The notes under the pieces are model-generated. The model did no database searches and was not told where the DNA came from. It worked only from the letters and a program-made list of their open reading frames with translations. Shown here in pieces: positions 1 through 64,000 of a DNA stretch of 64,000 nt. Source of the stretch: Acidobacteriota bacterium (GTDB lineage Bacteria; Acidobacteriota; UBA890; WLXD01); NCBI GenBank assembly GCA_965248695.1, contig CBDFKD010000002.1, positions 1,120,001 through 1,184,000 on the forward strand, in the 5' to 3' direction. Numbering within the stretch: position 1 is the stretch's first letter; the number at the start of each line of letters is the position of its first letter. The position numbers and the translations under genes are program-made.

Positions 1-177
1 ATACTCCCGGGCGTGACCATGGGCCGCGGGAGCGTGGCCGCCGCGGGAGCCGTGGTGACCGTCTCGGTACCACCTATGGCGGTATGCGGTGGAGTGCCGG
101 CGAGCGTCATTCGAATGCGCGGGCAGGCGACGAGCGCCCACTCCGACCACGCCTCGGCAACCCGCGACGGCGAGTGA
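1..177 (+). CDS. 3' end of hexapeptide-repeat (left-handed beta-helix) acyltransferase, truncated by window edge
   Basis: Frame 1 reads ILPGVTMGRGSVAAAGAVVTVSVPPMAVCGGVPASVIR...TGA(175-177), a typical LbH acyltransferase C-terminus; not in the ORF track. Confidence 0.8.
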   Translation: MLPGVTMGRGSVAAAGAVVTVSVPPMAVCGGVPASVIRMRGQATSAHSDHASATRDGE

Positions 178-1127
178 GCCAGCGACGATCGGGTCTCTTC
201 CGGTTCGCGGCGTCGGTGGTGATCGCCGTCGTGCTCGTCTGGTGGCTGCTTGGCGATCTCGGTGTCGGGCCGGTAGTCGAGGCGATTCGCGGCGCTTGGC
301 TACCCGGGCTTGCCCTTGGCGTGGCGGTCTTCTGGGCGATGATCGCATTCCGGGTGCTGCGGTATCGCGCCCTGCTGCGGGAGAGCGTACCGCTCGGTGC
401 CCTGACGCTGATCACCGTCGTGCGTGGCATGGTCGCCGACCTGCTCCCGGCGCGCATCGGCACCCTCGCCTATGTGTGGTTGGTCACCACGCGCGCGGGC
501 GTGCCGCTGCCCGATGCCCTGAGCTCGTTCTTCCTGGCGCTGGTGCTCGACATGGTAGTGATCGCGCCGATGCTGCTGCTGGCCCTGGCGGCGGTCGGGT
601 TCGGCATGGAAGCGTCGGGCGTTTTGGCGGCGCTGGCCGCGGTGTTGCTGGCCGTCTCGGTGGCAGCGCTCGTCCTCCTCGCCCCTTGCTTGCGGATCGC
701 CGGGCGCCTTCTCGGTGTGCACACGTTCGTCGATACCGCCGACCAGGTGGACGAGGTCCGGGCGCGCGGCGACCTGTTGCCGGCTGTCCTCCTGTCGTGC
801 GGCGTGCGCGTCACCAAGTTCGGTGCCCACTATCTGATTCTGCAGTCGGTCCTGGTACCGCTGGGAATCTCGTGGGGCTCGCTCGGCTTTGTCGAATCGT
901 TTCTAGGGGTCGCCGGCGCCGAGCTCTCGGCGATGCTGCCGGTGAGCGGCCTCGGTGCGTTCGGAACCTGGGAGGCGGCGTTCGCCCTCGGCTTCACGCA
1001 GCTGGGCCTGACCCAAGATCAGGCGGTGCTAGCCGGGTTCGCCACCCACATACTCACGCAGCTGCACGACTATGGGCTGGGGCTGATGGCGCTGCTCATG
1101 CTGATGCGACCCGGGCGAGGAACGTAG
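174..1127 (+). CDS. Lysylphosphatidylglycerol synthase TM / UPF0104 flippase-like membrane protein
   Basis: Multi-TM protein with LLPARIG and LPVSGLGAFGTWE motifs; GTG at 174 overlaps the upstream TGA (GTGA coupling). Confidence 0.75.
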   Translation: MSQRRSGLFRFAASVVIAVVLVWWLLGDLGVGPVVEAIRGAWLPGLALGVAVFWAMIAFRVLRYRALLRESVPLGALTLITVVRGMVADLLPARIGTLAYVWLVTTRAGVPLPDALSSFFLALVLDMVVIAPMLLLALAAVGFGMEASGVLAALAAVLLAVSVAALVLLAPCLRIAGRLLGVHTFVDTADQVDEVRARGDLLPAVLLSCGVRVTKFGAHYLILQSVLVPLGISWGSLGFVESFLGVAGAELSAMLPVSGLGAFGTWEAAFALGFTQLGLTQDQAVLAGFATHILTQLHDYGLGLMALLMLMRPGRGT

Positions 1128-1776
1128 CTGCGTCGGGTAGGTGCTCTACCGCCCACCATGGCTCGAACCGCTGCAGCTCTTCGGCGCCGAAGGGACCGGT
1201 TCCGACCGCGATCGTAAGGGCGTTGATCGCCTTGCCACAATCGATGTCGTGGCGCGTGTCACCGATCACGTAGAGCGCTTCGATGGCGTCTCCGTGTTGT
1301 GCCTCAGCCTGGCGCCGCGCCTCGCGAGCGATGTCGCGCCGGGCGATCCCGTGGTCCGCGAAGGCGCCCCAGGCGAAGTAATCCAGGATCGCATGATGCC
1401 CCAGCTTCAGCCTCGCACCGGCCTCGAGATTTCCTGTCAGGAGAGCGTTCTCGAAGTCGTCGCGCGCCGCGACCGCCTGCAGTATCTCGACCACGTTCGG
1501 GTGGATGAAGCCGTTGGTGCGACGCTCCAACCATTCGGGCAACAGCTCGACGTAGCGACCGAGCAACGACGCCGCCAGCTCGGCGGAATACTCTCGACAC
1601 AGCACATCCAGGATCGCGTCCTTAGCGATCCTCCCGTCCGTCATTCCGGCCGGGCTCATGCTGTTGACGTCGACCGGGCGCCCGTATTCCTCGGCGAGCG
1701 CCTGCACCCATGCGTGCATGCCGGCGCGATCGGTGTTCAGCAGCGTCCCGTCGATGTCCCACAGCAGGACCTTCAT
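1096..1776 (-). CDS. HAD-superfamily hydrolase
   Basis: MKVLLWDIDGTLL (motif I), LLTGN, VIGDTRHDI; ATG overlaps the stop of the upstream peptidase. Confidence 0.9.
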   Translation of the reverse strand: MKVLLWDIDGTLLNTDRAGMHAWVQALAEEYGRPVDVNSMSPAGMTDGRIAKDAILDVLCREYSAELAASLLGRYVELLPEWLERRTNGFIHPNVVEILQAVAARDDFENALLTGNLEAGARLKLGHHAILDYFAWGAFADHGIARRDIAREARRQAEAQHGDAIEALYVIGDTRHDIDCGKAINALTIAVGTGPFGAEELQRFEPWWAVEHLPDAATFLARVASA

Positions 1777-3884
1777 CCGTCTTCGGACGCGACCTCGGTG
1801 GTTTCGGGGGCTTCCTTCGCCGGACGGTCCGCCGGGCTCCATTCGTTGCCGAGGACGTGATCCTGCATCCAGCGAATCTCCTCCACGTCGCGGCGTCGCT
1901 GGTGGCGCGGCTCGCGGAACCCGTGCGGCTCGCGCGGGAAACGCATGTAGCGGACCGGTGCCTTGCCGATGTCCTTGAGCGCGGTGAAGAACATCATGCT
2001 TTGTTGCTCGGTGTCGGTCAGGTCGTTCATCCCGTGAATGAGCAGGGTCGGCGTCGTGACGTTGGTGGCATGAGTGAGCGCTGACTGGTCGCGCCACCCC
2101 TCTGGGTTGTCCCACGGCGTGCCGCCGATGTGCCACAGGCGGACGTCGTTGTTGAACCCGGGTCCGTACTCGGACGTCCAGTCGTAGACCCCGGCGCCAA
2201 TGCTGGCGGCCTTGAAGCGCTCGGTGTGGGTGATCGTCCAGCCGCCGAGGATGCCGCCGTAGCTCCAGCCACGCACTCCCATGCGCTCCGGGTCGGCGAT
2301 GCCCTGCTCGATGAGCGCGTCCACACCGGTCATCAGATCCTGGAAGTCGCCCATGCCGATGCCGTCACCGCGGGTGAAGGTATTGCCCTCGCGCAGGTAG
2401 TCGTCGTAACAGCACGACCCGCGCACGTTAGGGGAAAGGGCGATCCACCCCAGTCCGCCGTAGACGTGGTACATGGCGCGGAAGCTGTTCGAGAACACAC
2501 CTGCCGGACCACCGTGGATGTTGAGCATCAACGGTAGGGCCGTTCCCTCGGTGTAGCCGGGCGGCAGGTGCAGCAGCCCTTCGATCTCCATGCCGTCGTG
2601 GCTCTCCCATTGAAAGAGCCGCATATCGGCCAGCAGCAGATCCTCTAGCTGGGGGTTGGCGTCGGTCAGCCGCAGAGGCTCGAAGTTCTCCACCGTGCCG
2701 ACGAACAGATCGGTCGGCGAGTCGAAATCGGTGTAGCCGTACACGAAGCGGGTGCGATCGGCGGAAAACGACAGGCTGCCGACGACCCCGTCGAGGTTCG
2801 TGATCTGCTCCACGTCGCCAGATTCGACCTCGAGTCGGTAGACGTTCCAGCGCGTTCCCTCGGTGCCGGCGAAGAGCACATAGCGACCGTCCGGGGTCCA
2901 CGATGGGCTGCGGATCTCGCCGTCGAAGGAACCCGAGATCTTGCGGTGCTCGGCGAGCTCGGCGTCCATCATCCAGAGCTTGGTGTTGCGGTTCATCCAG
3001 CCACTGTCGTCAGCAGCGCGGTAGAGGAACTGTGAGCTGTTCGGGGCCCACAGCACGCCGCCCTCGGGAGCGTGGTTGTCGGTCAGGCGCGTCTTCTCGC
3101 CGCTCGTCAGGTCGAGCACGAACAGCTCGGTCTTGTCGGCGTCGTTGCGTCGATTCGAATAGCGGGCCGCCATTGCCGCCAACTTGCCGTCGGGCGACGG
3201 ATCGAAGCTGCTGATCAGGAACTTCTCCTCGGTCAGCTGCTCCTCTTCCTTCGATTCGAGGTCGAACGCCCAGAGGTTGGACCATTGACCCTGGTTCTGG
3301 CCGTTGGGGCCCTCGTCGACGAAGATCGGATCGTCGCCCTTGCCCATCTCCTTGATTTCGTCCTCGGCGCGCGCGTCGTCGGCGACGAAGAAGATGCGGC
3401 TGGAATCAGGTGACCAGACGTAGCTACCGACCGACGTCGCGTGCTTGGTCAGCGCGACAGCTTCGCCGCCGCGCGTGCGCATCAGGAACAGTTGTTGTTT
3501 CGGGCCGGCACCGGGCGCGGGTGGCGACTGCTCGCCGTCATCGCCAACGCTGCGCTTGAACGTCAGGTACTGGCCATCGGGCGAGAACTTGAAGTCGCTG
3601 CCTCCGGCCTCGCCGAGGTACTGGAACGGGTCGCCGCCCATCGCCGACACCATGTACGCCTTGGTCTCGTACTTGTTGTCGTCCCAGGTAAGCGTGCGCT
3701 GCGTGTACAGCACCCACTCACCGTCGGGTGACATGATCCCGTTGCCCACGTTGACCACGTCGAGCGCATCGTCGACGGTCATCGGGCGGGGTTGCTGAGA
3801 GGCGGATTCAGTATCCTGTGCGCCAGCCACGGTGGATGCGAGCAGGGCTACGAGAACGGCGGAGAGAGTCTTGCGCATGGTCAT
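1773..3884 (-). CDS. S9 family peptidase (dipeptidyl aminopeptidase/acylaminoacyl peptidase-like)
   Basis: Signal peptide, SPDG beta-propeller repeats, IHGGP, nucleophile GWSYGG, C-terminal EPHG. Confidence 0.92.
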   Translation of the reverse strand: MTMRKTLSAVLVALLASTVAGAQDTESASQQPRPMTVDDALDVVNVGNGIMSPDGEWVLYTQRTLTWDDNKYETKAYMVSAMGGDPFQYLGEAGGSDFKFSPDGQYLTFKRSVGDDGEQSPPAPGAGPKQQLFLMRTRGGEAVALTKHATSVGSYVWSPDSSRIFFVADDARAEDEIKEMGKGDDPIFVDEGPNGQNQGQWSNLWAFDLESKEEEQLTEEKFLISSFDPSPDGKLAAMAARYSNRRNDADKTELFVLDLTSGEKTRLTDNHAPEGGVLWAPNSSQFLYRAADDSGWMNRNTKLWMMDAELAEHRKISGSFDGEIRSPSWTPDGRYVLFAGTEGTRWNVYRLEVESGDVEQITNLDGVVGSLSFSADRTRFVYGYTDFDSPTDLFVGTVENFEPLRLTDANPQLEDLLLADMRLFQWESHDGMEIEGLLHLPPGYTEGTALPLMLNIHGGPAGVFSNSFRAMYHVYGGLGWIALSPNVRGSCCYDDYLREGNTFTRGDGIGMGDFQDLMTGVDALIEQGIADPERMGVRGWSYGGILGGWTITHTERFKAASIGAGVYDWTSEYGPGFNNDVRLWHIGGTPWDNPEGWRDQSALTHATNVTTPTLLIHGMNDLTDTEQQSMMFFTALKDIGKAPVRYMRFPREPHGFREPRHQRRRDVEEIRWMQDHVLGNEWSPADRPAKEAPETTEVASEDG

Positions 3885-4077
3885 GGCTTCAGGTTGAAGT
3901 TGAGGGACTCGAACGCGAGCGTTGGCGGCCCAAAGTTATCATCGCGGCGGCACCGGGTTCCGGGTCGGAGGCCAGCGAAGCGCAAAGGGCTGGGGCCGGA
4001 AGGCGTCGCGGGCGTCTGACGCGCCCACCGTGGCGCGTTGTCTACACGAATCGAAGGATGTGAATCGAGGCATATGG

Positions 4078-5805
4078 ATGCGAACCGAGCGTAGGGTTTG
4101 TGGAGGCGTGCTGGCGGCCATCTTGGTGCTCGGAGCCGGCGGACCCGCGTGGTCGGCTCAGTCGACAGGCGCCACTCTCGTGATGCGGGGCGGGCGGGTT
4201 GCTACGGTCGACGCTGATTTCAGCATCGTCGAGGCGATCGCCGTAAGCGGACACGAGGTCATTGCCGTAGGTAGCAATGCCGACATCGCCCCTTTCGTCG
4301 GCCCGGACACCGAGGTGATCGAGCTCGACGGGCGACTGGCGATTCCGGGATTCATCGAGAGCCACGGGCACTACCTGAGCCTGGGTCGCTCCAAGATGAT
4401 CCTCGATCTGAACACAGTGACCTCCTGGCAGCAGATCATCGACATGGTCGAAGCGGCCGCTCGACTAGCTGAACCCGGCGAGTGGATCTTCGGACGCGGC
4501 TGGCATCAGGAGAAGTGGAGCTCGACGCCGACGCCGAACGTCGACGGCGTGCCGCTGCACGACGGTTTGTCGGAGGTCACGCCGGATAATCCCGTTGTTC
4601 TAGGGCATGCCAGCGGCCACGCGGCGTTCGCCAATGAGCTGGCGATGGCGCTGGCGGGCATCGACGCCGACACTGCCGATCCTGATGGTGGCACCATCGT
4701 GCGGGATGCCCGCGGACGCGCCACGGGCTTGATGCGGGAACGAGCTCAAGGCCTGGTCAACAGGGCCTCGAGGGCCTCCGATGGCGACCGAACGGACGCA
4801 GATCGCGACGAGGAGTTCCGTCGCCAGGTCGCGCTCGCCGGTGCCGACGCCCTCAGCAAGGGGGTGACGAGCTTTCAGGATGCCGGCGCCGGGTTTGGCA
4901 CCATCGACCGGCTCAGGGCGATGGCGGCCGCAGGCGAGCTGCCGATCCGCTTGTACGTGATGGTTCGCGGTCACTCGAATGAGGAGATGGACCGAATGTT
5001 GCCGCGGTACCGGATTATTCCGCAGGGCAACGACTTCCTCGCTGTGCGCTCTATCAAGCGCCAGATCGACGGCGCTCTCGGCTCCCACGGTGCGTGGTTG
5101 CTCGAGGACTACGTCGACATCGACAACGCGGGTCTGGTGCTCGAGCCTGTGGAAGACATCGAGGGCACGGCGGCGGTGGCCGCAAAGCACGGTTTCCAGG
5201 TCAACACCCATGCCATAGGCGATCGGGCCAATCGCGAGGTGCTCGATCTCTACGAACGCATGTTTGACGCTTCCGGCTTGAACGGTCCCGACCTGCGCTG
5301 GCGCATCGAGCATGCGCAGCACATCCACCCCGACGACATCCCGCGCTTCGGCAGCCTTGGCGTGATCGCTGCAATGCAGGGCGTCCATGCCACCTCCGAC
5401 GGACCATGGATTCCACTGCGGCTGGGTGACGAACGTGCCCGGTCCCGCACCTACGTGTGGCGCGACCTGATCGACTCCGGCGCCCTGATTGCGAACGGCA
5501 CCGACGTGCCGGTCGAGAACATCGATCCGATACCCAGTTACTACGCTTCGGTCGCCCGCATCCTGGCCGACGGTTCGACCTTCTACCCGGAGCAGAACAT
5601 GACGCGCGAGGAGGCATTGCGCTCTTACACCATCAACAGCGCCTACGCCGCCTTCGAGGAACACCTCAAGGGATCGCTGGAACCCGGCAAGCTGGCCGAC
5701 ATCGTGGTTCTCTCGCAGGATATTCTGGAGATTCCCGCGGCAGAGATTCCGGCCACTCGGGTCGATCTGACAATCGTGGGCGGCGAGGTACGCTATCGGC
5801 GCTAG
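4078..5805 (+). CDS. Secreted amidohydrolase (amidohydrolase_3 / YtcJ-like)
   Basis: PGFIESHGH, HAIGDRAN, RIEHAQ, GTDVPV, GSLEPGKLADIVVL; start estimated at ATG 4078. Confidence 0.9.
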   Translation: MRTERRVCGGVLAAILVLGAGGPAWSAQSTGATLVMRGGRVATVDADFSIVEAIAVSGHEVIAVGSNADIAPFVGPDTEVIELDGRLAIPGFIESHGHYLSLGRSKMILDLNTVTSWQQIIDMVEAAARLAEPGEWIFGRGWHQEKWSSTPTPNVDGVPLHDGLSEVTPDNPVVLGHASGHAAFANELAMALAGIDADTADPDGGTIVRDARGRATGLMRERAQGLVNRASRASDGDRTDADRDEEFRRQVALAGADALSKGVTSFQDAGAGFGTIDRLRAMAAAGELPIRLYVMVRGHSNEEMDRMLPRYRIIPQGNDFLAVRSIKRQIDGALGSHGAWLLEDYVDIDNAGLVLEPVEDIEGTAAVAAKHGFQVNTHAIGDRANREVLDLYERMFDASGLNGPDLRWRIEHAQHIHPDDIPRFGSLGVIAAMQGVHATSDGPWIPLRLGDERARSRTYVWRDLIDSGALIANGTDVPVENIDPIPSYYASVARILADGSTFYPEQNMTREEALRSYTINSAYAAFEEHLKGSLEPGKLADIVVLSQDILEIPAAEIPATRVDLTIVGGEVRYRR

Positions 5806-6263
5806 GTCTCTCGCAGTCGACCGATATCACGAACGTTCGGCGAAGCCCCGGGCGTGTCCAGCGCTTGCAGGATCGGACACTCGGCGTCGGGCGCGGTTTC
5901 TCGCCTGCAGGCGTCGGTGAGCTTCGACAGCGCCGCCTTCATGTGCTGCAGCGTTGCGATCTTGTTCTCCAGCTGCTCGATCTTGCTCTCGGCTCGATGC
6001 CGTACGTCCTCGCGCGTCACCCCGGGGGCGATTCGCAAGGAGAGGAGATCCTGGATCTCAGCAAGCGAGAACCCGAGCCCCTTGGCTCGTCGGATGAAGC
6101 GGATTCGGGACGCGGTCTCCGGCGGGTATCGCCGGTAGCGGGTAGCCGGCTTCGGCGGCTCCGACACGAGCTCCTTGCGCTGATAGAACCGGATGGTCTC
6201 GACGCCGACACCGGCCCGCGCTGCCAGCCTCCCGATCGTCAGACTCTTCTCTGATCCGCTCAC
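5802..6263 (-). CDS. MerR-family heavy-metal-responsive transcriptional regulator
   Basis: LTIGRLAARAGVGVETIRFYQRK HTH, FIRRAKGLGFSLAEI, C-terminal ACRRETAPDAECPIL Cys pair; GTG start after GAGGAG. Confidence 0.92.
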   Translation of the reverse strand: MSGSEKSLTIGRLAARAGVGVETIRFYQRKELVSEPPKPATRYRRYPPETASRIRFIRRAKGLGFSLAEIQDLLSLRIAPGVTREDVRHRAESKIEQLENKIATLQHMKAALSKLTDACRRETAPDAECPILQALDTPGASPNVRDIGRLRET

Positions 6264-6379
6264 TTGTCGACTCTCCTCGAGCTGCCTGTAGATCCGAGCC
6301 GCAGAGGGCACTTCACCTGATCCACGCTTCGCCCGGCGGCAATGTGTTGACTGCCCTGCAGCTCGGCGCGGCTCTGTGG

Positions 6380-6411
6380 TTGACTCTGTACCTTAGTACG
6401 GACCTTAGTCT
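6380..6411 (+). promoter_or_regulatory. MerR-type promoter/operator: -35 TTGACT, 20-bp spacer containing the dyad CTGTAC-CTTA-GTACGG, -10 TAGTCT
   Basis: Very close to the classical merT promoter (TTGACT CCGTAC ATGA GTACGG); lies between the divergent MerR gene and the gene at 6418. Confidence 0.88.
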
Positions 6412-6417
6412 GAGCTC

Positions 6418-7350
6418 ATGAGGACTCGTCTTCGGATTGCGTGCCTGCTCGCGCTCGTCGCGCCCGGCCTCTGGCCGAGCGCTGCGGCGGCGCAGATCTT
6501 CGCCAAGGGAGCGCGCACCGAGTTCATCTCCGGCTTCGGCATCCGCGCGTTTACCAGCTTCCACCGCCTGGGAACGCTGCTAGACGACGGCGAGGAGGTC
6601 GCAAATCCCGCAGGCCGGCGGGTGCTCGTCCGCACCACACCGATCGTCATCGTCCACGGGCTTCGGCAAGGGCTGTCGGCGATCGGTGTGTTTCCTCTGG
6701 TGGACAAGTCAGTCGATCTCGACGCTCCCGATCGCCCGGGAACCAGCTCTGGAGTCGGCCTGGGTGACGCCACGTTCCTGTTGAAGTGGCGGTTGCTGAA
6801 GAAAGATCGCGGGCGCGGGACCTTCCAGCTCGCGGCGGAGCTCGGGATCAAGGTGCCCACCGGCAGCACCTCCCTTCGTGATCGAGACGGCGGCTTGCTA
6901 CCGCGCGGCTTGCAGCGTGGCACCGGATCCTGGGATCCGACTGGCGATCTCGTAATGACGTTCGTACCACGTAGCGGCCGCTGGATCTTCGGTGCCGATC
7001 TGGGTTTCACTGCCACTACCGACGCCGACGGATTCAATCTCGGCGATCGGTTGGCGTACGACGGTGTGGTCAAGTACCGCCTCCGGCCGAACCGCTATCC
7101 CGGCCGCGATCTGTTCCTCATGGTCGAGCTCAACGGGCGGCAGCAGGGCGGGGCACGCGCCGGTGGCGTCAAGCTCGACGACACGGGCGGCCATGTTCTG
7201 TACGTGTCGCCCGGGCTGCAGTACCTGTTGCGGCGAAACTTGATCTTGGAGGGCGGCGTTCAGCTGCCGGTGCTGCGCGACGTCCGCGGCACCCAGCTGG
7301 TCTCCGACTACAACGTGCTCTTGGGAATCCGCTACATCATCCTGCCTTGA
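6418..7350 (+). CDS. Outer-membrane beta-barrel 'transporter' (MetA-pathway/phenol-degradation-like family)
   Basis: Signal peptide, GLGDATFLLKWR, IKVPTG, LQRGTGSWD, TGGHVLYVSPGLQY, alternating beta strands. Confidence 0.75.
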   Translation: MRTRLRIACLLALVAPGLWPSAAAAQIFAKGARTEFISGFGIRAFTSFHRLGTLLDDGEEVANPAGRRVLVRTTPIVIVHGLRQGLSAIGVFPLVDKSVDLDAPDRPGTSSGVGLGDATFLLKWRLLKKDRGRGTFQLAAELGIKVPTGSTSLRDRDGGLLPRGLQRGTGSWDPTGDLVMTFVPRSGRWIFGADLGFTATTDADGFNLGDRLAYDGVVKYRLRPNRYPGRDLFLMVELNGRQQGGARAGGVKLDDTGGHVLYVSPGLQYLLRRNLILEGGVQLPVLRDVRGTQLVSDYNVLLGIRYIILP

Positions 7351-7399
7351 ATCAGATCCTGCCTTGAGCCACCGAAGCGACGAATCAAGAGGAGGTCCC

Positions 7400-7963
7400 A
7401 TGCGACGCGACCCGATCGGAACGAGCCCGATGACCCGCCGGCAGATGGTCCAAGTGCTGGTGCCGGTCTTCGTCACCCCGACGCTGGTCATGGGTGCCAG
7501 GACGGCAAGCATGGTCGAGGCGGAGGTCGGTGTATCGGGCATGTACTGAGGGCTTTGAGCCTACGGGGTCACCCGATCCCTACAGCGCCTGGATGGCGTT
7601 GCCGAAGCCAAGGAAAACCTGGAGCGCGAGCTGGTTGCGGTCACGTTCGAGAGCGGAGCACGAGTGGACCCTGTGGAGCTCGAGGAGGCGGTGCGGCGTG
7701 TCGACTTCACACCGACCCACGTGAGGCTCTGGATCGAGGGAACGCTGCTCGTTGAAAGCTCGCCCGATTCGACCGCGCCCACAGTGTGGCTCGTTGCTGA
7801 AGCCAGCGGCCAGCGGTTCGAGCTGCGGGAGAAGGCCGACGCTGACGCCGTGCTGGCCGCCCTGCGCGACCGGACGGGAGCTCGGTCCCGGGTCTGGGGC
7901 CTGGCGGTGCGATCGGAAGGCAAGCCGGAGGTGATTCTTCACGTCGAGGGGTACGACGATTAG
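7400..7963 (+). CDS. HMA-domain protein with Tat-like leader and two in-frame TGA codons (GMY-U-GL-U-A); candidate double-selenocysteine protein, 187 aa
   Basis: RBS AAGAGGAGG, ATG 7400, TRRQMV leader; TGA at 7547-7549 and 7556-7558 sit at the two Cys positions of GMxCxxC; frame continues AYGVTRSLQRLDGVAEAKENLERELVAVTF...VDPVELEEAVRRVDF into ORF 7664..7963. Confidence 0.82.
7559..7601 (+). promoter_or_regulatory. Candidate bacterial SECIS hairpin(s) downstream of the UGA codons
   Basis: CAGCGCC-UGGAU-GGCGUUG 7-bp stem (7583-7601), loop 31 nt after the second UGA; CGGG-GUCA-CCCG or GGGGUC-ACCC-GAUCCC (7564-7580) closer to the first UGA; paired by eye only. Confidence 0.5.
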
Positions 7964-7991
7964 CCAGGCGGCGGGCTGGGTTGTCACGGCC

Positions 7992-8978
7992 GTGTCGCTG
8001 TGGATCTTCGTCGGGGGGAGCCAGCACGTTCCGCTCGGCGGACTGGCCCTCGAGGCCGAGTGGGGCGCCCCGGGTTCGCAGCCCGGGCAGATGGACCATC
8101 CCATGGGCGTGGCGCTGGGCCCGGACGGTCGTGTCTACGTCGCCGATACCGGAAACGAGCGCATTCAGATCTTCACGTCAGACGGGCGAGTGCTGGGAAA
8201 CTGGCCGCTGGGGAGCGGAGCACGACCGGTGGCACTGGCCGTGCGCGCCGACGACGCGATTCTGGTTGCCGATTACACCGGCGACCAGGTCCTTGTCGTT
8301 GATCAGCGCGGCCAGGTGGTGCAACGCTGGGGCGGCACCGGGTCCGCGCCTGGCAGCTTTCGGGGGCCGAGCGGGCTGGCGCTGACACCTCGAGGCGCCG
8401 TGATCGTGGTCGAGTTCATGGGGCAGAGGGTGCAGGAGCTCGATGCAGAGGGCCACTTCCTGCGCTTCATCGATGGTGGTCACCCGGCGTCAGCGCACGT
8501 CGGAAAGCGGCAGGCCGCCGAGTCGAGCGATGATTCTCGAATGACCATGGGCGCGGCGCTCGGCAACCCCCATGGGCTATTCGTGTTTCCCTCCGACGTC
8601 GCGGCGGCGGCCGACGGCACGCTCTACGTCACCAACACACATGCCTACGAGGTGCTGGTGCTCGAGGCCGGCGGCGCGTTGCGCCGCTCCTGGGGGGCCA
8701 AGGGACATGGTCACGGCGACTGGGAGGTCCCGGTCGGTATCTCGGTGGACGAATCCGGCAATGTCTACGTTGCCGACAGCGCCAACTTCCGAGTCCAGGC
8801 GCTCACCCCTGACGGACGCCCGTTGCTCAGCTCGCGAGCGAGCGAGCGCTGGTATCGGACAACGCGGCGCGTCTACTCGCCGACCGACGTGGCCATCGGG
8901 CCGGATGGTCGCCTATTCGTTGCTGATTTCGCGGCCTCGAAGATTCAGGTGTTCCGCCTCGAGCTCGAGCGCCGGTGA
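7992..8978 (+). CDS. NHL-repeat beta-propeller protein
   Basis: Repeated P.GVA..PDG.VYVADTGN.RIQ.F units; true start uncertain (frame open from 7935). Confidence 0.85.
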   Translation: MSLWIFVGGSQHVPLGGLALEAEWGAPGSQPGQMDHPMGVALGPDGRVYVADTGNERIQIFTSDGRVLGNWPLGSGARPVALAVRADDAILVADYTGDQVLVVDQRGQVVQRWGGTGSAPGSFRGPSGLALTPRGAVIVVEFMGQRVQELDAEGHFLRFIDGGHPASAHVGKRQAAESSDDSRMTMGAALGNPHGLFVFPSDVAAAADGTLYVTNTHAYEVLVLEAGGALRRSWGAKGHGHGDWEVPVGISVDESGNVYVADSANFRVQALTPDGRPLLSSRASERWYRTTRRVYSPTDVAIGPDGRLFVADFAASKIQVFRLELERR

Positions 8979-9168
8979 GCGGTTCGGATGCCAGCGGCAG
9001 TGCGATCAGCAACAATACAGACAACCGGCTCATATACCGTCCCTCCTGTTGTCGAACGTACATGACGATGCGGTCAGATCGCGGTATCGTGTCCAGTTGA
9101 CTCGCCGACAGGCCGCGAGTGACGATGCTTGCTTGCTCGGAACAGCATATCGAGCAACAACCCAGAGA

Positions 9169-10488
9169 ATGGCCATGCCAACGTATGCGCGCCCAGCCGG
9201 CTTCCGCCTGGGTACGGTGATCCTGGTTCTCATCGTGACGGCGGCCTGCGCCGTGTCTTCCGGTGACCCGGGCGACGCCAGCGCCTCGAGTGACGCGGTC
9301 ACGGTACTCGACGCGCCAAGATCGCTGACTCCCCCGACGGTCCTGCCGGGAAGCGGTGAAGCGAACCTTTTCGCCGTCGGCGAGCAGCTACACATGAGCT
9401 GGCTGGAGCCAGGACCCGACGACGCGTGGGCGCTGCGCTTTGCCACCTTGGGCGGCGAGACTTGGTCGGAGCCACGCACGGTGGCTAGCAGCAAGGGCTT
9501 CTTCGTCAACTGGGCCGACTTTCCCTCGATGATCGCTACGACGGATGGGACGCTGGTGGCCCACTGGCTCGAGCGCAGCGGACCGGGTACCTACGCCTAC
9601 GACGTCCGCCTGAGCCGTTCGATCGATGCGGGGGCGACCTGGTCGGATTCGTTCCTGCCGCATGAAGACGGCACCCAGACCGAGCACGGCTTCGTGTCCC
9701 TGGTACCGGAGCCTGACGGTGGTTTCAGCGCCGTCTGGCTCGACGGACGCAACTTCGCCTCGTCGGGCGGCGGGCACGGAGCTCCGGGGCCCGGCGCCGA
9801 AATGACGTTGCGATCGCGCCGCTACAGCGACAAGGGAGAGCCGCACCCGGAGCAACTGCTCGATTCCCGCATCTGCGACTGCTGTCAGACGTCGGCAGCC
9901 TATGTCGGGGACACGCTCATGGTTGCCTATCGCGACCGATCCTCCGACGAGGTGCGTGACATATCGGTGGTCGGCCGCGGTGCGAACGGCTGGAGCGATC
10001 CGGTCGCCGTTGGCGACGACCAATGGATGATTCCTGGCTGTCCCGTCAACGGGCCGGTGGTGGCAGCGAGCGGCGATCTGGCCGCGGTCGCCTGGTTCGG
10101 CCTGGTGGACGGCACGCCGGAAGTGAAGGTCACGTTCACGAGTGACCGCGGGACGAGCTTCGATACGCCGGTGTTGATCGAACGCGGCACGACGGAAGCC
10201 GCCACGCTCGGCCGCGTCGATCTGGAGTGGATCGACGCCGGCACCGTCCTGGTCTCGTGGCTCACCAGCGTCGGCCCGGAGGGAGAGATCCGCTATCGAA
10301 CGGTCGACGTCGGCGGAGCCGCAGGGCCCGTGAGCGTCCTCGCGAATACCAGCCCGAGCCGATCCAGCGGTTTCCCACGCATGGCGCGCGTCGGTGACCG
10401 CGTGGTTTTCGTATGGAGGCTGCCGGACGAGCCGGCGACGCTTGAGATGGCAGCGATTCCGCTGCGCGCGCCCAACACCGGCGACTGA
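9169..10488 (+). CDS. BNR/Asp-box (sialidase-like) beta-propeller protein, probably lipoprotein, with Cys motifs
   Basis: Hydrophobic leader ending TAAC, VNWADFPS, SIDAGATWS and SDRGTSF Asp-boxes, ICDCCQT, GCPVNGP, SGFPRM. Confidence 0.8.
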   Translation: MAMPTYARPAGFRLGTVILVLIVTAACAVSSGDPGDASASSDAVTVLDAPRSLTPPTVLPGSGEANLFAVGEQLHMSWLEPGPDDAWALRFATLGGETWSEPRTVASSKGFFVNWADFPSMIATTDGTLVAHWLERSGPGTYAYDVRLSRSIDAGATWSDSFLPHEDGTQTEHGFVSLVPEPDGGFSAVWLDGRNFASSGGGHGAPGPGAEMTLRSRRYSDKGEPHPEQLLDSRICDCCQTSAAYVGDTLMVAYRDRSSDEVRDISVVGRGANGWSDPVAVGDDQWMIPGCPVNGPVVAASGDLAAVAWFGLVDGTPEVKVTFTSDRGTSFDTPVLIERGTTEAATLGRVDLEWIDAGTVLVSWLTSVGPEGEIRYRTVDVGGAAGPVSVLANTSPSRSSGFPRMARVGDRVVFVWRLPDEPATLEMAAIPLRAPNTGD

Positions 10489-10506
10489 CCCAGAGCGGCG
10501 GAAGAT

Positions 10507-10887
10507 ATGTTCCGACTGTTGATTGTGGGCGCCATCGTGCTGGCACCGCTCGCTAGCGCGGCGACGCCGTGCACCATGGGTGCGCCCGACGACCCCGACC
10601 GTCCGATGCAGGCGCATCCGGGCCTGCACCTGATGCCTGGCATGAGCCACGTCAGTACCGACCCCGTCCCCGGCGCCTCGTTGGACAGTGCCGACCCGGC
10701 AACGACGGACGATGACAGGGGGCACGCAGTGTCCGGGGCCTGCGCAGACGAGTGCGCCACCCACTTCCAGGTTCCATCGGTGGGCGTGGCCCGGCCTGTG
10801 TCTGTGAGCACCGCTAGGGCTTCGCTGGCATCGGCGGCGGCGCCGAGTGCGCCGGCCGCCGCAATCGAGCACGTGCCGCTCGGTTAG
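10507..10887 (+). CDS. Small exported His/Met/Cys-rich protein (possible metal-binding leader ORF)
   Basis: Signal-like N-terminus, MQAHPGLHLMPGMSH, CADECATH, ends AAIEHVPLG; lies between two metal-related genes on the same strand. Confidence 0.6.
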   Translation: MFRLLIVGAIVLAPLASAATPCTMGAPDDPDRPMQAHPGLHLMPGMSHVSTDPVPGASLDSADPATTDDDRGHAVSGACADECATHFQVPSVGVARPVSVSTARASLASAAAPSAPAAAIEHVPLG

Positions 10888-11065
10888 ACCCTGGCTTCCC
10901 ACAGCCCGCTGCGAATGGCCCACAGGCGCCGCCTGAGTCGGTGCCATCCCGCGGCCACCTGACCTGTTCCGTGCCGATACCAAGCGGCGCCCGTGTCTGC
11001 GCCCGCCGGCGGATCCGTTTCCACGCCGCCGATTCCATCGCCATCGGCGCGGAACGAAGACGAGT

Positions 11066-12523
11066 ATGGAAATGAACGAACACAACCGTCGATTGTTCAT
11101 CAAGGGCGGGGCGCTCTCCGCTGCTGGAGTGCTCTCCGCCCACCAAGCGCTCGGGAAACCCGAGAACCCCGCAGCGCTGAGCGCGAGCGAACGGGCGGAC
11201 TCTCTCGGCCCAGCGCACGCCTATGACCGCGAGCTTTCCGGGACGGTGCAGACCCCCGACGTGGCCAAGCTGCCGTTCACGCGCGACGGCGACGTCAAGG
11301 TGTTCCACCTCGTCGCCGAAGTGTGTCAGCGATCGTTCCTTCCGGGCTGGCGTTTCGATACCTGGGGCTACAACGGCTCGACCCCGGGACCGACGATCGA
11401 GGTCGAAGAGGGCGATCGGGTGCGCTTCGTGGTCGAGAATCGGCTGCCCGAGATCACCTCGATGCACTGGCACGGTCTCGAGGTGCCGATCGACATGGAC
11501 GGCGTGCCGGGCGTCACCCAAGACCCGATCGCTCCCGGCGAGACCTTCGTCTACGAGTTCCAGCTGCACCAGCACGGCACGTTCTTCTATCACTCGCACA
11601 TGGCGATGCAGGAGATGATGGGGATGGTCGGGTTGTTCATCGTCCATCCACGCGAGCCCTACACGCCTGCGGTCGACCGGGACTTCGGTTTTGTGCTGCA
11701 GGAGTGGTCCGTCCTGCCCGACAACACCGTGCCGAACTCGCTGGCCATGGAGTTCAACTGGCTGACGCTCAATGGTCGATCCGGCCCTCACACCACACCG
11801 CTGATCGTGCGGCGCGGCGACCGGGTGCGGCTGCGGTTCGTGAACCTGGGGATGGATCACCACCCGATGCACCTGCACGGCCACACGTGGGTGACGACCG
11901 GGACCGAGGGCGGGCGCGTTCCGGAGGCCGCGTGGACGCCTGGAAACACCGAGCTGGTCGGGGTGGCGCAGGCACGCGACGTGGAGTTCGTCGCTAACAA
12001 TCCGGGCGACTGGATGCTCCACTGCCACCTACCGCACCACATGATGAACCACATGGCGTCGATGGTCGGTCCGATGTCGCCGATGGAGGGCATGGGCGCC
12101 GGCGGTGAGATGGACGCCGGGTCAGGGGTCGCCAGCGGAGCCGCACTCTCGGACGACAACGGCCCGTCGATGGGCCGTGCAATCGGCCTTGCCGCCATGC
12201 GGAAGCGAGCAGTTACCAACCTGCCGATGGCCAGCCGCTCGCCGCAGGATCAGACCGCCGGGCAGCCTGCCGCCGCCGTGCAGCATCACGCTGCCGCCGA
12301 CGCGCGCACGGTCCCCGGTTTTCCGCAGGACCATTTCATGGCGATGGACGCGGGCGTTGCCAAGCCGGAGACTCACGGCATGCGGCCGACGTGGTCCGGC
12401 GGGGTCATGGGCATGATGACCATCCTCCGCGTGCTCGACGGGGAGCTGTACGACGAGGTACAGGAGCTGCGAGCGACCGCCGATCACGCCGCCGAAACGG
12501 CGCCGGGTGGAGGGGCACGATGA
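11066..12523 (+). CDS. Tat-exported two-domain multicopper oxidase with Met-rich C-terminus
   Basis: NRRLFIK Tat motif; HWHG, YHSH, HPMHLHGH, HCHLPHHM copper motifs. Confidence 0.92.
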   Translation: MEMNEHNRRLFIKGGALSAAGVLSAHQALGKPENPAALSASERADSLGPAHAYDRELSGTVQTPDVAKLPFTRDGDVKVFHLVAEVCQRSFLPGWRFDTWGYNGSTPGPTIEVEEGDRVRFVVENRLPEITSMHWHGLEVPIDMDGVPGVTQDPIAPGETFVYEFQLHQHGTFFYHSHMAMQEMMGMVGLFIVHPREPYTPAVDRDFGFVLQEWSVLPDNTVPNSLAMEFNWLTLNGRSGPHTTPLIVRRGDRVRLRFVNLGMDHHPMHLHGHTWVTTGTEGGRVPEAAWTPGNTELVGVAQARDVEFVANNPGDWMLHCHLPHHMMNHMASMVGPMSPMEGMGAGGEMDAGSGVASGAALSDDNGPSMGRAIGLAAMRKRAVTNLPMASRSPQDQTAGQPAAAVQHHAAADARTVPGFPQDHFMAMDAGVAKPETHGMRPTWSGGVMGMMTILRVLDGELYDEVQELRATADHAAETAPGGGAR

Positions 12524-13926
12524 GCCGCTCGAAGCCAGGCATCGGTACGTCGGTCGCGTTCGCACTCATCGTTCTGGGCTCGACGGTGAGCTCGGTAGCT
12601 GCCCAGGGGAGTGCTCGAACCGATCCGGGGTCGCTCCGTCCGCTGACCCGCGAAGCCAGCACGCTTGAACAGGTCGAGGACAGCGCTCTCGACCTGGGGC
12701 GGCTCGAGGCTCTGGCGCTCGCCAACAACCCCACCCTGATTCAAGCTGCGTCCGGTGTCGACGCTGCTACCGGGCATCGCGATCAGGCAGGTCGCCATCC
12801 CAACCCTCACCTGGTGGTAGCTGGTGAAGAGCTGTCGTTCGGTCGATTCGGCGATGGGAGTCAATACGCACTGGTGATCGAGCAACCGCTGCTGATCGGC
12901 GGCAAGCGTCGCTCCCGCACGGCGCTCGCGGCACGTGCTGAAGACCAAGCGCGCATCGAGGCTGGCGCTCAGCGCCAAAGGGTGCTCACGCACGTACGGC
13001 AGCTCTTTTATCGTGTATTGGCGGCCGTCGAGCTGGTCGGGCTCCGCACGCAACTGGTTGAGGTCGCGGATGAAGCGGTGGAGATCACGAACCAACTGGT
13101 CAACGTGGGCGCGGCGGCATTGCCGGACTCCCTGGAGGCCCGGATCGTGGCTCGGCGCGCCGGGTTGGATCTGTCCAGGGCGCGGATCGACCTGGTTGCT
13201 GCGCGGCGGCAGCTCGCGGCGGTCGTGAGTGTACCTTCCGTAGTGGCGGTGCGGCTCGTGGGTTCGCTTTCCGAGGTCCCCGACCTGAACCACGATGCGG
13301 TCCTGGCAGATCTCTATGATCGCAGTCCCGAGCTCGATTTCTCGCGTGCCGAGCTGTCACGTGCAGAGGCCCTGATCCTCAACGCCCGGGCCGAGGGCAA
13401 GTCCGACCTGTCGCTGATGGCGGGTGTCGGCTGGAACGCCGATCGGTTCGAGGTGGATCTCGCGCGGCGCGGCTGGCAGGGCACGCTTGGCGTGAAGCTC
13501 GAGCTGCCGGTATTTGACCGCAATCAGGGCGAGATCGTTGCGGCGCTGGCCTTCAAGGAGGTCGCTATCGCCGCCCTGCGGCGCATCGAGCTGTCGATCG
13601 GTTCACGCCTGGCGAGGGTGTACGCCGAGTATGCCGGCGCCCGCGACGTGGTCCAGATCTACGAGGACGAGATTGTCCCGGCGGCCGAGGAAGCTCATGC
13701 GCTGTATCGAGCAAGCTATGAACGGATGGCGGCTTCGTATCCGCAGGTGTTGCTCGCCGAACGCAGCGTGCTCGAAGCCCGGGCCGCGCGTATCCAGGGG
13801 CTGGATGAGATGTGGCGCGCGGCGGTGACGATGCAGGGACTGCTGCTGACCGACGGGCTCTCCCAGCCCGGAACGATCGTCGAGCCGTCGATGTCGACGC
13901 CCGCGGGCGTCGGTCACGAGCAGTGA
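12520..13926 (+). CDS. TolC-family (CzcC/CusC-like) outer membrane efflux protein
   Basis: ALANNPTL, HPNP, LELPVFDRNQGEI; ATGA overlap with the oxidase stop. Confidence 0.88.
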   Translation: MSRSKPGIGTSVAFALIVLGSTVSSVAAQGSARTDPGSLRPLTREASTLEQVEDSALDLGRLEALALANNPTLIQAASGVDAATGHRDQAGRHPNPHLVVAGEELSFGRFGDGSQYALVIEQPLLIGGKRRSRTALAARAEDQARIEAGAQRQRVLTHVRQLFYRVLAAVELVGLRTQLVEVADEAVEITNQLVNVGAAALPDSLEARIVARRAGLDLSRARIDLVAARRQLAAVVSVPSVVAVRLVGSLSEVPDLNHDAVLADLYDRSPELDFSRAELSRAEALILNARAEGKSDLSLMAGVGWNADRFEVDLARRGWQGTLGVKLELPVFDRNQGEIVAALAFKEVAIAALRRIELSIGSRLARVYAEYAGARDVVQIYEDEIVPAAEEAHALYRASYERMAASYPQVLLAERSVLEARAARIQGLDEMWRAAVTMQGLLLTDGLSQPGTIVEPSMSTPAGVGHEQ

Positions 13927-14651
13927 GCGTCGGCGCAGCGATCGGCGCGATTGCCCGGTCGGTCGTGTCGAAGGGTCTCCTGGCCACGTTCCGCCTTTGC
14001 GTCGGTAGCCTGCTGTACCGCGTGTCTCCGCCCCTGTTCCTGCGCTATCGCGACACGCTCATGGATCGGGAGGATCGGAGGTTCGATCGAAAGCACGGGA
14101 CGATGACCTCACGCGCCTCGGTACTGACCGCCGGTGGGGAGCCCGTTCGCCGCGGCACTGGGTACCACCCGGCAGCGGAAGCGGAGTTCCGCGAGATGCT
14201 GACGCGGTTGCCGATCCGATACGAGGAGCACACGTTCGTCGATATCGGTGCGGGCGTTGGCAAGACCCTTCTCATGGCATCGGAGTGGCCTTTCCACCGC
14301 ATCGTCGGTGTCGAGCTCGGAGACCGACTGGTTTCGGTGGCGCGCGACAACATTGCCGCGTACCGGAGCTCGCGGCAGAAGTGTCACGACATCAGCGTTA
14401 TGCACGCTGACGCGCTCGAGTACGAGCTGCCGACGGACCCGACGGTCCTTTTTCTGTTCAACCCTTTCGGAGGATTGACGATGGGCCGGTTCGTGGATCG
14501 CGTCCGATTACAGCGGTCCGCGGCCGGCCAGCTCCACGTGATCTACTACAATCCGCAGCATCCGGAACACTTCGCTGCCGACGCTTTCGCCCCGGTGGCG
14601 TGCGGACTCGGGCTGCAGGGACGGTACCGGATCTACCGCTGGGTAGGCTGA
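13923..14651 (+). CDS. Class I SAM-dependent methyltransferase
   Basis: FVDIGAGVGK motif I, IVGVEL, LFLFNPF, IYYNP; GTGA overlap with the TolC stop. Confidence 0.85.
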   Translation: MSVGAAIGAIARSVVSKGLLATFRLCVGSLLYRVSPPLFLRYRDTLMDREDRRFDRKHGTMTSRASVLTAGGEPVRRGTGYHPAAEAEFREMLTRLPIRYEEHTFVDIGAGVGKTLLMASEWPFHRIVGVELGDRLVSVARDNIAAYRSSRQKCHDISVMHADALEYELPTDPTVLFLFNPFGGLTMGRFVDRVRLQRSAAGQLHVIYYNPQHPEHFAADAFAPVACGLGLQGRYRIYRWVG

Positions 14652-14654
14652 TGC

Positions 14655-15944
14655 TCAGGCGACGGCGCCGCGATCCTGCGGCTTGTATCCGGCTTCCGGG
14701 AAGATCGACTTCGCGTCGGGGCTCCCGGCGCGCTTCGTCAGCACCTCGGTGACGATGTCGCGGTAGTCGATGGTGATCTTCAGGTCCTGGCGGTCGTACA
14801 GCTGCGGTCGGTTCAGCCCCGGCCACTCGGTCAGCACCCGGCCGCCGGCGATGCTACCGCCGAGAGCGAGCATCAGGCTGCCGTGGCCGTGGTCTGTGCC
14901 GCGGCTGCCGTTCTCGAACGCGTTGCGTCCGAACTCCGTCATGCACAGCACCGCGACGTCGGGGCGCTTGCTAGCCCAGAGATCCTTGTGGAAGGCGGCC
15001 ACGGTGCGGGACAGGTCGCGCATGAGGCGCTCCATCCACCCGCCGACATTGCCCTGTTCCTCGTGCGTGTCCCAGCCGTCGAGATCGATGGCAATGGCCT
15101 CGACGCCGATGTCTGCCTTGATCAGCGCGGCGGTCGATTTCATCGCGTAGCCGAAGTCGGAATCCGGGTACCGTGCTCTGCCCTTCGGTTTGTAGCCGTC
15201 GAAGTCGATCGTCTTGAGCAGGTCGATTGTCCTGGAGGTGTTCTGGGTAGCGGTCTTGAGCGGATCGGTGAAGGGCTCGTACATCGCCTCGATTGCCTTC
15301 TTGCGCTCACGCGCGGAGCGTCCTTCGAGCCCGTAGTCCGCCAGATCGCCGATCGGCAATGCCTTGTCGCCCCCGACCAGAGTGCGTTGCAAGCCGTAGC
15401 CGATTCCAACGCCGCGCAGCACGCCGCTCGCCAGCGTCGGTGCCGTCGCCTGCAGGTGGCGGCCGAGCCACCCGGTGAACGTGGTCGCCGGCGGATTGCC
15501 CTGGCCGACCTCCATGAAGTGCATCGCTTCGAAGTGGGAGCGCGTGGGGTTCTCCAGACCGCAGGCATGAACAACCAGCAGGTCGCCGTTGTCGTAGGCG
15601 TCCATCAATGGGGTCATCGGCTGCGAGAAGCCGAAGTTATCGTCGAGCGCAACAGCGCGCTCAGCGTCGCCGCTGTCGGGAGGCGCGACGGCCAGGGTCG
15701 GGCGCTTGTCGTAGTAGTAGCTCTCGTTGAACGGCACGCACATGCTGAGCGAGTCGACGCCGCCGCGCAGGAAGAGAGACACGACTACGTCACGGTCACC
15801 GACGTGTGAATCGGCGAACGCCACCCGCGGGACCCACGCTGGCATGGCCGCTGCGATGGCCAGGCTTCCTGACACGCGCATGAAATCGCGACGCGAAGCC
15901 TGCCGGTACTCGGCACAGCCGCATTCACTCGGACGTCGGCTCAT
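14655..15944 (-). CDS. DUF1501 family Tat-exported protein (copy 1)
   Basis: SRRDFM, LFLRGGVDSL, RSHF, GWDTH, TEFGR, GTDHG. Confidence 0.9.
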   Translation of the reverse strand: MSRRPSECGCAEYRQASRRDFMRVSGSLAIAAAMPAWVPRVAFADSHVGDRDVVVSLFLRGGVDSLSMCVPFNESYYYDKRPTLAVAPPDSGDAERAVALDDNFGFSQPMTPLMDAYDNGDLLVVHACGLENPTRSHFEAMHFMEVGQGNPPATTFTGWLGRHLQATAPTLASGVLRGVGIGYGLQRTLVGGDKALPIGDLADYGLEGRSARERKKAIEAMYEPFTDPLKTATQNTSRTIDLLKTIDFDGYKPKGRARYPDSDFGYAMKSTAALIKADIGVEAIAIDLDGWDTHEEQGNVGGWMERLMRDLSRTVAAFHKDLWASKRPDVAVLCMTEFGRNAFENGSRGTDHGHGSLMLALGGSIAGGRVLTEWPGLNRPQLYDRQDLKITIDYRDIVTEVLTKRAGSPDAKSIFPEAGYKPQDRGAVA

Positions 15945-15945
15945 C

Positions 15946-17484
15946 TCAGTACTCCTGGAATTCCGGCGAGGTGAGCACCAGACCGATCACTTCGCGCACG
16001 CGCCTGCGGGTCAGGCGGCCCTTGCCCAGATAGCCCTCGATGACGTCGCGCGTCGTATCCGTCATCGTCCCGGTGAGGAGCACGACGTTGAGCCGCTCCA
16101 CGATCTTCGACACCGGCCCGGCAGGGTCGTCGACGGCCGCGTCGACGGTCGTCTCGAAATCCTCGTCGAACAGGTTGGCAGCGAAATTCCAGCGCGGCAA
16201 TACGAACCCCGACCAGTACTCGGCGCTGTCGGGGTAGCCGTTGGGCGGCGTCCACGCGAAGAGCTCGTGACCCGCATCCGCCAGGTGGTCGAGCACTCCG
16301 AACGGGTTGCCGACGTCGGCTCCCAGCGCTCGCAGCGACGAAACCGCCAGATGGAATGGACGCTTCAGCTTCGGGGACGCGGTCTGCATACGCGTCTCCG
16401 ATAGCGCCGCGCGCACCATCGATCGGATGTTGCCGCCGGTCTGCTGGAACACCCGCTTGACCTTTCGGACCGCGGGCGCCGTGGGCTCGTAGCCCCATAG
16501 GTAGCGCAGCAGCTTGGTGGCGATGAACTCGGCCGTCTCCTTGCGCTTCACGAGGATCTCGAGCACGCGCTCGCCGTCCTCGATCCCTCCTCCTGCCGGG
16601 ATCGTGCGGCCCAGCACCTTCTTGGTGCCGGTATCGTGGGTGAACCTCGAGAATCGAAAGTCGCCGATCTTCCCCAGACCGCGGTACGGATCGTTCCAGG
16701 TCCAACCGGTGACGCAACGCGCCACTTCCTTGACGTCCGTCTCGGTATAGCCGTTGTCGGCGCCCATAGTGTGAAGCTCCATGAGCTCACGGGCGTAGTT
16801 CTCATTCGGGAACGCCTTGTCGTTGCTGTCGTTGGTCAGGTAGATCAGCATCGACGCGCTGTGGGCGCTCGCCGAGAGCAGCTCGGGGAACGTCCCGAGC
16901 GCGTGCGCGCGAACCACATCTCGATTGTCGACCGGCTTCAGCATGTACTGGTAGTCGCCAAAAACGTCGATGCTGAAGTGGTCCGACCAGAAGATCGTCA
17001 ACCGCTCGAACAGCTGTCGCGGGCTATAGAGAGCGCGGTAGACGGTCGCTACCCAGAGCTCGAGGATCGGGATGAACGGGTTGTCGTCGTAGTTGGAGTA
17101 AAGCAGCTGCGGCGACATGGAGAGGGTCGGCAGCGCCTCGTTGAGCGCATCCTCGAGCTCGGTATCGTCGAGCGACTCGAAGTTCAGCTGCTCGTTGAGC
17201 CAGGCGCTGTAGCCTATCGACTCGATCCGGGCGTAGTCTGCCGCGTTCGGGCCCATCGTGGCTCGCCGCAGCAGCGTACGCTCGACTTCTCGAACCGATT
17301 TCGGATCGCGGTCGGCGGCGCGTCTCGCTGCCGTGGCAACGTGCCCGATCTCGGCGTGCACCGATCTCGGGACACGGATCGGGTAGCTGCGTGATCGTGC
17401 GAGGTGCGAAAAACGCGGTCGCTCCAGGCCTTCTTGAGCCGCGCCGAAGAACCTCCCGGACACGAGCCGTTGCGAAACGGACAT
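15946..17484 (-). CDS. DUF1800 family protein (copy 1)
   Basis: FWSDHF, PNENYARELMELHTMG, YTETDVKEVAR, PPNGY, SPEFQ. Confidence 0.9.
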   Translation of the reverse strand: MSVSQRLVSGRFFGAAQEGLERPRFSHLARSRSYPIRVPRSVHAEIGHVATAARRAADRDPKSVREVERTLLRRATMGPNAADYARIESIGYSAWLNEQLNFESLDDTELEDALNEALPTLSMSPQLLYSNYDDNPFIPILELWVATVYRALYSPRQLFERLTIFWSDHFSIDVFGDYQYMLKPVDNRDVVRAHALGTFPELLSASAHSASMLIYLTNDSNDKAFPNENYARELMELHTMGADNGYTETDVKEVARCVTGWTWNDPYRGLGKIGDFRFSRFTHDTGTKKVLGRTIPAGGGIEDGERVLEILVKRKETAEFIATKLLRYLWGYEPTAPAVRKVKRVFQQTGGNIRSMVRAALSETRMQTASPKLKRPFHLAVSSLRALGADVGNPFGVLDHLADAGHELFAWTPPNGYPDSAEYWSGFVLPRWNFAANLFDEDFETTVDAAVDDPAGPVSKIVERLNVVLLTGTMTDTTRDVIEGYLGKGRLTRRRVREVIGLVLTSPEFQEY

Positions 17485-17732
17485 CGTCGCTCCTGTTCGC
17501 ATGCGTACCGGGGAGGGGACCCGCTTGGAGAACCGTACCAACGCGGTTGGGCTGCCACAAGGCACTCGACGGCCGCGTGCGCGCAGGCGATTGACAGCAG
17601 CTGGTAGAAGCGGCCAAGTGTGGCGTCAGCTGCGCGCTCGCGGGATCGGCCGCGCGCTTACCCAGGCACCGTACATCGCGACGGCGACGACCACGCTGAC
17701 CACGCCTCGGCTCCCGGCGGAATCGCTTCCGG

Positions 17733-19023
17733 TCAGGCCACCACGCCGTACTCGGTCGGCTTGTAGCTCGAGTCTGGAAAGATCGCCGAGGCGCTGCTGG
17801 CGCCGCCGCGCTTGGTGAGGATCTCGCCGATCACATCGCGATAGTCGATGGTGATCGCCAGGTCCTGGCCGTCGTAAAGGTCACTGTTGCCGAGCCCGGG
17901 CCAGTTGGCGATCACCTGACCACCGGCGATATTGCCGCCCAGCGCCATCATCACGCTGGCGTGTCCGTGGTCGGACCCGGCGCTGCCGTTCTCGCGTGCG
18001 TTGCGGCCGAACTCCGACATGACGATCACCGCGACGTTGGTGAAGCCATCGTCGAACAGATCGGCGTGGAACGCTCCGAGGCCACCGGAAAGGGTGCCCA
18101 TGAGGTTGGCCATCCATCCGTCGAGGGGCCCCTGGTTGTCGTGTGTGTCCCAGCCGCCCAGATCGACGGCCACGGCCTCGACACCGACCTCCGCTTTGAT
18201 CAGCGCCGCGGTCGATTTCAACGCCTGGCCGAACTCCTCCGTCGGGTAGCTGGCACCGCCGCTCGGCTGGTAGCCGGCGAAGTCGATTGCGTCCAGCATG
18301 TCGATGGTCTGGGTGGTGCTCAGCGCGGCCGTCTTGAGCGGCTCGTCGTAGGCGGCGTACATTGCCTCGATGACCGCCTGGCGGTTGCCGGCCGTGTTGG
18401 CCGGCCCCGCGAGTCCGAACTCGCCGAGATCGTAGATCGGCAGCGCCTGGGGGGCTCCACTCAGTGTCTTCTGCAATCCGTAGCCGATGCCGATGGCTCG
18501 CAGAGCGGCGTCAGCCTCGCTGGCTGCTGTGCTCTCCAAGTGGCGACCGAGCCAGCCGGTGAACAGGCTCGGCGGCGGTGCTCCCTGGCCGACCTCCATG
18601 TTATGCATCGCCTCGAAGTGGGATCGAGTCGGGTCCTCGAGTCCGGTCGCGTGCACCACCAGCAGGTCGCCAGCCGCATACGCCCCGGCCAGCGGCTCCA
18701 TGCCCGGAGCGAAGCCGAATTGGCCGTCCAGATCGATGGCCTTGTTGGCTCCACTGGCGTCGGGCGGCTGGATTGCCAGGCCGGGGCGCAGGCTGTAGTA
18801 ACCGTCGTCGAAGTAAGGCGGCACCATGGTCAGCCCGTCGGCGCCGCCGCGCAGGAACACCCGACACGATGATGTCGCGGTCGGTCGCGGCGGATTGCGC
18901 CCAGGCGACGCGCGGCACCCACCCTGGTGACAGCGCTGCCACCGCGGCCGCGCCTCCCCATCGGACGAAGCTCCGTCGTGACACGTTGTTGTATTCGTTG
19001 CAGCCACCGTCACGCATGCTCAT
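17733..19023 (-). pseudogene. DUF1501 family protein (copy 2) with a +1 frameshift near 18860-18862
   Basis: N-terminus MSMRDGGC...SRRSFV...DIIVS (ORF 18601..19023) and VFLRGGADGL... (ORF 17733..19013) are in different frames; one extra G in tcg-G-gtg. Confidence 0.85.
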
Positions 19024-19024
19024 C

Positions 19025-20566
19025 TCAGTACTCCTGGAACTCAGGGGAGGAGATGGTGAGGCCGATCGCGTCCTGGACTCGTTGCCGGTTGAGGTTGCCC
19101 GAGCTCAGGTAGCCCTTGATCTGCGTACGCGTGGCCTTGGTCATCGTGCCGCCGAGCAACGCGTCATCGAGGCGGTTGACGATCGAGTTGGGGGTGCCGT
19201 TGGGATCGTCGAGGCCGGCGTCGACGCTGAAGCCGTTGCGGTCGCCGCCGAACAGAGTGGCGCCGAAGTTCCACCTCGGCAGAATGAAGCCCGACCAGTA
19301 CTCGGCACTGTCGGGGTAGCCGTTCGGCGGGTCCCAATCGAACGGGATGTGGCCGGCGGAGCGCAACGATTGCAGCACGAAGCGCGCATCGCCGATCTCG
19401 GCGCCCATGGCGCGGATTGCCGATACCGCCAGGTGGAACGGGCGCTTCAGCTTGGTCGTTGCCGACTGCATCCGCGTCCGCGCCAGCGCCGTACGCACCA
19501 TGTCGCGGATGTCACCGCCAGTCTGCTTATAGGTCGTCTTTACCTTGTTGATGGCGGTCTTCTTGGGCTCGTAGCCCCACAGGTAACGCAGCATTTTCTC
19601 GGCGATGAAGGCGCGAGTCTCCTTGCGATCGATGAGCAGATCGATCACCTGCTCACCGTCGGCGATGCCTCCGCCGGCCGCGATGGTCTTGCCGAGAACC
19701 TTCTTCTTGCCCTTGTCGTGGTTGCGCGCATCGAACCGGAAGGTGCCGGGCTCGCCCGGGCTCCGAACACCGTAGCTCCACGTCCAGCCGGTAAGGCAGC
19801 GAGCCACCTCCTTGACGTCGGTCTCGGTGTAGCCGTTGTCGGCGCCCATGGTGTGCAGCTCCATGAGCTCGCGGGCGTAGTTCTCGTTCGGTGCCCCCGC
19901 CCGGTTGGTGTCGTTGGTGAGGTATACGAGCATCGACGGGCTGTGGGCGCTGGCCGAGAGCAGCTCGCCGAAGTTGCCCAGGGCGTTCTGGCGAATGACC
20001 TCGCGGTCGTCGACCGGCTTCAGCAACGGCTGCGGCTGGGCGAAAATGTCGATGTTAAAGTGGTCGGACGAGAACACCACCATGCGCTCGTACAGCTGCC
20101 GCGGGCTGTACGCAGCCCGGTACACCGTTGCCGTCCAGAGCTCGATGACCGGGATGATGGGGTTGTTGAAATAGCGATCGAACAACTCCGACGGCGACAT
20201 TGTCAGGGTCGGCAACGTCTCTGCCAGCGAATCTTCCAACTCGCTGTTGTCGAGCGCCTCGTAGTCGAGCTGCTCATCGAGATACGCGTCGTAGCCGATC
20301 GCGTCGATGCGCTCGTAGTCGGCCGTTGTCGGTCCCATCGTGGCTCGGTGCAGCAACGTCCGACTGACCTTGCTGGCGGCCTTCAGGTGGCCATCCTCAG
20401 CCTGACGAGTCGCCGACGCGATCCGCGCCAGCTCGGCATGAACGCTGCGGGGCAGCCGCACGGCGCGGTCGCGGAAGAGGCCGCGCGGCAGATTCCGTAC
20501 CTTTTCGCGCAGGCCGGGTGTGGGTGGGCCGTTGAAGCCGCCTGACATCTCTTGCATCTGCGCCAT
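19025..20566 (-). CDS. DUF1800 family protein (copy 2)
   Basis: PNENYARELMELHTMGADNGYTETDVKEVARC identical to copy 1; ends SPEFQEY. Confidence 0.9.
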   Translation of the reverse strand: MAQMQEMSGGFNGPPTPGLREKVRNLPRGLFRDRAVRLPRSVHAELARIASATRQAEDGHLKAASKVSRTLLHRATMGPTTADYERIDAIGYDAYLDEQLDYEALDNSELEDSLAETLPTLTMSPSELFDRYFNNPIIPVIELWTATVYRAAYSPRQLYERMVVFSSDHFNIDIFAQPQPLLKPVDDREVIRQNALGNFGELLSASAHSPSMLVYLTNDTNRAGAPNENYARELMELHTMGADNGYTETDVKEVARCLTGWTWSYGVRSPGEPGTFRFDARNHDKGKKKVLGKTIAAGGGIADGEQVIDLLIDRKETRAFIAEKMLRYLWGYEPKKTAINKVKTTYKQTGGDIRDMVRTALARTRMQSATTKLKRPFHLAVSAIRAMGAEIGDARFVLQSLRSAGHIPFDWDPPNGYPDSAEYWSGFILPRWNFGATLFGGDRNGFSVDAGLDDPNGTPNSIVNRLDDALLGGTMTKATRTQIKGYLSSGNLNRQRVQDAIGLTISSPEFQEY

Positions 20567-20800
20567 TCCGGACCTCCTTCGACGCTCGCTGGCCCCGGGG
20601 ACCTCGGAGGGCGGTGGTCAACTGCGAGCAGCAGTCGCTAGCGGGCCAGCGGGGCGAATTGTCGACGCGGTTGCCCATACAAACGATACGTCGCGCCAAC
20701 GGTACACCTGTATGACGCCGATTCTGGCGCCCCGTGATTTGGTCTCGGTGGAATGACGCCGCGCCGGCGAGCGCGCCAGTCTGCATTCCTCCGGAGACTT

Positions 20801-22969
20801 CTAACGACGGCCCGTGATGGCTGCCAGCGGGTTCTCGAGCATCCAGATCTCGGCTCGGTGTTGGCCGGCGGAGAACACCAGGCGATCGTAGCGGGGGTGC
20901 AGTCGGATGTCTCGCAGATCGCGAGGCAGGTCATCCGTGAGGATGCGGGTCTCTCCGTCCCTGCCGGCCCAGCCGAGCGAATGCCGGTCGTCGTCGGCGC
21001 GCACGTACAGCGCCCCGGAGCCGTCGCTGGTCCAGCCGATGAGGTCGACTCCCTGCCGACTGGTGCCCAACGTGGTGATGTCGCGGCGCTCTCCCGTCGT
21101 GAGGCTAATGAACTCGAGTACCCAGTAGGACGGCTCGTCGGCTTCGCTGTCGCCGCGGCGGGTGGCGGTGGCCAGCGTGGTGCCGTTGGGCGCAAACGAC
21201 AGCGCGCGTACGTCAGCCGGCGGCACGCCGAGCATCATCACGGTCTCTTCTCGGCTGTCGATGTTGCGCAGCACGAGGTCGCCCTTGCCTTCGCGCTCCT
21301 GCGGGCGGTAGTAGGCCAGAAGGCGGCCGTCCGGCGATACGGCCGGCGCTGAGGAACACGCGCAGCTGGCGCGGTCCCAAGTGACCATGGCCTCGACCGC
21401 GGCGGTGTCCGCGTTGATCGTGTAGATCCCCCACCGACTGTCGGTGTCGAGCGCTTCCACCACCAGATTGGTCCCGTCGGGGTGCCACCGTGGGGTCAGG
21501 ATCTTGCGCAGAGCGGGTGCCGGGGAGTGCTCCCGACCGGTTTCGAGGTCTCGGACGACGAGAATCGTCGGCCCCAGACCCGCCGGGAGCATGCCGCGAT
21601 CCGACAGGTAAACCATGCGTCTCCCGGCGACGGACAACGCCGGTGCTCGGTTGACGCCCACAAACCGACCGCCGATCGCCACGCGCTCACCGATGGCGCC
21701 GGTCTGTGGATCGATCGTGGCGGTATAGATATCGTCGAGGCTTATTTGCTGTGCGTACACGAGCGCGCCGTGATCGGTGAACCCCAGCGGAATGCTGCGC
21801 CCGAAGTCGGGCTTTACGAGCTGCGGCTCGTCGCGCCGTCGACCTTCGCTGTCCACCGCCACAACCCACGCCGCCAGTGTCCCGGTGCGGTCGCTGACGA
21901 AGAGCACGTAGCGCCCGTCGGCTGTCCAGATCGGGAGCAGGTCGTTGGCGGGGTGGTCCACCAGCTTGGTGGTCATCGAGCCGTCGCTGGCAACCAGCAG
22001 AATGTCGTGCGTGCCGCTCTCGTCAAGGTGGTGGTACGCGATCCAGCGTCCGTCGGGCGACAGCCGCGCGATCTCGGGCGCCGTTGCGCCGAGATCGGCC
22101 ACGACGCGCACAGCGCCATCCTCGGTCGATATCAACGCGAGCTCGTTGGTGTTCTCGTCGACAGAAACAACCGCCAGCAGATCGTTGCCGTTCGTTGACC
22201 AGCTCTCGAGCTCGACGTGACGAGGTCGCGTCCAGTCGGCCAGCAGCGTGCGCTCTTCGGATCCGTCCGCCGCGACGATGTGGATCTCGTAGCCACTCTC
22301 GACGTCGCGCCGGGCGTAGGCGATGCTGCGACCGTCGGGCGAGATCACGCTCGAGCGCCAGGTGTCATTTTCCAGATCGCTGCCCAGGTCGGTGACGGCC
22401 CGTTGGGAGCCGCGGTCCAGGTCGTGTACCGCCAGGCTCCCGGAGGCCGCGTCGACGAAGGCAATGAAGCTGCCGTCGGGCGCCAGGGCGCCGAACGCAT
22501 ACGCTTCGGACCCTTCCAGGAGCCGGCGTGCCACCATCGAGTTGCCAGCGCCTACGCGCATCTCGTCGCCCAGCGCGGCGCGAGCCAGGCGCACGAGCTC
22601 GTCGAGCCGCGGGTCGGTGGCGTAGTCCGTCACCACCCTTCGGTGGTGAGCAAGCGCTTCCTCCACACGCCCGACTCGCGATAGCAGTACGGCGAGGCGA
22701 AACTCGGCGACGGCCGCCAGCGGTGCGTCGGCATCGCGAGCATTCAGCGCCAGCTCGTAGGTCGCGATGGCGGCGTCCGGATCTCCCACCGCCTCCTCGA
22801 GGTGAATGGCGCGCTGCAGCAGCTGCCTGGCGCTCGCGGCCGCCTGCTGTGTCGTCATTCCGGCGACCGCTAAGGCCGCCGCGGGCAGCACCACACAAAG
22901 CACCGCGACGAGCGCAGCGGTTGTGGGCAGCCGCCAGGGAGGCGCATGCCGGCCACTTCCGAGGCTCAT
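20801..22969 (-). CDS. Exported TPR + TolB/PD40-like beta-propeller protein
   Basis: Hydrophobic leader, TPR-like helices, many SPDGR.IAY repeats; ATGA overlap with the response regulator stop. Confidence 0.8.
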   Translation of the reverse strand: MSLGSGRHAPPWRLPTTAALVAVLCVVLPAAALAVAGMTTQQAAASARQLLQRAIHLEEAVGDPDAAIATYELALNARDADAPLAAVAEFRLAVLLSRVGRVEEALAHHRRVVTDYATDPRLDELVRLARAALGDEMRVGAGNSMVARRLLEGSEAYAFGALAPDGSFIAFVDAASGSLAVHDLDRGSQRAVTDLGSDLENDTWRSSVISPDGRSIAYARRDVESGYEIHIVAADGSEERTLLADWTRPRHVELESWSTNGNDLLAVVSVDENTNELALISTEDGAVRVVADLGATAPEIARLSPDGRWIAYHHLDESGTHDILLVASDGSMTTKLVDHPANDLLPIWTADGRYVLFVSDRTGTLAAWVVAVDSEGRRRDEPQLVKPDFGRSIPLGFTDHGALVYAQQISLDDIYTATIDPQTGAIGERVAIGGRFVGVNRAPALSVAGRRMVYLSDRGMLPAGLGPTILVVRDLETGREHSPAPALRKILTPRWHPDGTNLVVEALDTDSRWGIYTINADTAAVEAMVTWDRASCACSSAPAVSPDGRLLAYYRPQEREGKGDLVLRNIDSREETVMMLGVPPADVRALSFAPNGTTLATATRRGDSEADEPSYWVLEFISLTTGERRDITTLGTSRQGVDLIGWTSDGSGALYVRADDDRHSLGWAGRDGETRILTDDLPRDLRDIRLHPRYDRLVFSAGQHRAEIWMLENPLAAITGRR

Positions 22970-23658
22970 GGAATGAACTTGTAGCCGGCGCCGCGCACCG
23001 TCAGTAGGTGGCGAGGGTTCTGCGAGTCGGGCTCGAGCTTCTGACGCAGTCGATACATGAAGGTGTCGATAGTCCGCGTCGTCGGATAGGCGTTGAGCCC
23101 CCAAACGTCGTCCAGCAAACGATCGCGCGTGATGACCTCGTGTGGGTGCTCGATCATCAGGCGCAGCATGGCAACCTCACGGTCTGTCAAATCGTGTTGT
23201 TCAGAGCCACGGAAGACTACGTACTGGCCGAAATCGACCACCGCGTCGCCGATCTCGACACGTTCGGCGCCACCATTCTCGTTGCTCGCCCGGCGCAGGT
23301 GGGCACGCACTCGCGCCAGCAGCTCCTTGACGCTGAACGGCTTGGTGACGTAGTCGTCGGCGCCGGTGTCCAGGCCCTCGACCTTGTCGCCTTCCTGCGA
23401 CTTCGCGGTGAGCATGATCACCGGCGTCCGGATGCCCCGCTGGCGCAGCTCGCGACACACCTGGATGCCGTCGACCTTCGGCAGCATCACGTCGAGAAGG
23501 ATCAGGTCGGCACGCCCGGTGAGCGCTAGCTCGATGCCGAGCTCCCCGTCGGGAGCCGACATCACCGCGAACCCATGATGCCCGAGAGCGTCACGTAGTC
23601 CGCTGACCAGATGCGGCTCGTCCTCGATTACCAGAATCGTGGATCGGCTTTCACTCAA
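22966..23658 (-). CDS. OmpR/PhoB-family response regulator
   Basis: ILVIEDE, LLDVMLP, GADDYVTKPF, winged helix TRTIDTFMYRLRQKLE...TVRGAGYKF; TTG start estimated. Confidence 0.93.
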   Translation of the reverse strand: MSESRSTILVIEDEPHLVSGLRDALGHHGFAVMSAPDGELGIELALTGRADLILLDVMLPKVDGIQVCRELRQRGIRTPVIMLTAKSQEGDKVEGLDTGADDYVTKPFSVKELLARVRAHLRRASNENGGAERVEIGDAVVDFGQYVVFRGSEQHDLTDREVAMLRLMIEHPHEVITRDRLLDDVWGLNAYPTTRTIDTFMYRLRQKLEPDSQNPRHLLTVRGAGYKFIP

Positions 23659-25894
23659 CAGACTCTTCCCCACTCGTTTGTTCGTCGATCTCCATTCCCG
23701 TTGTTCGCCGGCGCGACTGCGCCTCGGCGTCTCGGGGCAGGGTGACGGTGAAGGTCGTGCCCTCTTTCGGTGTGCTTGCGACGTCGATGAGCCCGCGATG
23801 GGCATCGACGATATGGCGGACGATGGTGAGTCCGATCCCGCTACCGGCGACCGAGCTGACCTCGGGATTGTCGATGCGACAGAACGGTTCGAAGATCCTC
23901 TCTACCGCTTCGTTGGTCATCCCGACGCCGGTGTCGGAGATTTCGATCCGCACGTGCTCGTCCTCGACGGCGAGTTTTACCGCGACGCGCTTGTCGCCGT
24001 TGCCGATGTACTTGGCGGCGTTCGACAACAAATTCACCAACACCTGCGCGATTCCCTCGCGATCGACGCGCACGACCACCGGCGCTGTAGGCAGGTCGAC
24101 TTCGAGCTCGATGCCGGCCGTCTCGAATGAGTAGCGGTAGCGCTCGATGATGTCGCCGATCAGCCGCCCCAGATCATCCGGTCGGAAGCGGAAGTCGCGG
24201 CGGCCGGACTCGATGCGCGAGAAATCGAGCACGTTCTCGATGACGCCCGAGAGACGTTCGCTCTCGCCGAGCATGACCTGGTAGTACTCGGGCTTCTTGG
24301 TTTCAGGCACCCAGCCGGCGCGCAAGTTCTCGGCAAACATGCGGATCAATGACAGCGGCGTCTTGAGCTCGTGCGAAACGTTCGAGACGAAATCCGAGCG
24401 CGCCCCCGCCAGGGCGACCTCGCGCGAGATCGTGCGGGTGGCCAGGACGAGCCCTCCGACAACCGCGAGAAAGGCCGCCATCAGCAGAACGGCATAGTCC
24501 AGCACATCGCGTTGCCCTACCGCCGCCAGCGTGCCGGCGCGCGGGAACGCTGCAAGATGCCAACCGGGCAGCGCCACGAGATCGATTCGCGCAGTGACCC
24601 TGTCATCGGAGGGGTTGCTGGTGGTGGCGAAAATGATCTCGTTGGTCGAGTCCAGCAACGCGACGCCGTGGCCGCGCCAGGGGCCATCCTGTTCCAGCAA
24701 GTAGGCCAGCAACATCTTGACGCTCTCGGGCCGCCATCGCCGGATCAGTCGCCAGCCGCTATCGCCCCGTTCGGCGAACGCCGTGGCGCCGCTCACGTCC
24801 GCCTGCAGGTTCAGGTAGCTCGTACGCCACTCCGTCGCGTCGCGTCCGTCGCGCGGATCGCTGGCGATGTCGCTATTGGAGATGGCTCGCAGTGAGCGCT
24901 TGCCGGGCCGGGTCGAGGCGGCGATCGCCTCCAGTTGCGAAGCTTGTCGCACCAGCACGGTGAGGGATGAGTCGACGTTTTCGAGCTCGCGATCGCTCGC
25001 CACGATCTTGTCGAGCCGTTGGATCTGGTCATCGCTCAGCTGGTGCGCGCGCAACGCCTCTTCGAGCTCGGCGCGATAAAAGTCGTACACGTCGGCATCG
25101 AGGTTGAAGCGGTGCTCGATCAGGAACTCGAGTGCCTTGAACGTGCTGTCGCAGGCGGCGTCTCGGTCACCGATGTCGTTAAGGGCGTCGCTACCCTGCA
25201 GACGCGCAACGATCGCCCACCGGGAGAGCTCGGCGTCGAACGGATCGGCGATCTGGACGATGCGCGAGTAGGTTTCCACCGCGTCCTTCGAGCGTCCGAC
25301 CTTGCGTTGCGTGCGCGCCAGCGCGTTGAGCGCTCGCACACGGTCCGTGCGCGTCACGGCCGCGCCTACGGCGCGTCGATACATGCGCTCCGCCAGGGTC
25401 AGGTCAAGGGTCCAGAGCTCAGCCTCCTGGCCGCGATCGAAAAGCCACACCGAGGAGTCGTCCGTCGGCAGCAGGATTCGAGCCAGCTCGGTGGAGAAGC
25501 TCGGGACGTCGTTGGTGTCACTGGCTCGTACCGGGTACACGATGCGCCCGTCCGGTGCCAGCATCAGCATCGGACGCAGGGACGGAAACGTGAGCTCCGC
25601 CTGGTGCAGTCGCTGGATGATGTTCTTCTCCGTCCAGGGGCCCTCTTCCAGCTCGGCGAGCAGCTCGCGCTCCCACTCCGCCATGGTCTCGTCGAGCTCA
25701 GTGGTCACCAGGTCGGCGATGCGCACGTAGCGTTCCTCGACCAGCAGCTGTCGAGTTGCAGCTCGCTGACCGATCGACACGATGCTCACCACCGCCAGGA
25801 TCAGGATGGGCAGCATGAAGGCGGCGAGCAGGCCGAGGCCCGCCCGCGACGTCCATCGGATGCCGGACCAGCCGAGCGGGCGCGATTTCCGCAT
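23651..25894 (-). CDS. Sensor histidine kinase with a large TPR-containing extracytoplasmic region
   Basis: Two TM segments, H-box VSHELKTPL, NLLSNAAKY, DTGVG, GSGIGL. Confidence 0.92.
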   Translation of the reverse strand: MRKSRPLGWSGIRWTSRAGLGLLAAFMLPILILAVVSIVSIGQRAATRQLLVEERYVRIADLVTTELDETMAEWERELLAELEEGPWTEKNIIQRLHQAELTFPSLRPMLMLAPDGRIVYPVRASDTNDVPSFSTELARILLPTDDSSVWLFDRGQEAELWTLDLTLAERMYRRAVGAAVTRTDRVRALNALARTQRKVGRSKDAVETYSRIVQIADPFDAELSRWAIVARLQGSDALNDIGDRDAACDSTFKALEFLIEHRFNLDADVYDFYRAELEEALRAHQLSDDQIQRLDKIVASDRELENVDSSLTVLVRQASQLEAIAASTRPGKRSLRAISNSDIASDPRDGRDATEWRTSYLNLQADVSGATAFAERGDSGWRLIRRWRPESVKMLLAYLLEQDGPWRGHGVALLDSTNEIIFATTSNPSDDRVTARIDLVALPGWHLAAFPRAGTLAAVGQRDVLDYAVLLMAAFLAVVGGLVLATRTISREVALAGARSDFVSNVSHELKTPLSLIRMFAENLRAGWVPETKKPEYYQVMLGESERLSGVIENVLDFSRIESGRRDFRFRPDDLGRLIGDIIERYRYSFETAGIELEVDLPTAPVVVRVDREGIAQVLVNLLSNAAKYIGNGDKRVAVKLAVEDEHVRIEISDTGVGMTNEAVERIFEPFCRIDNPEVSSVAGSGIGLTIVRHIVDAHRGLIDVASTPKEGTTFTVTLPRDAEAQSRRRTTGMEIDEQTSGEESVE

Positions 25895-26103
25895 ATGCAC
25901 GGAGCCTCCCATGATGGGGATTCTCCCATGAGGGTTCAGGGGCTCGGTCAACGTTCTGTCAAACGGCGAGGCTTCAGCGGTCATCGGTCCGGAGCCGGGA
26001 CACAGCCGCCGTGTGGCCACGGGCTGGCGCTCCAGACCGCCCGCCATCGGCCTCGATGTGGATCTCACTCGTCCCGAACGCCTTCGACCAGGCGAAAAAA
26101 AGG

Positions 26104-26198
26104 CGGAGGGGGTGGGATTCGAACCCACGTGCCGAGTTTTTACCCCGACAACTCGATTTCGAGTCGAGCGCGTTACGGCCGGACTTCGCTACCCCTCC
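26104..26198 (-). tRNA. tRNA-Ser(CGA)
   Basis: GGAGGGG/CCCCTCC acceptor stem, anticodon arm CTCGA-CT-CGA-AA-TCGAG, long variable arm, GGTTCGAATCC; CCA not fully encoded. Confidence 0.93.
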
Positions 26199-26354
26199 AG
26201 GCTGGCGGTCGAGCCCGCCTAGGATAGCATCGGGATACGTTTTCGTGCCCCGCACTGACCTCCACCTGGGCCACCCACGGCACGGGCCCAGGGGACAGCG
26301 AGGGCATGGCCCCCAGCCCACCAGGCACGGCCCCCAGCCAGACAGGAAGCACCC

Positions 26355-28427
26355 ATGATGCTCGCAACACGCTGGATCGTCTCACTGACCCTGGCCTCTA
26401 CCATCAGCGCTCCGCTGGCGCATGGTCAGCAGCCGCTGCCGGCGTCTATCGACGTGGCTCCCGCCGAGCTCGATCTTGAAGTGGGAGACAGCGTGCAGCT
26501 CGACGTGGTGGTGCGCGACGCGTCCGGCGACCGCATCGCGGACGCGCCGGTCATCTACCTCCCGGTACGGGGCCCGTTCTGGAACCATGATTTGCGCACC
26601 TGGGGGTTCAATCTGTTCAAGGTGTCTCCCGATGGGTTGGTGTCGGCCTCCAAACCCGGCGAGTACGCTGTGCTTCTGCGTGTGCCAACCGGCGACGACA
26701 AGTTCATCGAGCGTGAGATTCCCCTGCACATCGCCAAGCCCTCGGTGACCGAGGTGGAGTTCGTGGATCCACCGACGCGGTTCATCACTGGCACCACCGT
26801 GCGGCTGAGAACGCGCTTCCGGGATCCTACGGGCGCTCTTCGCGATGATGTCTTGGGCGGCTTTCGCAGCAGTGATAGTTCCGTGGCGGTGGTCGATGAG
26901 CTCGGCAACCTGAGATTGCTGTCGCCAGGTCACGCCACCATCACGGCGATGGCTGATGACGCCTCGGCAGCACTTGAAGTTCGCGTCGAGGAGAGCTCCT
27001 CGCGGCGGCTCACTCTGGAGATCGATACCACCGGCACCGGCGCCGGTGGCATCGTGCGTACCGGCGACGTCGTGCGATTCCGGGCCCAGGTGCTCGATGA
27101 GCACGACCGGGTGGTCGAAGGAGCGCCGGTCACCTTCAGCTTCAACGCCCGGGTCGACCCGTACCAGTCCGGTGGGCCGAGCACCGGACTGGTGTCGGAC
27201 GACGGCCGGTTCGTCGCCGACCTGCCCGGCGAATACACCCTGATCGCGACCAGCGGCAGCCTCAGCGCGCAGCGAGTCATCGCGGTGTCGGAGCGCGAGG
27301 CACGGCGGCAGATCGAGCTCGTAGGCCACGGTCGCGTCAGGGACTCCGCGACCACTGATCTGTGGGTCTGGGAGGGCACCGACGGTGACTATGCGATCAC
27401 CGGCACTCACGGCGGCGGCGGGCTGGCGCTGGTGTGGGACGTGACCGACCCCGCCGAGATGGAGATCATCGATACCGTCAAGGTCGACGCCCGCAACGTC
27501 AACGATCTCAAGGTGTCCGCCGACGGCAAGATTGCCGTGATCAGTCGCGAGGGGGCTTCCACCCGGCGCAACGGGATTGTTGTTCTCGACGTTTCATCAC
27601 CCCGCCAGGGGGTCGAGATTCTCTCCAGCTACGACGATGAGCTGACCGGGGGTGTTCACAACCTCTTCGTGTACGAGGATCACGTCTACGCGCTGTCGGC
27701 CGGCCAGCGCTACGACATCATCAGCATCGAGGACCCCACCGCGCCGCATCGCGTCGGTCGCTTCGAGCTTCCCAACCCCGATCGCTCCATCCACGACGTC
27801 TGGGTACAGGACGGCATCGCCTACTCGTCGAACTGGAACGACGGCGTGGTGATGGTCGATGTCGGCGGTGGCGGGCGTGGCGGCTCGCCGCGATCACCGG
27901 TGATGATCGGCAAGTCGACGTTCCGCACCGGATGGAATCACGCGGTGTTTCCGTATCGCTCGACCAGCGGCAAGCACTACATATTCGCCGGCGACGAAGC
28001 GGCGCGCTCGGGGCGCTTCTCGCCGGAGCCGGAGCGCGGTGCCGGCACGCCCGGTTACGACGGCGAGCCCAATCGCTGGCGCGGCTGGGTGCACATCCTG
28101 GAGTGGGAGCCTGGCTCGGACGAGGAGCCCGAGCTGGTGGCGCGCTATGAGGTGCCCGAGGCGGGGAGCCACAATATCTGGGTCGAAAACGATGTGATGT
28201 ACGTAGCGTTTTACAACGGTGGTCTACGCGTCGTCGATGTGTCTGGTGAGCTGCGCGGCGATCTGTATCGACAGGGCCGTGAGATGGCTCGTTTTCTTCC
28301 CTACGACCCGGAGGGGTTCCTGCCCAACGCGCCGCAAGTCTGGGGGGCGCAGCCGTTCAAGGGCAACATCTTCTTTTCCGACTACAACTCCGGCCTGTGG
28401 GCGGTACGGCTGAGCGAGCAGGAGTAG
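26355..28427 (+). CDS. Secreted Ig-like domain + LVIVD-repeat protein
   Basis: Signal peptide, SSDSSVAVVD Ig-like motif, LVWDVTDP, VHN, IHDVW, SHNIW, GLRVVDVS. Confidence 0.8.
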   Translation: MMLATRWIVSLTLASTISAPLAHGQQPLPASIDVAPAELDLEVGDSVQLDVVVRDASGDRIADAPVIYLPVRGPFWNHDLRTWGFNLFKVSPDGLVSASKPGEYAVLLRVPTGDDKFIEREIPLHIAKPSVTEVEFVDPPTRFITGTTVRLRTRFRDPTGALRDDVLGGFRSSDSSVAVVDELGNLRLLSPGHATITAMADDASAALEVRVEESSSRRLTLEIDTTGTGAGGIVRTGDVVRFRAQVLDEHDRVVEGAPVTFSFNARVDPYQSGGPSTGLVSDDGRFVADLPGEYTLIATSGSLSAQRVIAVSEREARRQIELVGHGRVRDSATTDLWVWEGTDGDYAITGTHGGGGLALVWDVTDPAEMEIIDTVKVDARNVNDLKVSADGKIAVISREGASTRRNGIVVLDVSSPRQGVEILSSYDDELTGGVHNLFVYEDHVYALSAGQRYDIISIEDPTAPHRVGRFELPNPDRSIHDVWVQDGIAYSSNWNDGVVMVDVGGGGRGGSPRSPVMIGKSTFRTGWNHAVFPYRSTSGKHYIFAGDEAARSGRFSPEPERGAGTPGYDGEPNRWRGWVHILEWEPGSDEEPELVARYEVPEAGSHNIWVENDVMYVAFYNGGLRVVDVSGELRGDLYRQGREMARFLPYDPEGFLPNAPQVWGAQPFKGNIFFSDYNSGLWAVRLSEQE

Positions 28428-28440
28428 GTCGGGCCTAGGC

Positions 28441-29463
28441 TCAGTAGCCGAAGACCACCATGTGTTCGCCACGCTGTTCGATCAGCGACTCGAAGTGCTC
28501 CACCAGCCGGTCGCGCCGCTCGACCAGCGCGCTGAGCTCACTGTCGCTCAGATACTCCCCCAGGGCGGCGCGAAGCGTATCCGGCTCCAAGCCCCCCAGG
28601 TTGTTCCAGAAGGTCCGCTCGATCGCCTGCAACGGTGCCTCGTCGAGTCGCGTCGATACCTGGAACGCGCGCGAGTGGTCAGTGAGCCAAACGCGCCAGG
28701 TCGTGTCGTAGAGCAAGTTGCTTCGATTGCGGTCGCCGTTGGCGATCAGGGCATCGAACGTGTTCATCGTCGCGAGCTGTTTGTTCCAGCGCTGTGACGA
28801 CGGGTCGTCGAGATCGCGCGATGCTCGATCCGACTCGTTGAACGACCCGCCCATGGCGATCTGCAGGCTCCCCTCGACCGCGCCAATCTGACGCCTTATT
28901 GCTGGCGGAACCTGATGCAGTCCGAGCAGCACGCTGAGCTCGTACGCGGCGCACTCGAACAAGCCGCTGTCGCGAAAGTGAACCTCTGTGCTCCCGTCGG
29001 CGAACCTCGCCACGCCCAGCCGGTCCTCGATGCTGCGGAACACTGCCTCGAGCTCCACACCATCTTGTCGCAGGCGGATGAGGTAGGTTCCGCGTCCGAA
29101 TTCGGAGGTGTCGTCAAATGCGATCGGACGTCCGCCCTCATCGTAGCGACTTTGCGAGACGATCTCGGCCGAGCGCAGGAACTCCAGCACGTCGCCTTCG
29201 GTGTCGAGTGGCAGTGGCGTGCCTGCGGCATCGGTGAACAGACGCGGGGGGAGCTGAGGCGCTGGCAAGGAGGAGGCAGCCGCGATCGGCCGCGACGCCA
29301 TGGGGAGCAGCGGGTCGTTGGCGACGGCGCGGGCGATGAGCTGCGGAGCCATGGTCGCCGTCAGGATGGCCAGCGAAAGGGTGCCGGTCCGCCTGAACGG
29401 AAAGTACGGGCCGTGCGAGGGGGAGCTCGACTTGATCAGTTCTGCAGATGCTCGCTCCACCAT
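28441..29463 (-). CDS. Hypothetical protein with atypical kinase-like (PI3/4-kinase/HipA-like) motifs
   Basis: ECAAYELS..LGL..VPP, FDALIANGDRNRSNLL, LTDHSRAF; start uncertain. Confidence 0.6.
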   Translation of the reverse strand: MVERASAELIKSSSPSHGPYFPFRRTGTLSLAILTATMAPQLIARAVANDPLLPMASRPIAAASSLPAPQLPPRLFTDAAGTPLPLDTEGDVLEFLRSAEIVSQSRYDEGGRPIAFDDTSEFGRGTYLIRLRQDGVELEAVFRSIEDRLGVARFADGSTEVHFRDSGLFECAAYELSVLLGLHQVPPAIRRQIGAVEGSLQIAMGGSFNESDRASRDLDDPSSQRWNKQLATMNTFDALIANGDRNRSNLLYDTTWRVWLTDHSRAFQVSTRLDEAPLQAIERTFWNNLGGLEPDTLRAALGEYLSDSELSALVERRDRLVEHFESLIEQRGEHMVVFGY

Positions 29464-31544
29464 TTCAGCTCCTCGGAATACCGGTGCACCATGTCCCACG
29501 GCCGCCAGCCGCCATGGTACGAGTCGGGGTAGCGGACCATGCGGGCGGGTACCTGCTGCTTGCGCAGCGCGGTGTACATCTGCTCGCCCTGTTCGATCGG
29601 TACGCGGTAGTCGCTCTCGCCGTGAATGATCATTGTCGGTGTCGAGATGCCGTCGGCGTGCTTGATCGGTGATTGCTCCCACAGTATCTCGCTGCTGCGC
29701 TCCTTCCAGGGCGGTCCGTAGAACTCCGTCTCCTTGGTGCGAGGAATGTCGGCGGTGCCGTAGTCGCTGATCCAGTTCGAGATTCCCGCGCCGGAGATCG
29801 CCGCCGCGAAGCGGTCGCTATGGGTGATGATCCAGTTGGTCAGAAATCCGCCGTACGAGTAGCCCGAAACACCCATCCGCTGTTCGTCGATAGCGAAGTT
29901 TGCAATCACATGGTCGACACCCGCCATGACGTCGTCGGTGTCGAGCTTGCCCCAGCCGCCCCACGTCGCCCAGAGGAAGTTCTCACCGTAGCCGCTAGAG
30001 CCGCGCGGGTTGGTGTAGAGCACCACGTAGCCGTCCTTCGCCCAGAGCTGAAACTCCAGCGAGTAGCGTTCGCCGAAGGCACCGTGCGGTCCGCCGTGGA
30101 TATTCAGGATCAGCGGGTAGGGGCCTCCGTCCGGCTTGTAGCCAGGTGGCAGGATGACCCAGCCTTCGATCGCGGTGCCGTCGGCGCTGGGATACGCGAT
30201 CGGCCGGGCGACACGCGGTGCGGTGGTCGAGATCAGCAACTCGTTGAATCGCGTCAGCTGGGTTTCGCCACCGTCCGGTGTAGTGACATACAGCTCGGGC
30301 GGCGACGTGCTCGTGGTCGCGGTATAGGCGAAGCTGCGCGGATCAGCCGCGAAGCTCAGGCCCGACAACCGGCGGCGTCCTTCGGTGAGCTGTCGCACGG
30401 CGCCACCGCCGATTGGCACCGAGAACAGGTGGCTTTGCCCGCCGATGCCGGCGCCGAAGCGGACCGTGCCGTCGGCACCGATTTCATGGGCGCCTGGCCG
30501 ATGGTCCCATGATGTGGTCAGGTTGCGCACCGCCCCGCTGGTAACATCGAGCGCATACAGGTCGGTCGGCGCGCCGTGGCCGCGCGCCGCCTCGATCACT
30601 GCGTCCAACCCTTCGGCACCGCGATAGATCACCGTGGATCCATCCGCGCTCCAGCGTGGCCGGTTGTTGACGAAGCCATCGTCGGTCAAGCGCTCGACAG
30701 TGCCGGCCATGTCGACGGTCCACAGGTCGTGTCGCCCGTAAGTGAACTCGTCTCGCTGATGCTCGTCGGCCGAGAAGACGAACCGAGCTTCGTGCGGATG
30801 CCAGGCGACATCAGTGACGTCGACGCCCATCCGCGTCAGTTGACGCGGCACGCCGCCGGCGCGCGGAACGACGTAGAGCTCGCGCGGTGGTGAGGCGAGC
30901 GGATCGGCAGGGTCGGCAAGGTAGCCGCGGCGGTCGAAACGGACCTGCATCCAATCGTAGATCAGCCCACGAAAACGGTCGCGCAGCTTCTGCTCGAACT
31001 CCGTAGCGCGCTCGTAGCTGTCGCGTCCCGAGCGTGTTCGCGCCGCCGCCTCGCCGGTTGGCGGGGTCGCCCGCGTGAAGGCAATCCACCGGCCATCGGG
31101 ACTGAATACAGGGCTGCCCTCGACGCCCTCGATCTGAAACGCCTCGCCGCCCTGCTGCATATCGAGGAACCAGATGCCGCCCGGAACTTCTTGCGTTGCC
31201 CCGCGTTGGGAGGTGAACGCGAGCAGTCGTCCATCAGGGCTCCAGACCGGGTCGCCGGCGTCGAACGCGGCACTGGCGAGGCGGCGAGGCGGCGTGACGT
31301 CGCGTGGATCGGCGAGCCAGAGCTCGCGCCGGCGCGTGTTCGCAGCCTCGAGCACATCCGTGCGCACGAAGGCCACGGCGCTACCATCGGGGGACATGAC
31401 CGGGCTGCCTACACCGACGAGCGCGTAGTAGTCGGTCAGGTGGAGGGCTCGAGTAGCAAACTGGGCGCGTCCATCGGCGCCGGTGAGTAGCACTGTGGCG
31501 ATTGCGCACGGGATCACGAGAGCGATTCGAGGCAGCCGGATCAT
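29436..31544 (-). CDS. S9 family peptidase
   Basis: Signal peptide, WSPDG repeats, IHGGPH, NPRGS.GYG, GYSYGG, GESDYRVP, SYHG. Confidence 0.92.
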   Translation of the reverse strand: MIRLPRIALVIPCAIATVLLTGADGRAQFATRALHLTDYYALVGVGSPVMSPDGSAVAFVRTDVLEAANTRRRELWLADPRDVTPPRRLASAAFDAGDPVWSPDGRLLAFTSQRGATQEVPGGIWFLDMQQGGEAFQIEGVEGSPVFSPDGRWIAFTRATPPTGEAAARTRSGRDSYERATEFEQKLRDRFRGLIYDWMQVRFDRRGYLADPADPLASPPRELYVVPRAGGVPRQLTRMGVDVTDVAWHPHEARFVFSADEHQRDEFTYGRHDLWTVDMAGTVERLTDDGFVNNRPRWSADGSTVIYRGAEGLDAVIEAARGHGAPTDLYALDVTSGAVRNLTTSWDHRPGAHEIGADGTVRFGAGIGGQSHLFSVPIGGGAVRQLTEGRRRLSGLSFAADPRSFAYTATTSTSPPELYVTTPDGGETQLTRFNELLISTTAPRVARPIAYPSADGTAIEGWVILPPGYKPDGGPYPLILNIHGGPHGAFGERYSLEFQLWAKDGYVVLYTNPRGSSGYGENFLWATWGGWGKLDTDDVMAGVDHVIANFAIDEQRMGVSGYSYGGFLTNWIITHSDRFAAAISGAGISNWISDYGTADIPRTKETEFYGPPWKERSSEILWEQSPIKHADGISTPTMIIHGESDYRVPIEQGEQMYTALRKQQVPARMVRYPDSYHGGWRPWDMVHRYSEELKWWSEHLQN

Positions 31545-31619
31545 GCGGAGCTCCGTTGGGTTCGCAGGCTCTCAACCGCCGCGATTATAGGCGAGCCGAC
31601 GCCATCAATCCCGGGGAAG

Positions 31620-32780
31620 TCAGGGGTTGATGCGGGAGAGCATGCCGCGCAGCATCGGGATGTAGAAGCCCCAATAGAAGGGCTCCTGATCGGCGCCGCG
31701 CGGGAACCAGAGCCCGACGATCCGTTGATTCAACCACGGCAGCCCCTCGGCCCAGTAGGGCCCGAGCGTACCGACAGAGTCCGAGAAGTCACCGGCAAAG
31801 TAGACGCGCAGGGGCGCCTCGGAATCGACCACCACGGCGGGAAACGCCGCCGGCACGCCGAACCGCTGGAGCGTGCTCCGGCCGGGGTCGTTCACGGCCA
31901 GGTTGAAGACTGCCGGTACGCTGGTGCCGGGCCGCGCCGAGACGATGTCGAACCAGTAGTTGAAGCGCATACCGTGGGTTACGTCGGCGGTGAGCTGTCC
32001 GCCGTCGCGTGGCCCGATCGTGAGGCCGGGCGCGTCGATCTCGAGTCCGATACGAAGAACGAACAGGCGGGTATCCTCGTGAACGAGGAGGTAGCCTGGC
32101 CCCTCGAACTCCCAGTCGACCCCGTAGTGTTCCTTCCAGTTCCTGTAGGCCCACGCCGGCACCTCGCGCTCTTCGGACAGGTCGGGAAAATACCGCCCGG
32201 TCCAGCCGGTCCAATCGAGACCGAGCAGATCCTGCAGGCGCGCGCGCGACGCGCCCGAGGTCGGTGAAGCGAAGGTGTTGAACTCGGCGACGATATGCCC
32301 ACCGCGGGCGCCGAAGCTCTCGACGGCGTCTACCTCGGCGTCTTTGAGTCCACCGTAGATCAGCGACGAGTAGTCGAGACCCGCCATGTTGGGGCGCTCG
32401 CTCTCGTAGTCGCCGCGATAGACACCGTAGCTGTCGGCGAGATAGAGCAGGTTGGCGTTGGTGAGATCGCCGGGCACGAGATCCCGGCCGGTGCCATGAC
32501 CCACGGCGTCATCGGGGTCCGGGCTGAAGCCGACGTAGTCGCTATCCAGACTCCATCCGCGGGAACCCGTAGGATGCGCCACCTTTTCGTGTCGCAGCAC
32601 CCAGAACAGCGCTGCGTGCTCTCGATAGTCGGTGTGTGGCACGGTCTTGTCGACCACCAGCACCCGCCATGGGGAGGGGTCTTTGAGATACCAGCGCACC
32701 GGGGACGCGACGCAGCTGAACACGGTCGCCAGCATCAGCCCGATTCCCAGCCAAAGGAAGATCCGACCCAGTACCTTCAT
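31620..32780 (-). CDS. Membrane-anchored conserved hypothetical protein
   Basis: RBS GGGGGA, N-terminal TM, VVDKTVP...YREH, LADSYGVY, EFNTFASPT, WTGWTGRYF, YFAGDFSD. Confidence 0.7.
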   Translation of the reverse strand: MKVLGRIFLWLGIGLMLATVFSCVASPVRWYLKDPSPWRVLVVDKTVPHTDYREHAALFWVLRHEKVAHPTGSRGWSLDSDYVGFSPDPDDAVGHGTGRDLVPGDLTNANLLYLADSYGVYRGDYESERPNMAGLDYSSLIYGGLKDAEVDAVESFGARGGHIVAEFNTFASPTSGASRARLQDLLGLDWTGWTGRYFPDLSEEREVPAWAYRNWKEHYGVDWEFEGPGYLLVHEDTRLFVLRIGLEIDAPGLTIGPRDGGQLTADVTHGMRFNYWFDIVSARPGTSVPAVFNLAVNDPGRSTLQRFGVPAAFPAVVVDSEAPLRVYFAGDFSDSVGTLGPYWAEGLPWLNQRIVGLWFPRGADQEPFYWGFYIPMLRGMLSRINP

Positions 32781-33451
32781 GAGGTCCCCCCCTCGATCAA
32801 CCGTAGTCGGACCGTAACCTCCGTTCCGTCTGCAGGCAACACGCCGGGGCGCACCGTGAAATGGGGTCCGCCAGCGACGAAGTCGCGCACCGTGTACCGT
32901 GCGTTGCCCACCTTGCTGCCGGGGCACGAGTACAGACAAACGACACAGCCCGAGTGCCAGGCATCGATGTTGGTGCGATGGCCGCCGAAGCGCATGTCGA
33001 AGCCGCGCGCTCCAGCGTCGACGAGGATGTCGGCGAGCGCCAACGGAGATTCCGTGCCCGGCAACAGGAACTCCAGCTCGACCTGCGGACCCTCGATCAT
33101 CTGATCAGGCGCTTGCGTGTCGTTGTCGTACCGTTGCTCCCAGGAATCGATCGCCAGCGCATTGCCCGGCAAGGCGCCGAGCGACTCGAGCGCATCGATC
33201 ACCTGAACATCCGTGACGCTGGCGAGAAATAGCGCGTGGTCGATAGCACCGCCGCCGCGCCACACAATCAGGTGGTAGCCGGCCATGTCGCCTTGGCCGA
33301 AGGCAGTCGATTGGACGGTGGCGGGAAACGCGATTGCACTGCTGCTGACGATGTCGACGGTGCCGCCCGGTTCCGGTGCACACGAGGTTGCGCCTAGGGT
33401 CAGTGCAAGCACGGCAACCGTCAGCCAGCTGTGGTGGGGGCGTAGTCTCAA
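32777..33451 (-). CDS. YdjY-like Cys-cluster lipoprotein
   Basis: Lipobox-like GATSC; SGCVVCLYSCPGSKVGN motif; TTG start estimated. Confidence 0.65.
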   Translation of the reverse strand: MRLRPHHSWLTVAVLALTLGATSCAPEPGGTVDIVSSSAIAFPATVQSTAFGQGDMAGYHLIVWRGGGAIDHALFLASVTDVQVIDALESLGALPGNALAIDSWEQRYDNDTQAPDQMIEGPQVELEFLLPGTESPLALADILVDAGARGFDMRFGGHRTNIDAWHSGCVVCLYSCPGSKVGNARYTVRDFVAGGPHFTVRPGVLPADGTEVTVRLRLIEGGTS

Positions 33452-33509
33452 GACAGTCTTCTCTCGTGGCAGGCGTTCCGTCCAGGTCAATACTAGGCTG
33501 TCGGAAGCG

Positions 33510-33941
33510 ATGTTCGAATCACTGTTCTTGGAATCGGCGTTTGTCGTCCTGGTACTGGCCGGCCTGACGATCGCCACGTACTTCACGGCCGTGAGGTACC
33601 ACTGGATGCGACCGGATCCCGGTTGGATCCCGCCGGTGTGTCGACTCGACGAGGGCACCTGCGAGGCGGTGGTGTTCACTCCGCAGGCAAGGGTGTTCGG
33701 GGTGCCCAACTCGTTGCTGGGACAGGCCTATTATCTGGCCTTGCTGGTGGGTGTGTTGCGAGGTGTTGCCCTGCAGCCGCCGTGGGTGTTCGGCTATCTG
33801 GCGCTGGCGGCTACGACGGTGGCGCTGGCAGCGTACCTGTCGTACGCGCTCATCTACGTGCTTCGCGTGCGCTGCACGCTGTGTTTTGCCAGTCACGCGA
33901 TCAACTTCATTCTCTTCCTGCTGTTGGCCTCCAGCCTGTAG
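33510..33941 (+). CDS. Vitamin K epoxide reductase (VKOR) family protein
   Basis: CRLDEGTC loop, ARVFGVPNSLLG, CTLC active site, about four TM. Confidence 0.85.
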   Translation: MFESLFLESAFVVLVLAGLTIATYFTAVRYHWMRPDPGWIPPVCRLDEGTCEAVVFTPQARVFGVPNSLLGQAYYLALLVGVLRGVALQPPWVFGYLALAATTVALAAYLSYALIYVLRVRCTLCFASHAINFILFLLLASSL

Positions 33942-34919
33942 CTACTGCACCAGCAGATCTGCCAGTGCGAGCGACACCAGACCGACGGTCACCCCCGCCA
34001 GCAGGTCGACCACGTAGTGGTAGCGTCCGTACACCGTGCTCACGAACATCAACCCGCCGATCACGATACCGACGATCGCGCCGGTCTCGCCCCAGACTCG
34101 CCAGCACCAGACCATGAAGACGACGCAAGTCGAGCTGTGAGCGCTCGGCATTGCTCCTCCCTTGTGCGCCGTCGAGCTCCACATCACGCGGTTCGTCCAA
34201 TCGCTAATCAGGTAGCCGGTCAGTCGCCGCTCGGTCTCGGGTAGCAGTCCCTCCGAGACCAGGGCCCACCGCGGGCCCCAGAGCGGAACCCACGGGTACG
34301 CCGAGTAGCTGATCGCGTATCCCAGGCACACGGCTAGCGCCATCGCCTCGAAGCGGCGATAGTCCCCGGCAGCGTAGAGCGCGATGCCGAGCACTGGCGT
34401 GTAGAGCAGGTAAAGCCAGTAGGAGATGTTCATGAGCTCGGTCATCCATGGGGGTCGACCGCGCGCCAGCCAGACGCTGGGGTTGCCGAGCCAGCGCTGC
34501 TCGATGTCGATCAGCGGACGATCGTAGGAGAACTCTGGTGCGTGGAACAGGTGCAGCGTGTGTCCTGCCCATGTGTAGGCCCACCAGAAGTAGAGGATTG
34601 GAAACCACAGGCGCGCGAACAAGAGCACAGCCGAGCCCGGCGCATCTCCCTGTCCGGCCGTTGCCAACCCGAAGAACCCGATGGCGACCATCAGGTTGAC
34701 GATGTGGATGCGTCCGCGGTTGGCGGCCGGCCTGCGAGCGAGCAGGTGGTGCAGGGAGTTCACCGCCGCGAACGGAATCGTCAGCAAGCAAAGAAGGGTG
34801 CCGATCTGCAAGACAGGAAGCTCCGCGAGACAGGCTCGAACCGGGCGCGAGCGCGCCGCCGATTCTAGTCGCTGTGCGCCGACGGGGTGCCCGGTCAGCT
34901 CGACGGATATGCGTAACAA
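33942..34919 (-). CDS. PAP2-family phosphoesterase (membrane)
   Basis: GPR, AMPSAHS, STVYGRYHYVVD. Confidence 0.85.
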   Translation of the reverse strand: MLRISVELTGHPVGAQRLESAARSRPVRACLAELPVLQIGTLLCLLTIPFAAVNSLHHLLARRPAANRGRIHIVNLMVAIGFFGLATAGQGDAPGSAVLLFARLWFPILYFWWAYTWAGHTLHLFHAPEFSYDRPLIDIEQRWLGNPSVWLARGRPPWMTELMNISYWLYLLYTPVLGIALYAAGDYRRFEAMALAVCLGYAISYSAYPWVPLWGPRWALVSEGLLPETERRLTGYLISDWTNRVMWSSTAHKGGAMPSAHSSTCVVFMVWCWRVWGETGAIVGIVIGGLMFVSTVYGRYHYVVDLLAGVTVGLVSLALADLLVQ

Positions 34920-35087
34920 GACCCACGAAAGAGCTGTGCCGGACGAAGCGTCACCATGGGAGACAGCGTATGTGCCTGGACAGCGCTCTGCGGTCTTACT
35001 AACCTGAGTGGGAGATACGGGGCGTTCGATACCATTTGCTGCGCGGGCCCGGGGGCGGCTGGCGTGGCGCGACAGATCGGGGTGGGA

Positions 35088-35933
35088 ATGCTCGACTCGC
35101 GGCGGAATTGTGCGGCGGCGCTCTGTCTCCTTGGCATGCTGGTGATTAGCGGGCCGGCCCTGGCGCAGGATCTCAGCGTCGCTGCGCCGAGTAAGGCCTG
35201 GACGAACGAAGCACAGCTAGCGTTCGTCAACGCGTCGGGAAACAGCTCTGGAACGACGCTGGCGGTAACCGATCGGTTCACCTTCAACGGCGACTTTTCT
35301 GAGCTCATCATCTTCGGTGAGATCTATCGCGCCACCTCGACCCAGCGTGCGCTGACGAACCGACCGAACGGAACGGTACGGGAAACGCTCACCAGCGAGA
35401 CAATTGCCCAGCGCTACGAGTTCGGTGTGAAGTACCGCCAGAATTTCATGGGCAACATCTTCTGGTACCTCGGCGGTGATTGGTTTCGGGACCGCGCTGC
35501 CGGCATTGAAAACCGGGTTACCGGCCACGGCGGACTCGGACTTCGGTTCGTCGAGAACACCGGCGCGACCGTCGTCGGCGAGGCCGGCATAGCAATGGCA
35601 CGTGAGACCGAGGTTTCGGCTCCGCAAGACACCTACGTCGCCGGGCGGCTTGGTCTCGACGTCAAGTTGGGGCTCTCCTCCACCGCTGACCTCACGATCG
35701 GCGGCGAGTTCCTCGCTAATCTGCAGGAAACCTCCGACTACCGGTTCAACGGCCGCGCGGCGATTACGGCACACATGAGTCAGCTGTTCGCGCTGCGCTT
35801 CAGTGGCATCCTGCGCACCGACAATGTGCCGCCGATTCTGCTGGTCGATACCAATCCCGCCAATCCGCCGGCGCCGTTCATCGTCGGGCGCAGCGACCGG
35901 TTGATCATCGGCTCGGTAGTGATGACGTTCTAG
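35088..35933 (+). CDS. DUF481 (YdiY-like) outer membrane beta-barrel
   Basis: Signal peptide, ASGNS, RDRAAGI..R, C-terminal Phe. Confidence 0.75.
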   Translation: MLDSRRNCAAALCLLGMLVISGPALAQDLSVAAPSKAWTNEAQLAFVNASGNSSGTTLAVTDRFTFNGDFSELIIFGEIYRATSTQRALTNRPNGTVRETLTSETIAQRYEFGVKYRQNFMGNIFWYLGGDWFRDRAAGIENRVTGHGGLGLRFVENTGATVVGEAGIAMARETEVSAPQDTYVAGRLGLDVKLGLSSTADLTIGGEFLANLQETSDYRFNGRAAITAHMSQLFALRFSGILRTDNVPPILLVDTNPANPPAPFIVGRSDRLIIGSVVMTF

Positions 35934-36086
35934 TGGCCTGTAACAGATGAACGTTTGATCCGCAGGTCTTGGTCGTCGTGGGAGGGCCGCCGATTAGGGT
36001 CGACCACACCGGCGGCATACAATATTGCCGAGTCGGGCCGCCGCCCGGTGATCGCCCCCAACCCCGTACCGTGGCGAGGAAACCGC

Positions 36087-36695
36087 ATGTCCGAATGTTC
36101 TTCCTGCGTCCGTCGATTGCTTCTGATGCTGGTTGCTCTGGTGGCGATCGGTTGCGGGCCGAGGGAGCTGGGCACCCCGACCGCTGATGAGATCGAGGTG
36201 CTACTGGACAGCACGTTCCCGCGCGCGGCCGGACAGGTTGAGGTGCGCGACATCGAGAGAACCGAGGGCCACGTCCGCGCACGTGCCGATTACGCCGGCT
36301 CCGATGTCACGCTGTTCCTGGTGGCCGGGGAATCGACCTGGATCGTCGACGGTGCCGAGATGGGGAGCAATACTTACACCACCGAACAACTGCACTCGAT
36401 CGGCGATTCGTTGGCACTGATGCAGGAGGTCTCCGACGCGCTGGCGGTATTCCGCGCCGAAACCGGAGCGTATCCTCGGCTCGAGGATCTGGTGGGCTTG
36501 GGCGATCTCGTGCCAGATTACTACTCTCCACCGGAGACCGGCTTCGTCGACGGCTGGGGAAACGGCCTGCGCTACAGGACGCAAGCCGACGAGTACACCC
36601 TGACCTCGGACGGGCCCGACGGGCGCGGCGGCACTACCGATGATCTGTTCCTCATCACCGGTCCTGGCGAGGAAGCGGCGAGCCCGACGCAGTAG
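36087..36695 (+). CDS. Lipoprotein with GspG-like (T2SS protein G C-terminal) domain
   Basis: Lipobox VAIGC; ETGAYP, DGWGNGLRY, SDGPDGRGGTTDDL. Confidence 0.7.
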   Translation: MSECSSCVRRLLLMLVALVAIGCGPRELGTPTADEIEVLLDSTFPRAAGQVEVRDIERTEGHVRARADYAGSDVTLFLVAGESTWIVDGAEMGSNTYTTEQLHSIGDSLALMQEVSDALAVFRAETGAYPRLEDLVGLGDLVPDYYSPPETGFVDGWGNGLRYRTQADEYTLTSDGPDGRGGTTDDLFLITGPGEEAASPTQ

Positions 36696-36698
36696 TCG

Positions 36699-37187
36699 CT
36701 AGCCGGACTCCGTCCCCTCGGCACCGTCGTCGCGGAGCTTTCTGAAGAACGCGCGCAGAATCTCGCCGCATTCGTCGTCGTGTGTCGCGTGGTGCACCTC
36801 ACGCAGGTGCGGCGCTAGCGCCGGATCGGGGAGCTGGATAGCGGAGCCACAGGCGCCGAGGCGTGGATCCCGTGCACCGTAGACGAGGCATTCGACGCGG
36901 GCCAGGATGATGGCGCCCAGGCACATCGAGCAGGGCTCCAGCGTTACCACCAGTGTCGAGCCATCGAGGCGCCAGTCGCCGGCGATACGGCCAGCCTCTC
37001 GCAGCGCCAGAATCTCGGCGTGTGCCGACGGGTCATCGAGCTGTTCGGTGCGGTTGTGGCCGACCGCGATGAGCTCGCCGCCGCGCAACACAACGGCGCC
37101 GACCGGCACCTCGCCCTCCTCCTCCGCCTCGTTCGCCTGCACGATCGCCAGGCGCATCCACGCGTCGATGTCGAGGTGGCTCGTCAT
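36699..37187 (-). CDS. tadA: tRNA adenosine(34) deaminase
   Basis: GEVPVGAV, DPSAHAEI, WRL, TLEPCSMC, YGARDP, CGS, LRAFF. Confidence 0.9.
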   Translation of the reverse strand: MTSHLDIDAWMRLAIVQANEAEEEGEVPVGAVVLRGGELIAVGHNRTEQLDDPSAHAEILALREAGRIAGDWRLDGSTLVVTLEPCSMCLGAIILARVECLVYGARDPRLGACGSAIQLPDPALAPHLREVHHATHDDECGEILRAFFRKLRDDGAEGTESG

Positions 37188-37233
37188 GCGGAGCAGACCA
37201 TCAGACTTCCCCGCGGTCTGCTGGAGAATGAGG

Positions 37234-37307
37234 CGCGCCCCGGAGGACTCGAACCTCCAACCTCCTGGTCCGTAGCCAGACGCTCTGTCCAATTGAGCTA
37301 GGGGCGC
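37234..37307 (-). tRNA. tRNA-Arg(ACG)
   Basis: GCGCCCC/GGGGCGC acceptor stem, TAGCTCAATTGGA D arm, TCTGG-CT-ACG-GA-CCAGG anticodon arm, GGTTCGAGTCC. Confidence 0.95.
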
Positions 37308-37446
37308 ACCTGAATAACGCTCGAACCGAGTCGGCAAGCATAGCACCGTGGTTTTGGGCCGGCAAAACGTGTTCGCCTACCGTCTGCCGGCTGCGGTGGT
37401 GAGTTGCCCGGGCCCTGCTAAGCTAAGCACAGGGGGTGGGTTCAAG

Positions 37447-38271
37447 ATGCGATCAAGACTCTTGATCTGCTTGCTCGCCGTGGTGGTGTCGGCGGCAGCG
37501 CCGGCGCAGTCCGAGCTCGACACACGGCTACGTATGGCAGTGTCCAAGCTCGAGCAGGGCGACGCGATACACGCTCTCCTCGACCTCGAGGCCATCCTCG
37601 CCCGCGACGATCGCTACTGGCCGGCGTATTACCACCTGGGGCGCACGCAGGTACAGCTGGGCGATGATCTCGGCGCCAAGGGTTCGTTCCTCCGCGCCGC
37701 GGAGCTCAACCCCGGCCTGCCGGAGTTGCACTACCTCATCGCCACCGTGGGATGGCAGCTGGCCGACTTCGAGGTCGCCTGGACGCATGGAATCGCGGCC
37801 ATCCAGGCTGGCTACGATCAGCGCCTTGTCGAGCAGGTGTTCAAGGAGCTACGGCACTATTCCGACGAGCCGGCCGATCTGGCGCGGCGTCTGGCGGCAC
37901 CTCGCGTGGTGGTGCTCGAACCCGCAGACAATGCCGACGGTGCCGATGGGGGTGGCCGCGACGCCGCGCTAGCGGCGGTAGCGCGCGAGCTGCGAACGGC
38001 GATTTTCCGCTCGCTGGAGCTGGCCTCGGTGCAAGACGCCGGCCTGGCCGGGTATCGAGTCGAGCTCGAGCACCGTGATCCTGAGCCATCCGACGAGCTC
38101 CCGGTGCCCGGTGTCACCACATCTTCATTCGGTGTGGTGCTTGTCGCCGTGGCCGATGGCGCGCAGCTTGCCGACTATGTCGTGCATCTCGCCGGCGCGC
38201 CGGACGAGCCGCAGTCGATGTTCGAGATCAGCCATCTGGTTGCAAAGTTCGAGACGGTCATCGATCGCTAG
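37447..38271 (+). CDS. Exported TPR protein
   Basis: Signal peptide, AYYHLGR...FLRAAELNP TPR. Confidence 0.75.
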   Translation: MRSRLLICLLAVVVSAAAPAQSELDTRLRMAVSKLEQGDAIHALLDLEAILARDDRYWPAYYHLGRTQVQLGDDLGAKGSFLRAAELNPGLPELHYLIATVGWQLADFEVAWTHGIAAIQAGYDQRLVEQVFKELRHYSDEPADLARRLAAPRVVVLEPADNADGADGGGRDAALAAVARELRTAIFRSLELASVQDAGLAGYRVELEHRDPEPSDELPVPGVTTSSFGVVLVAVADGAQLADYVVHLAGAPDEPQSMFEISHLVAKFETVIDR

Positions 38272-38310
38272 CCGGTCAGATCGACCGGCCAGTCCCGCAG
38301 GAGCCCAGCG

Positions 38311-39654
38311 GTGAGCACCGAGCCATACGCCACGCTGATTCGCGGCGGCACTTTGATCCTCCCGGACGGCGATACCGGCGTCCGCGCCGCGCCTGGCGAT
38401 CTGTTGATGGAAGGCGACCGGATCAGCCGCTTGGGAGTGGTCGACACCCCGCCCGAAGGTGCTCGTGTCATCTACGCCAGCGGCTGCGCCGTGCTGCCGG
38501 GCTTCGTACAGACGCACGTGCACCTCTGCCAGACGTTGTTTCGCGGCACCGCCGACGAGCTGCCGCTGCTGTCCTGGTTGCGCGAGCGCATCTGGCCGCT
38601 CGAGGCGGCGCACACTCCGCAGTCGATTCGCGCCAGTGCCCGGCTGGCGGTGGCGGAGTTGCTGCTCAGCGGTACGACGGCGGTCCAGACGATGGAGTCG
38701 GTGCACCATACCGGCGTCGTCATCGAGGTGCTGGCGGAGTCCGGAATGTTCGCGGTCACCGGCAAGTGCCTGATGGACGATCCCGCAACCTGTCCGCCGG
38801 AGCTACTCCAGCCCACCGAGACGGCGCTGCGCGAGGCGGTCGATCTTGCGGAATGGTGGGACGGAACGGCGCATGGACGTATCCGGATATGTCTCGCCCC
38901 GCGCTTTGCGGTGAGTTGCACAGACGCGTGCATGAGCGAGGTGGGCGAGCTGGCGTTGGCGGGCGGGTGGCGAGTGCACACGCACGCCTCGGAGAACCGC
39001 GACGAGGTGACGCTGGTCGAGCAACGGACGGGTCGGCGCAACGTCGGCTACCTCCACGACGTCGGCATCGCCGGCTCGCACGTGGGTCTGGCCCACTGCA
39101 TCTGGGTGGACGACGACGAGGTCGATACGCTGGCCCGCACGGGCACCCACGTGCTGCACTGCCCCGGCAGCAACTGCATGCTGGGCTCCGGCATCGCCCC
39201 CGTACCTCTCTTGCTGGAGCGTGGCATAGGCGTGAGCCTCGGTGCAGACGGCGCCGCTTGCAACAACACACTCGACATGTTCCGCGAGATGCGGCTGGCG
39301 ACGATGCTGCAGAAATCGGTGCACGGCCCGCTCGCCCTGCCTGCCTCGACGTTGCTCGACATGGCCACTCGTCGTGGCGCCGAAGCGCTCGGCTGGGGAA
39401 GGGAGATGGGCGCCCTCGTGCCTGGTTCGATCGCCAACGTCGTCCTCGTCAGCCTCGACGGCACTCACGCCACTCCGGCACCCGACCCACTCTCGACGCT
39501 GGTGTACTGCTGCCGGAGTGCCGACATCCGTGCCGTGTGGCTTGCCGGCGAGCAGGTAGTCTCCGAGGGTCGTCTGTCGCTGTGGGACGAGGAGGAGATC
39601 CGACGCGAGGCGCATCTCGAGGCACGAGCGCTGGTGGTACGGGCCGGCGTATGA
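38311..39654 (+). CDS. Amidohydrolase, 5'-deoxyadenosine/methylthioadenosine deaminase-like
   Basis: PGFVQTHVHLCQTLFRG, HTHASE, AHCIW, HCPGSN, LGADGAACNN. Confidence 0.88.
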   Translation: MSTEPYATLIRGGTLILPDGDTGVRAAPGDLLMEGDRISRLGVVDTPPEGARVIYASGCAVLPGFVQTHVHLCQTLFRGTADELPLLSWLRERIWPLEAAHTPQSIRASARLAVAELLLSGTTAVQTMESVHHTGVVIEVLAESGMFAVTGKCLMDDPATCPPELLQPTETALREAVDLAEWWDGTAHGRIRICLAPRFAVSCTDACMSEVGELALAGGWRVHTHASENRDEVTLVEQRTGRRNVGYLHDVGIAGSHVGLAHCIWVDDDEVDTLARTGTHVLHCPGSNCMLGSGIAPVPLLLERGIGVSLGADGAACNNTLDMFREMRLATMLQKSVHGPLALPASTLLDMATRRGAEALGWGREMGALVPGSIANVVLVSLDGTHATPAPDPLSTLVYCCRSADIRAVWLAGEQVVSEGRLSLWDEEEIRREAHLEARALVVRAGV

Positions 39655-39777
39655 CGCCGGGTCGGAGGAGGAGGCCGAGCGCGATCTTCTAGGACCCGCT
39701 GCCCCGAGCGTCGCGATCTAGCTCTGCGGACCCACGACGGGGAAAGCCTCCCGCGAGTCTCTCGTATGCGGATCCGG

Positions 39778-42126
39778 CTAGGGCGGTTGCTCGAGGCTCC
39801 GTATCAACTCCAGCGCCTGGGGATCCTGGGGCGACAGGGCGAGTAGCCGTCGTGCGTACCCAATCGCGCGCTCCCGGTCGCCGGCGTCGCGCGCGAAGGT
39901 TGCCAGGGCGACCAGGATGTCGCGATCGCTCGGGAATCGCTCGTGGGCTGCTTCTAGCACCTCCAGCGCACCTTCGACGTCGCCGGACGAGTGCACACCG
40001 ACACCGAGCACGTAGGCATAGCGAGCGACACTCGGTGCCAGCTCGGCAGCGCGCTGCAAAGGAGCGAGAGCGTCGCCCTGGCGTTGCTGCCGTACCAGCG
40101 TCAGCCCGAGGCTGTGGTGAAGGGTGGCCTCCTCGGGCAGTAGCTCGATGGCGCCACGGAGGACGCGCTCACCTTCGCTGTCACGTCCCTGGGCGCGGTA
40201 CAAGTCGGCGAGGTTGAGATAGGCAGGGGCGAATGTCGGGTCGAGCCGGAGCGCCTGCCGATAGTGGCCTTCCGAACCAGATGCATCGCTGCGCACGAGG
40301 GCCAGCCAGCCCAGGTTCGTTTGCCCCTCAGGACTGTCGGCGTGAAACGACTGGGTGCGCTCGTACTCCGCCAGCGCTTGCTGCAGCGCCGACCGGTATT
40401 CCGCCGGTATCGCCTCGGACGGAATCGGGCCGAGAGCATATGCGGCGGCGAGACGAGTGGAGAGGTTCGGGTCGCGCAGCATCGGTGCCAGAACGCCGGC
40501 GATGGCACGTTGGTCAAGGCCTCCAAGCGCAGCAACCGCGGCGCGGCGCACCAGCGGCTCGCGGTCGCGGAGCGCTTCCTGCACAGAACCGAATGACGCC
40601 TGTGTCAGGAACGGTGCCAGCAGCTCGAGGGCGGTGGCTCGCACGATCGCCGGGCTTTCTACGTTGTTCACCACTTGCAGGAGGCGCGGCTCCGACTCTC
40701 GATGGCCGGCGCGTGCTCCGGAGATCGCCGCCGCCCAGGTGGGGCCGCGCCTTCGTTCGTCCCCGTACAAGCGGCGGATCGCCGCGGACGCCCACGCCGC
40801 GCCTTCAGCGGCATGGCACGAGTCGCAGGCGTTGGGAACTCCGAGCGCGACGCTCTGGTCTGGCCGCGGAATACGGAAGCTGTGGTCTCGGCGGGGGTCG
40901 ACGACCATGTAGGTACTGGCCGGCATGTGGCACGAAACGCACCCGGCGGCCTCGGTGCCGATCTGGTGGAAGTGATGCTCCGGCGTGTCGAATGTAGCCG
41001 CCAGGTGACACTGGTTGCACAGCGCGTTGCCCTGAGCGTACACCCGCAGGCTGTGCGGTTCGTGGCAGTCGCTGCAGGTGACGCCGGCCTCGTACATGCG
41101 ACTCTGTACGAACGAGCCGTAGACGAACACTTCGTTGAGGATCTGCCCGTCGGCGTGATAGAGCCCGTCTTCCAGAAGCGCGATTCGGTGGGTATCAGCC
41201 AGAGGCGCGCCGAATTCGTAGTTGTCGGCCAGAGTGCCGCGGCGTGCGTGGCAGCGTCCGCACGTCTCGACCTCGGGCTGTGAGTCGCGCGCCGGTGTGC
41301 GGGTCGCCAGGCTGGTTGTCGCGTCGATGGTCCATGTCGGATTGCCATTGCTCAGGTCCACCACGAGCTGCGTCGCGGTGGCGTCGAGCTCACCAGCAGC
41401 CGGCTCGGCGTCGTCTTCGGCCGCGTCCGCCCATGCTGCGTGCCGCGATCCGGGGCCGTGACATGCCTCGCAGGAAACGTCGATCTCCGAGAAGGTGGTC
41501 TCGTAGCGCTGCTCGTCGGCGACGTAGCGCTTCTCGAGGTTGGTGGAGTGGCACTCGGCGCACATCCGGTTCCAGTTCTGGCTGACTCCGGTCCAATGCA
41601 GCGGATCGCCGGGCTTCAGAACCTGGTCCGGGTATAGGTCGAACCAGCGCTGCCCTCCAGAGGTCGCCGGCCGGCTATCCCAGGCGACACCGAGCGCCTG
41701 GTAGCGCCCCCCGGGCAAACCCACCAGGTACTGCTGCAGCGGCTCGACACCGAACGTGAACGCGATCGGGTAGTCGGTGAGCTCTCCGCCCGGACCTACT
41801 GTGCGCACCGAGTAGTTGTCTCCGACGCGAGAGAAACGGGTTTCCGTCCCGTCATGGACGAATGAGGCGTCGTTGAAGTCGCCGAGCACCGTGTCGGCAG
41901 AGACGTGCTGCATGGCGCGATCATGGTGCGAGCCGGTCCACTGGTCGTTCTGGCGCGCGTGGCACCCGGTGCAACGGGCGCGCCCGACGAAGGTTGCCGG
42001 GGATGGTTCCGGCGCGTCGCGGCTGACGGACGCCGGTTCCTCGACGCCGAAACCGCAAGCCGCGCACGCCAGGACAACTCCGATGACAATGGCGCTGCGC
42101 TCGGCAGATAGCTTGTCGTGTGACAT
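39778..42126 (-). CDS. Octaheme cytochrome c fused to HEAT and TPR repeats
   Basis: Eight CxxCH (CTGCH, CAECH, CEACH, CGRCH, CSDCH, CNQCH, CVSCH, CDSCH), RRDHSFRIPRP, C-terminal TPRs. Confidence 0.9.
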   Translation of the reverse strand: MSHDKLSAERSAIVIGVVLACAACGFGVEEPASVSRDAPEPSPATFVGRARCTGCHARQNDQWTGSHHDRAMQHVSADTVLGDFNDASFVHDGTETRFSRVGDNYSVRTVGPGGELTDYPIAFTFGVEPLQQYLVGLPGGRYQALGVAWDSRPATSGGQRWFDLYPDQVLKPGDPLHWTGVSQNWNRMCAECHSTNLEKRYVADEQRYETTFSEIDVSCEACHGPGSRHAAWADAAEDDAEPAAGELDATATQLVVDLSNGNPTWTIDATTSLATRTPARDSQPEVETCGRCHARRGTLADNYEFGAPLADTHRIALLEDGLYHADGQILNEVFVYGSFVQSRMYEAGVTCSDCHEPHSLRVYAQGNALCNQCHLAATFDTPEHHFHQIGTEAAGCVSCHMPASTYMVVDPRRDHSFRIPRPDQSVALGVPNACDSCHAAEGAAWASAAIRRLYGDERRRGPTWAAAISGARAGHRESEPRLLQVVNNVESPAIVRATALELLAPFLTQASFGSVQEALRDREPLVRRAAVAALGGLDQRAIAGVLAPMLRDPNLSTRLAAAYALGPIPSEAIPAEYRSALQQALAEYERTQSFHADSPEGQTNLGWLALVRSDASGSEGHYRQALRLDPTFAPAYLNLADLYRAQGRDSEGERVLRGAIELLPEEATLHHSLGLTLVRQQRQGDALAPLQRAAELAPSVARYAYVLGVGVHSSGDVEGALEVLEAAHERFPSDRDILVALATFARDAGDRERAIGYARRLLALSPQDPQALELIRSLEQPP

Positions 42127-42167
42127 TGTTCGGCTAGCCTAGACCACACACCGAGATCGACGCGTCG

Positions 42168-42638
42168 ATGGGGCCGATGAACATATCGCCGGTTGCGACT
42201 CTGCTGCGGGACCCACTGGCACACTTTCTGATCGCGGGCGCGGCGCTGTTCGGGCTGGTGACGCTGTTGGGCGACGAGAGCGCCAGCTCGAACGGGGCTA
42301 TCGTGGTCACCGCGCGAGATACCGGAGGCCTCGCCGAAGCATGGGAGCAGCAGTGGCAGCGACCCCCGACGGAGGCGGAGTTGCTCGGCCAGATCCGGGC
42401 CCATGTGCGCATCGAGATGCTGTATCGAGAGGCGCTCGCCATCGGCCTGGACGAGAACGACTCGGTGATCCGTAGACGGCTCGCACAGCGAATGCAGTTC
42501 GTCCTCGAGGCGGATTCCGACACCGGAGAAGAAGATCCGTTTGCCGCGCTTCTGCGTCGCTACGATGTGACAATCGAGGACGAGCGCCTGCAGGAGCTGT
42601 TCGCCGAGTCGGGCGCGACGGCGGATGCGCCCCGGTGA
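42168..42638 (+). CDS. Short peptidylprolyl isomerase-like partner of HupE/UreJ, lacking the rotamase core
   Basis: LLRDPLAHFLIAGAALF, WQRPPT, LYREALAIGLDENDSVIRRRLAQRMQF, then directly LLRRYDVTIE. Confidence 0.65.
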   Translation: MGPMNISPVATLLRDPLAHFLIAGAALFGLVTLLGDESASSNGAIVVTARDTGGLAEAWEQQWQRPPTEAELLGQIRAHVRIEMLYREALAIGLDENDSVIRRRLAQRMQFVLEADSDTGEEDPFAALLRRYDVTIEDERLQELFAESGATADAPR

Positions 42639-43642
42639 GAGCCGGGAGCACCGGCCGCTCTTGGGCAGTGACGCTCGGCGCGCTGACCCTGTTGTCGGGC
42701 GCCGCCGAGCCGGCGGTGGCGCACGAGCTATGGCCCGAGTACCTGCAGATCCGCCAGACCGCGCCCGGCGCCTACAACGTGCTGTGGAAAGTGCCGATTC
42801 AGGATCTTCCGCTGGGCCTGGCGCCGATATTCCCCGCCATCTGCCGTCCATCGAGTGAGACGCTCGTCACCCGTACGCCGATCGCTCGGGTCGAGCGCTG
42901 GACGGTCGAGTGTGAGGGCGGACTCGAGGGCAGGACCGTTGCGGTTGAGGGTCTGGCGGACGCCAGCGCCGAAGTTCTGGTGCGCATCGAAGATGCGGGT
43001 GGCGTCCGAACGGTGATGTTGCGACCGCCGAACCCGTCGCTGGTGGTCAGTGCGGCGCCCTCCACGACAGAGGTGGCGAGGACGTACGCCAGACTGGGAG
43101 TGGAGCACATCCTTGCAGGAATTGATCACCTGCTGTTCGTACTTGCGTTGCTGCTGCTGGTGGAGAGCCGCTGGCTGTTGGTGAAGACGATCACCGCGTT
43201 CACCGTTGCCCACAGCCTTACGCTGGGGCTGGCCACGCTGGGCTTTGTGCAGGTCCCGGCGAGCGCCGTCGAGTCCATCATCGCGCTCAGCATCGTGTTC
43301 GTTGCAGCTGAGTTGGTGCGCGCGGCCCGCGGTGATGCCACCCTGACGGTGCGTTATCCGTGGGTCGCCGCCTTCGGCTTCGGGTTGCTGCACGGACTCG
43401 GCTTCGCCGGTGCGCTCGTCGAGCTTGGCCTGCCGCAAGGGGATATCCCCGTAGCCTTGTTGTTCTTCAACGTCGGTGTCGAGATCGGCCAACTGTTGTT
43501 CGTCGGGATGCTGTTGGCGCTTGCCGCGCTCGCCACGCGCATCCATGTTGGCTTGCCCCGGTGGGCCGCGGCGCTGCCACCGTACGCGATCGGTATCGTC
43601 GCGGCGTACTGGTTCGTCGAGCGATTCGCAACGATCTTCTGA
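42635..43642 (+). CDS. HupE/UreJ family membrane protein
   Basis: LGVEHILAGIDHLLF, TAFTVAHSLTL, FGLLHGLGFA, FNVGVEIGQ. Confidence 0.9.
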   Translation: MRAGSTGRSWAVTLGALTLLSGAAEPAVAHELWPEYLQIRQTAPGAYNVLWKVPIQDLPLGLAPIFPAICRPSSETLVTRTPIARVERWTVECEGGLEGRTVAVEGLADASAEVLVRIEDAGGVRTVMLRPPNPSLVVSAAPSTTEVARTYARLGVEHILAGIDHLLFVLALLLLVESRWLLVKTITAFTVAHSLTLGLATLGFVQVPASAVESIIALSIVFVAAELVRAARGDATLTVRYPWVAAFGFGLLHGLGFAGALVELGLPQGDIPVALLFFNVGVEIGQLLFVGMLLALAALATRIHVGLPRWAAALPPYAIGIVAAYWFVERFATIF

Positions 43643-43653
43643 TCGAGTCGCTG

Positions 43654-44877
43654 CTACCAGTCGAACGACACCCGCCACTGGTATATGGACGTCGGGTCGG
43701 TACCGAGATCGGTGATGTCGGCGTGTGTGTAGTTGAACATCAGCCGCACGTTCGGGTTCCAGTACCAGTTCAGGCCGGCGGTGAAGGCAGCGAGCTCGCC
43801 GATGCCTGACGCGGTGCCCTCGCTGAGGTCGGCACGGGCGTAGCGGGCGGCGATCTCCCAGGCGCCGGAGCCACCGTCGCCGACGAAGTTGCTGTTGGGT
43901 CTCAGTCGGTCGAATCGGGTTCCGGTGTACGGCCGCGACTCCCCGGTCAGAAAGTAGCTTCCCTGCACGTACCAGCCGTTGAGCGACGGGTCGTCGAGCT
44001 GCACCGATTTGACCGACGCGTGCACATACTCGCCCTGGAGGCCCAGCGAGCCGATGTTGGCGGAGACCTCTCCCTGGAAGTAATCGGCCGAGGTTGCCGG
44101 AACCGATAGCTGCACGAGCTTCGGTGCCGTGTGGACATCCGGTCGCAGATCGAGGTTCAGGTTCCCGTCGATGAACTTGTGGGTGTAGGCGGCGCCCAGA
44201 TGCAGCATCCGGCGTCCGCAGTCCTCCAGGATCGGAGCGTGCGTTACTCGGGCGGTCAGGTTGTAGTCATCGCCCACCGCGCCGGCGAAGCCGTCGGTCT
44301 CGCGAAACACTCCAGCGGCCCAGCTGGTGCGGCCGTCGATGAGCTTCTCCAGGCGCACACCGAAGTTGCGATCGGGGGAGAAGACGATCGCAAGCGACCG
44401 CTCCATGAAGGTGATGAAGCGGCTGCTGGTCTGTTCCTCGATGCTCCATGGTTCTTTCTGGTGCCCGAACCGCAGCGTCATCGGCAGGTTGCGGACCCCC
44501 AGGTAGGCGTCCTTGATATCGGCCTCCCCGCCGGCGAAGTCGAGCTCCACCTTGTAGTCGACGCTGTCGTACATGCGACCCTGCACGTGCAGCCGGGCGC
44601 GCCGCGCCTCGCTGGAGTTCTCGAGCTTGCCGAAGACGCCGCCGAAGGCGTCCTCGTCGGCGAAGAACGCAGTGTCGAGATGCAGACGTCCCCCGACGCG
44701 GATCTGGATCGGCGGTTCATCCTGGGCGGCCGTCTTTGCCTCCGGCTCGGCCGGGGTTGACGAGTCGGTCGCTTCGGGCGCAGGCAGCACAGGCTTTTGT
44801 GCCAGAGCGTGGCCAGCGTGCAGGAGCGCCAGGGCTGTCGCTGCGAGGCTGAGGATACGGTGGAGCGGTCGTCTCAC
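43654..44877 (-). CDS. Phosphate-selective porin O/P family
   Basis: RRARL, KDAY, TSSRFITFMERS, WYVQGSYFLTGE, GAWEIAARY, GLNWY. Confidence 0.88.
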   Translation of the reverse strand: MRRPLHRILSLAATALALLHAGHALAQKPVLPAPEATDSSTPAEPEAKTAAQDEPPIQIRVGGRLHLDTAFFADEDAFGGVFGKLENSSEARRARLHVQGRMYDSVDYKVELDFAGGEADIKDAYLGVRNLPMTLRFGHQKEPWSIEEQTSSRFITFMERSLAIVFSPDRNFGVRLEKLIDGRTSWAAGVFRETDGFAGAVGDDYNLTARVTHAPILEDCGRRMLHLGAAYTHKFIDGNLNLDLRPDVHTAPKLVQLSVPATSADYFQGEVSANIGSLGLQGEYVHASVKSVQLDDPSLNGWYVQGSYFLTGESRPYTGTRFDRLRPNSNFVGDGGSGAWEIAARYARADLSEGTASGIGELAAFTAGLNWYWNPNVRLMFNYTHADITDLGTDPTSIYQWRVSFDW

Positions 44878-44991
44878 ACTGGATCTCGTCGGCTCTTTGG
44901 GGCGCTAGCGCACGCGCCGCCGGCCCCGAATCGGTGTTGCCCTTGCACTTCGCTAATCCAGCGACAATGAACCAGGGCGAAGCAAAGGGTG

Positions 44992-45019
44992 TGTTAACGG
45001 CTCGTCAAGGGAATATTAG
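44992..45019 (-). promoter_or_regulatory. Possible Pho-box-like 11-bp direct repeats upstream of the porin
   Basis: Minus strand CTAATA-N5-TTGACG-N5-TTAACA, exact 11-bp period in a locally AT-rich patch. Confidence 0.4.
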
Positions 45020-45107
45020 AGGTTCATCCCGCGCCGCGACGGTCGTGCGACGTCCTGCCAGACGGCTGCTAGTCTAGGGCGGGCGTCCCCCTCCTGCCCG
45101 AGCCCGT

Positions 45108-46091
45108 ATGACGTTCTTGTCGCTTGTCTTCGGCCTCGTCGTCCTGTCATTGGGCGCCGAGGCGCTAGTAAAGGGAGCATCCCGCATCGCCGTCTCCCTG
45201 CGCGTCTCGTCGCTCGTCATCGGTCTGACCGTGGTTGCGTTCGGGACCTCGATGCCTGAGATGGTTGCCGGTGGGGTGGCCGCCTGGAACGGCAACACCG
45301 ACATCGTTCTTGGCAACGTGTTCGGTAGCAACATCGCCAACATCGGTTTGATTCTGGGCATCTCCGCCTTGCTGCGGGCCATCCCGGTACAACGGCAGAC
45401 ACTGGTGCGTGAGTTGCCGTTGATGCTGATGGCCACCGCCGCCGTCTACTGGCTGGCCGGAAGGGGCGAGATCGGGCGCGGAGCAGGGGTTGTGCTGGTC
45501 GCAGCGCTGGTGGTGTTCACTTGGCTGGCGCTGCGCTGGGCCCGTCAGGAGACTGACGCTGCGGATGCAGCAAGAACCCTGGTGCAACCTTCTACGGCGC
45601 CATCGGACGGCTCCACTGATTCCGATTCCTCGGACAACGCTCGGAGTCAACTAGCAGTCGAGTGTGCTCGGGTGGTTGCCGGGTTGGTTGGTCTCGGCGT
45701 CGGCGCCCAGCTGCTGGTCACGTCGGCGGTCCTGCTCGCGCGTCAGTACGGCATCAGCGAGTTCGTCATCTCGGTGAGCATGGTGGCGCTGGGAACGTCG
45801 TTGCCTGAGTTGGCGACGTCGGTGGTGGCGGTGTTTCGGGGCCAGACCGACGTGCTAGTGGGCAACATCGTTGGTAGCAACATCTTCAATCTGCTCGGCG
45901 CGCTCGGAGTGGCCGCCATGATTCGCCCGTTGCCGGTGGCGCCGGAGATCGTCGCGTTCGATCTGCCGCTCGTGTTCGTGTTCAGCGTTGCCATGAGCCT
46001 CGGCCTGGGCCTGCACCGCGCTCTAGTGCGGTGGGAGGGAGCGGTGTTGCTCGTCGGCTACCTCGTGTACGTCGGCCGGCTGTTCGTCTAG
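45108..46091 (+). CDS. Ca2+/Na+ antiporter (YrbG-like, CaCA family)
   Basis: Two alpha repeats: GTSMPE...GNVFGSNIAN and GTSLPE...GNIVGSNIFN. Confidence 0.92.
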   Translation: MTFLSLVFGLVVLSLGAEALVKGASRIAVSLRVSSLVIGLTVVAFGTSMPEMVAGGVAAWNGNTDIVLGNVFGSNIANIGLILGISALLRAIPVQRQTLVRELPLMLMATAAVYWLAGRGEIGRGAGVVLVAALVVFTWLALRWARQETDAADAARTLVQPSTAPSDGSTDSDSSDNARSQLAVECARVVAGLVGLGVGAQLLVTSAVLLARQYGISEFVISVSMVALGTSLPELATSVVAVFRGQTDVLVGNIVGSNIFNLLGALGVAAMIRPLPVAPEIVAFDLPLVFVFSVAMSLGLGLHRALVRWEGAVLLVGYLVYVGRLFV

Positions 46092-46186
46092 GTGAGGGAG
46101 GCGCTGCCGGGAACCGTGGAGCACAACGGCAGCCTGGATTATTGTGGGACCCTGTCAGTCTTACTCTGAGGACCCCTGGAGGACTC

Positions 46187-47797
46187 ATGCGACGCGCTTC
46201 GTCTCGATTTGCTGCCATCTTCGTGCTGCTCCTCGCCACGGCCCTGGCACCGGGCGCGGCACTTGCCCAGCAGCAGGGCCTCGGCGAGCTCGAATTCGCC
46301 AACTCTGGTGCCCCCGAAGCCCAGGACATGTTCGTGCGTGGCCTGCTCTTGCTCCATAGCTTCGAGTACGACGATTCGCGCGAGGCCTTCCAGGCGGCTC
46401 AGGAGATTGATCCTGATTTCGCCATGGCGTACTGGGGTGAGGCACATACGCACAACCACCCGATCTGGCAGCAGCAGGACCGCGATGCCGCACGTGCGGC
46501 GCTGGCCAAGCTCGGGGCAACCCCGGCGGCGCGCTACGCCAAGGCGGGGACGGAACGCGAGCTCGACTACCTGCGGGCGCTGGATGTTCTCTACGGCGAC
46601 GGCGACAAGCGCGCCCGCGACTACGCCTACAGCGATGCGATGGAACAGCTGATGCGCAAGTATCCAGAGGATGCGGATGCGCGCGCCTTCTACGCCCTGT
46701 CGATTCTCGGCACCTGTCACGACGGCCGTGATGTAACGCGCTACATGAAGTCCGCCGCCGTCGTCGAGGAGGTCTACCAGCGCAACCCCGAGCATCCGGG
46801 GGCGCTTCACTACCTGATCCATTCGTACGACGATCCCACCCACGCGCCGCTGGGGCTGCGTGCGGCGCGGCGATACTCCGAGGTGGCGCAACGCGCCGGT
46901 CACGCACTGCACATGCCGACGCATATTTTCGTTGCGCTGGGCATGTGGGACGAGGTTGCGGGTCTCAACGAGGAATCCTGGCAGGCTTCGCTCCGGCGAC
47001 AGCAGAGCAAGGGCCTCGCCAAGCAGGCGCGTGGCTTCCATGCGCGCTTGTGGGAGCACTATGCGTTCCTGCAGCAGGGTCGGTACAGTGCCGCGCGCGG
47101 CCTGATCGACGAGTTCGCCGAGGAGCTCGGAACGGACGGCGACAGCCAGGGTATGCGCGGCGTTCTCGGTGCCATGCGGGCGGCGCAGATCGTTGCTGAG
47201 GGAAGTAGCGACCTGGCGGGCATCGTCAGCGACCTCGACGTCGGCGGCGCCACGCGCGCCAGCCATCAGTACGCTCAACTGGTATCGGCTCTGGAGCGCG
47301 AGGATCGCGGCGCCGCGGAAGCCGCGCTACGGGATGTCTCGGCGATGTTGGGCAGTGCCGACGCCGGCGACTGGCGTGGAGGCAGCGCCCCGGCGCGCAT
47401 CGTCGAGCTGGAAATGCGAGCGCTGCTGGCATTGGACGGCGGCGATGCCGAAGGTGCGATCAGGCAGCTCGAGGAGGCGGCAACGCTAGAGGACGAGCAG
47501 CCGTTTGCCTTCGGGCCGCCGGTGCCGGTAAAGCCGGCTCATGAGCTGCTGGCGGATGTGCTGCTCTCCACCGGCCATCCGGCGGCGGCGATCGAGCACT
47601 ACGACCGCGCCCTGGGGCGCACCCCGGGGCGGGCGATCACCTTGCTGGGCCTGGCGCGTGCGGCCGAGGCGGCTGGGGAGGGAGGGCGCGCCGTTGCGGC
47701 CTACGCGCAGCTGCGCGTCAACTGGGACAACGCCGACGCCGATCTGGCCGACCTGGCGGAGATCAGAGGGGCTGCGGCAACCGGCGAGGAGCGTTGA
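46187..47797 (+). CDS. Exported TPR-like protein (copy 1)
   Basis: GLLLLHSFEY, DFAMAYWGEA, HPGALHYLIH.YD, HALHMPTHIF. Confidence 0.85.
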   Translation: MRRASSRFAAIFVLLLATALAPGAALAQQQGLGELEFANSGAPEAQDMFVRGLLLLHSFEYDDSREAFQAAQEIDPDFAMAYWGEAHTHNHPIWQQQDRDAARAALAKLGATPAARYAKAGTERELDYLRALDVLYGDGDKRARDYAYSDAMEQLMRKYPEDADARAFYALSILGTCHDGRDVTRYMKSAAVVEEVYQRNPEHPGALHYLIHSYDDPTHAPLGLRAARRYSEVAQRAGHALHMPTHIFVALGMWDEVAGLNEESWQASLRRQQSKGLAKQARGFHARLWEHYAFLQQGRYSAARGLIDEFAEELGTDGDSQGMRGVLGAMRAAQIVAEGSSDLAGIVSDLDVGGATRASHQYAQLVSALEREDRGAAEAALRDVSAMLGSADAGDWRGGSAPARIVELEMRALLALDGGDAEGAIRQLEEAATLEDEQPFAFGPPVPVKPAHELLADVLLSTGHPAAAIEHYDRALGRTPGRAITLLGLARAAEAAGEGGRAVAAYAQLRVNWDNADADLADLAEIRGAAATGEER

Positions 47798-49485
47798 CCA
47801 CGGCGTTGGGTTGGCGGCAGTCGCCAGGCCCTTGGCCTGATTCAGGCCTGGCGCAAGGCCATCGGCCGCCAAGGCGCCGGAGACACCTGGTCGGTCTGGT
47901 AACGACGGTTGTCGCGTGCTTCGCTGCGACGACCGGGACGGGGAGTGCTCTGGGGCAAGTCGGTGGCCTCGGTGTGCTCGAATTCGCCAACTCGGGAGCG
48001 CCCGAAGCCCAGGACGCCTTCCTCCGTGGGCTGCTGTTGCTCCACAGCTTCGAGTTCGAGGACGCGCGCGAAGCGTTCCAGTCAGCGCGGAAGATCGACG
48101 CTGACTTCGCCATGGCCTACTGGGGCGAGGCTCAGACCCACAACCACGCGATCTGGCAGCGTCAAGATCTCGCCGCGGCGCGTGCCGTGCTGTCGAAGCT
48201 CGGGGCCACCCCCGAGGCCCGCTATGCCACGGCAGGCACCGAGCGCGAGCGCGACTATCTGCGTACGCTGGATGTGCTGTACGGAGCGGGGGACAAGCGC
48301 GAGCGCGATTACGCCTACAGCGACGCCATGCTGCGGCTCATGCTGGCGTACCCGGACGACGCCGATGCTCGAGCGTTCTATGCGCTCTCGGTGCTAGGCA
48401 CCTGTCACGACGGGCGTGACGTGAACCGCTACATGAACGCAGCGGCAGTCGTCGAAGAAGTCTACCAACGCAATCCCGATCACCCTGGAGCGCTCCACTA
48501 CCTGATCCACGCGTACGACGATCCGACCCACGCGGCGTTGGGTCTGCGAGCCGCCCGGCGGTACTCGCAGGTGGCGCAACGAGCGGAGCACGCGTTGCAC
48601 ATGCCGACGCACATCTTCGCGGCGTTGGGCATGTGGGAGGAATCGGCAGCGCTGAACGAGCAGTCATGGCAAGCCTCGCTGCGTCGGCAGCAACGGAAAG
48701 GCCTCGGTACCGAGGCGCGCGGTTACCACGCCCGAGTCTGGGAGCACTACGCGTTTCTGCAGCAGGGACGTCTTGCCGCGGCGCAGCTGCTGGTCGACGA
48801 GTTAGCCACTGCTCCGGGCACCGAGGCAGACGGACCGCTGTTGAGGGTGGCTCTCGCAACCGTCGCGGCGCATCAGATCGTTGCTGCCGGTGGCGGCGAT
48901 CCGGGCGCGGTCGTCACCATTCTCGATGTCGGTGGACCGACGGGCGCCAGCCTGTACTACGCGCAGCTGGTTGCGGCCCTGAACCGTGGAGAGCGCGCCA
49001 TCGCCGAAGGTGCGTTGCGCGCTGTCTCCGAGATGCTCGCCACGCCCGCGGCCGACGATTGGTTGGGACGCAACGAACAGAGCCGAATTGTGGAGCTCGA
49101 GATGCGCGCTCTGCTCGCCCTCGACGCCGGCGATCGGGCAGGTGCGATCCGGCAGCTCGGGCAGGCGACGGCAATCGAGGATCAGCTACCGTTCGACTAC
49201 GGGCCGCCGAATCCGGTGAAGCCGGCCCACGAGCTGCTGGCCGACGTGTTGCGCGAAACCGGCGACGCGGTCGCTGCGATCGAGCACTACGATCGTGCTC
49301 TCGAGCGTACGCCCGGTCGCGCCATCGCCCTGCTGGGTCTGGCGCGCGCCGCGCAAACCGCCGGCGATAGCAGGCGAGCCTCTGCGGCCTATGCGCAGCT
49401 GGGTGTCAACTGGGCCAATGCCGACGACGATCTGGCCGAGCTGGCAGAGGTTCGCGCCGCGATGGCGTCGAGCCAGGAGCAGTGA
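47794..49485 (+). CDS. Exported TPR-like protein (copy 2)
   Basis: Colinear paralog of 46187-47797 with the same motifs; start uncertain. Confidence 0.85.
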   Translation: MTTALGWRQSPGPWPDSGLAQGHRPPRRRRHLVGLVTTVVACFAATTGTGSALGQVGGLGVLEFANSGAPEAQDAFLRGLLLLHSFEFEDAREAFQSARKIDADFAMAYWGEAQTHNHAIWQRQDLAAARAVLSKLGATPEARYATAGTERERDYLRTLDVLYGAGDKRERDYAYSDAMLRLMLAYPDDADARAFYALSVLGTCHDGRDVNRYMNAAAVVEEVYQRNPDHPGALHYLIHAYDDPTHAALGLRAARRYSQVAQRAEHALHMPTHIFAALGMWEESAALNEQSWQASLRRQQRKGLGTEARGYHARVWEHYAFLQQGRLAAAQLLVDELATAPGTEADGPLLRVALATVAAHQIVAAGGGDPGAVVTILDVGGPTGASLYYAQLVAALNRGERAIAEGALRAVSEMLATPAADDWLGRNEQSRIVELEMRALLALDAGDRAGAIRQLGQATAIEDQLPFDYGPPNPVKPAHELLADVLRETGDAVAAIEHYDRALERTPGRAIALLGLARAAQTAGDSRRASAAYAQLGVNWANADDDLAELAEVRAAMASSQEQ

Positions 49486-49537
49486 GCGTGGCGATCGGGA
49501 ATCGCCAGCACCTGGCCGGCTGGCGTTGCCGGCACCC

Positions 49538-50311
49538 ATGAAGCGCAAGGCATTCGAGCGTCAGCTCAAGCCCTTGCAGCTGGAGCTGGTCCGGCTTCAA
49601 GAGTGGATCAAGCATGAAGGGCTGCGGGTGTGCGTGATCTTCGAGGGACGCGATGCGGCCGGCAAGGGGGGCATCATCAAGCGCATCACGGCGCGCACCA
49701 GCGCCCGGGTGTTTCGCGTCGTGGCGTTGCCCAAGCCGAACGGACGCGAGCGCACGCAATGGTATTTCCAACGTTACGTTAGCCACCTGCCCGCGGCCGG
49801 CGAGGCGGTGCTGTTCGATCGCAGCTGGTACAACCGCGCCGGCGTCGAGCCGGTGATGGGGTTCTGTACCCCCGAGCAGCACCAGAAGTTCCTGCGGCTG
49901 TGCCCGGACTTCGAGCGCTCGCTGGTGGAGTCCGGCGTTCACCTGGTGAAGTACTGGCTCACCGTTGCCCCGGAACAACAGCGCGAGCGCTTCCAGGAGC
50001 GTATTGATGATCCGCGCAAGCACTGGAAGCTGAGTCCCATCGACCTCGAGGCGCAGAGCCGCTGGTATGCCTACTCGCGTGCCCGCGACGCGATGCTAGA
50101 GGCTACCGACACCGACGCGGCGCCGTGGTACGTGGTCGACGCCAGCGATCAACGGCGGGCGCGGCTCAACTGCATTGCTCACCTGCTGAGCCTGTTCCCC
50201 TATCGTGAGTTGCCGCACGAGGCACCGGAGCTGCCGGCGGTCGACGACGACGACCGCTACGACGATGCTGCTGCTCTCACGCCGCGTCGCTGGGTGCCAC
50301 AGACCTACTGA
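49538..50311 (+). CDS. ppk2: Polyphosphate kinase 2
   Basis: FEGRDAAGKGG, QWYFQRY, FDRSWYNRAGVE.VMGF, WKLSPID, APWYVV, RARLNCI. Confidence 0.95.
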   Translation: MKRKAFERQLKPLQLELVRLQEWIKHEGLRVCVIFEGRDAAGKGGIIKRITARTSARVFRVVALPKPNGRERTQWYFQRYVSHLPAAGEAVLFDRSWYNRAGVEPVMGFCTPEQHQKFLRLCPDFERSLVESGVHLVKYWLTVAPEQQRERFQERIDDPRKHWKLSPIDLEAQSRWYAYSRARDAMLEATDTDAAPWYVVDASDQRRARLNCIAHLLSLFPYRELPHEAPELPAVDDDDRYDDAAALTPRRWVPQTY

Positions 50312-50976
50312 GTCGCCTCTGCCACCGACGCCGATTGGGCTTTCGGCGCATCGCAGTGGACCACGATCGTGCCCGCCACCAGGTCGAAGGCACGCTGCTT
50401 GCGTTCCGAGAAGATCGCCACGATGGCGTCGATCCAGAAGAACTCGAGGAAGAACGGAATGCGGCGCACGATGGCCTTCATCATTCCCAGTCGGAGACCG
50501 TTCTCGGTGACCACGTGGATGCCCAGCAGCCACTTGCCCAGCGTCTGTCCGTAGCGCCACTCGAGCACCGGAAAATAGCCCAGCGACATCAACAGCACGG
50601 CGATCGCGATGGGGGCGAGGACTAGCACACCGAGGCCAAGCGGCACTTCATCTGCGCCCATCAGGCCGAAGGTGAGCAGGCTCACGCCGACCAGCGCCGC
50701 TCCGGCGCAGAGAACCAGCAAGCCGACGCCGAGGTCGATCAGAAAAGCAGCGGTACGACGACCGACCGATGCGAGCCGCACCGGCACATCGGCGAGGTAG
50801 GCGAGGGCCACCTCGCGAGGATCGCCCATGCGGTTGATCGCCTCCTGCATCGACTCCTGGGCCGCAGCGGTCTCCTCCAGGTGCACGCGCAGATCCAGCT
50901 GGATACGGCTGCGCTCGGGCGAGGCTGCAGGAACGTTCTCCATCACCTGACGAACGTACTCGTCGATCGCGGTCAT
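50305..50976 (-). CDS. RDD family membrane protein with N-terminal HAAS-like helix
   Basis: AINRMGDPREVA, RRTAAFLID, GQTLGK, QRAFDLVAGT. Confidence 0.85.
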   Translation of the reverse strand: MTAIDEYVRQVMENVPAASPERSRIQLDLRVHLEETAAAQESMQEAINRMGDPREVALAYLADVPVRLASVGRRTAAFLIDLGVGLLVLCAGAALVGVSLLTFGLMGADEVPLGLGVLVLAPIAIAVLLMSLGYFPVLEWRYGQTLGKWLLGIHVVTENGLRLGMMKAIVRRIPFFLEFFWIDAIVAIFSERKQRAFDLVAGTIVVHCDAPKAQSASVAEATQ

Positions 50977-51305
50977 CGGTTGCCTCCGTCTCCGAGCAGA
51001 TCGTCGACCGTGCCGACGAACGATCTCCATTCGCCGATCAGGCGCTGCACCTGCTCGCTCCCCGCGGATGTGACGCGGTAGTACTTGCGCGGCACACCAC
51101 GCTCTTGAGTCTCCCAACGCGGCTCCACATAACCCGCCTTCTCGAGGCGATACAGCACCGGATACAGGGTGCCGTCCTTGATCTGGAAGCTGCCCTCGCC
51201 ACGCTCCTGCAATGTCGTAACGATCTCGTAGCCGTACATCTCGCGCTCCGAAAGCAGCTTCAACAGCACCATCTCGAGGGTGCCGCGCTTCAGTTCTCGT
51301 TCCAT
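50973..51305 (-). CDS. PadR family transcriptional regulator
   Basis: ELKRGTLEM, MYGYEI, GTLYPVLYRLE, RKYYRVT. Confidence 0.93.
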   Translation of the reverse strand: MERELKRGTLEMVLLKLLSEREMYGYEIVTTLQERGEGSFQIKDGTLYPVLYRLEKAGYVEPRWETQERGVPRKYYRVTSAGSEQVQRLIGEWRSFVGTVDDLLGDGGNR

Positions 51306-51330
51306 GGTCCGTATTGGTGTGTGTGACTTA

Positions 51331-51449
51331 ATAACTTGTGTAACAAGATAACTTATATAACGAGTGTAGCGCAAGACAACGGTCAGAAAGGGCGCGGTTG
51401 CCAGGTCATCTGTTGGCAACTATAGTGATAGATAATCTAGTAGAGATTA
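51331..51449. promoter_or_regulatory. AT-rich divergent promoter region with palindromic candidate PadR operators
   Basis: CTTGT-GTA-ACAAG within a 17-bp tandem repeat (51331-51347, 51348-51364); TAATCT-AGTAG-AGATTA (51433-51449). Confidence 0.6.
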
Positions 51450-51490
51450 CTTGTATCCATCCATCGGCCAACGAGAGAGCGCAGACGGAC

Positions 51491-51853
51491 GTGCACGCGA
51501 ACGGTCCATCCCCAGCCGACAGCCATCTTCCGCTCAGCAACCTCACCTTCCATGTGCTGTTGGCGTTGGTCGATCGAGCGGCGCACGGGTACGCCTTGGG
51601 CAAAGAGATCGAAGAGCGCTCCCGAGGCAAGCTCAAGCCGACGACCGGAGCGTTGTATCAGGCGCTGCGGCGCCTGGAGACAAACGGCCTGCTGGCGTCG
51701 ACCGATGCCCCGCCGGGTGCCTCGAGCGACCAGCGACGCAAGTATTTCCGGCTGACGTCGCTCGGCCGTACCGTGCTGCAGCTCGAAGCGGCGCGGCTGG
51801 AGGAGCTCGTGGCTGCGGCGCGCGCCAAGGCGCTGGCCGCCGAGCGGTCCTGA
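51491..51853 (+). CDS. PadR family transcriptional regulator
   Basis: FHVLLAL, HGYAL, GALYQALRRL, RRKYFRLT. Confidence 0.9.
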   Translation: MHANGPSPADSHLPLSNLTFHVLLALVDRAAHGYALGKEIEERSRGKLKPTTGALYQALRRLETNGLLASTDAPPGASSDQRRKYFRLTSLGRTVLQLEAARLEELVAAARAKALAAERS

Positions 51854-51864
51854 GTCTGCCGACC

Positions 51865-54525
51865 ATGAGCCGCTTGCTGTTTCGGATCCTGGTGGGGATG
51901 TATCCGCCTGCCTGCCGCCGCGACTACGGCGCCGCCATGCTTGCGACGCTGGATCAGCGACTGCGCCAGCATCGAGCCCGCCCGATCAGCGGCCGCCGGT
52001 CGCATGGTTTCGTCTTGCGCGAGGCGCTCGGGCTGCTTACCGGGGCTGTGAGGCAGTGGGCTGAGACACTTCGGATCGGAGACCACGACCACCGGTCCCT
52101 TCCGTCCGCCGGGATCAGAGATGCCATGCGGGGGTTTCCGCAGGATGTCCGATATGCGTTCCGCAATCTGATCGGGAACGCTTCCTTTGCAACCGTCGCG
52201 ATCGTCACGATTGCTCTCGGGGTTGGTGCCAACACGGCGATCTTCAGCATCGTGAACGCGGTGTTGCTGCAACCCCTCCCATATGTCGAGAGCGATCGCC
52301 TCGTCCGGATCTGGCCGGGCAGCAACATCACCAAGGCGATCCACGAACGCCTGCAGGAAGAGTCTTCGGTCTACGTCGGGACGACCGTGTGGTCCGGGTG
52401 GGAATTCACCATCACCGGCGTCGATGAGCCCGAGTCGCTGTCGGGTGGTGTGGTGGCGACGAGCCACTTTGATGTGCTCGGTGCGGCCCCCATGCTCGGT
52501 CGCAGGTTTCGCCACGAGGACTCGCTTCCCGGCAATGACGATGTCGTGCTTCTGAGCCACGGTCTTTGGCAACGGCGGTTCGGGGCTGATCCAGACATCG
52601 TCGGGCGGCGGGTGGACATCGGCAATGACGGCGCTGCATCACGGCAGGTAATCGGCGTGATGGGCCCCGATCATCGACCTCTGCGCGACGAGTGGGAGCT
52701 GTGGGCTCCGCTCATGATCGATCCCGCCGGCGAGTACTACTATTCCTCGTGGTACCTGCAGGCAGGCGGCCGGTTACGGCCACAGATTGCGCTCACGGAA
52801 GCATCGGCGGAGCTCGCGGCGCTCCTTGTGCGCCTGGGAGCCGACGACCGTCTGGGCTTGTACGACAAGGAGGCGCTGCCGCTGGCGCGAGTTGTCGGGC
52901 TCCATGAGCACACCGTCGGCTCCGTCCGGACGACGTTGTTGGTGTTGCTGGGTGGGGTTGCTCTCGTGCTGCTCATCGCTTGCACCAACGTTGCCAACCT
53001 GCTGCTGGCGCGCTCGGCCGCCCGGCGGCGCGAGCTCGCCGTACGGACCGCCTTAGGGGCAGGGCGTGGCCGCATACTGGCGCAGTTGCTCACCGAGTCC
53101 GTCTTGCTGGGCTTGATCGGTGGCGTCGTCGGTACGGCACTCGCCGTCCAGCTCGTCGGCTCCGTGGCGCTGTTGATGCAGGGGGCGCTGCCGCGCGCGG
53201 AAGCCATCAGCGTCGACCTGGTGGTGCTCGGATACGCGTTGTCGATTTCGATCCTCGCCGGCCTGCTGTTCGTAACGGCGCCGGCGCTCCACTCACTGCG
53301 CGGCGATCTGAAGGTGTCGCTGGCAGACGGCGCTCCGGGTGCTGGTGGCAGCCGTGGCAGCCTGCGCACGAACCAGGCCCTGGTCGTTGCCGAGGTGGCG
53401 CTGTCGTGCATTCTGGTGGTTGCCGCGGCCCTCCTGGTGCGCAGCCTCACGCAGCTGTGGGCTGTGCCGTCAGGGTTCGATGCGCGCGACGTCGTGACCA
53501 TGCGCGTCACCGCGCCGGATGCGCTCTATGCCGATGGGCCACAGCGTCGGCAGTACTGGAACCAAGCGATGGAGCGCGTCGCTGCCGCGGCAGGAGTCGA
53601 CAGCGCCGGCGCCATCCACATCCTGCCGCTGGCCCTCGGTAACTGGAGCTTCCCGTTCCTGGCCCAGGGCCACGAACCGGAAGAGGGGAAACCATTGCCG
53701 ACGGCCAATTTCCGGGTAGTGGCGGCCGACTATTTTCAGACCATGGCGATTCCGCTCATCGCGGGAAGGCTGTTCGATGATGGCGACGGATCTGCAGATC
53801 CCGGAGTAGTGGTCGTCAATCATCGGCTGGCGGAGCAGTACTGGCCCGGTGAGTCGGCGATCGGAAAGAATCTGGCGTTGTTCGGAAACCAGGATCTCGA
53901 GGTGGTGGGCGTGGTCGGCGATGTACGCCAGCACCGACTCGACTGGCCGGCGCCGGTGAGCATGTATCGTCCGGCCCGACAGTGGCCGCTTGCGAGCATG
54001 GTTGTCGCGGTGCGCTTGCAACAAGGGGCGAGCGTCGCACCGACGATGCAGGCAATTCGCTCACTCGATTCTGAGGTGCCGATCTCCGAGGTCCAGAGCA
54101 TGCGAGAAGTGATGGGCGGCTCCCTCGGTCGCGAGCGGCTCTCCGCCTGGCTGCTCAGCAGCTTCGCCGCCCTGGCGCTGGTGCTCGGTGCGGTGGGCGT
54201 GTACGGGGTCATGTCGTGCGTCGTCAGCCGCCGTACGCGCGACATCGGCATCCGCGTGGCCCTCGGCGCTCCGGCGGGAACCGTCGTTCGGGAAGTCCTG
54301 GCGGGCGGCATGGCGCCGGTCGTGATCGGTGTGGTTCTGGGGCTTGTCGGAGCACGGCTTGCCAGCCGGCTGCTCGCCAGCATGCTCTTCGGCGTCGAGC
54401 CAACCGACCCGTCGACGTACGTGGCGGTGGCCCTCACCCTGTTGCTTACGGCGCTACTGGCTGCGATCCTCCCGGCCCGGCGCGCGTCCCGTGTCGATCC
54501 GATAGTCGCCCTCCGATCCGATTGA
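51865..54525 (+). CDS. ADOP-type duplicated ABC permease (MacB/FtsX domains, no ATPase)
   Basis: QDVRYAFR, ALGVGANTAIFS, LLIACTNVANLLLAR, RRTRDIGIRVALGA, PARRASRVDPIVALR. Confidence 0.92.
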   Translation: MSRLLFRILVGMYPPACRRDYGAAMLATLDQRLRQHRARPISGRRSHGFVLREALGLLTGAVRQWAETLRIGDHDHRSLPSAGIRDAMRGFPQDVRYAFRNLIGNASFATVAIVTIALGVGANTAIFSIVNAVLLQPLPYVESDRLVRIWPGSNITKAIHERLQEESSVYVGTTVWSGWEFTITGVDEPESLSGGVVATSHFDVLGAAPMLGRRFRHEDSLPGNDDVVLLSHGLWQRRFGADPDIVGRRVDIGNDGAASRQVIGVMGPDHRPLRDEWELWAPLMIDPAGEYYYSSWYLQAGGRLRPQIALTEASAELAALLVRLGADDRLGLYDKEALPLARVVGLHEHTVGSVRTTLLVLLGGVALVLLIACTNVANLLLARSAARRRELAVRTALGAGRGRILAQLLTESVLLGLIGGVVGTALAVQLVGSVALLMQGALPRAEAISVDLVVLGYALSISILAGLLFVTAPALHSLRGDLKVSLADGAPGAGGSRGSLRTNQALVVAEVALSCILVVAAALLVRSLTQLWAVPSGFDARDVVTMRVTAPDALYADGPQRRQYWNQAMERVAAAAGVDSAGAIHILPLALGNWSFPFLAQGHEPEEGKPLPTANFRVVAADYFQTMAIPLIAGRLFDDGDGSADPGVVVVNHRLAEQYWPGESAIGKNLALFGNQDLEVVGVVGDVRQHRLDWPAPVSMYRPARQWPLASMVVAVRLQQGASVAPTMQAIRSLDSEVPISEVQSMREVMGGSLGRERLSAWLLSSFAALALVLGAVGVYGVMSCVVSRRTRDIGIRVALGAPAGTVVREVLAGGMAPVVIGVVLGLVGARLASRLLASMLFGVEPTDPSTYVAVALTLLLTALLAAILPARRASRVDPIVALRSD

Positions 54526-54602
54526 CGGGATCGTAGCCGCCGGCGGCCCTCTCGTGACAGACTGGGCGGGTTGACGAATCCCCGCATCATGGAAGGGCGA
54601 GA

Positions 54603-55919
54603 ATGAACTGGAAGTCAGCAGCAACAATCGCCGCCATCGTCGCTTCCAGCGCGCTGCCCGGGGTCGAGGCTGCCGTCGGCCCGGCCTCCACGGCAGTACC
54701 AGTCGCGGACGACGTACAGATGATCCCCGTCGAGGGCGAGGCGGCGAGTTACTGGAGCCGCTGGCGCGGACCCTCCGGGCAGGGTCTGGTCACCGGCAGT
54801 GGATATGTCGACACGTGGTCGGACACAGACAACGTCCTATGGAAGGTCGCCGTACCCGGCCGCGGCAACTCCTCGCCGATCGTCTGGGACGATCGCATCT
54901 TCCTCACCAGCGCCACGGACCGCGGCGCTCGCGTTGCCCTCCTGGCCTTCGATCGTGGTGATGGCGAGCTACTGTGGGAGGTCTCTCCCGGTCGCGCCTC
55001 GGCCGGGAGCGTGCACGAGAAGAACGGTTACGCGTCGGGAACCGCAGCCACCGATGGCGAGCGCGTCTATGCCTATCTCGGCAACCACGGTCTGATCGCC
55101 GTCGACATGCAGGGCGAGCCCGTCTGGCGGCGCGAGCTCGGCCAGATTCAGGCGTCGCACGGTACCGCCGGATCGATCCTTCTGTACCGCGACCGGGTGA
55201 TCTTCTACCAGGACATGCGCCGCGGCAGCCAGGGAGGCTCGTTTGTGGCCGCCTTCGACGCCCGCACCGGTGAAACCGTGTGGCGCACCGATCGGGAAGA
55301 GAACACTGGCTGGGGAACGCCGATCGCCATCCGTGTAGGCGACCACGACGAGATCGTGGTCAGCAGCCAGTACAAAGTCTACGGCTATTCGGCGAGCACC
55401 GGAAACGAGCTCTGGAGCGCTGGCGGTAACCTGTTCGAGGTCATTCCCACACCCGTGGTCGGCCACGGTCTGGTCTTCGCCTCGTCGGGCCGCGCCGGGC
55501 CGACGTTGGCGATTCGCCCCGGTGGCCGCGGAGACGTAACCGACAGCCACGTGGCCTGGAGCAGCCCCAAAGGGTCGCCGTTCGTCCCGTCGACCCTGGT
55601 CTACGGCGACAATCTCTACATGATCAACGACATGGCGTCGGTGCTGACGGTCTACCGGGCTTCCAGCGGCGAGGTCCTGTATCAGGGACGCCTCGGACGG
55701 GCGCAGCGCGAGAGCTTCTCGGCGTCGCCGGTGGTGTTCGACGGCAAGGTATTTCTCACCAACGACGCCGGTGAGACGTTCGTGGTAGCGGCCGGCGACG
55801 AGTTCGAGTTGCTGCACGTGAACCGCATCGGCGAGCGCACGCTGGCGTCGCCGGCGCTGGTCGACGGACGGTGGTACGTGCGCACCGAGGGGCATCTGCT
55901 GGCGTTGGGTGGCGCCTAG
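54603..55919 (+). CDS. PQQ-binding-like beta-propeller protein
   Basis: WSRWRGPSGQG, GNSSPIVW, FVPSTL, FSASPV, ASPAL. Confidence 0.88.
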   Translation: MNWKSAATIAAIVASSALPGVEAAVGPASTAVPVADDVQMIPVEGEAASYWSRWRGPSGQGLVTGSGYVDTWSDTDNVLWKVAVPGRGNSSPIVWDDRIFLTSATDRGARVALLAFDRGDGELLWEVSPGRASAGSVHEKNGYASGTAATDGERVYAYLGNHGLIAVDMQGEPVWRRELGQIQASHGTAGSILLYRDRVIFYQDMRRGSQGGSFVAAFDARTGETVWRTDREENTGWGTPIAIRVGDHDEIVVSSQYKVYGYSASTGNELWSAGGNLFEVIPTPVVGHGLVFASSGRAGPTLAIRPGGRGDVTDSHVAWSSPKGSPFVPSTLVYGDNLYMINDMASVLTVYRASSGEVLYQGRLGRAQRESFSASPVVFDGKVFLTNDAGETFVVAAGDEFELLHVNRIGERTLASPALVDGRWYVRTEGHLLALGGA

Positions 55920-56285
55920 CGAGCCTGCGTCGTCGGTTAGCAGTGGCAACCGCCGAAACCCCGCGGTGATCGCTCGACACAGCCTGCGATCCGGCTTCAA
56001 ACGCGGCCTGCGATCCGACTTCAAGCTGGACCGTTGAAACGGTAGCTGGTACTGTCGGCAGCGCTCCGGGTCCCCCCCGCCCAAAACGTCCGTACCGGGT
56101 TCAGGGCCAGTTCCTGCCCGTTTCGCGCGAGCTCAAACCGTGCCGAGCTCGTCGCCTGCGTTGGCGACGACCAGGCGGTGCAACGGCACCGCGTACGGTG
56201 GCCTCGCGACAGCTCGCGTGCGCCGTCGGTCCGGCACCGCGTCCCCTCGAGGTCTGTCATGAATCGTCGCGTGCGGGCGTTCTCG

Positions 56286-56767
56286 GTGAAGTCCTACAAC
56301 CAGCCGCGACGCGACCAGCGATAGCAGGTGATCGTCGCTGCGCGCGAGCTAGAGATGATGGTCGTGCCGGAGGGCGGCTCGCTGTACCAGCACAACATGA
56401 GCATGATCGTTGATGGCCACACCTGCATCGCGGCGGCCGCGTACAGCCGAGCGCTCACGGTTAGCTCCAGGGTCTCGCGCCGCACTGGGAAATCTGGATG
56501 TTCGAGCAGGGCGGCATGACCCCGCACCAGGCTCTCCGCAGCGCCACGCTATCGGGTGCCGAGTACCTCGGCCTCCATGCCGACATCGGCTCCGTCGAGG
56601 TCGGCAAGCTCGCCGATCTCGTCGTCCTCGACGGCAACCCGCTGGAGAACCTGCGTTTGTCGGAGTCGACTCGCATGGTGATGGTCAACGGCCGATTGTT
56701 CGACGCCGTAACGCACCAGATCGGCAATCATCCGCGCGAGCGGCAGGCGCTCTACTGGGAGGAGTAG
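56286..56767 (+). pseudogene. Degraded C-terminal remnant of an amidohydrolase
   Basis: VKSYNQPRRDQR*QVI...EGGS...DGHT, then an apparent deletion and frameshift, AHG*LQGLAPHWEIWMFEQGGMTP...GSVEVGKLADLVVL; TAG at 56322 and 56462; no N-terminus. Confidence 0.8.
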
Positions 56768-56794
56768 CGTTCGCTCCGAGAGGAGAATTGCGGC

Positions 56795-57196
56795 TCAGGT
56801 GAGGTAGTCAGACAGCAGGGTGGCGGTGTCAGGAAACGCTTGCGCCAGCTTTCGGTCGAGGGTGACAAGCGGCGCGGCGAGACCTCTGGCGACGGCAACG
56901 AACTCACAGTCATAGGCGCTGCATCCGGAATCCAGAGCAAGCGCCAGGACTTCATCGTCCGGGACCGCGTACTCGTGGCGCCCTACCAGCAGGGCTGCTT
57001 TCCGTGCAACGGCAAGCGCGTACGCTAGCGTCATCGCTTCGACGCGGAGCATTTTCAGCAGTGCGTTGCGTAACTCGCTACGCCATAGCAAAGGAGCTGC
57101 CCACTCGGCGTCCACTTGCAGCGCGGCTTCGGCGTCCTCGGAACGCTCGACCGGTACGAGGAGCGCCATGATGATGTTGGTGTCGACAACGATCAC
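56795..57196 (-). CDS. PIN-domain (VapC/FitB-like) toxin
   Basis: IVVDTN, SELRNAL, SAYDCEFVAVA, LVTLD; GTGA overlap with the antitoxin stop. Confidence 0.9.
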   Translation of the reverse strand: MIVVDTNIIMALLVPVERSEDAEAALQVDAEWAAPLLWRSELRNALLKMLRVEAMTLAYALAVARKAALLVGRHEYAVPDDEVLALALDSGCSAYDCEFVAVARGLAAPLVTLDRKLAQAFPDTATLLSDYLT

Positions 57197-57432
57197 CGGC
57201 GACCTTCCTCGATCGCCGTCAGGATTTCCTCCACGGTGACGGTGCGCAAGCACTGGCTGCGCAACTCGCGGGCTTGGTCAATGATCGCCTGGACGTCGAT
57301 ATCGTCTGGCTCGGTCGCCTGCCGGAGGATCTCGATTACCTGTCGGTTGAGGCTCCGATTCTCGCGCGCCGCCACCGCCCGCAGGCGGTACAGGAGCGGC
57401 TCCGGGATGTTCTTCAAGGTCAGGCTGGCCAT
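57193..57432 (-). CDS. FitA/Arc-like ribbon-helix-helix antitoxin
   Basis: MASLTLKNIPEPLLYRLRAVAARENRSLNRQVIEIL. Confidence 0.9.
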   Translation of the reverse strand: MASLTLKNIPEPLLYRLRAVAARENRSLNRQVIEILRQATEPDDIDVQAIIDQARELRSQCLRTVTVEEILTAIEEGRR

Positions 57433-57474
57433 GGCGTCGACCCGCATGCTCCGGGGAGACGGACACGCCGACGA

Positions 57475-57500
57475 TGATTCCCCGGCGCGCCGGGGAATCA
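57475..57500. repeat. Perfect 26-bp palindrome TGATTCCCCGGCGCGCCGGGGAATCA upstream of the antitoxin
   Basis: Self-complementary with no spacer; directly follows a minus-strand TGGTATAGT extended -10 candidate (57501-57509). Confidence 0.85.
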
Positions 57501-57641
57501 ACTATACCAAGCGGTGGACCCGTTATGGAACCGGTTTGGTTTCAACGCGAAAGGCTGACCAGCGAAGCAGGACATGGTGTCCACTGTGTCGGGCGCACTC
57601 TCTATCTCGAGGCTCCCCGAGTTGGCGGCCGATGGACATGT

Positions 57642-59507
57642 TCACACCGACGATCGGTCGGCGGCGAGGAACTGTGACCTGTAGAGGCTGGCGTACAGTC
57701 CATCGCTCTCCAGCAGCTGGGCGTGCGGACCGATCTCGACGATGCGCCCATCGTCCATCACGACGATGACATCGGCGCGCACTACCGTCGACAGTCGGTG
57801 CGCGATCACGATCGACGTGCGACCTTGGAGCAGAGTTCCGAGCGCCTCCTGAATGAGCGCTTCGGTCTGCGAATCGAGCGACGAGGTGGCTTCGTCCAGG
57901 ATCAGGATCTCGGGGTCCCGCAGGATCTCGCGGGCGATTGCGAGGCGTTGACGCTGCCCGCCCGAGAGCTTCACACCGCGCTCGCCAATGAGCGTATCGA
58001 AGCCCTCCGGCATGCGTTCGATGAACTCGAGAGCGTTGGCGGCGAGCGTCGCCTGACGAATCTCCTCTTCGGCGGCCCCCTTGCTGCCGTACGCGATGTT
58101 TTCGCGCACGCTGCGATCGAACAGGAAGATCTCCTGCGGCACCAATCCGACGTGGCGCCGATACCAGTGCAGATCGAGCTCGCGCAGGTCGTGACCGTCG
58201 ACGCAAACTCGACCCTGGGTGGGATCGTAGAAGCGCGGTACGAGGTTGGCGAGCGTCGTCTTGCCGGCGCCGGACCGACCGACCAGCGCCACCATCGAAC
58301 GCGGCTCGACCACCAGATCGAGTCGGCGCAGGACCGGCCGGTCAGCGATGTACTCGAACTCGATCTGGTCGAATCGGATCGCTCCTTCGACCCGGTTCAG
58401 CCGGCGGCCGTCAGCAGGCGAGACGATTTCCGGCGCCGTATCGAGAATCTCGTAGATACGCTCGAGCGAGGCCAGCGACCGCTGCAGCCGCGGGTTCAGG
58501 CCGGTAAGCCGGCCGACGGCGCCGAACATCTGCATCAGGTACATGAAGAACGCGAACAGCCCGCCGACGGTGAAATCGCTGGTGACGATCAGGTAGACGC
58601 CGCCGAGCACGATGATCGTCGGGGCGACTCCGCCGACCAGACTGAAGAAGTTGTTGGTCCACAACGCGAACATGTCGCGGCGTACCTGCGCCCGGACGCT
58701 GGCGTGAAGAACGTCCACGAAGCGCAGCGATTCACGTCGCTCCGAGGCTGTCGCCTGCACCAGCTGATGACCCGACAACGACTGGTGCAGCGCCTGGCTG
58801 AACGTCGTCCATTTCTCGCGCGCGGTCTTCGAAAGCAACCGCAACCGCGGCGAGATCAGGAACTGGAATCCGAAGATCACCACCGCCAGCAGCAGCCCGC
58901 CGCTCGCCATGCGCCACTCGATGAAGAAGATCATCACGACGTAGCCGAGACCACGGATGACGTCGACCGCGGCGCGCGCGAACGTGTCGGCCATGACGCC
59001 GTCGAGGCTGTCGACATCGTCCACCTGGCGCGACATCAACCAGCCGGTCTCCTTGTCGTTGTAGTAACGCAGCGACAGGCCCTGCATGTGGAGATAGAGG
59101 CTCAGACGCAGGTCGCGCAAGACCTTGTTGTGGAACAGCGCCGCGGCGTAGCCGATGCCGAGGCCGAAGAGGACGCTCAGCACGGTCATGGCGATCAACA
59201 CCAGGCCCCAGTACAGAACCTCGTCGGGGCTCGACCGCTCGACCGCATCGTCCACCACCCGGCGAACGATGAGCGGCGACACCAGCGCCAGCGGCGTGCT
59301 CAGAAGCAACAGGACGAAGATCGTCCAGGCATAGGTGCGGTGCGGGCGCGCCCAGGGCCAGAAGCGCACCACCAGCGGCCAGGCACGAGACTTGGTCTCG
59401 GCTGCGAGCTGCTCAGTTGCCTCGCCCGCGGGTTGGCCCGCTATCTCGCTCGCGGGCGGTGCTGTCGCCTCGTCCTCCGATCGCCCGGTTGCCCCCGCGT
59501 CGCTCAT
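57642..59507 (-). CDS. ABC exporter, fused permease/ATP-binding protein
   Basis: TM domain, Walker A GRSGAGKT, LSGGQRQR, ILDEATSSLD, IAHRLST. Confidence 0.93.
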   Translation of the reverse strand: MSDAGATGRSEDEATAPPASEIAGQPAGEATEQLAAETKSRAWPLVVRFWPWARPHRTYAWTIFVLLLLSTPLALVSPLIVRRVVDDAVERSSPDEVLYWGLVLIAMTVLSVLFGLGIGYAAALFHNKVLRDLRLSLYLHMQGLSLRYYNDKETGWLMSRQVDDVDSLDGVMADTFARAAVDVIRGLGYVVMIFFIEWRMASGGLLLAVVIFGFQFLISPRLRLLSKTAREKWTTFSQALHQSLSGHQLVQATASERRESLRFVDVLHASVRAQVRRDMFALWTNNFFSLVGGVAPTIIVLGGVYLIVTSDFTVGGLFAFFMYLMQMFGAVGRLTGLNPRLQRSLASLERIYEILDTAPEIVSPADGRRLNRVEGAIRFDQIEFEYIADRPVLRRLDLVVEPRSMVALVGRSGAGKTTLANLVPRFYDPTQGRVCVDGHDLRELDLHWYRRHVGLVPQEIFLFDRSVRENIAYGSKGAAEEEIRQATLAANALEFIERMPEGFDTLIGERGVKLSGGQRQRLAIAREILRDPEILILDEATSSLDSQTEALIQEALGTLLQGRTSIVIAHRLSTVVRADVIVVMDDGRIVEIGPHAQLLESDGLYASLYRSQFLAADRSSV

Positions 59508-59665
59508 GCGGCGACGATAACAGCGCGCTGCGGCCACCGTGATCGGGATCGTTCTGCCGGCGCCGGGGCAGCCTGGTCCCTTATGCTGTACGGGTGTCAC
59601 GCGAGTCGGCGTAGTCTCCTAGGACCAGCGCGGTGCCTTTCCCCAACCGGAGTATTGCAGCTGTG

Positions 59666-60646
59666 ATGAGTCCCGGATCGAAATCGAGCCTCAGCGCCGC
59701 GAGGGCGATCTCGATGGTAACCGTTGCCGCTATCTCGGTGCCGCTTGCCTGGGCGTCGGCCGCCCAATCGCAGGACACGCGCGAGCACCTGGCGCGTGCG
59801 TCGCTGATGGCGCAGGAGAACCGCCTGCCAGAGGCGCTCGAGGAGCTCGATGCGGCGATCGAGGCAGAGCCGGACCTGTGGGAAGCGCACTATCAGCGTG
59901 GACGTACGTTGGGGCTGATGGGTCAGCTCGACGAGGCGGTGAGCGCCCTACTTCGCGCCGCGGCACTGAATCCGGGCGCGGCACACGTCCACCAGCTCGC
60001 CGCCGTGGCCGCCCGCGGCGCCGGCGACAATCAGACGGCCTGGGATCAGCTCATCCTCGCCTATCTCGCGGGCGGCGATGTCACCGCTCAGATTCAACGC
60101 ATGGCCTCGTCGGGTCCGCCGCCGGACGATTTCTAGGAGCGTGTCACAGCGCCACGCGTTTACGTTCCGGAGCTGGATCTGACAGAGATCGAGAGCCGCG
60201 CCGAGGGCCCGTTCGATCGCAATATCATGGCGCGCGGTAACACGCCGGCCGCCGACGGCGCACCGGCGCAGGGGAATCGCAGTGGGACCCCGGCGGACGT
60301 CCTCGGCCGCGAGCTGGTAATCGAGACGCAGGCCGACCTACTGGCGGTGGAAACGCAGTTTCGCGGCTCGATCGCCGAGTCGCGCACGTACGGTCTGGTC
60401 GTTGATCCCGAGATCGCCGAGTACGAGCTCCGCATCGCGGTGGACCAGCTGGCGGAGCGTCCACCACGCGCGATGTCGGGGTATCTCGAGCTCGTTGCTC
60501 TGGCCAGCGGAGTGGTGGGCTACCGGCGCAACATAGACCTGGCCGACATCAGCGCCGGCGGCGTGCTGCGCGGTGAGGTCGAGCTCATAGTCGACGAGCT
60601 CGAGGCGTGGATGCGGAAGCTGCGGGAGTCGGAGGATCAACGCTAG
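59666..60646 (+). pseudogene. Exported TPR protein interrupted by an in-frame TAG (60134-60136)
   Basis: ORFs 59633..60136 and 60227..60646 share a frame; PPDDF*ERVTAPRVYV parallels EPADLARRLAAPRVVV in the TPR gene at 37447. Confidence 0.72.
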
Positions 60647-60675
60647 CAGGCCACACTTCCACCACGGCCTGCTAG
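60643..60675. terminator. Inverted repeat between convergent genes (possible terminator)
   Basis: CTAGCAGGCC-N13-GGCCTGCTAG; no U-tract. Confidence 0.35.
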
Positions 60676-60730
60676 GGTCGCGACTCTGGTGAGACCGACC
60701 GCTACCCAAGCCGAAATCGGCGTCCTGACA

Positions 60731-61579
60731 CTAGCGAAAGCGCAGGCTGATCCCGACCATCGCCGTCCAGTCCGTGGCGTTGTCGGTGACCCCACGGATC
60801 GCCGACAGATCGAGCTGCAGGTCGGGGCTCACCACCCAGCTGACTCCGCCGTCAACCAGCACGACCGACTCACCGTGACTGGTGTCGGGAGTGGTGGTCG
60901 CCACCTCGACGAAGGCACCCCGATTGTCGGTCAGCGCGAAGCCCAGGACGGCGGCGAAGAAACCCTGCGCAAAGCGATCCTCGCTGGCCTCGTCGAAGGC
61001 CGAGACGACGCCGGCGTTGAGCGCCACGCTCGCCGAGCCGCTCACCGGCAGGTCGGCCGAGATCAGAGCTGCCGGTTGGAGCTCCCCCGGACGAAGCGCC
61101 GGGCTGCCGATTGGCAGGGCAGTCGATATCAGCACCGCAATCGTCGGCCCCTCGCTCTCGGTGAGCTGCCACTTGGCCTCGACGGTCGGAGCGGCGATGC
61201 CCTCCGTGCTCGATCTGGGTATGCCGGCGCCGCTCTCTCGGGCGATCACCAGTCCGCTGGTCTTGAGACGCATCTCGACCCGATCCGCGACCCCGTAGCG
61301 CATCACGAGCGGCGTGCCGAGGCCGCTCGATCGACGGTCGCCCTGACGCGACCAATCAAACGCAGCGCCGGTCTCTATCTGGAAGACACCTGTGCCGACG
61401 ACGTAGGGCCCACACCAAAACCCTGGACGGTCGGTGCCGATCACTTCGACAGGCTCGACCGTCGGCTCGCCGTCCGGGCTACTGACCACCTGCGCGGCAA
61501 CGGTGTTGGGGAATGCCACGGCGGCAACTGATACGAGCGCGGCTGCACGGGCGAACGCCCACGAAGGAGTCACGAGCAT
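60731..61579 (-). CDS. Outer-membrane beta-barrel 'transporter' family protein
   Basis: Signal peptide, IGTDRPG, G.FQIETG, MRYGV, DLQLDL, GISLRF. Confidence 0.75.
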   Translation of the reverse strand: MLVTPSWAFARAAALVSVAAVAFPNTVAAQVVSSPDGEPTVEPVEVIGTDRPGFWCGPYVVGTGVFQIETGAAFDWSRQGDRRSSGLGTPLVMRYGVADRVEMRLKTSGLVIARESGAGIPRSSTEGIAAPTVEAKWQLTESEGPTIAVLISTALPIGSPALRPGELQPAALISADLPVSGSASVALNAGVVSAFDEASEDRFAQGFFAAVLGFALTDNRGAFVEVATTTPDTSHGESVVLVDGGVSWVVSPDLQLDLSAIRGVTDNATDWTAMVGISLRFR

Positions 61580-61666
61580 GGCGGCAACGATAGCGGGCGA
61601 TTCACCCACGGGCGAGACGATGGGCATGGAACTTGGCGACCCTCTCTGGAGGACTGCTCGGGGCGG

Positions 61667-63163
61667 TCAGAGATCCATCAACGCTTCGACGTCCGGGTCG
61701 AGCCTCGGCGCCGGCGACGCGAGCGAGATACCGAAGAACAGCAGCAGGGAAACCAGCAACGCCAGCGTGCCGCCGTGGATGTTGTGCGGCAGCGAGATGT
61801 TGAACAGCTCCACCGAGAAGTTGATCACCAGGCTCGTGGCGACGGCGACGTTGGCGGCCAGGGCGGTGGCGCGTTTCCAGTTGAACCCTACGGCCACCAC
61901 GGGCACCAGCGCCGCCCCGAACGTCCCCCAGCCGAAGGCGCCCAGGAGCGCTACCAGGCGCGCATTCTGGTAGTGCGAGTACAGCGCGAAGGCGGCGGCC
62001 ACCACGCCGATAATCACCGTCGCCGTCCGCGCCCAGAACAGCTCGTGCTGCAGCGATCGGCCGCGTAGCGCGACCGGGATGTCGTGCACGATGGCGGCGG
62101 CGCCGATGTTGAAGAATCCGTCTGCGGTCGACATGATGGCGGCGAACAACCCGGCGATGACGACACCGGCGAGCAGTGGGTGAGCGTAGGTCTGCAGGAA
62201 TTCGGGTGCAGCGGCGTCGGCGGTGGCGAGCTCCGGATGGGCTCCCTGCAGCACCAGGGCCCGCATCACCAGACCGATGCCGATCCACAACAGCGACGCC
62301 ACCATGTAGCCGAACACCGTGAGCGCCGGCACCCACCGGTAGTCGCGCAGCCGCTGGATCATCATGCTCTTGGTCAGCAGGTGCGGCTGGCCGGCGACGC
62401 CGACCACGAACATGAACATCCACGACATACAGCCGATGATCCCCAGCGTTCCCCATGGGCCGGCCGCTTCCCGGTCGTCGAGAGCGATCGTCTGCATGAC
62501 CTCGGTCGGCCCTCCGGGCAGCGCCACCCAGGCGGCGATGAATACCAGCACCGCGGCCACGATCATCACCGATCCCTGGAAGACGTCGGTGTAGACCGAG
62601 GCCAGGATTCCGCCGGTAACGCAATAGAACAGCAACACCGACAGCGACACGACGGCGCAGGTCACGAGGCTGACGTCAGCGAACGTCGCTGTGCCCTGGA
62701 GAATGCTCTGCAACACGGTGGCCATCGCCAGGATCTGCGTCGCCAGGTATCCCATCACACCGAGCAGGATCGCCAGCGCGGTGAGCAAACGGGTGGTTTC
62801 GTTGCCATAGCGAGCGGCGACGGCGTCGGGCAGCGACACCGTGTCGAAGAACCCGGCAAACATGCGCAGGCGCTTGGCGATCAGGAAGTCGTTGACTCCC
62901 CAGCCGGCGGCGGCCGTGAGCACGATCCAGATCGAGGCGATTCCCATCGAGTACACCAACCCAGGGCCGCCGACAAACCCGAACCCGCTCATCGTGCTGG
63001 AGAAGATCGCCAGACCGGTGACCACGATGCCGATGTCGCGCCCGGCCATGAAGAAGTCGCGTGTGGAGCGTGTGCGGCGCATCGCCCATAGGCCGACTCC
63101 GATGCAGGCGACCATGTAGGCGACCACGAACCCGAGCACGATCTCGGTACGCAGCGCCTCCAT
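61667..63163 (-). CDS. Sodium:solute symporter (SSS family)
   Basis: DFFMAGR, SGFGFVGGPG, YTDVFQG, GQPH, AAIMSTAD. Confidence 0.92.
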   Translation of the reverse strand: MEALRTEIVLGFVVAYMVACIGVGLWAMRRTRSTRDFFMAGRDIGIVVTGLAIFSSTMSGFGFVGGPGLVYSMGIASIWIVLTAAAGWGVNDFLIAKRLRMFAGFFDTVSLPDAVAARYGNETTRLLTALAILLGVMGYLATQILAMATVLQSILQGTATFADVSLVTCAVVSLSVLLFYCVTGGILASVYTDVFQGSVMIVAAVLVFIAAWVALPGGPTEVMQTIALDDREAAGPWGTLGIIGCMSWMFMFVVGVAGQPHLLTKSMMIQRLRDYRWVPALTVFGYMVASLLWIGIGLVMRALVLQGAHPELATADAAAPEFLQTYAHPLLAGVVIAGLFAAIMSTADGFFNIGAAAIVHDIPVALRGRSLQHELFWARTATVIIGVVAAAFALYSHYQNARLVALLGAFGWGTFGAALVPVVAVGFNWKRATALAANVAVATSLVINFSVELFNISLPHNIHGGTLALLVSLLLFFGISLASPAPRLDPDVEALMDL

Positions 63164-63705
63164 CAGCGGCGCGCCTCTACGCGTCGCGCGGATCTGCCGC
63201 GCTCGGCCAGGAGACGCTCGAAGGCTGCTTCATCCTCCGGCGTGTAGACCCAGCGATCGAAGCCGATCACGAAGGCGACCGTGAGGATCGTCGACAGCGG
63301 CCAGAAGCCCAGCATCACGAGCGCGGTCGAGATGTGCATCCCGAGCACGAGCACCGCCTGGGAGCCGGCCGCGTAGCTGCTGTAGGTAACGACGATCGCC
63401 GTCCACAGCAGGAGCAGAAAGGCTGTGCACCCGAGAAGCGTCGGCGCGAACCCTCGCAGCGAGCCGTTCTTGCGCACCCCGAGCGCCATGAGACCGGCGA
63501 AGATCAGCAGCTGGATCGCTCCGAACGCCCAGCCGAGTGTGAGGGTGTAGGCGTGTCGCGCGGCGCCGTCGCCGCCCGAGAACATCGCGCCGATGCGGGA
63601 GTGCGGAACGTGGCCGGCAATCTCGGAGCCCGGGGCGACGAGGATGCCGACCACTATCAGCGCCAGCACCAGCAGAAGCGCGAAGATCAGCTTGGCCGGG
63701 TTCAC
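63163..63705 (-). CDS. Small membrane protein upstream of the symporter
   Basis: About four hydrophobic segments; stop overlaps the symporter ATG. Confidence 0.7.
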   Translation of the reverse strand: MNPAKLIFALLLVLALIVVGILVAPGSEIAGHVPHSRIGAMFSGGDGAARHAYTLTLGWAFGAIQLLIFAGLMALGVRKNGSLRGFAPTLLGCTAFLLLLWTAIVVTYSSYAAGSQAVLVLGMHISTALVMLGFWPLSTILTVAFVIGFDRWVYTPEDEAAFERLLAERGRSARRVEARR

Positions 63706-63814
63706 GTGTCGATGACCGTTTCGCCTCGAGAGTTGGCGCTAAGCTAGGCTGTTGAGTCGCGTGAGCGGCTACGGAGCATCACGGTTCGCCGAAGGACCGT
63801 CAACGGAGACGAAG

Positions 63815-64000
63815 GTGCCGACTCTACTCGATCTGGAGAACAAGCGGGTCGTGATCACCGCCGGCGCTGCCGGCATCGGTAGGACGGTCGCCGAGCGCTT
63901 CCTCGAGGCCGGGGCGCGGGTTCACATTTGCGATACCGATCAGGTTTCCCTGCAGGAAGCAGCTGCAACGCTCCCCGGTCTCGGCACCACGGTGGCCGAC
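63815..64000 (+). CDS. SDR family oxidoreductase, 5' part (runs off window)
   Basis: GTG start, RVVITAGAAGIG Rossmann motif, GARVHICD; not in the ORF track. Confidence 0.85.
   Translation, partial: MPTLLDLENKRVVITAGAAGIGRTVAERFLEAGARVHICDTDQVSLQEAAATLPGLGTTVAD

Follow-up and report, generated by a model that had tools for sequence, protein, structure and literature searches.

A predicted UxxU selenoprotein with an HMA-type domain and two hairpins downstream of its UGA codons in an acidobacterium

Two open reading frames in the 64,000-nucleotide stretch of acidobacterial DNA that we analysed (the window), at 7364..7549 and 7664..7963, lie in the same reading frame, and this frame holds two TGA codons 9 nt apart. 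This raises the question of whether the locus is a broken gene or a gene in which both UGAs are read as selenocysteine (Sec), how two such close codons would be decoded, and what the protein would do.

Reading frame, domains and fold

We read the sequence of the whole frame. The results showed no stop before the TAG besides the two TGAs and no Cys codon in the 7400-7963 frame, and with TGA translated as U the motif is G-M-Y-U-G-L-U-A-Y-G. The original prediction had described this pair of ORFs in one frame, with a ribosome-binding site, TGA at codons 50 and 53 and zero Cys, all of which the reading confirmed. The bases at the TGAs also held: contigs from four public runs cover both codons with 0 differences, but the runs come from a single sample, which is probably the one behind the assembly itself, and therefore do not count as independent support. 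The features of the gene are as follows.

7387..7395, + strand: Shine-Dalgarno-like AAGAGGAGG, 4 nt before ATG 7400, read directly
7400..7963, + strand: CDS of the predicted HMA-OB selenoprotein, from ATG 7400, 187 codons, TAG 7961-7963; orthologs have the same frame
7400..7513, + strand: signal peptide, approximately residues 1-38, by inspection (charged n-region, hydrophobic core; orthologs end A-x-A-Q)
7517..7714, + strand: HMA domain, residues 40-105, ferredoxin-like beta-alpha-beta-beta-alpha-beta (Pfam PF00403, AF2, Foldseek)
7547..7549, + strand: UGA-1, predicted Sec50 and first metal ligand; codon 50, Cys in CxxC homologs
7556..7558, + strand: UGA-2, predicted Sec53 and second metal ligand; codon 53, Cys in UxxC and CxxC homologs
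7715..7960, + strand: OB-like five-stranded barrel plus one helix, residues 106-187 (AF2; no Pfam family)

The Pfam HMA model (PF00403) matched residues 45-100 (E 2.3e-10, 41.2 bits against a cut-off of 24.8), and both TGAs fell on its CxxC ligand positions. This is the G-M-x-C-x-x-C ligand pair at the junction of loop 1 and helix 1, with UGA at both positions here and Cys in homologs. The AF2 model placed elements at E40-46, H51-62, E67-73, E78-83, H91-99 and E104 onward, with a pLDDT of 88 for the protein, 96-98 in the HMA stretch and 53-69 over residues 1-40. For the HMA domain, Foldseek returned CopZ 6ff2 (TM 0.89, rmsd 1.5 A) and MerP 1osd (TM 0.83).

An additional C-terminal domain of about 80 residues had been predicted and was borne out as the OB-like barrel, modelled as beta-beta-beta-alpha-beta-beta (pLDDT 88-97). 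It holds no conserved Cys, His or Met, and two C-terminal fragments scanned gave no Pfam match. The C-terminal model of a homolog gave OB-fold proteins only among the best 50 matches listed, and these were weak (E from 2e-3, TM 0.4-0.64). Tat export, also proposed originally, was rejected as a family feature because the twin-arginine motif is not conserved: RR occurs in the signal peptides of the window protein and G004 and is absent in G002, G008, L088 and L090 (2/6 full-length orthologs), the others being ordinary signal peptides ending A-x-A-Q.

Conservation of the TGA pair and the Sec machinery

We searched the phylum Acidobacteriota for homologs and found UxxU, UxxC and CxxC relatives. 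Two TGAs were present at 18 of 44 places, and all 17 of these that were inspected encode UxxU at the same two positions. Three further orthologs are likewise UxxU, so the TGA pair is kept in 20/20 homologous genes inspected. The inspected places with one TGA (4/4) encode UxxC, and the CxxC forms align at the same positions. G061 (two TGAs) and G125 (one TGA) lie outside the inspected sets, and L091 and L092, which seem to be repeats of loci already counted, were not counted again. The UxxU genes are only 22-48% identical, and the same TGA pair at the same positions in such homologs is more than chance would give. In a tree built without G008, G398, G231, G339, G124, G061, G125 and L088-L090, the UxxU genes formed one group, indicating that the 17 genes do not represent independent origins. 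Over 15 pairs, dN/dS of the downstream frame was 0.24-0.97 (0.26 for the closest pair, 0.97 for one pair); this agrees with the constraint that had been expected, as weak evidence because dS is near saturation. The family also shows the general hallmark of selenoproteins, a conserved in-frame UGA with Cys in some homologs.

Gene callers treat the locus as broken, with the TGAs as nonsense mutations and a 49-aa peptide and/or a 99-aa ORF from GTG 7664 as products. The databases follow suit: a word-indexed protein search gave three matches, all C-terminal fragments, the window gene is held only as the C-terminal fragment P0008 and its relatives as similar fragments, and some relatives, among them low-GC members, appear in public protein sets as apparent TGA=W mistranslations. 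A broken gene is nevertheless extremely unlikely. Both TGAs stand exactly at ligand positions in every one of the inspected, widely diverged genes, the frame has no further stop, and the parts upstream and downstream of the TGAs give a single confident HMA fold in AF2. The case illustrates how an entire protein family goes unnoticed, present in public sets only as C-terminal fragments or TGA=W mistranslations.

The genome encodes tRNA-Sec(UCA) (70.2 bits) together with SelA, SelB and SelD (521.8, 330.4 and 319.1 bits, each above the cut-off), so the Sec machinery looked for was found in full. It also carries a Sec-type formate dehydrogenase, an FdhA (1315 bits) whose frame contains one TGA. 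Elsewhere TGA serves as stop codon more often than any other, closing 1028 of 1935 long ORFs, and the genome encodes RF2; an alternative code with TGA as W or G was rejected on these grounds. Among 22 genomes with Sec forms, SelA was found in 20; the other two, both UxxU-bearing, gave no SelA but have tRNA-Sec and SelB above the cut-off.

One or both UGAs might instead be read as Cys or another residue, through tRNA-ReC with SelB or near-cognate read-through, giving a partly or wholly CxxC protein. The 2026 hydrogenase paper reports tRNA-ReC-like genes to be enriched in genomes with UXXU motifs (PMC13582414), and a second SelC-like gene does lie in our genome at C2:4678307-4678404. That copy falls below the cut-off (44.9 bits against 47), its acceptor stem and D arm are degenerate, and it matches the real gene over the 3' three-quarters only. 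It carries the same G discriminator as tRNA-Sec; tRNA-ReC carries U73. Relatives carry 2-5 such 3' SelC fragments each, which fits duplicated fragments, not genes. Beyond this copy, the Cys-type tRNAs in the genome amount to one normal GCA tRNA and one 94-nt ARAGORN call that folds poorly. No tRNA-ReC was found in this genome, the second SelC-like copy looking like a 3' fragment duplicate, and a Cys reading is very unlikely. From its sequence and those of its homologs, 7400-7963 is almost certainly a real UxxU selenoprotein gene, with selenium predicted at both positions.

Hairpins downstream of the two UGAs

We folded the region after the UGAs and found two SECIS-like hairpins, as had been anticipated.

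7565..7580, + strand: hairpin A, candidate SECIS for UGA-1; 6-bp stem, 4-nt loop, loop 24 nt after the U of UGA-1, -9.2 kcal/mol
7583..7601, + strand: hairpin B, candidate SECIS for UGA-2; 7-bp stem, loop UGGAU, loop 34 nt after UGA-2, -11.8 kcal/mol

All 17 UxxU genes folded have both A (-4.3 to -14.6 kcal/mol) and B (-8.9 to -14.0). The UxxC genes (4/4) have the first hairpin only (-7.8 to -10.1), with -0.4 to -3.3 at the B window, and the CxxC genes (8/8) are weak at both sites. Hairpin B is therefore present in 17/17 genes with a second UGA versus 0/12 without one.

Covariation between homologs supports both helices. Over the 17 genes, hairpin A shows compensatory changes in 5/6 pairs (in the register of most clades). 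Hairpin B has 95.8% of cells paired, with two covarying pairs and four invariant ones, four-fold-degenerate third positions included. Overall, 89.6% of cells are paired and seven pairs show compensatory change; none of 500 shuffles reached the observed covariation score, and slid controls were 35-47% paired. Of 130 window positions along the gene, the six with the highest stability fall at A and B, B ranking first and A second (ranking made without G008, whose contig ends inside the gene). Under a synonymous-codon null, a fraction of 0.001-0.21 of resamples folded as stably or more so at B, and 0.008-0.61 at A; the amino-acid sequence and GC-rich codon usage already give moderately stable folds, so this null separates the hairpins from expectation only partly. 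The z-score of the whole-region fold was -0.43, not significant, the signal being confined to individual hairpins compared across homologs, and Rfam matches were at chance level only. With the hairpins added to the Pfam HMA match, the conserved TGAs and the Sec machinery, each computational check suggested at the outset supports the central proposal, a hidden HMA protein in which Sec occupies both ligand positions.

The same decoding problem arises in UXXU-type Group 4 [NiFeSe] hydrogenases, which likewise have two UGAs 9 nt apart at a metal-ligand CxxC but are unrelated proteins; there, one downstream SECIS has been proposed for both UGAs (PMC13582414), whereas here the number of hairpins follows the number of UGAs. 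A single SECIS, B or A, could by analogy serve both UGAs in our gene, the other hairpin being a spacer, pause site or stabiliser. The loops and distances lend this some support. The invariant GG loop belongs to hairpin B only. In the window gene, the hairpin A loop is ACCC, with no G at loop position 1 or 2, though other clades have G; the 2026 paper gives a G at one of these positions as universal in its SECIS set (PMC13582414). The FdhA hairpin of this genome lies 22 nt from its UGA, compared with 34 nt for hairpin B from UGA-2. The distribution of the hairpins speaks against a single SECIS, which we regard as rather unlikely. In UxxC forms the A position carries the only hairpin and B is empty, indicating that the A-position hairpin alone suffices for UGA-1; B exists only where the second UGA does; and compensatory changes occur in both helices. 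An unrelated UxxU redoxin of the same genome also has two tandem hairpins, as judged from a single-sequence fold.

In a bolder reading, to which we give slightly less than even odds, each of the two Sec codons would have its own tandem intragenic SECIS and the protein would be a diselenolate metal carrier of a periplasmic module widespread in Acidobacteriota. If true, hairpin number would equal UGA number, a rule not yet reported for UxxU proteins of bacteria and one at odds with the single SECIS proposed for the hydrogenases. The CxxC/UxxC/UxxU series with 0, 1 and 2 hairpins in one family is a natural experiment on SelB decoding of close UGAs, which the 2026 paper left open, and a 55-nt segment is sufficient for a reporter test.

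Related families, gene neighbourhood and possible function

We compared the protein with known families of HMA and Mer type. UxxU HMA-type metal-binding (seleno)proteins are already represented by NCBIfam NF041115 and are listed in the 2022 and 2026 reviews. NF041115 proteins share with ours an HMA-type domain in which both ligand cysteines are replaced by Sec, as a bioinformatic prediction only. They differ in being small and single-domain (74-position model); ours has 187 aa, a signal peptide, an OB-like domain and a channel/propeller context. The window protein reached 32.0 bits with C for U (19.6 in a six-frame search) against the cut-off of 95, ten family members reached at most 47.6 bits, and no above-cut-off member was found in the 401 genomes of the Acidobacteriota sample. 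With 32 of the 95 bits required, the window protein falls in a separate, unannotated family. The novelty implied originally therefore stands in part: UxxU is not confined to SelL, as NF041115 and the two reviews show, but the window protein is not an NF041115 member. Judged by these sequence scores, the HMA-OB selenoproteins form a separate unannotated family of the known UxxU HMA kind, one that supplements of the reviews or deep-Sep may list. The reviews cite a 2007 Olavius symbiont paper for a UxxU 'putative mercuric reductase'; the main text of that paper contains neither 'mercuric reductase' nor 'UxxU'.

MerP (TIGR02052; 1osd, 1afi) resembles the window protein in its signal peptide, single periplasmic HMA domain, GMxCxxC-type site and fold. 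The window protein differs in scoring 27.2 bits against a cut-off of 92.55, in having Sec for Cys and an extra OB-like domain, and in lacking adjacent merT, merA or merR. JGI/IMG gives one Cys-form relative the label 'mercuric ion binding protein'. The CopZ/Atx1 Cu(I) chaperones (NF033795; 6ff2) are the best fold match, have the same ligand geometry and give the best sub-threshold NCBIfam score (37.8 bits, cut-off 91). CopZ proteins are cytoplasmic, of about 70 aa, and have the CopA ATPase as partner; the window protein, in contrast, is below the cut-off, is predicted to be exported, and has two domains and no adjacent ATPase. Sec at HMA or Mer metal-ligand positions also occurs in the MerT/CopZ fusion-like selenoprotein (NF045683), a UxxC cation-transporting ATPase and the 'MerP' of the GOS survey, but those are described as membrane proteins or single-Sec proteins. 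NF045683 scored 14.8 of 375 bits. Membership in NF041115, MerP, CopZ and MerT_CopZ_Se was rejected, all scores being below the cut-offs, and since every NCBIfam model stays short of its cut-off, the family will go on escaping annotation pipelines.

The gene is flanked by the following genes.

6418..7350, + strand: outer-membrane beta-barrel of the Phenol_MetA_deg family, upstream module gene (Pfam PF13557, 47.2 bits)
7992..8978, + strand: NHL-repeat six-bladed beta-propeller, downstream module gene (Pfam NHL 109.1 bits; start uncertain, TTG 7981 or GTG 7992)
9202..10488, + strand: BNR-like propeller protein (Pfam BNR_2 32.8 bits; ORF 8572-10488 overlaps the NHL gene, homology from about residue 211)

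The Phenol_MetA_deg gene is syntenic in G002, G004, G008, L088 and L090 and occurs at 19/29 family loci, and the NHL gene is syntenic in G002, G004 and L090 and occurs at 11/29. Pfam scans of 10 neighbouring ORFs in the window and 20 ORFs at three other loci gave no merT, merA or merR; neither a mer operon nor an adjacent P-type ATPase was found at any of these loci. Multicopper oxidase and OEP genes (at 11-14 kb of the window, 3 kb downstream) were rejected as partners, as the 20-kb regions examined in G002 and G004 do not conserve them. The earlier emphasis on mercury was not upheld, there being no adjacent mer genes and CopZ-type models scoring as well as MerP.

Jointly, these data are best explained by a 187-aa selenoprotein with both UGAs recoded, which is probably an exported diselenolate metal carrier in a channel/propeller module. 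In this Vicinamibacterales-like soil acidobacterium, SelB and Sec-tRNA(Sec) would recode UGA-50 and UGA-53, guided by the hairpins at 7565-7580 and 7583-7601, most likely one per UGA. The product would be exported via an ordinary signal peptide, placing the HMA domain in the periplasm, where a pair of selenolates would sit at the CopZ/MerP ligand positions, as helix 1 begins. The diselenolate site would bind a soft metal ion, perhaps Cu(I) or Hg(II)-like; the C-terminal barrel would probably dock the protein to partners, and the metal may be passed to or from the outer-membrane channel and the NHL propeller. Such a periplasmic diselenolate should bind soft metals more tightly than the thiolates of CopZ and MerP, a property of interest in understanding how soil Acidobacteriota control their metals, and possibly in capturing metals.

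The UxxU pair could alternatively be a redox centre (selenenylselenide/diselenol) of a periplasmic oxidoreductase on an HMA scaffold, with no metal site. According to the reviews, redox proteins with UxxC or CxxU make up most of the bacterial selenoproteins; the structure of MerP has been solved in oxidised form (1osd), and a thioredoxin-reductase-like gene follows the homolog in G200. We consider this improbable, since CopZ, MerP and the metal-binding domains of ATPases have this fold and the G-M-x-[CU]-x-x-[CU] motif where helix 1 begins, and no conserved thioredoxin-like partner was found in the module at the loci scanned. As for the BNR-like gene, G008 has a homolog close to the module, and in G398 one directly follows the HMA gene.

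A reading frame with two in-frame TGA codons in a Sec-decoding genome

We translated window positions 7400-7963 with TGA read as U and searched the product against Pfam. The features are:
7387-7395, + strand, AAGAGGAGG ahead of ATG 7400, read from the window sequence
7400-7963, + strand, candidate selenoprotein coding sequence, 187 codons from ATG 7400 to TAG 7961-7963

The results showed in-frame TGA codons at 7547 and 7556 (codons 50 and 53, UGA-1 and UGA-2) and no Cys codon, and the pieces 7364..7549 and 7664..7963 of the mechanical ORF list shared one frame. The Pfam HMA family matched residues 45-100 with 41.2 bits against a cut-off of 24.8, and both TGAs fell on the two ligand positions of G-M-x-C-x-x-C, in agreement with the original prediction of a single, Cys-free HMA frame with TGA at codons 50 and 53. 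The TGC or TGT codons that the prediction held to count against it did not appear: both TGAs were reproduced with 0 differences in contigs of four runs from one sample, which may be the assembly's own source.

The same genome encoded each Sec component named in the prediction, namely a tRNA-Sec with anticodon UCA (Rfam 70.2 bits; ARAGORN SeC), SelA (521.8 bits), SelB (330.4 bits) and SelD (319.1 bits), the three proteins each above the curated cut-off. Its Sec-type formate dehydrogenase alpha, FdhA (1315 bits, a single in-frame TGA), served as the benchmark selenoprotein. Judging from this gene content, the genome can make selenoproteins. A TGA-sense genetic code was excluded, because TGA was otherwise the stop used most often (in 1028 of the 1935 ATG-ORFs of 400 aa or longer) and RF2 was present (464.7 bits). 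That 7400-7963 encodes a real double-selenocysteine protein is well supported, though unproven. Among the 22 genomes bearing Sec forms of the HMA-OB family (the window gene and its homologs), SelA was present in 20 and was not matched in G101 and G317, both of which had tRNA-Sec and SelB above cut-off; SelA was also found in 7 of 10 CxxC-only genomes.

ARAGORN reported a second SelC-like gene with anticodon UCA in the same genome (C2:4678307-4678404). Its discriminator base was G, its acceptor stem and D arm were degenerate, and its identity to the genuine tRNA-Sec was confined to the stretch running from the anticodon arm through the 3' end. tRNA-ReC carries U73. Given the degenerate 5' parts and the 2-5 such copies per genome in the genus (relatives G001-G004), we read these copies as probable duplicated 3' fragments, rather than as a Cys-recoding tRNA; they may be att-site remnants of elements integrating at selC. 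A 94-nt "tRNA-Cys(aca)" call at C2:3177552-3177645, with acceptor-stem mismatches and a long unpaired extra arm, is probably false. Two SelA matches with equal scores in G002 (C6:10376-11734 and 191379-192737) represent either a duplication or an assembly repeat. A second formate-dehydrogenase-like gene in the window's genome, at C2:253932-254681 (-), carried one in-frame TGA with a hairpin about 12 nt beyond it.

Homologs and relation to known families

Searching 41 related genomes in six frames gave two-TGA homologs in G002, G004 and G008, all reading G-M-T-U-G-L-U-A-Y-G with the frame kept downstream. A profile built from these and the window sequence was searched against 401 genomes of the phylum (E <= 1e-8) and gave 44 places in 39 genomes: 18 with two TGAs, 5 with one and 21 with none, some of the last being P-type ATPase N-termini. 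The inspected sets, which leave out G061 and G125 among the TGA-bearing places, showed UxxU at 17 of 17 two-TGA places (of 18) and UxxC at 4 of 4 one-TGA places (of 5); eight TGA-less places with the same architecture read CxxC. The UxxU, UxxC and CxxC homologs that the prediction proposed to seek therefore exist. A scan of one genome per species added three orthologs (L088-L090), all U-G-L-U. On the tree, the UxxU genes clustered together (one change, support 81/90) and therefore do not represent independent origins. Relaxed selection downstream, also regarded as damaging to the prediction, was not indicated by dN/dS past the second TGA, which was below 1 in 15 of 15 pairs (0.24-0.97; closest pair 0.26), but this support is weak because dS was mostly near saturation.

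Two NCBIfam entries describe comparable proteins: NF041115, "UxxU_metal_bind, metal-binding (seleno)protein", and NF045683, "MerT/CopZ fusion-like heavy metal transport selenoprotein". A 2022 review lists a UxxC cation ATPase, a 2026 review names the same ATPase family among Sec-containing proteins, and the GOS survey lists a MerP selenoprotein. These sources indicate that Sec at HMA ligand positions, UxxU included, is an already known kind; UxxU is not confined to SelL, the protein from which the prediction called it best known. Membership of NF041115 itself was ruled out, since the window protein scored 32.0 of 95 bits and 10 relatives at most 47.6; none of the 401 phylum genomes had a match above cut-off. 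Within this known kind, HMA-OB is a family and architecture that are new and unannotated. Close relatives in public protein sets were either C-terminal fragments of 99-118 aa or proteins of 181-193 aa carrying W at each of the two ligand positions, from which we infer TGA=W calls; one protein cluster contained both versions. Of ten clusters looked up, just one had a name, "mercuric ion binding protein", and that was for a CxxC form.

In one database protein (P0005, 177 aa), an N-terminus with a MerR-type helix-turn-helix is fused in frame to the portion of a close homolog that follows the TGAs; the gene call may reflect a chimera, a rearrangement or an artefact of calling. Small HMA frames resembling CopZ, each with one in-frame TGA, occurred at G006:C6:36374-36586, G116:C4:32299-32508, G014:C5:33379-33594, G398:C3:955059-955271 and G020:C257:8278-8493, among others, several within a few kb of the same genome's HMA-OB gene; they may represent another Sec-containing HMA type in the phylum.

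Hairpins downstream of the UGA codons

We folded 96 nt from the first UGA and then took hairpin energies in fixed windows. The 96-nt fold gave two adjacent hairpins, candidate SECIS elements, in every UxxU gene. Those of the window gene are:
7565-7580, + strand, hairpin A, loop ACCC, without G
7583-7601, + strand, hairpin B, loop UGGAU

Hairpin energies in fixed windows (kcal/mol)
UxxU, n=17: A window -4.3 to -14.6; B window -8.9 to -14.0
UxxC, n=4: A window -7.8 to -10.1; B window -0.4 to -3.3
CxxC, n=8: A window -0.6 to -6.5; B window 0 to -7.5

Both hairpins were present in 17/17 UxxU genes and only the A position in 4/4 UxxC genes, and structure was weak at both sites in 8/8 CxxC genes. 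When the 17 UxxU genes were aligned over 84 columns without gaps, 89.6% of cells were paired, compared with 35-47% when partner columns were slid; 7 of 13 pairs had two-sided changes, and the covariation score was reached by 0 of 500 shuffles. Helix B was 95.8% paired with four invariant pairs, which take in four-fold-degenerate third positions of one Arg and one Gly codon, both variable in CxxC forms. A sliding 25-nt stability profile over 130 positions placed the six most stable UxxU positions (n=16) at +30 to +36 (about -11) and +12 to +18 (about -9), against a background of about -4 to -6; UxxC peaked at +6 to +12 only, and CxxC structure was lowest between +9 and +36. Under a synonymous-codon null, the fraction of resamples at least as stable was 0.001-0.21 for B and 0.008-0.61 for A, indicating that the peptide sequence and GC-rich codons already favour some structure.

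The RNA folds and alignment suggest one SECIS hairpin per UGA in HMA-OB UxxU genes, a pattern of more interest, and more open to testing, than any other part of the finding. The 2026 UXXU hydrogenase paper (PMC13582414) proposes a single SECIS for both UGAs, whereas in HMA-OB genes the hairpin count tracks the UGA count. In the literature searched, the only two-SECIS arrangements found were eukaryotic SELENOP-type mRNAs. The loop of hairpin B lies 34 nt from UGA-2 in the window gene, whereas in the FdhA SECIS of the same genome an 11-nt spacer precedes a stem of 8 bp, and the GUC loop sits at +22; B may be displaced because a SECIS for UGA-2 at the canonical distance would overlap with hairpin A.

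An AhpC/TSA-like redoxin with a U-P-K-U motif in the same genome (C2:808075, -) is unrelated to the HMA-OB protein and shares with it UxxU and, in a single-sequence fold, two tandem hairpins past the UGA pair; the loop of the second is GUC, as in the FdhA SECIS, and lies 24 nt past UGA-2 of the redoxin gene.

Domain structure and gene neighbourhood

AlphaFold2, run with a 27-row family alignment, gave a pLDDT of 88.0 overall and 88-98 in each 10-residue block from residue 41 on. Residues 40-105 formed an HMA fold (Foldseek: CopZ 6ff2, TM 0.89; MerP 1osd, TM 0.83), whose last strand ran on into a barrel of order beta-beta-beta-alpha-beta-beta. The C-terminal part of a homolog, modelled apart (pLDDT 83.2), matched only OB-fold proteins among the best 50 ranks, weakly (E from 2e-3, TM 0.4-0.64); SSB, PriB, RPA and the LysRS and ExoVII OB domains were among those listed. 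The extra C-terminal domain of the prediction is modelled as a barrel, and the Pfam scan placed no family on it. Besides the start Met, invariance across the family was limited to both ligand positions, the pre-motif glycine and a second glycine; an obvious metal site is therefore lacking in the OB domain. The stretch 1-38 resembles a signal peptide. Ortholog signal peptides end in A-x-A-Q, and a twin arginine occurred in only 2 of 6, which argues against the originally proposed Tat export as a feature of the family.

The neighbouring genes, on the same strand as the selenoprotein gene, are:
6418-7350, outer-membrane barrel gene (PF13557)
7992-8978, NHL propeller gene

The three genes stand in a row with gaps of 49 nt and then about 20-30 nt, and a BNR-like protein gene follows the NHL gene. 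This order was kept in G002 and G004; the PF13557 channel also preceded the HMA-OB gene in G008, L088 and L090, the last with the NHL gene too. Over 29 loci of Sec and Cys forms, including one P-type ATPase locus outside the family, a channel homolog was found in 19 and an NHL homolog in 11, although the flanks covered just 1.5 kb or so. Neither mer genes nor ATPases adjoined the HMA-OB gene among the ORFs scanned in the window and three other loci, which does not favour the prediction's emphasis on mercury.

Genes for a multicopper oxidase and for an efflux protein of the outer membrane (OEP) lay 3-6 kb downstream of the selenoprotein gene (11066-12523 and 12391-13926); neither occurred in the 20-kb surroundings of the orthologs in G002 and G004, and they are not conserved. 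At L064/L108 (G398:C3, ~957.6-959.4 kb), a UxxU HMA-OB frame ran stop-free into a BNR-like propeller (~672 aa), possibly a natural fusion with the protein encoded separately in the window. Next to the module, a gene for an S9 peptidase with PD40 repeats, one for an amidohydrolase, or both, recurred in the window (1773-3884, -; 3922-5805, +), G398 (L108:1674-4241) and G200 (L109:4404-7832), perhaps by coincidence, as genes of this sort abound in these genomes.
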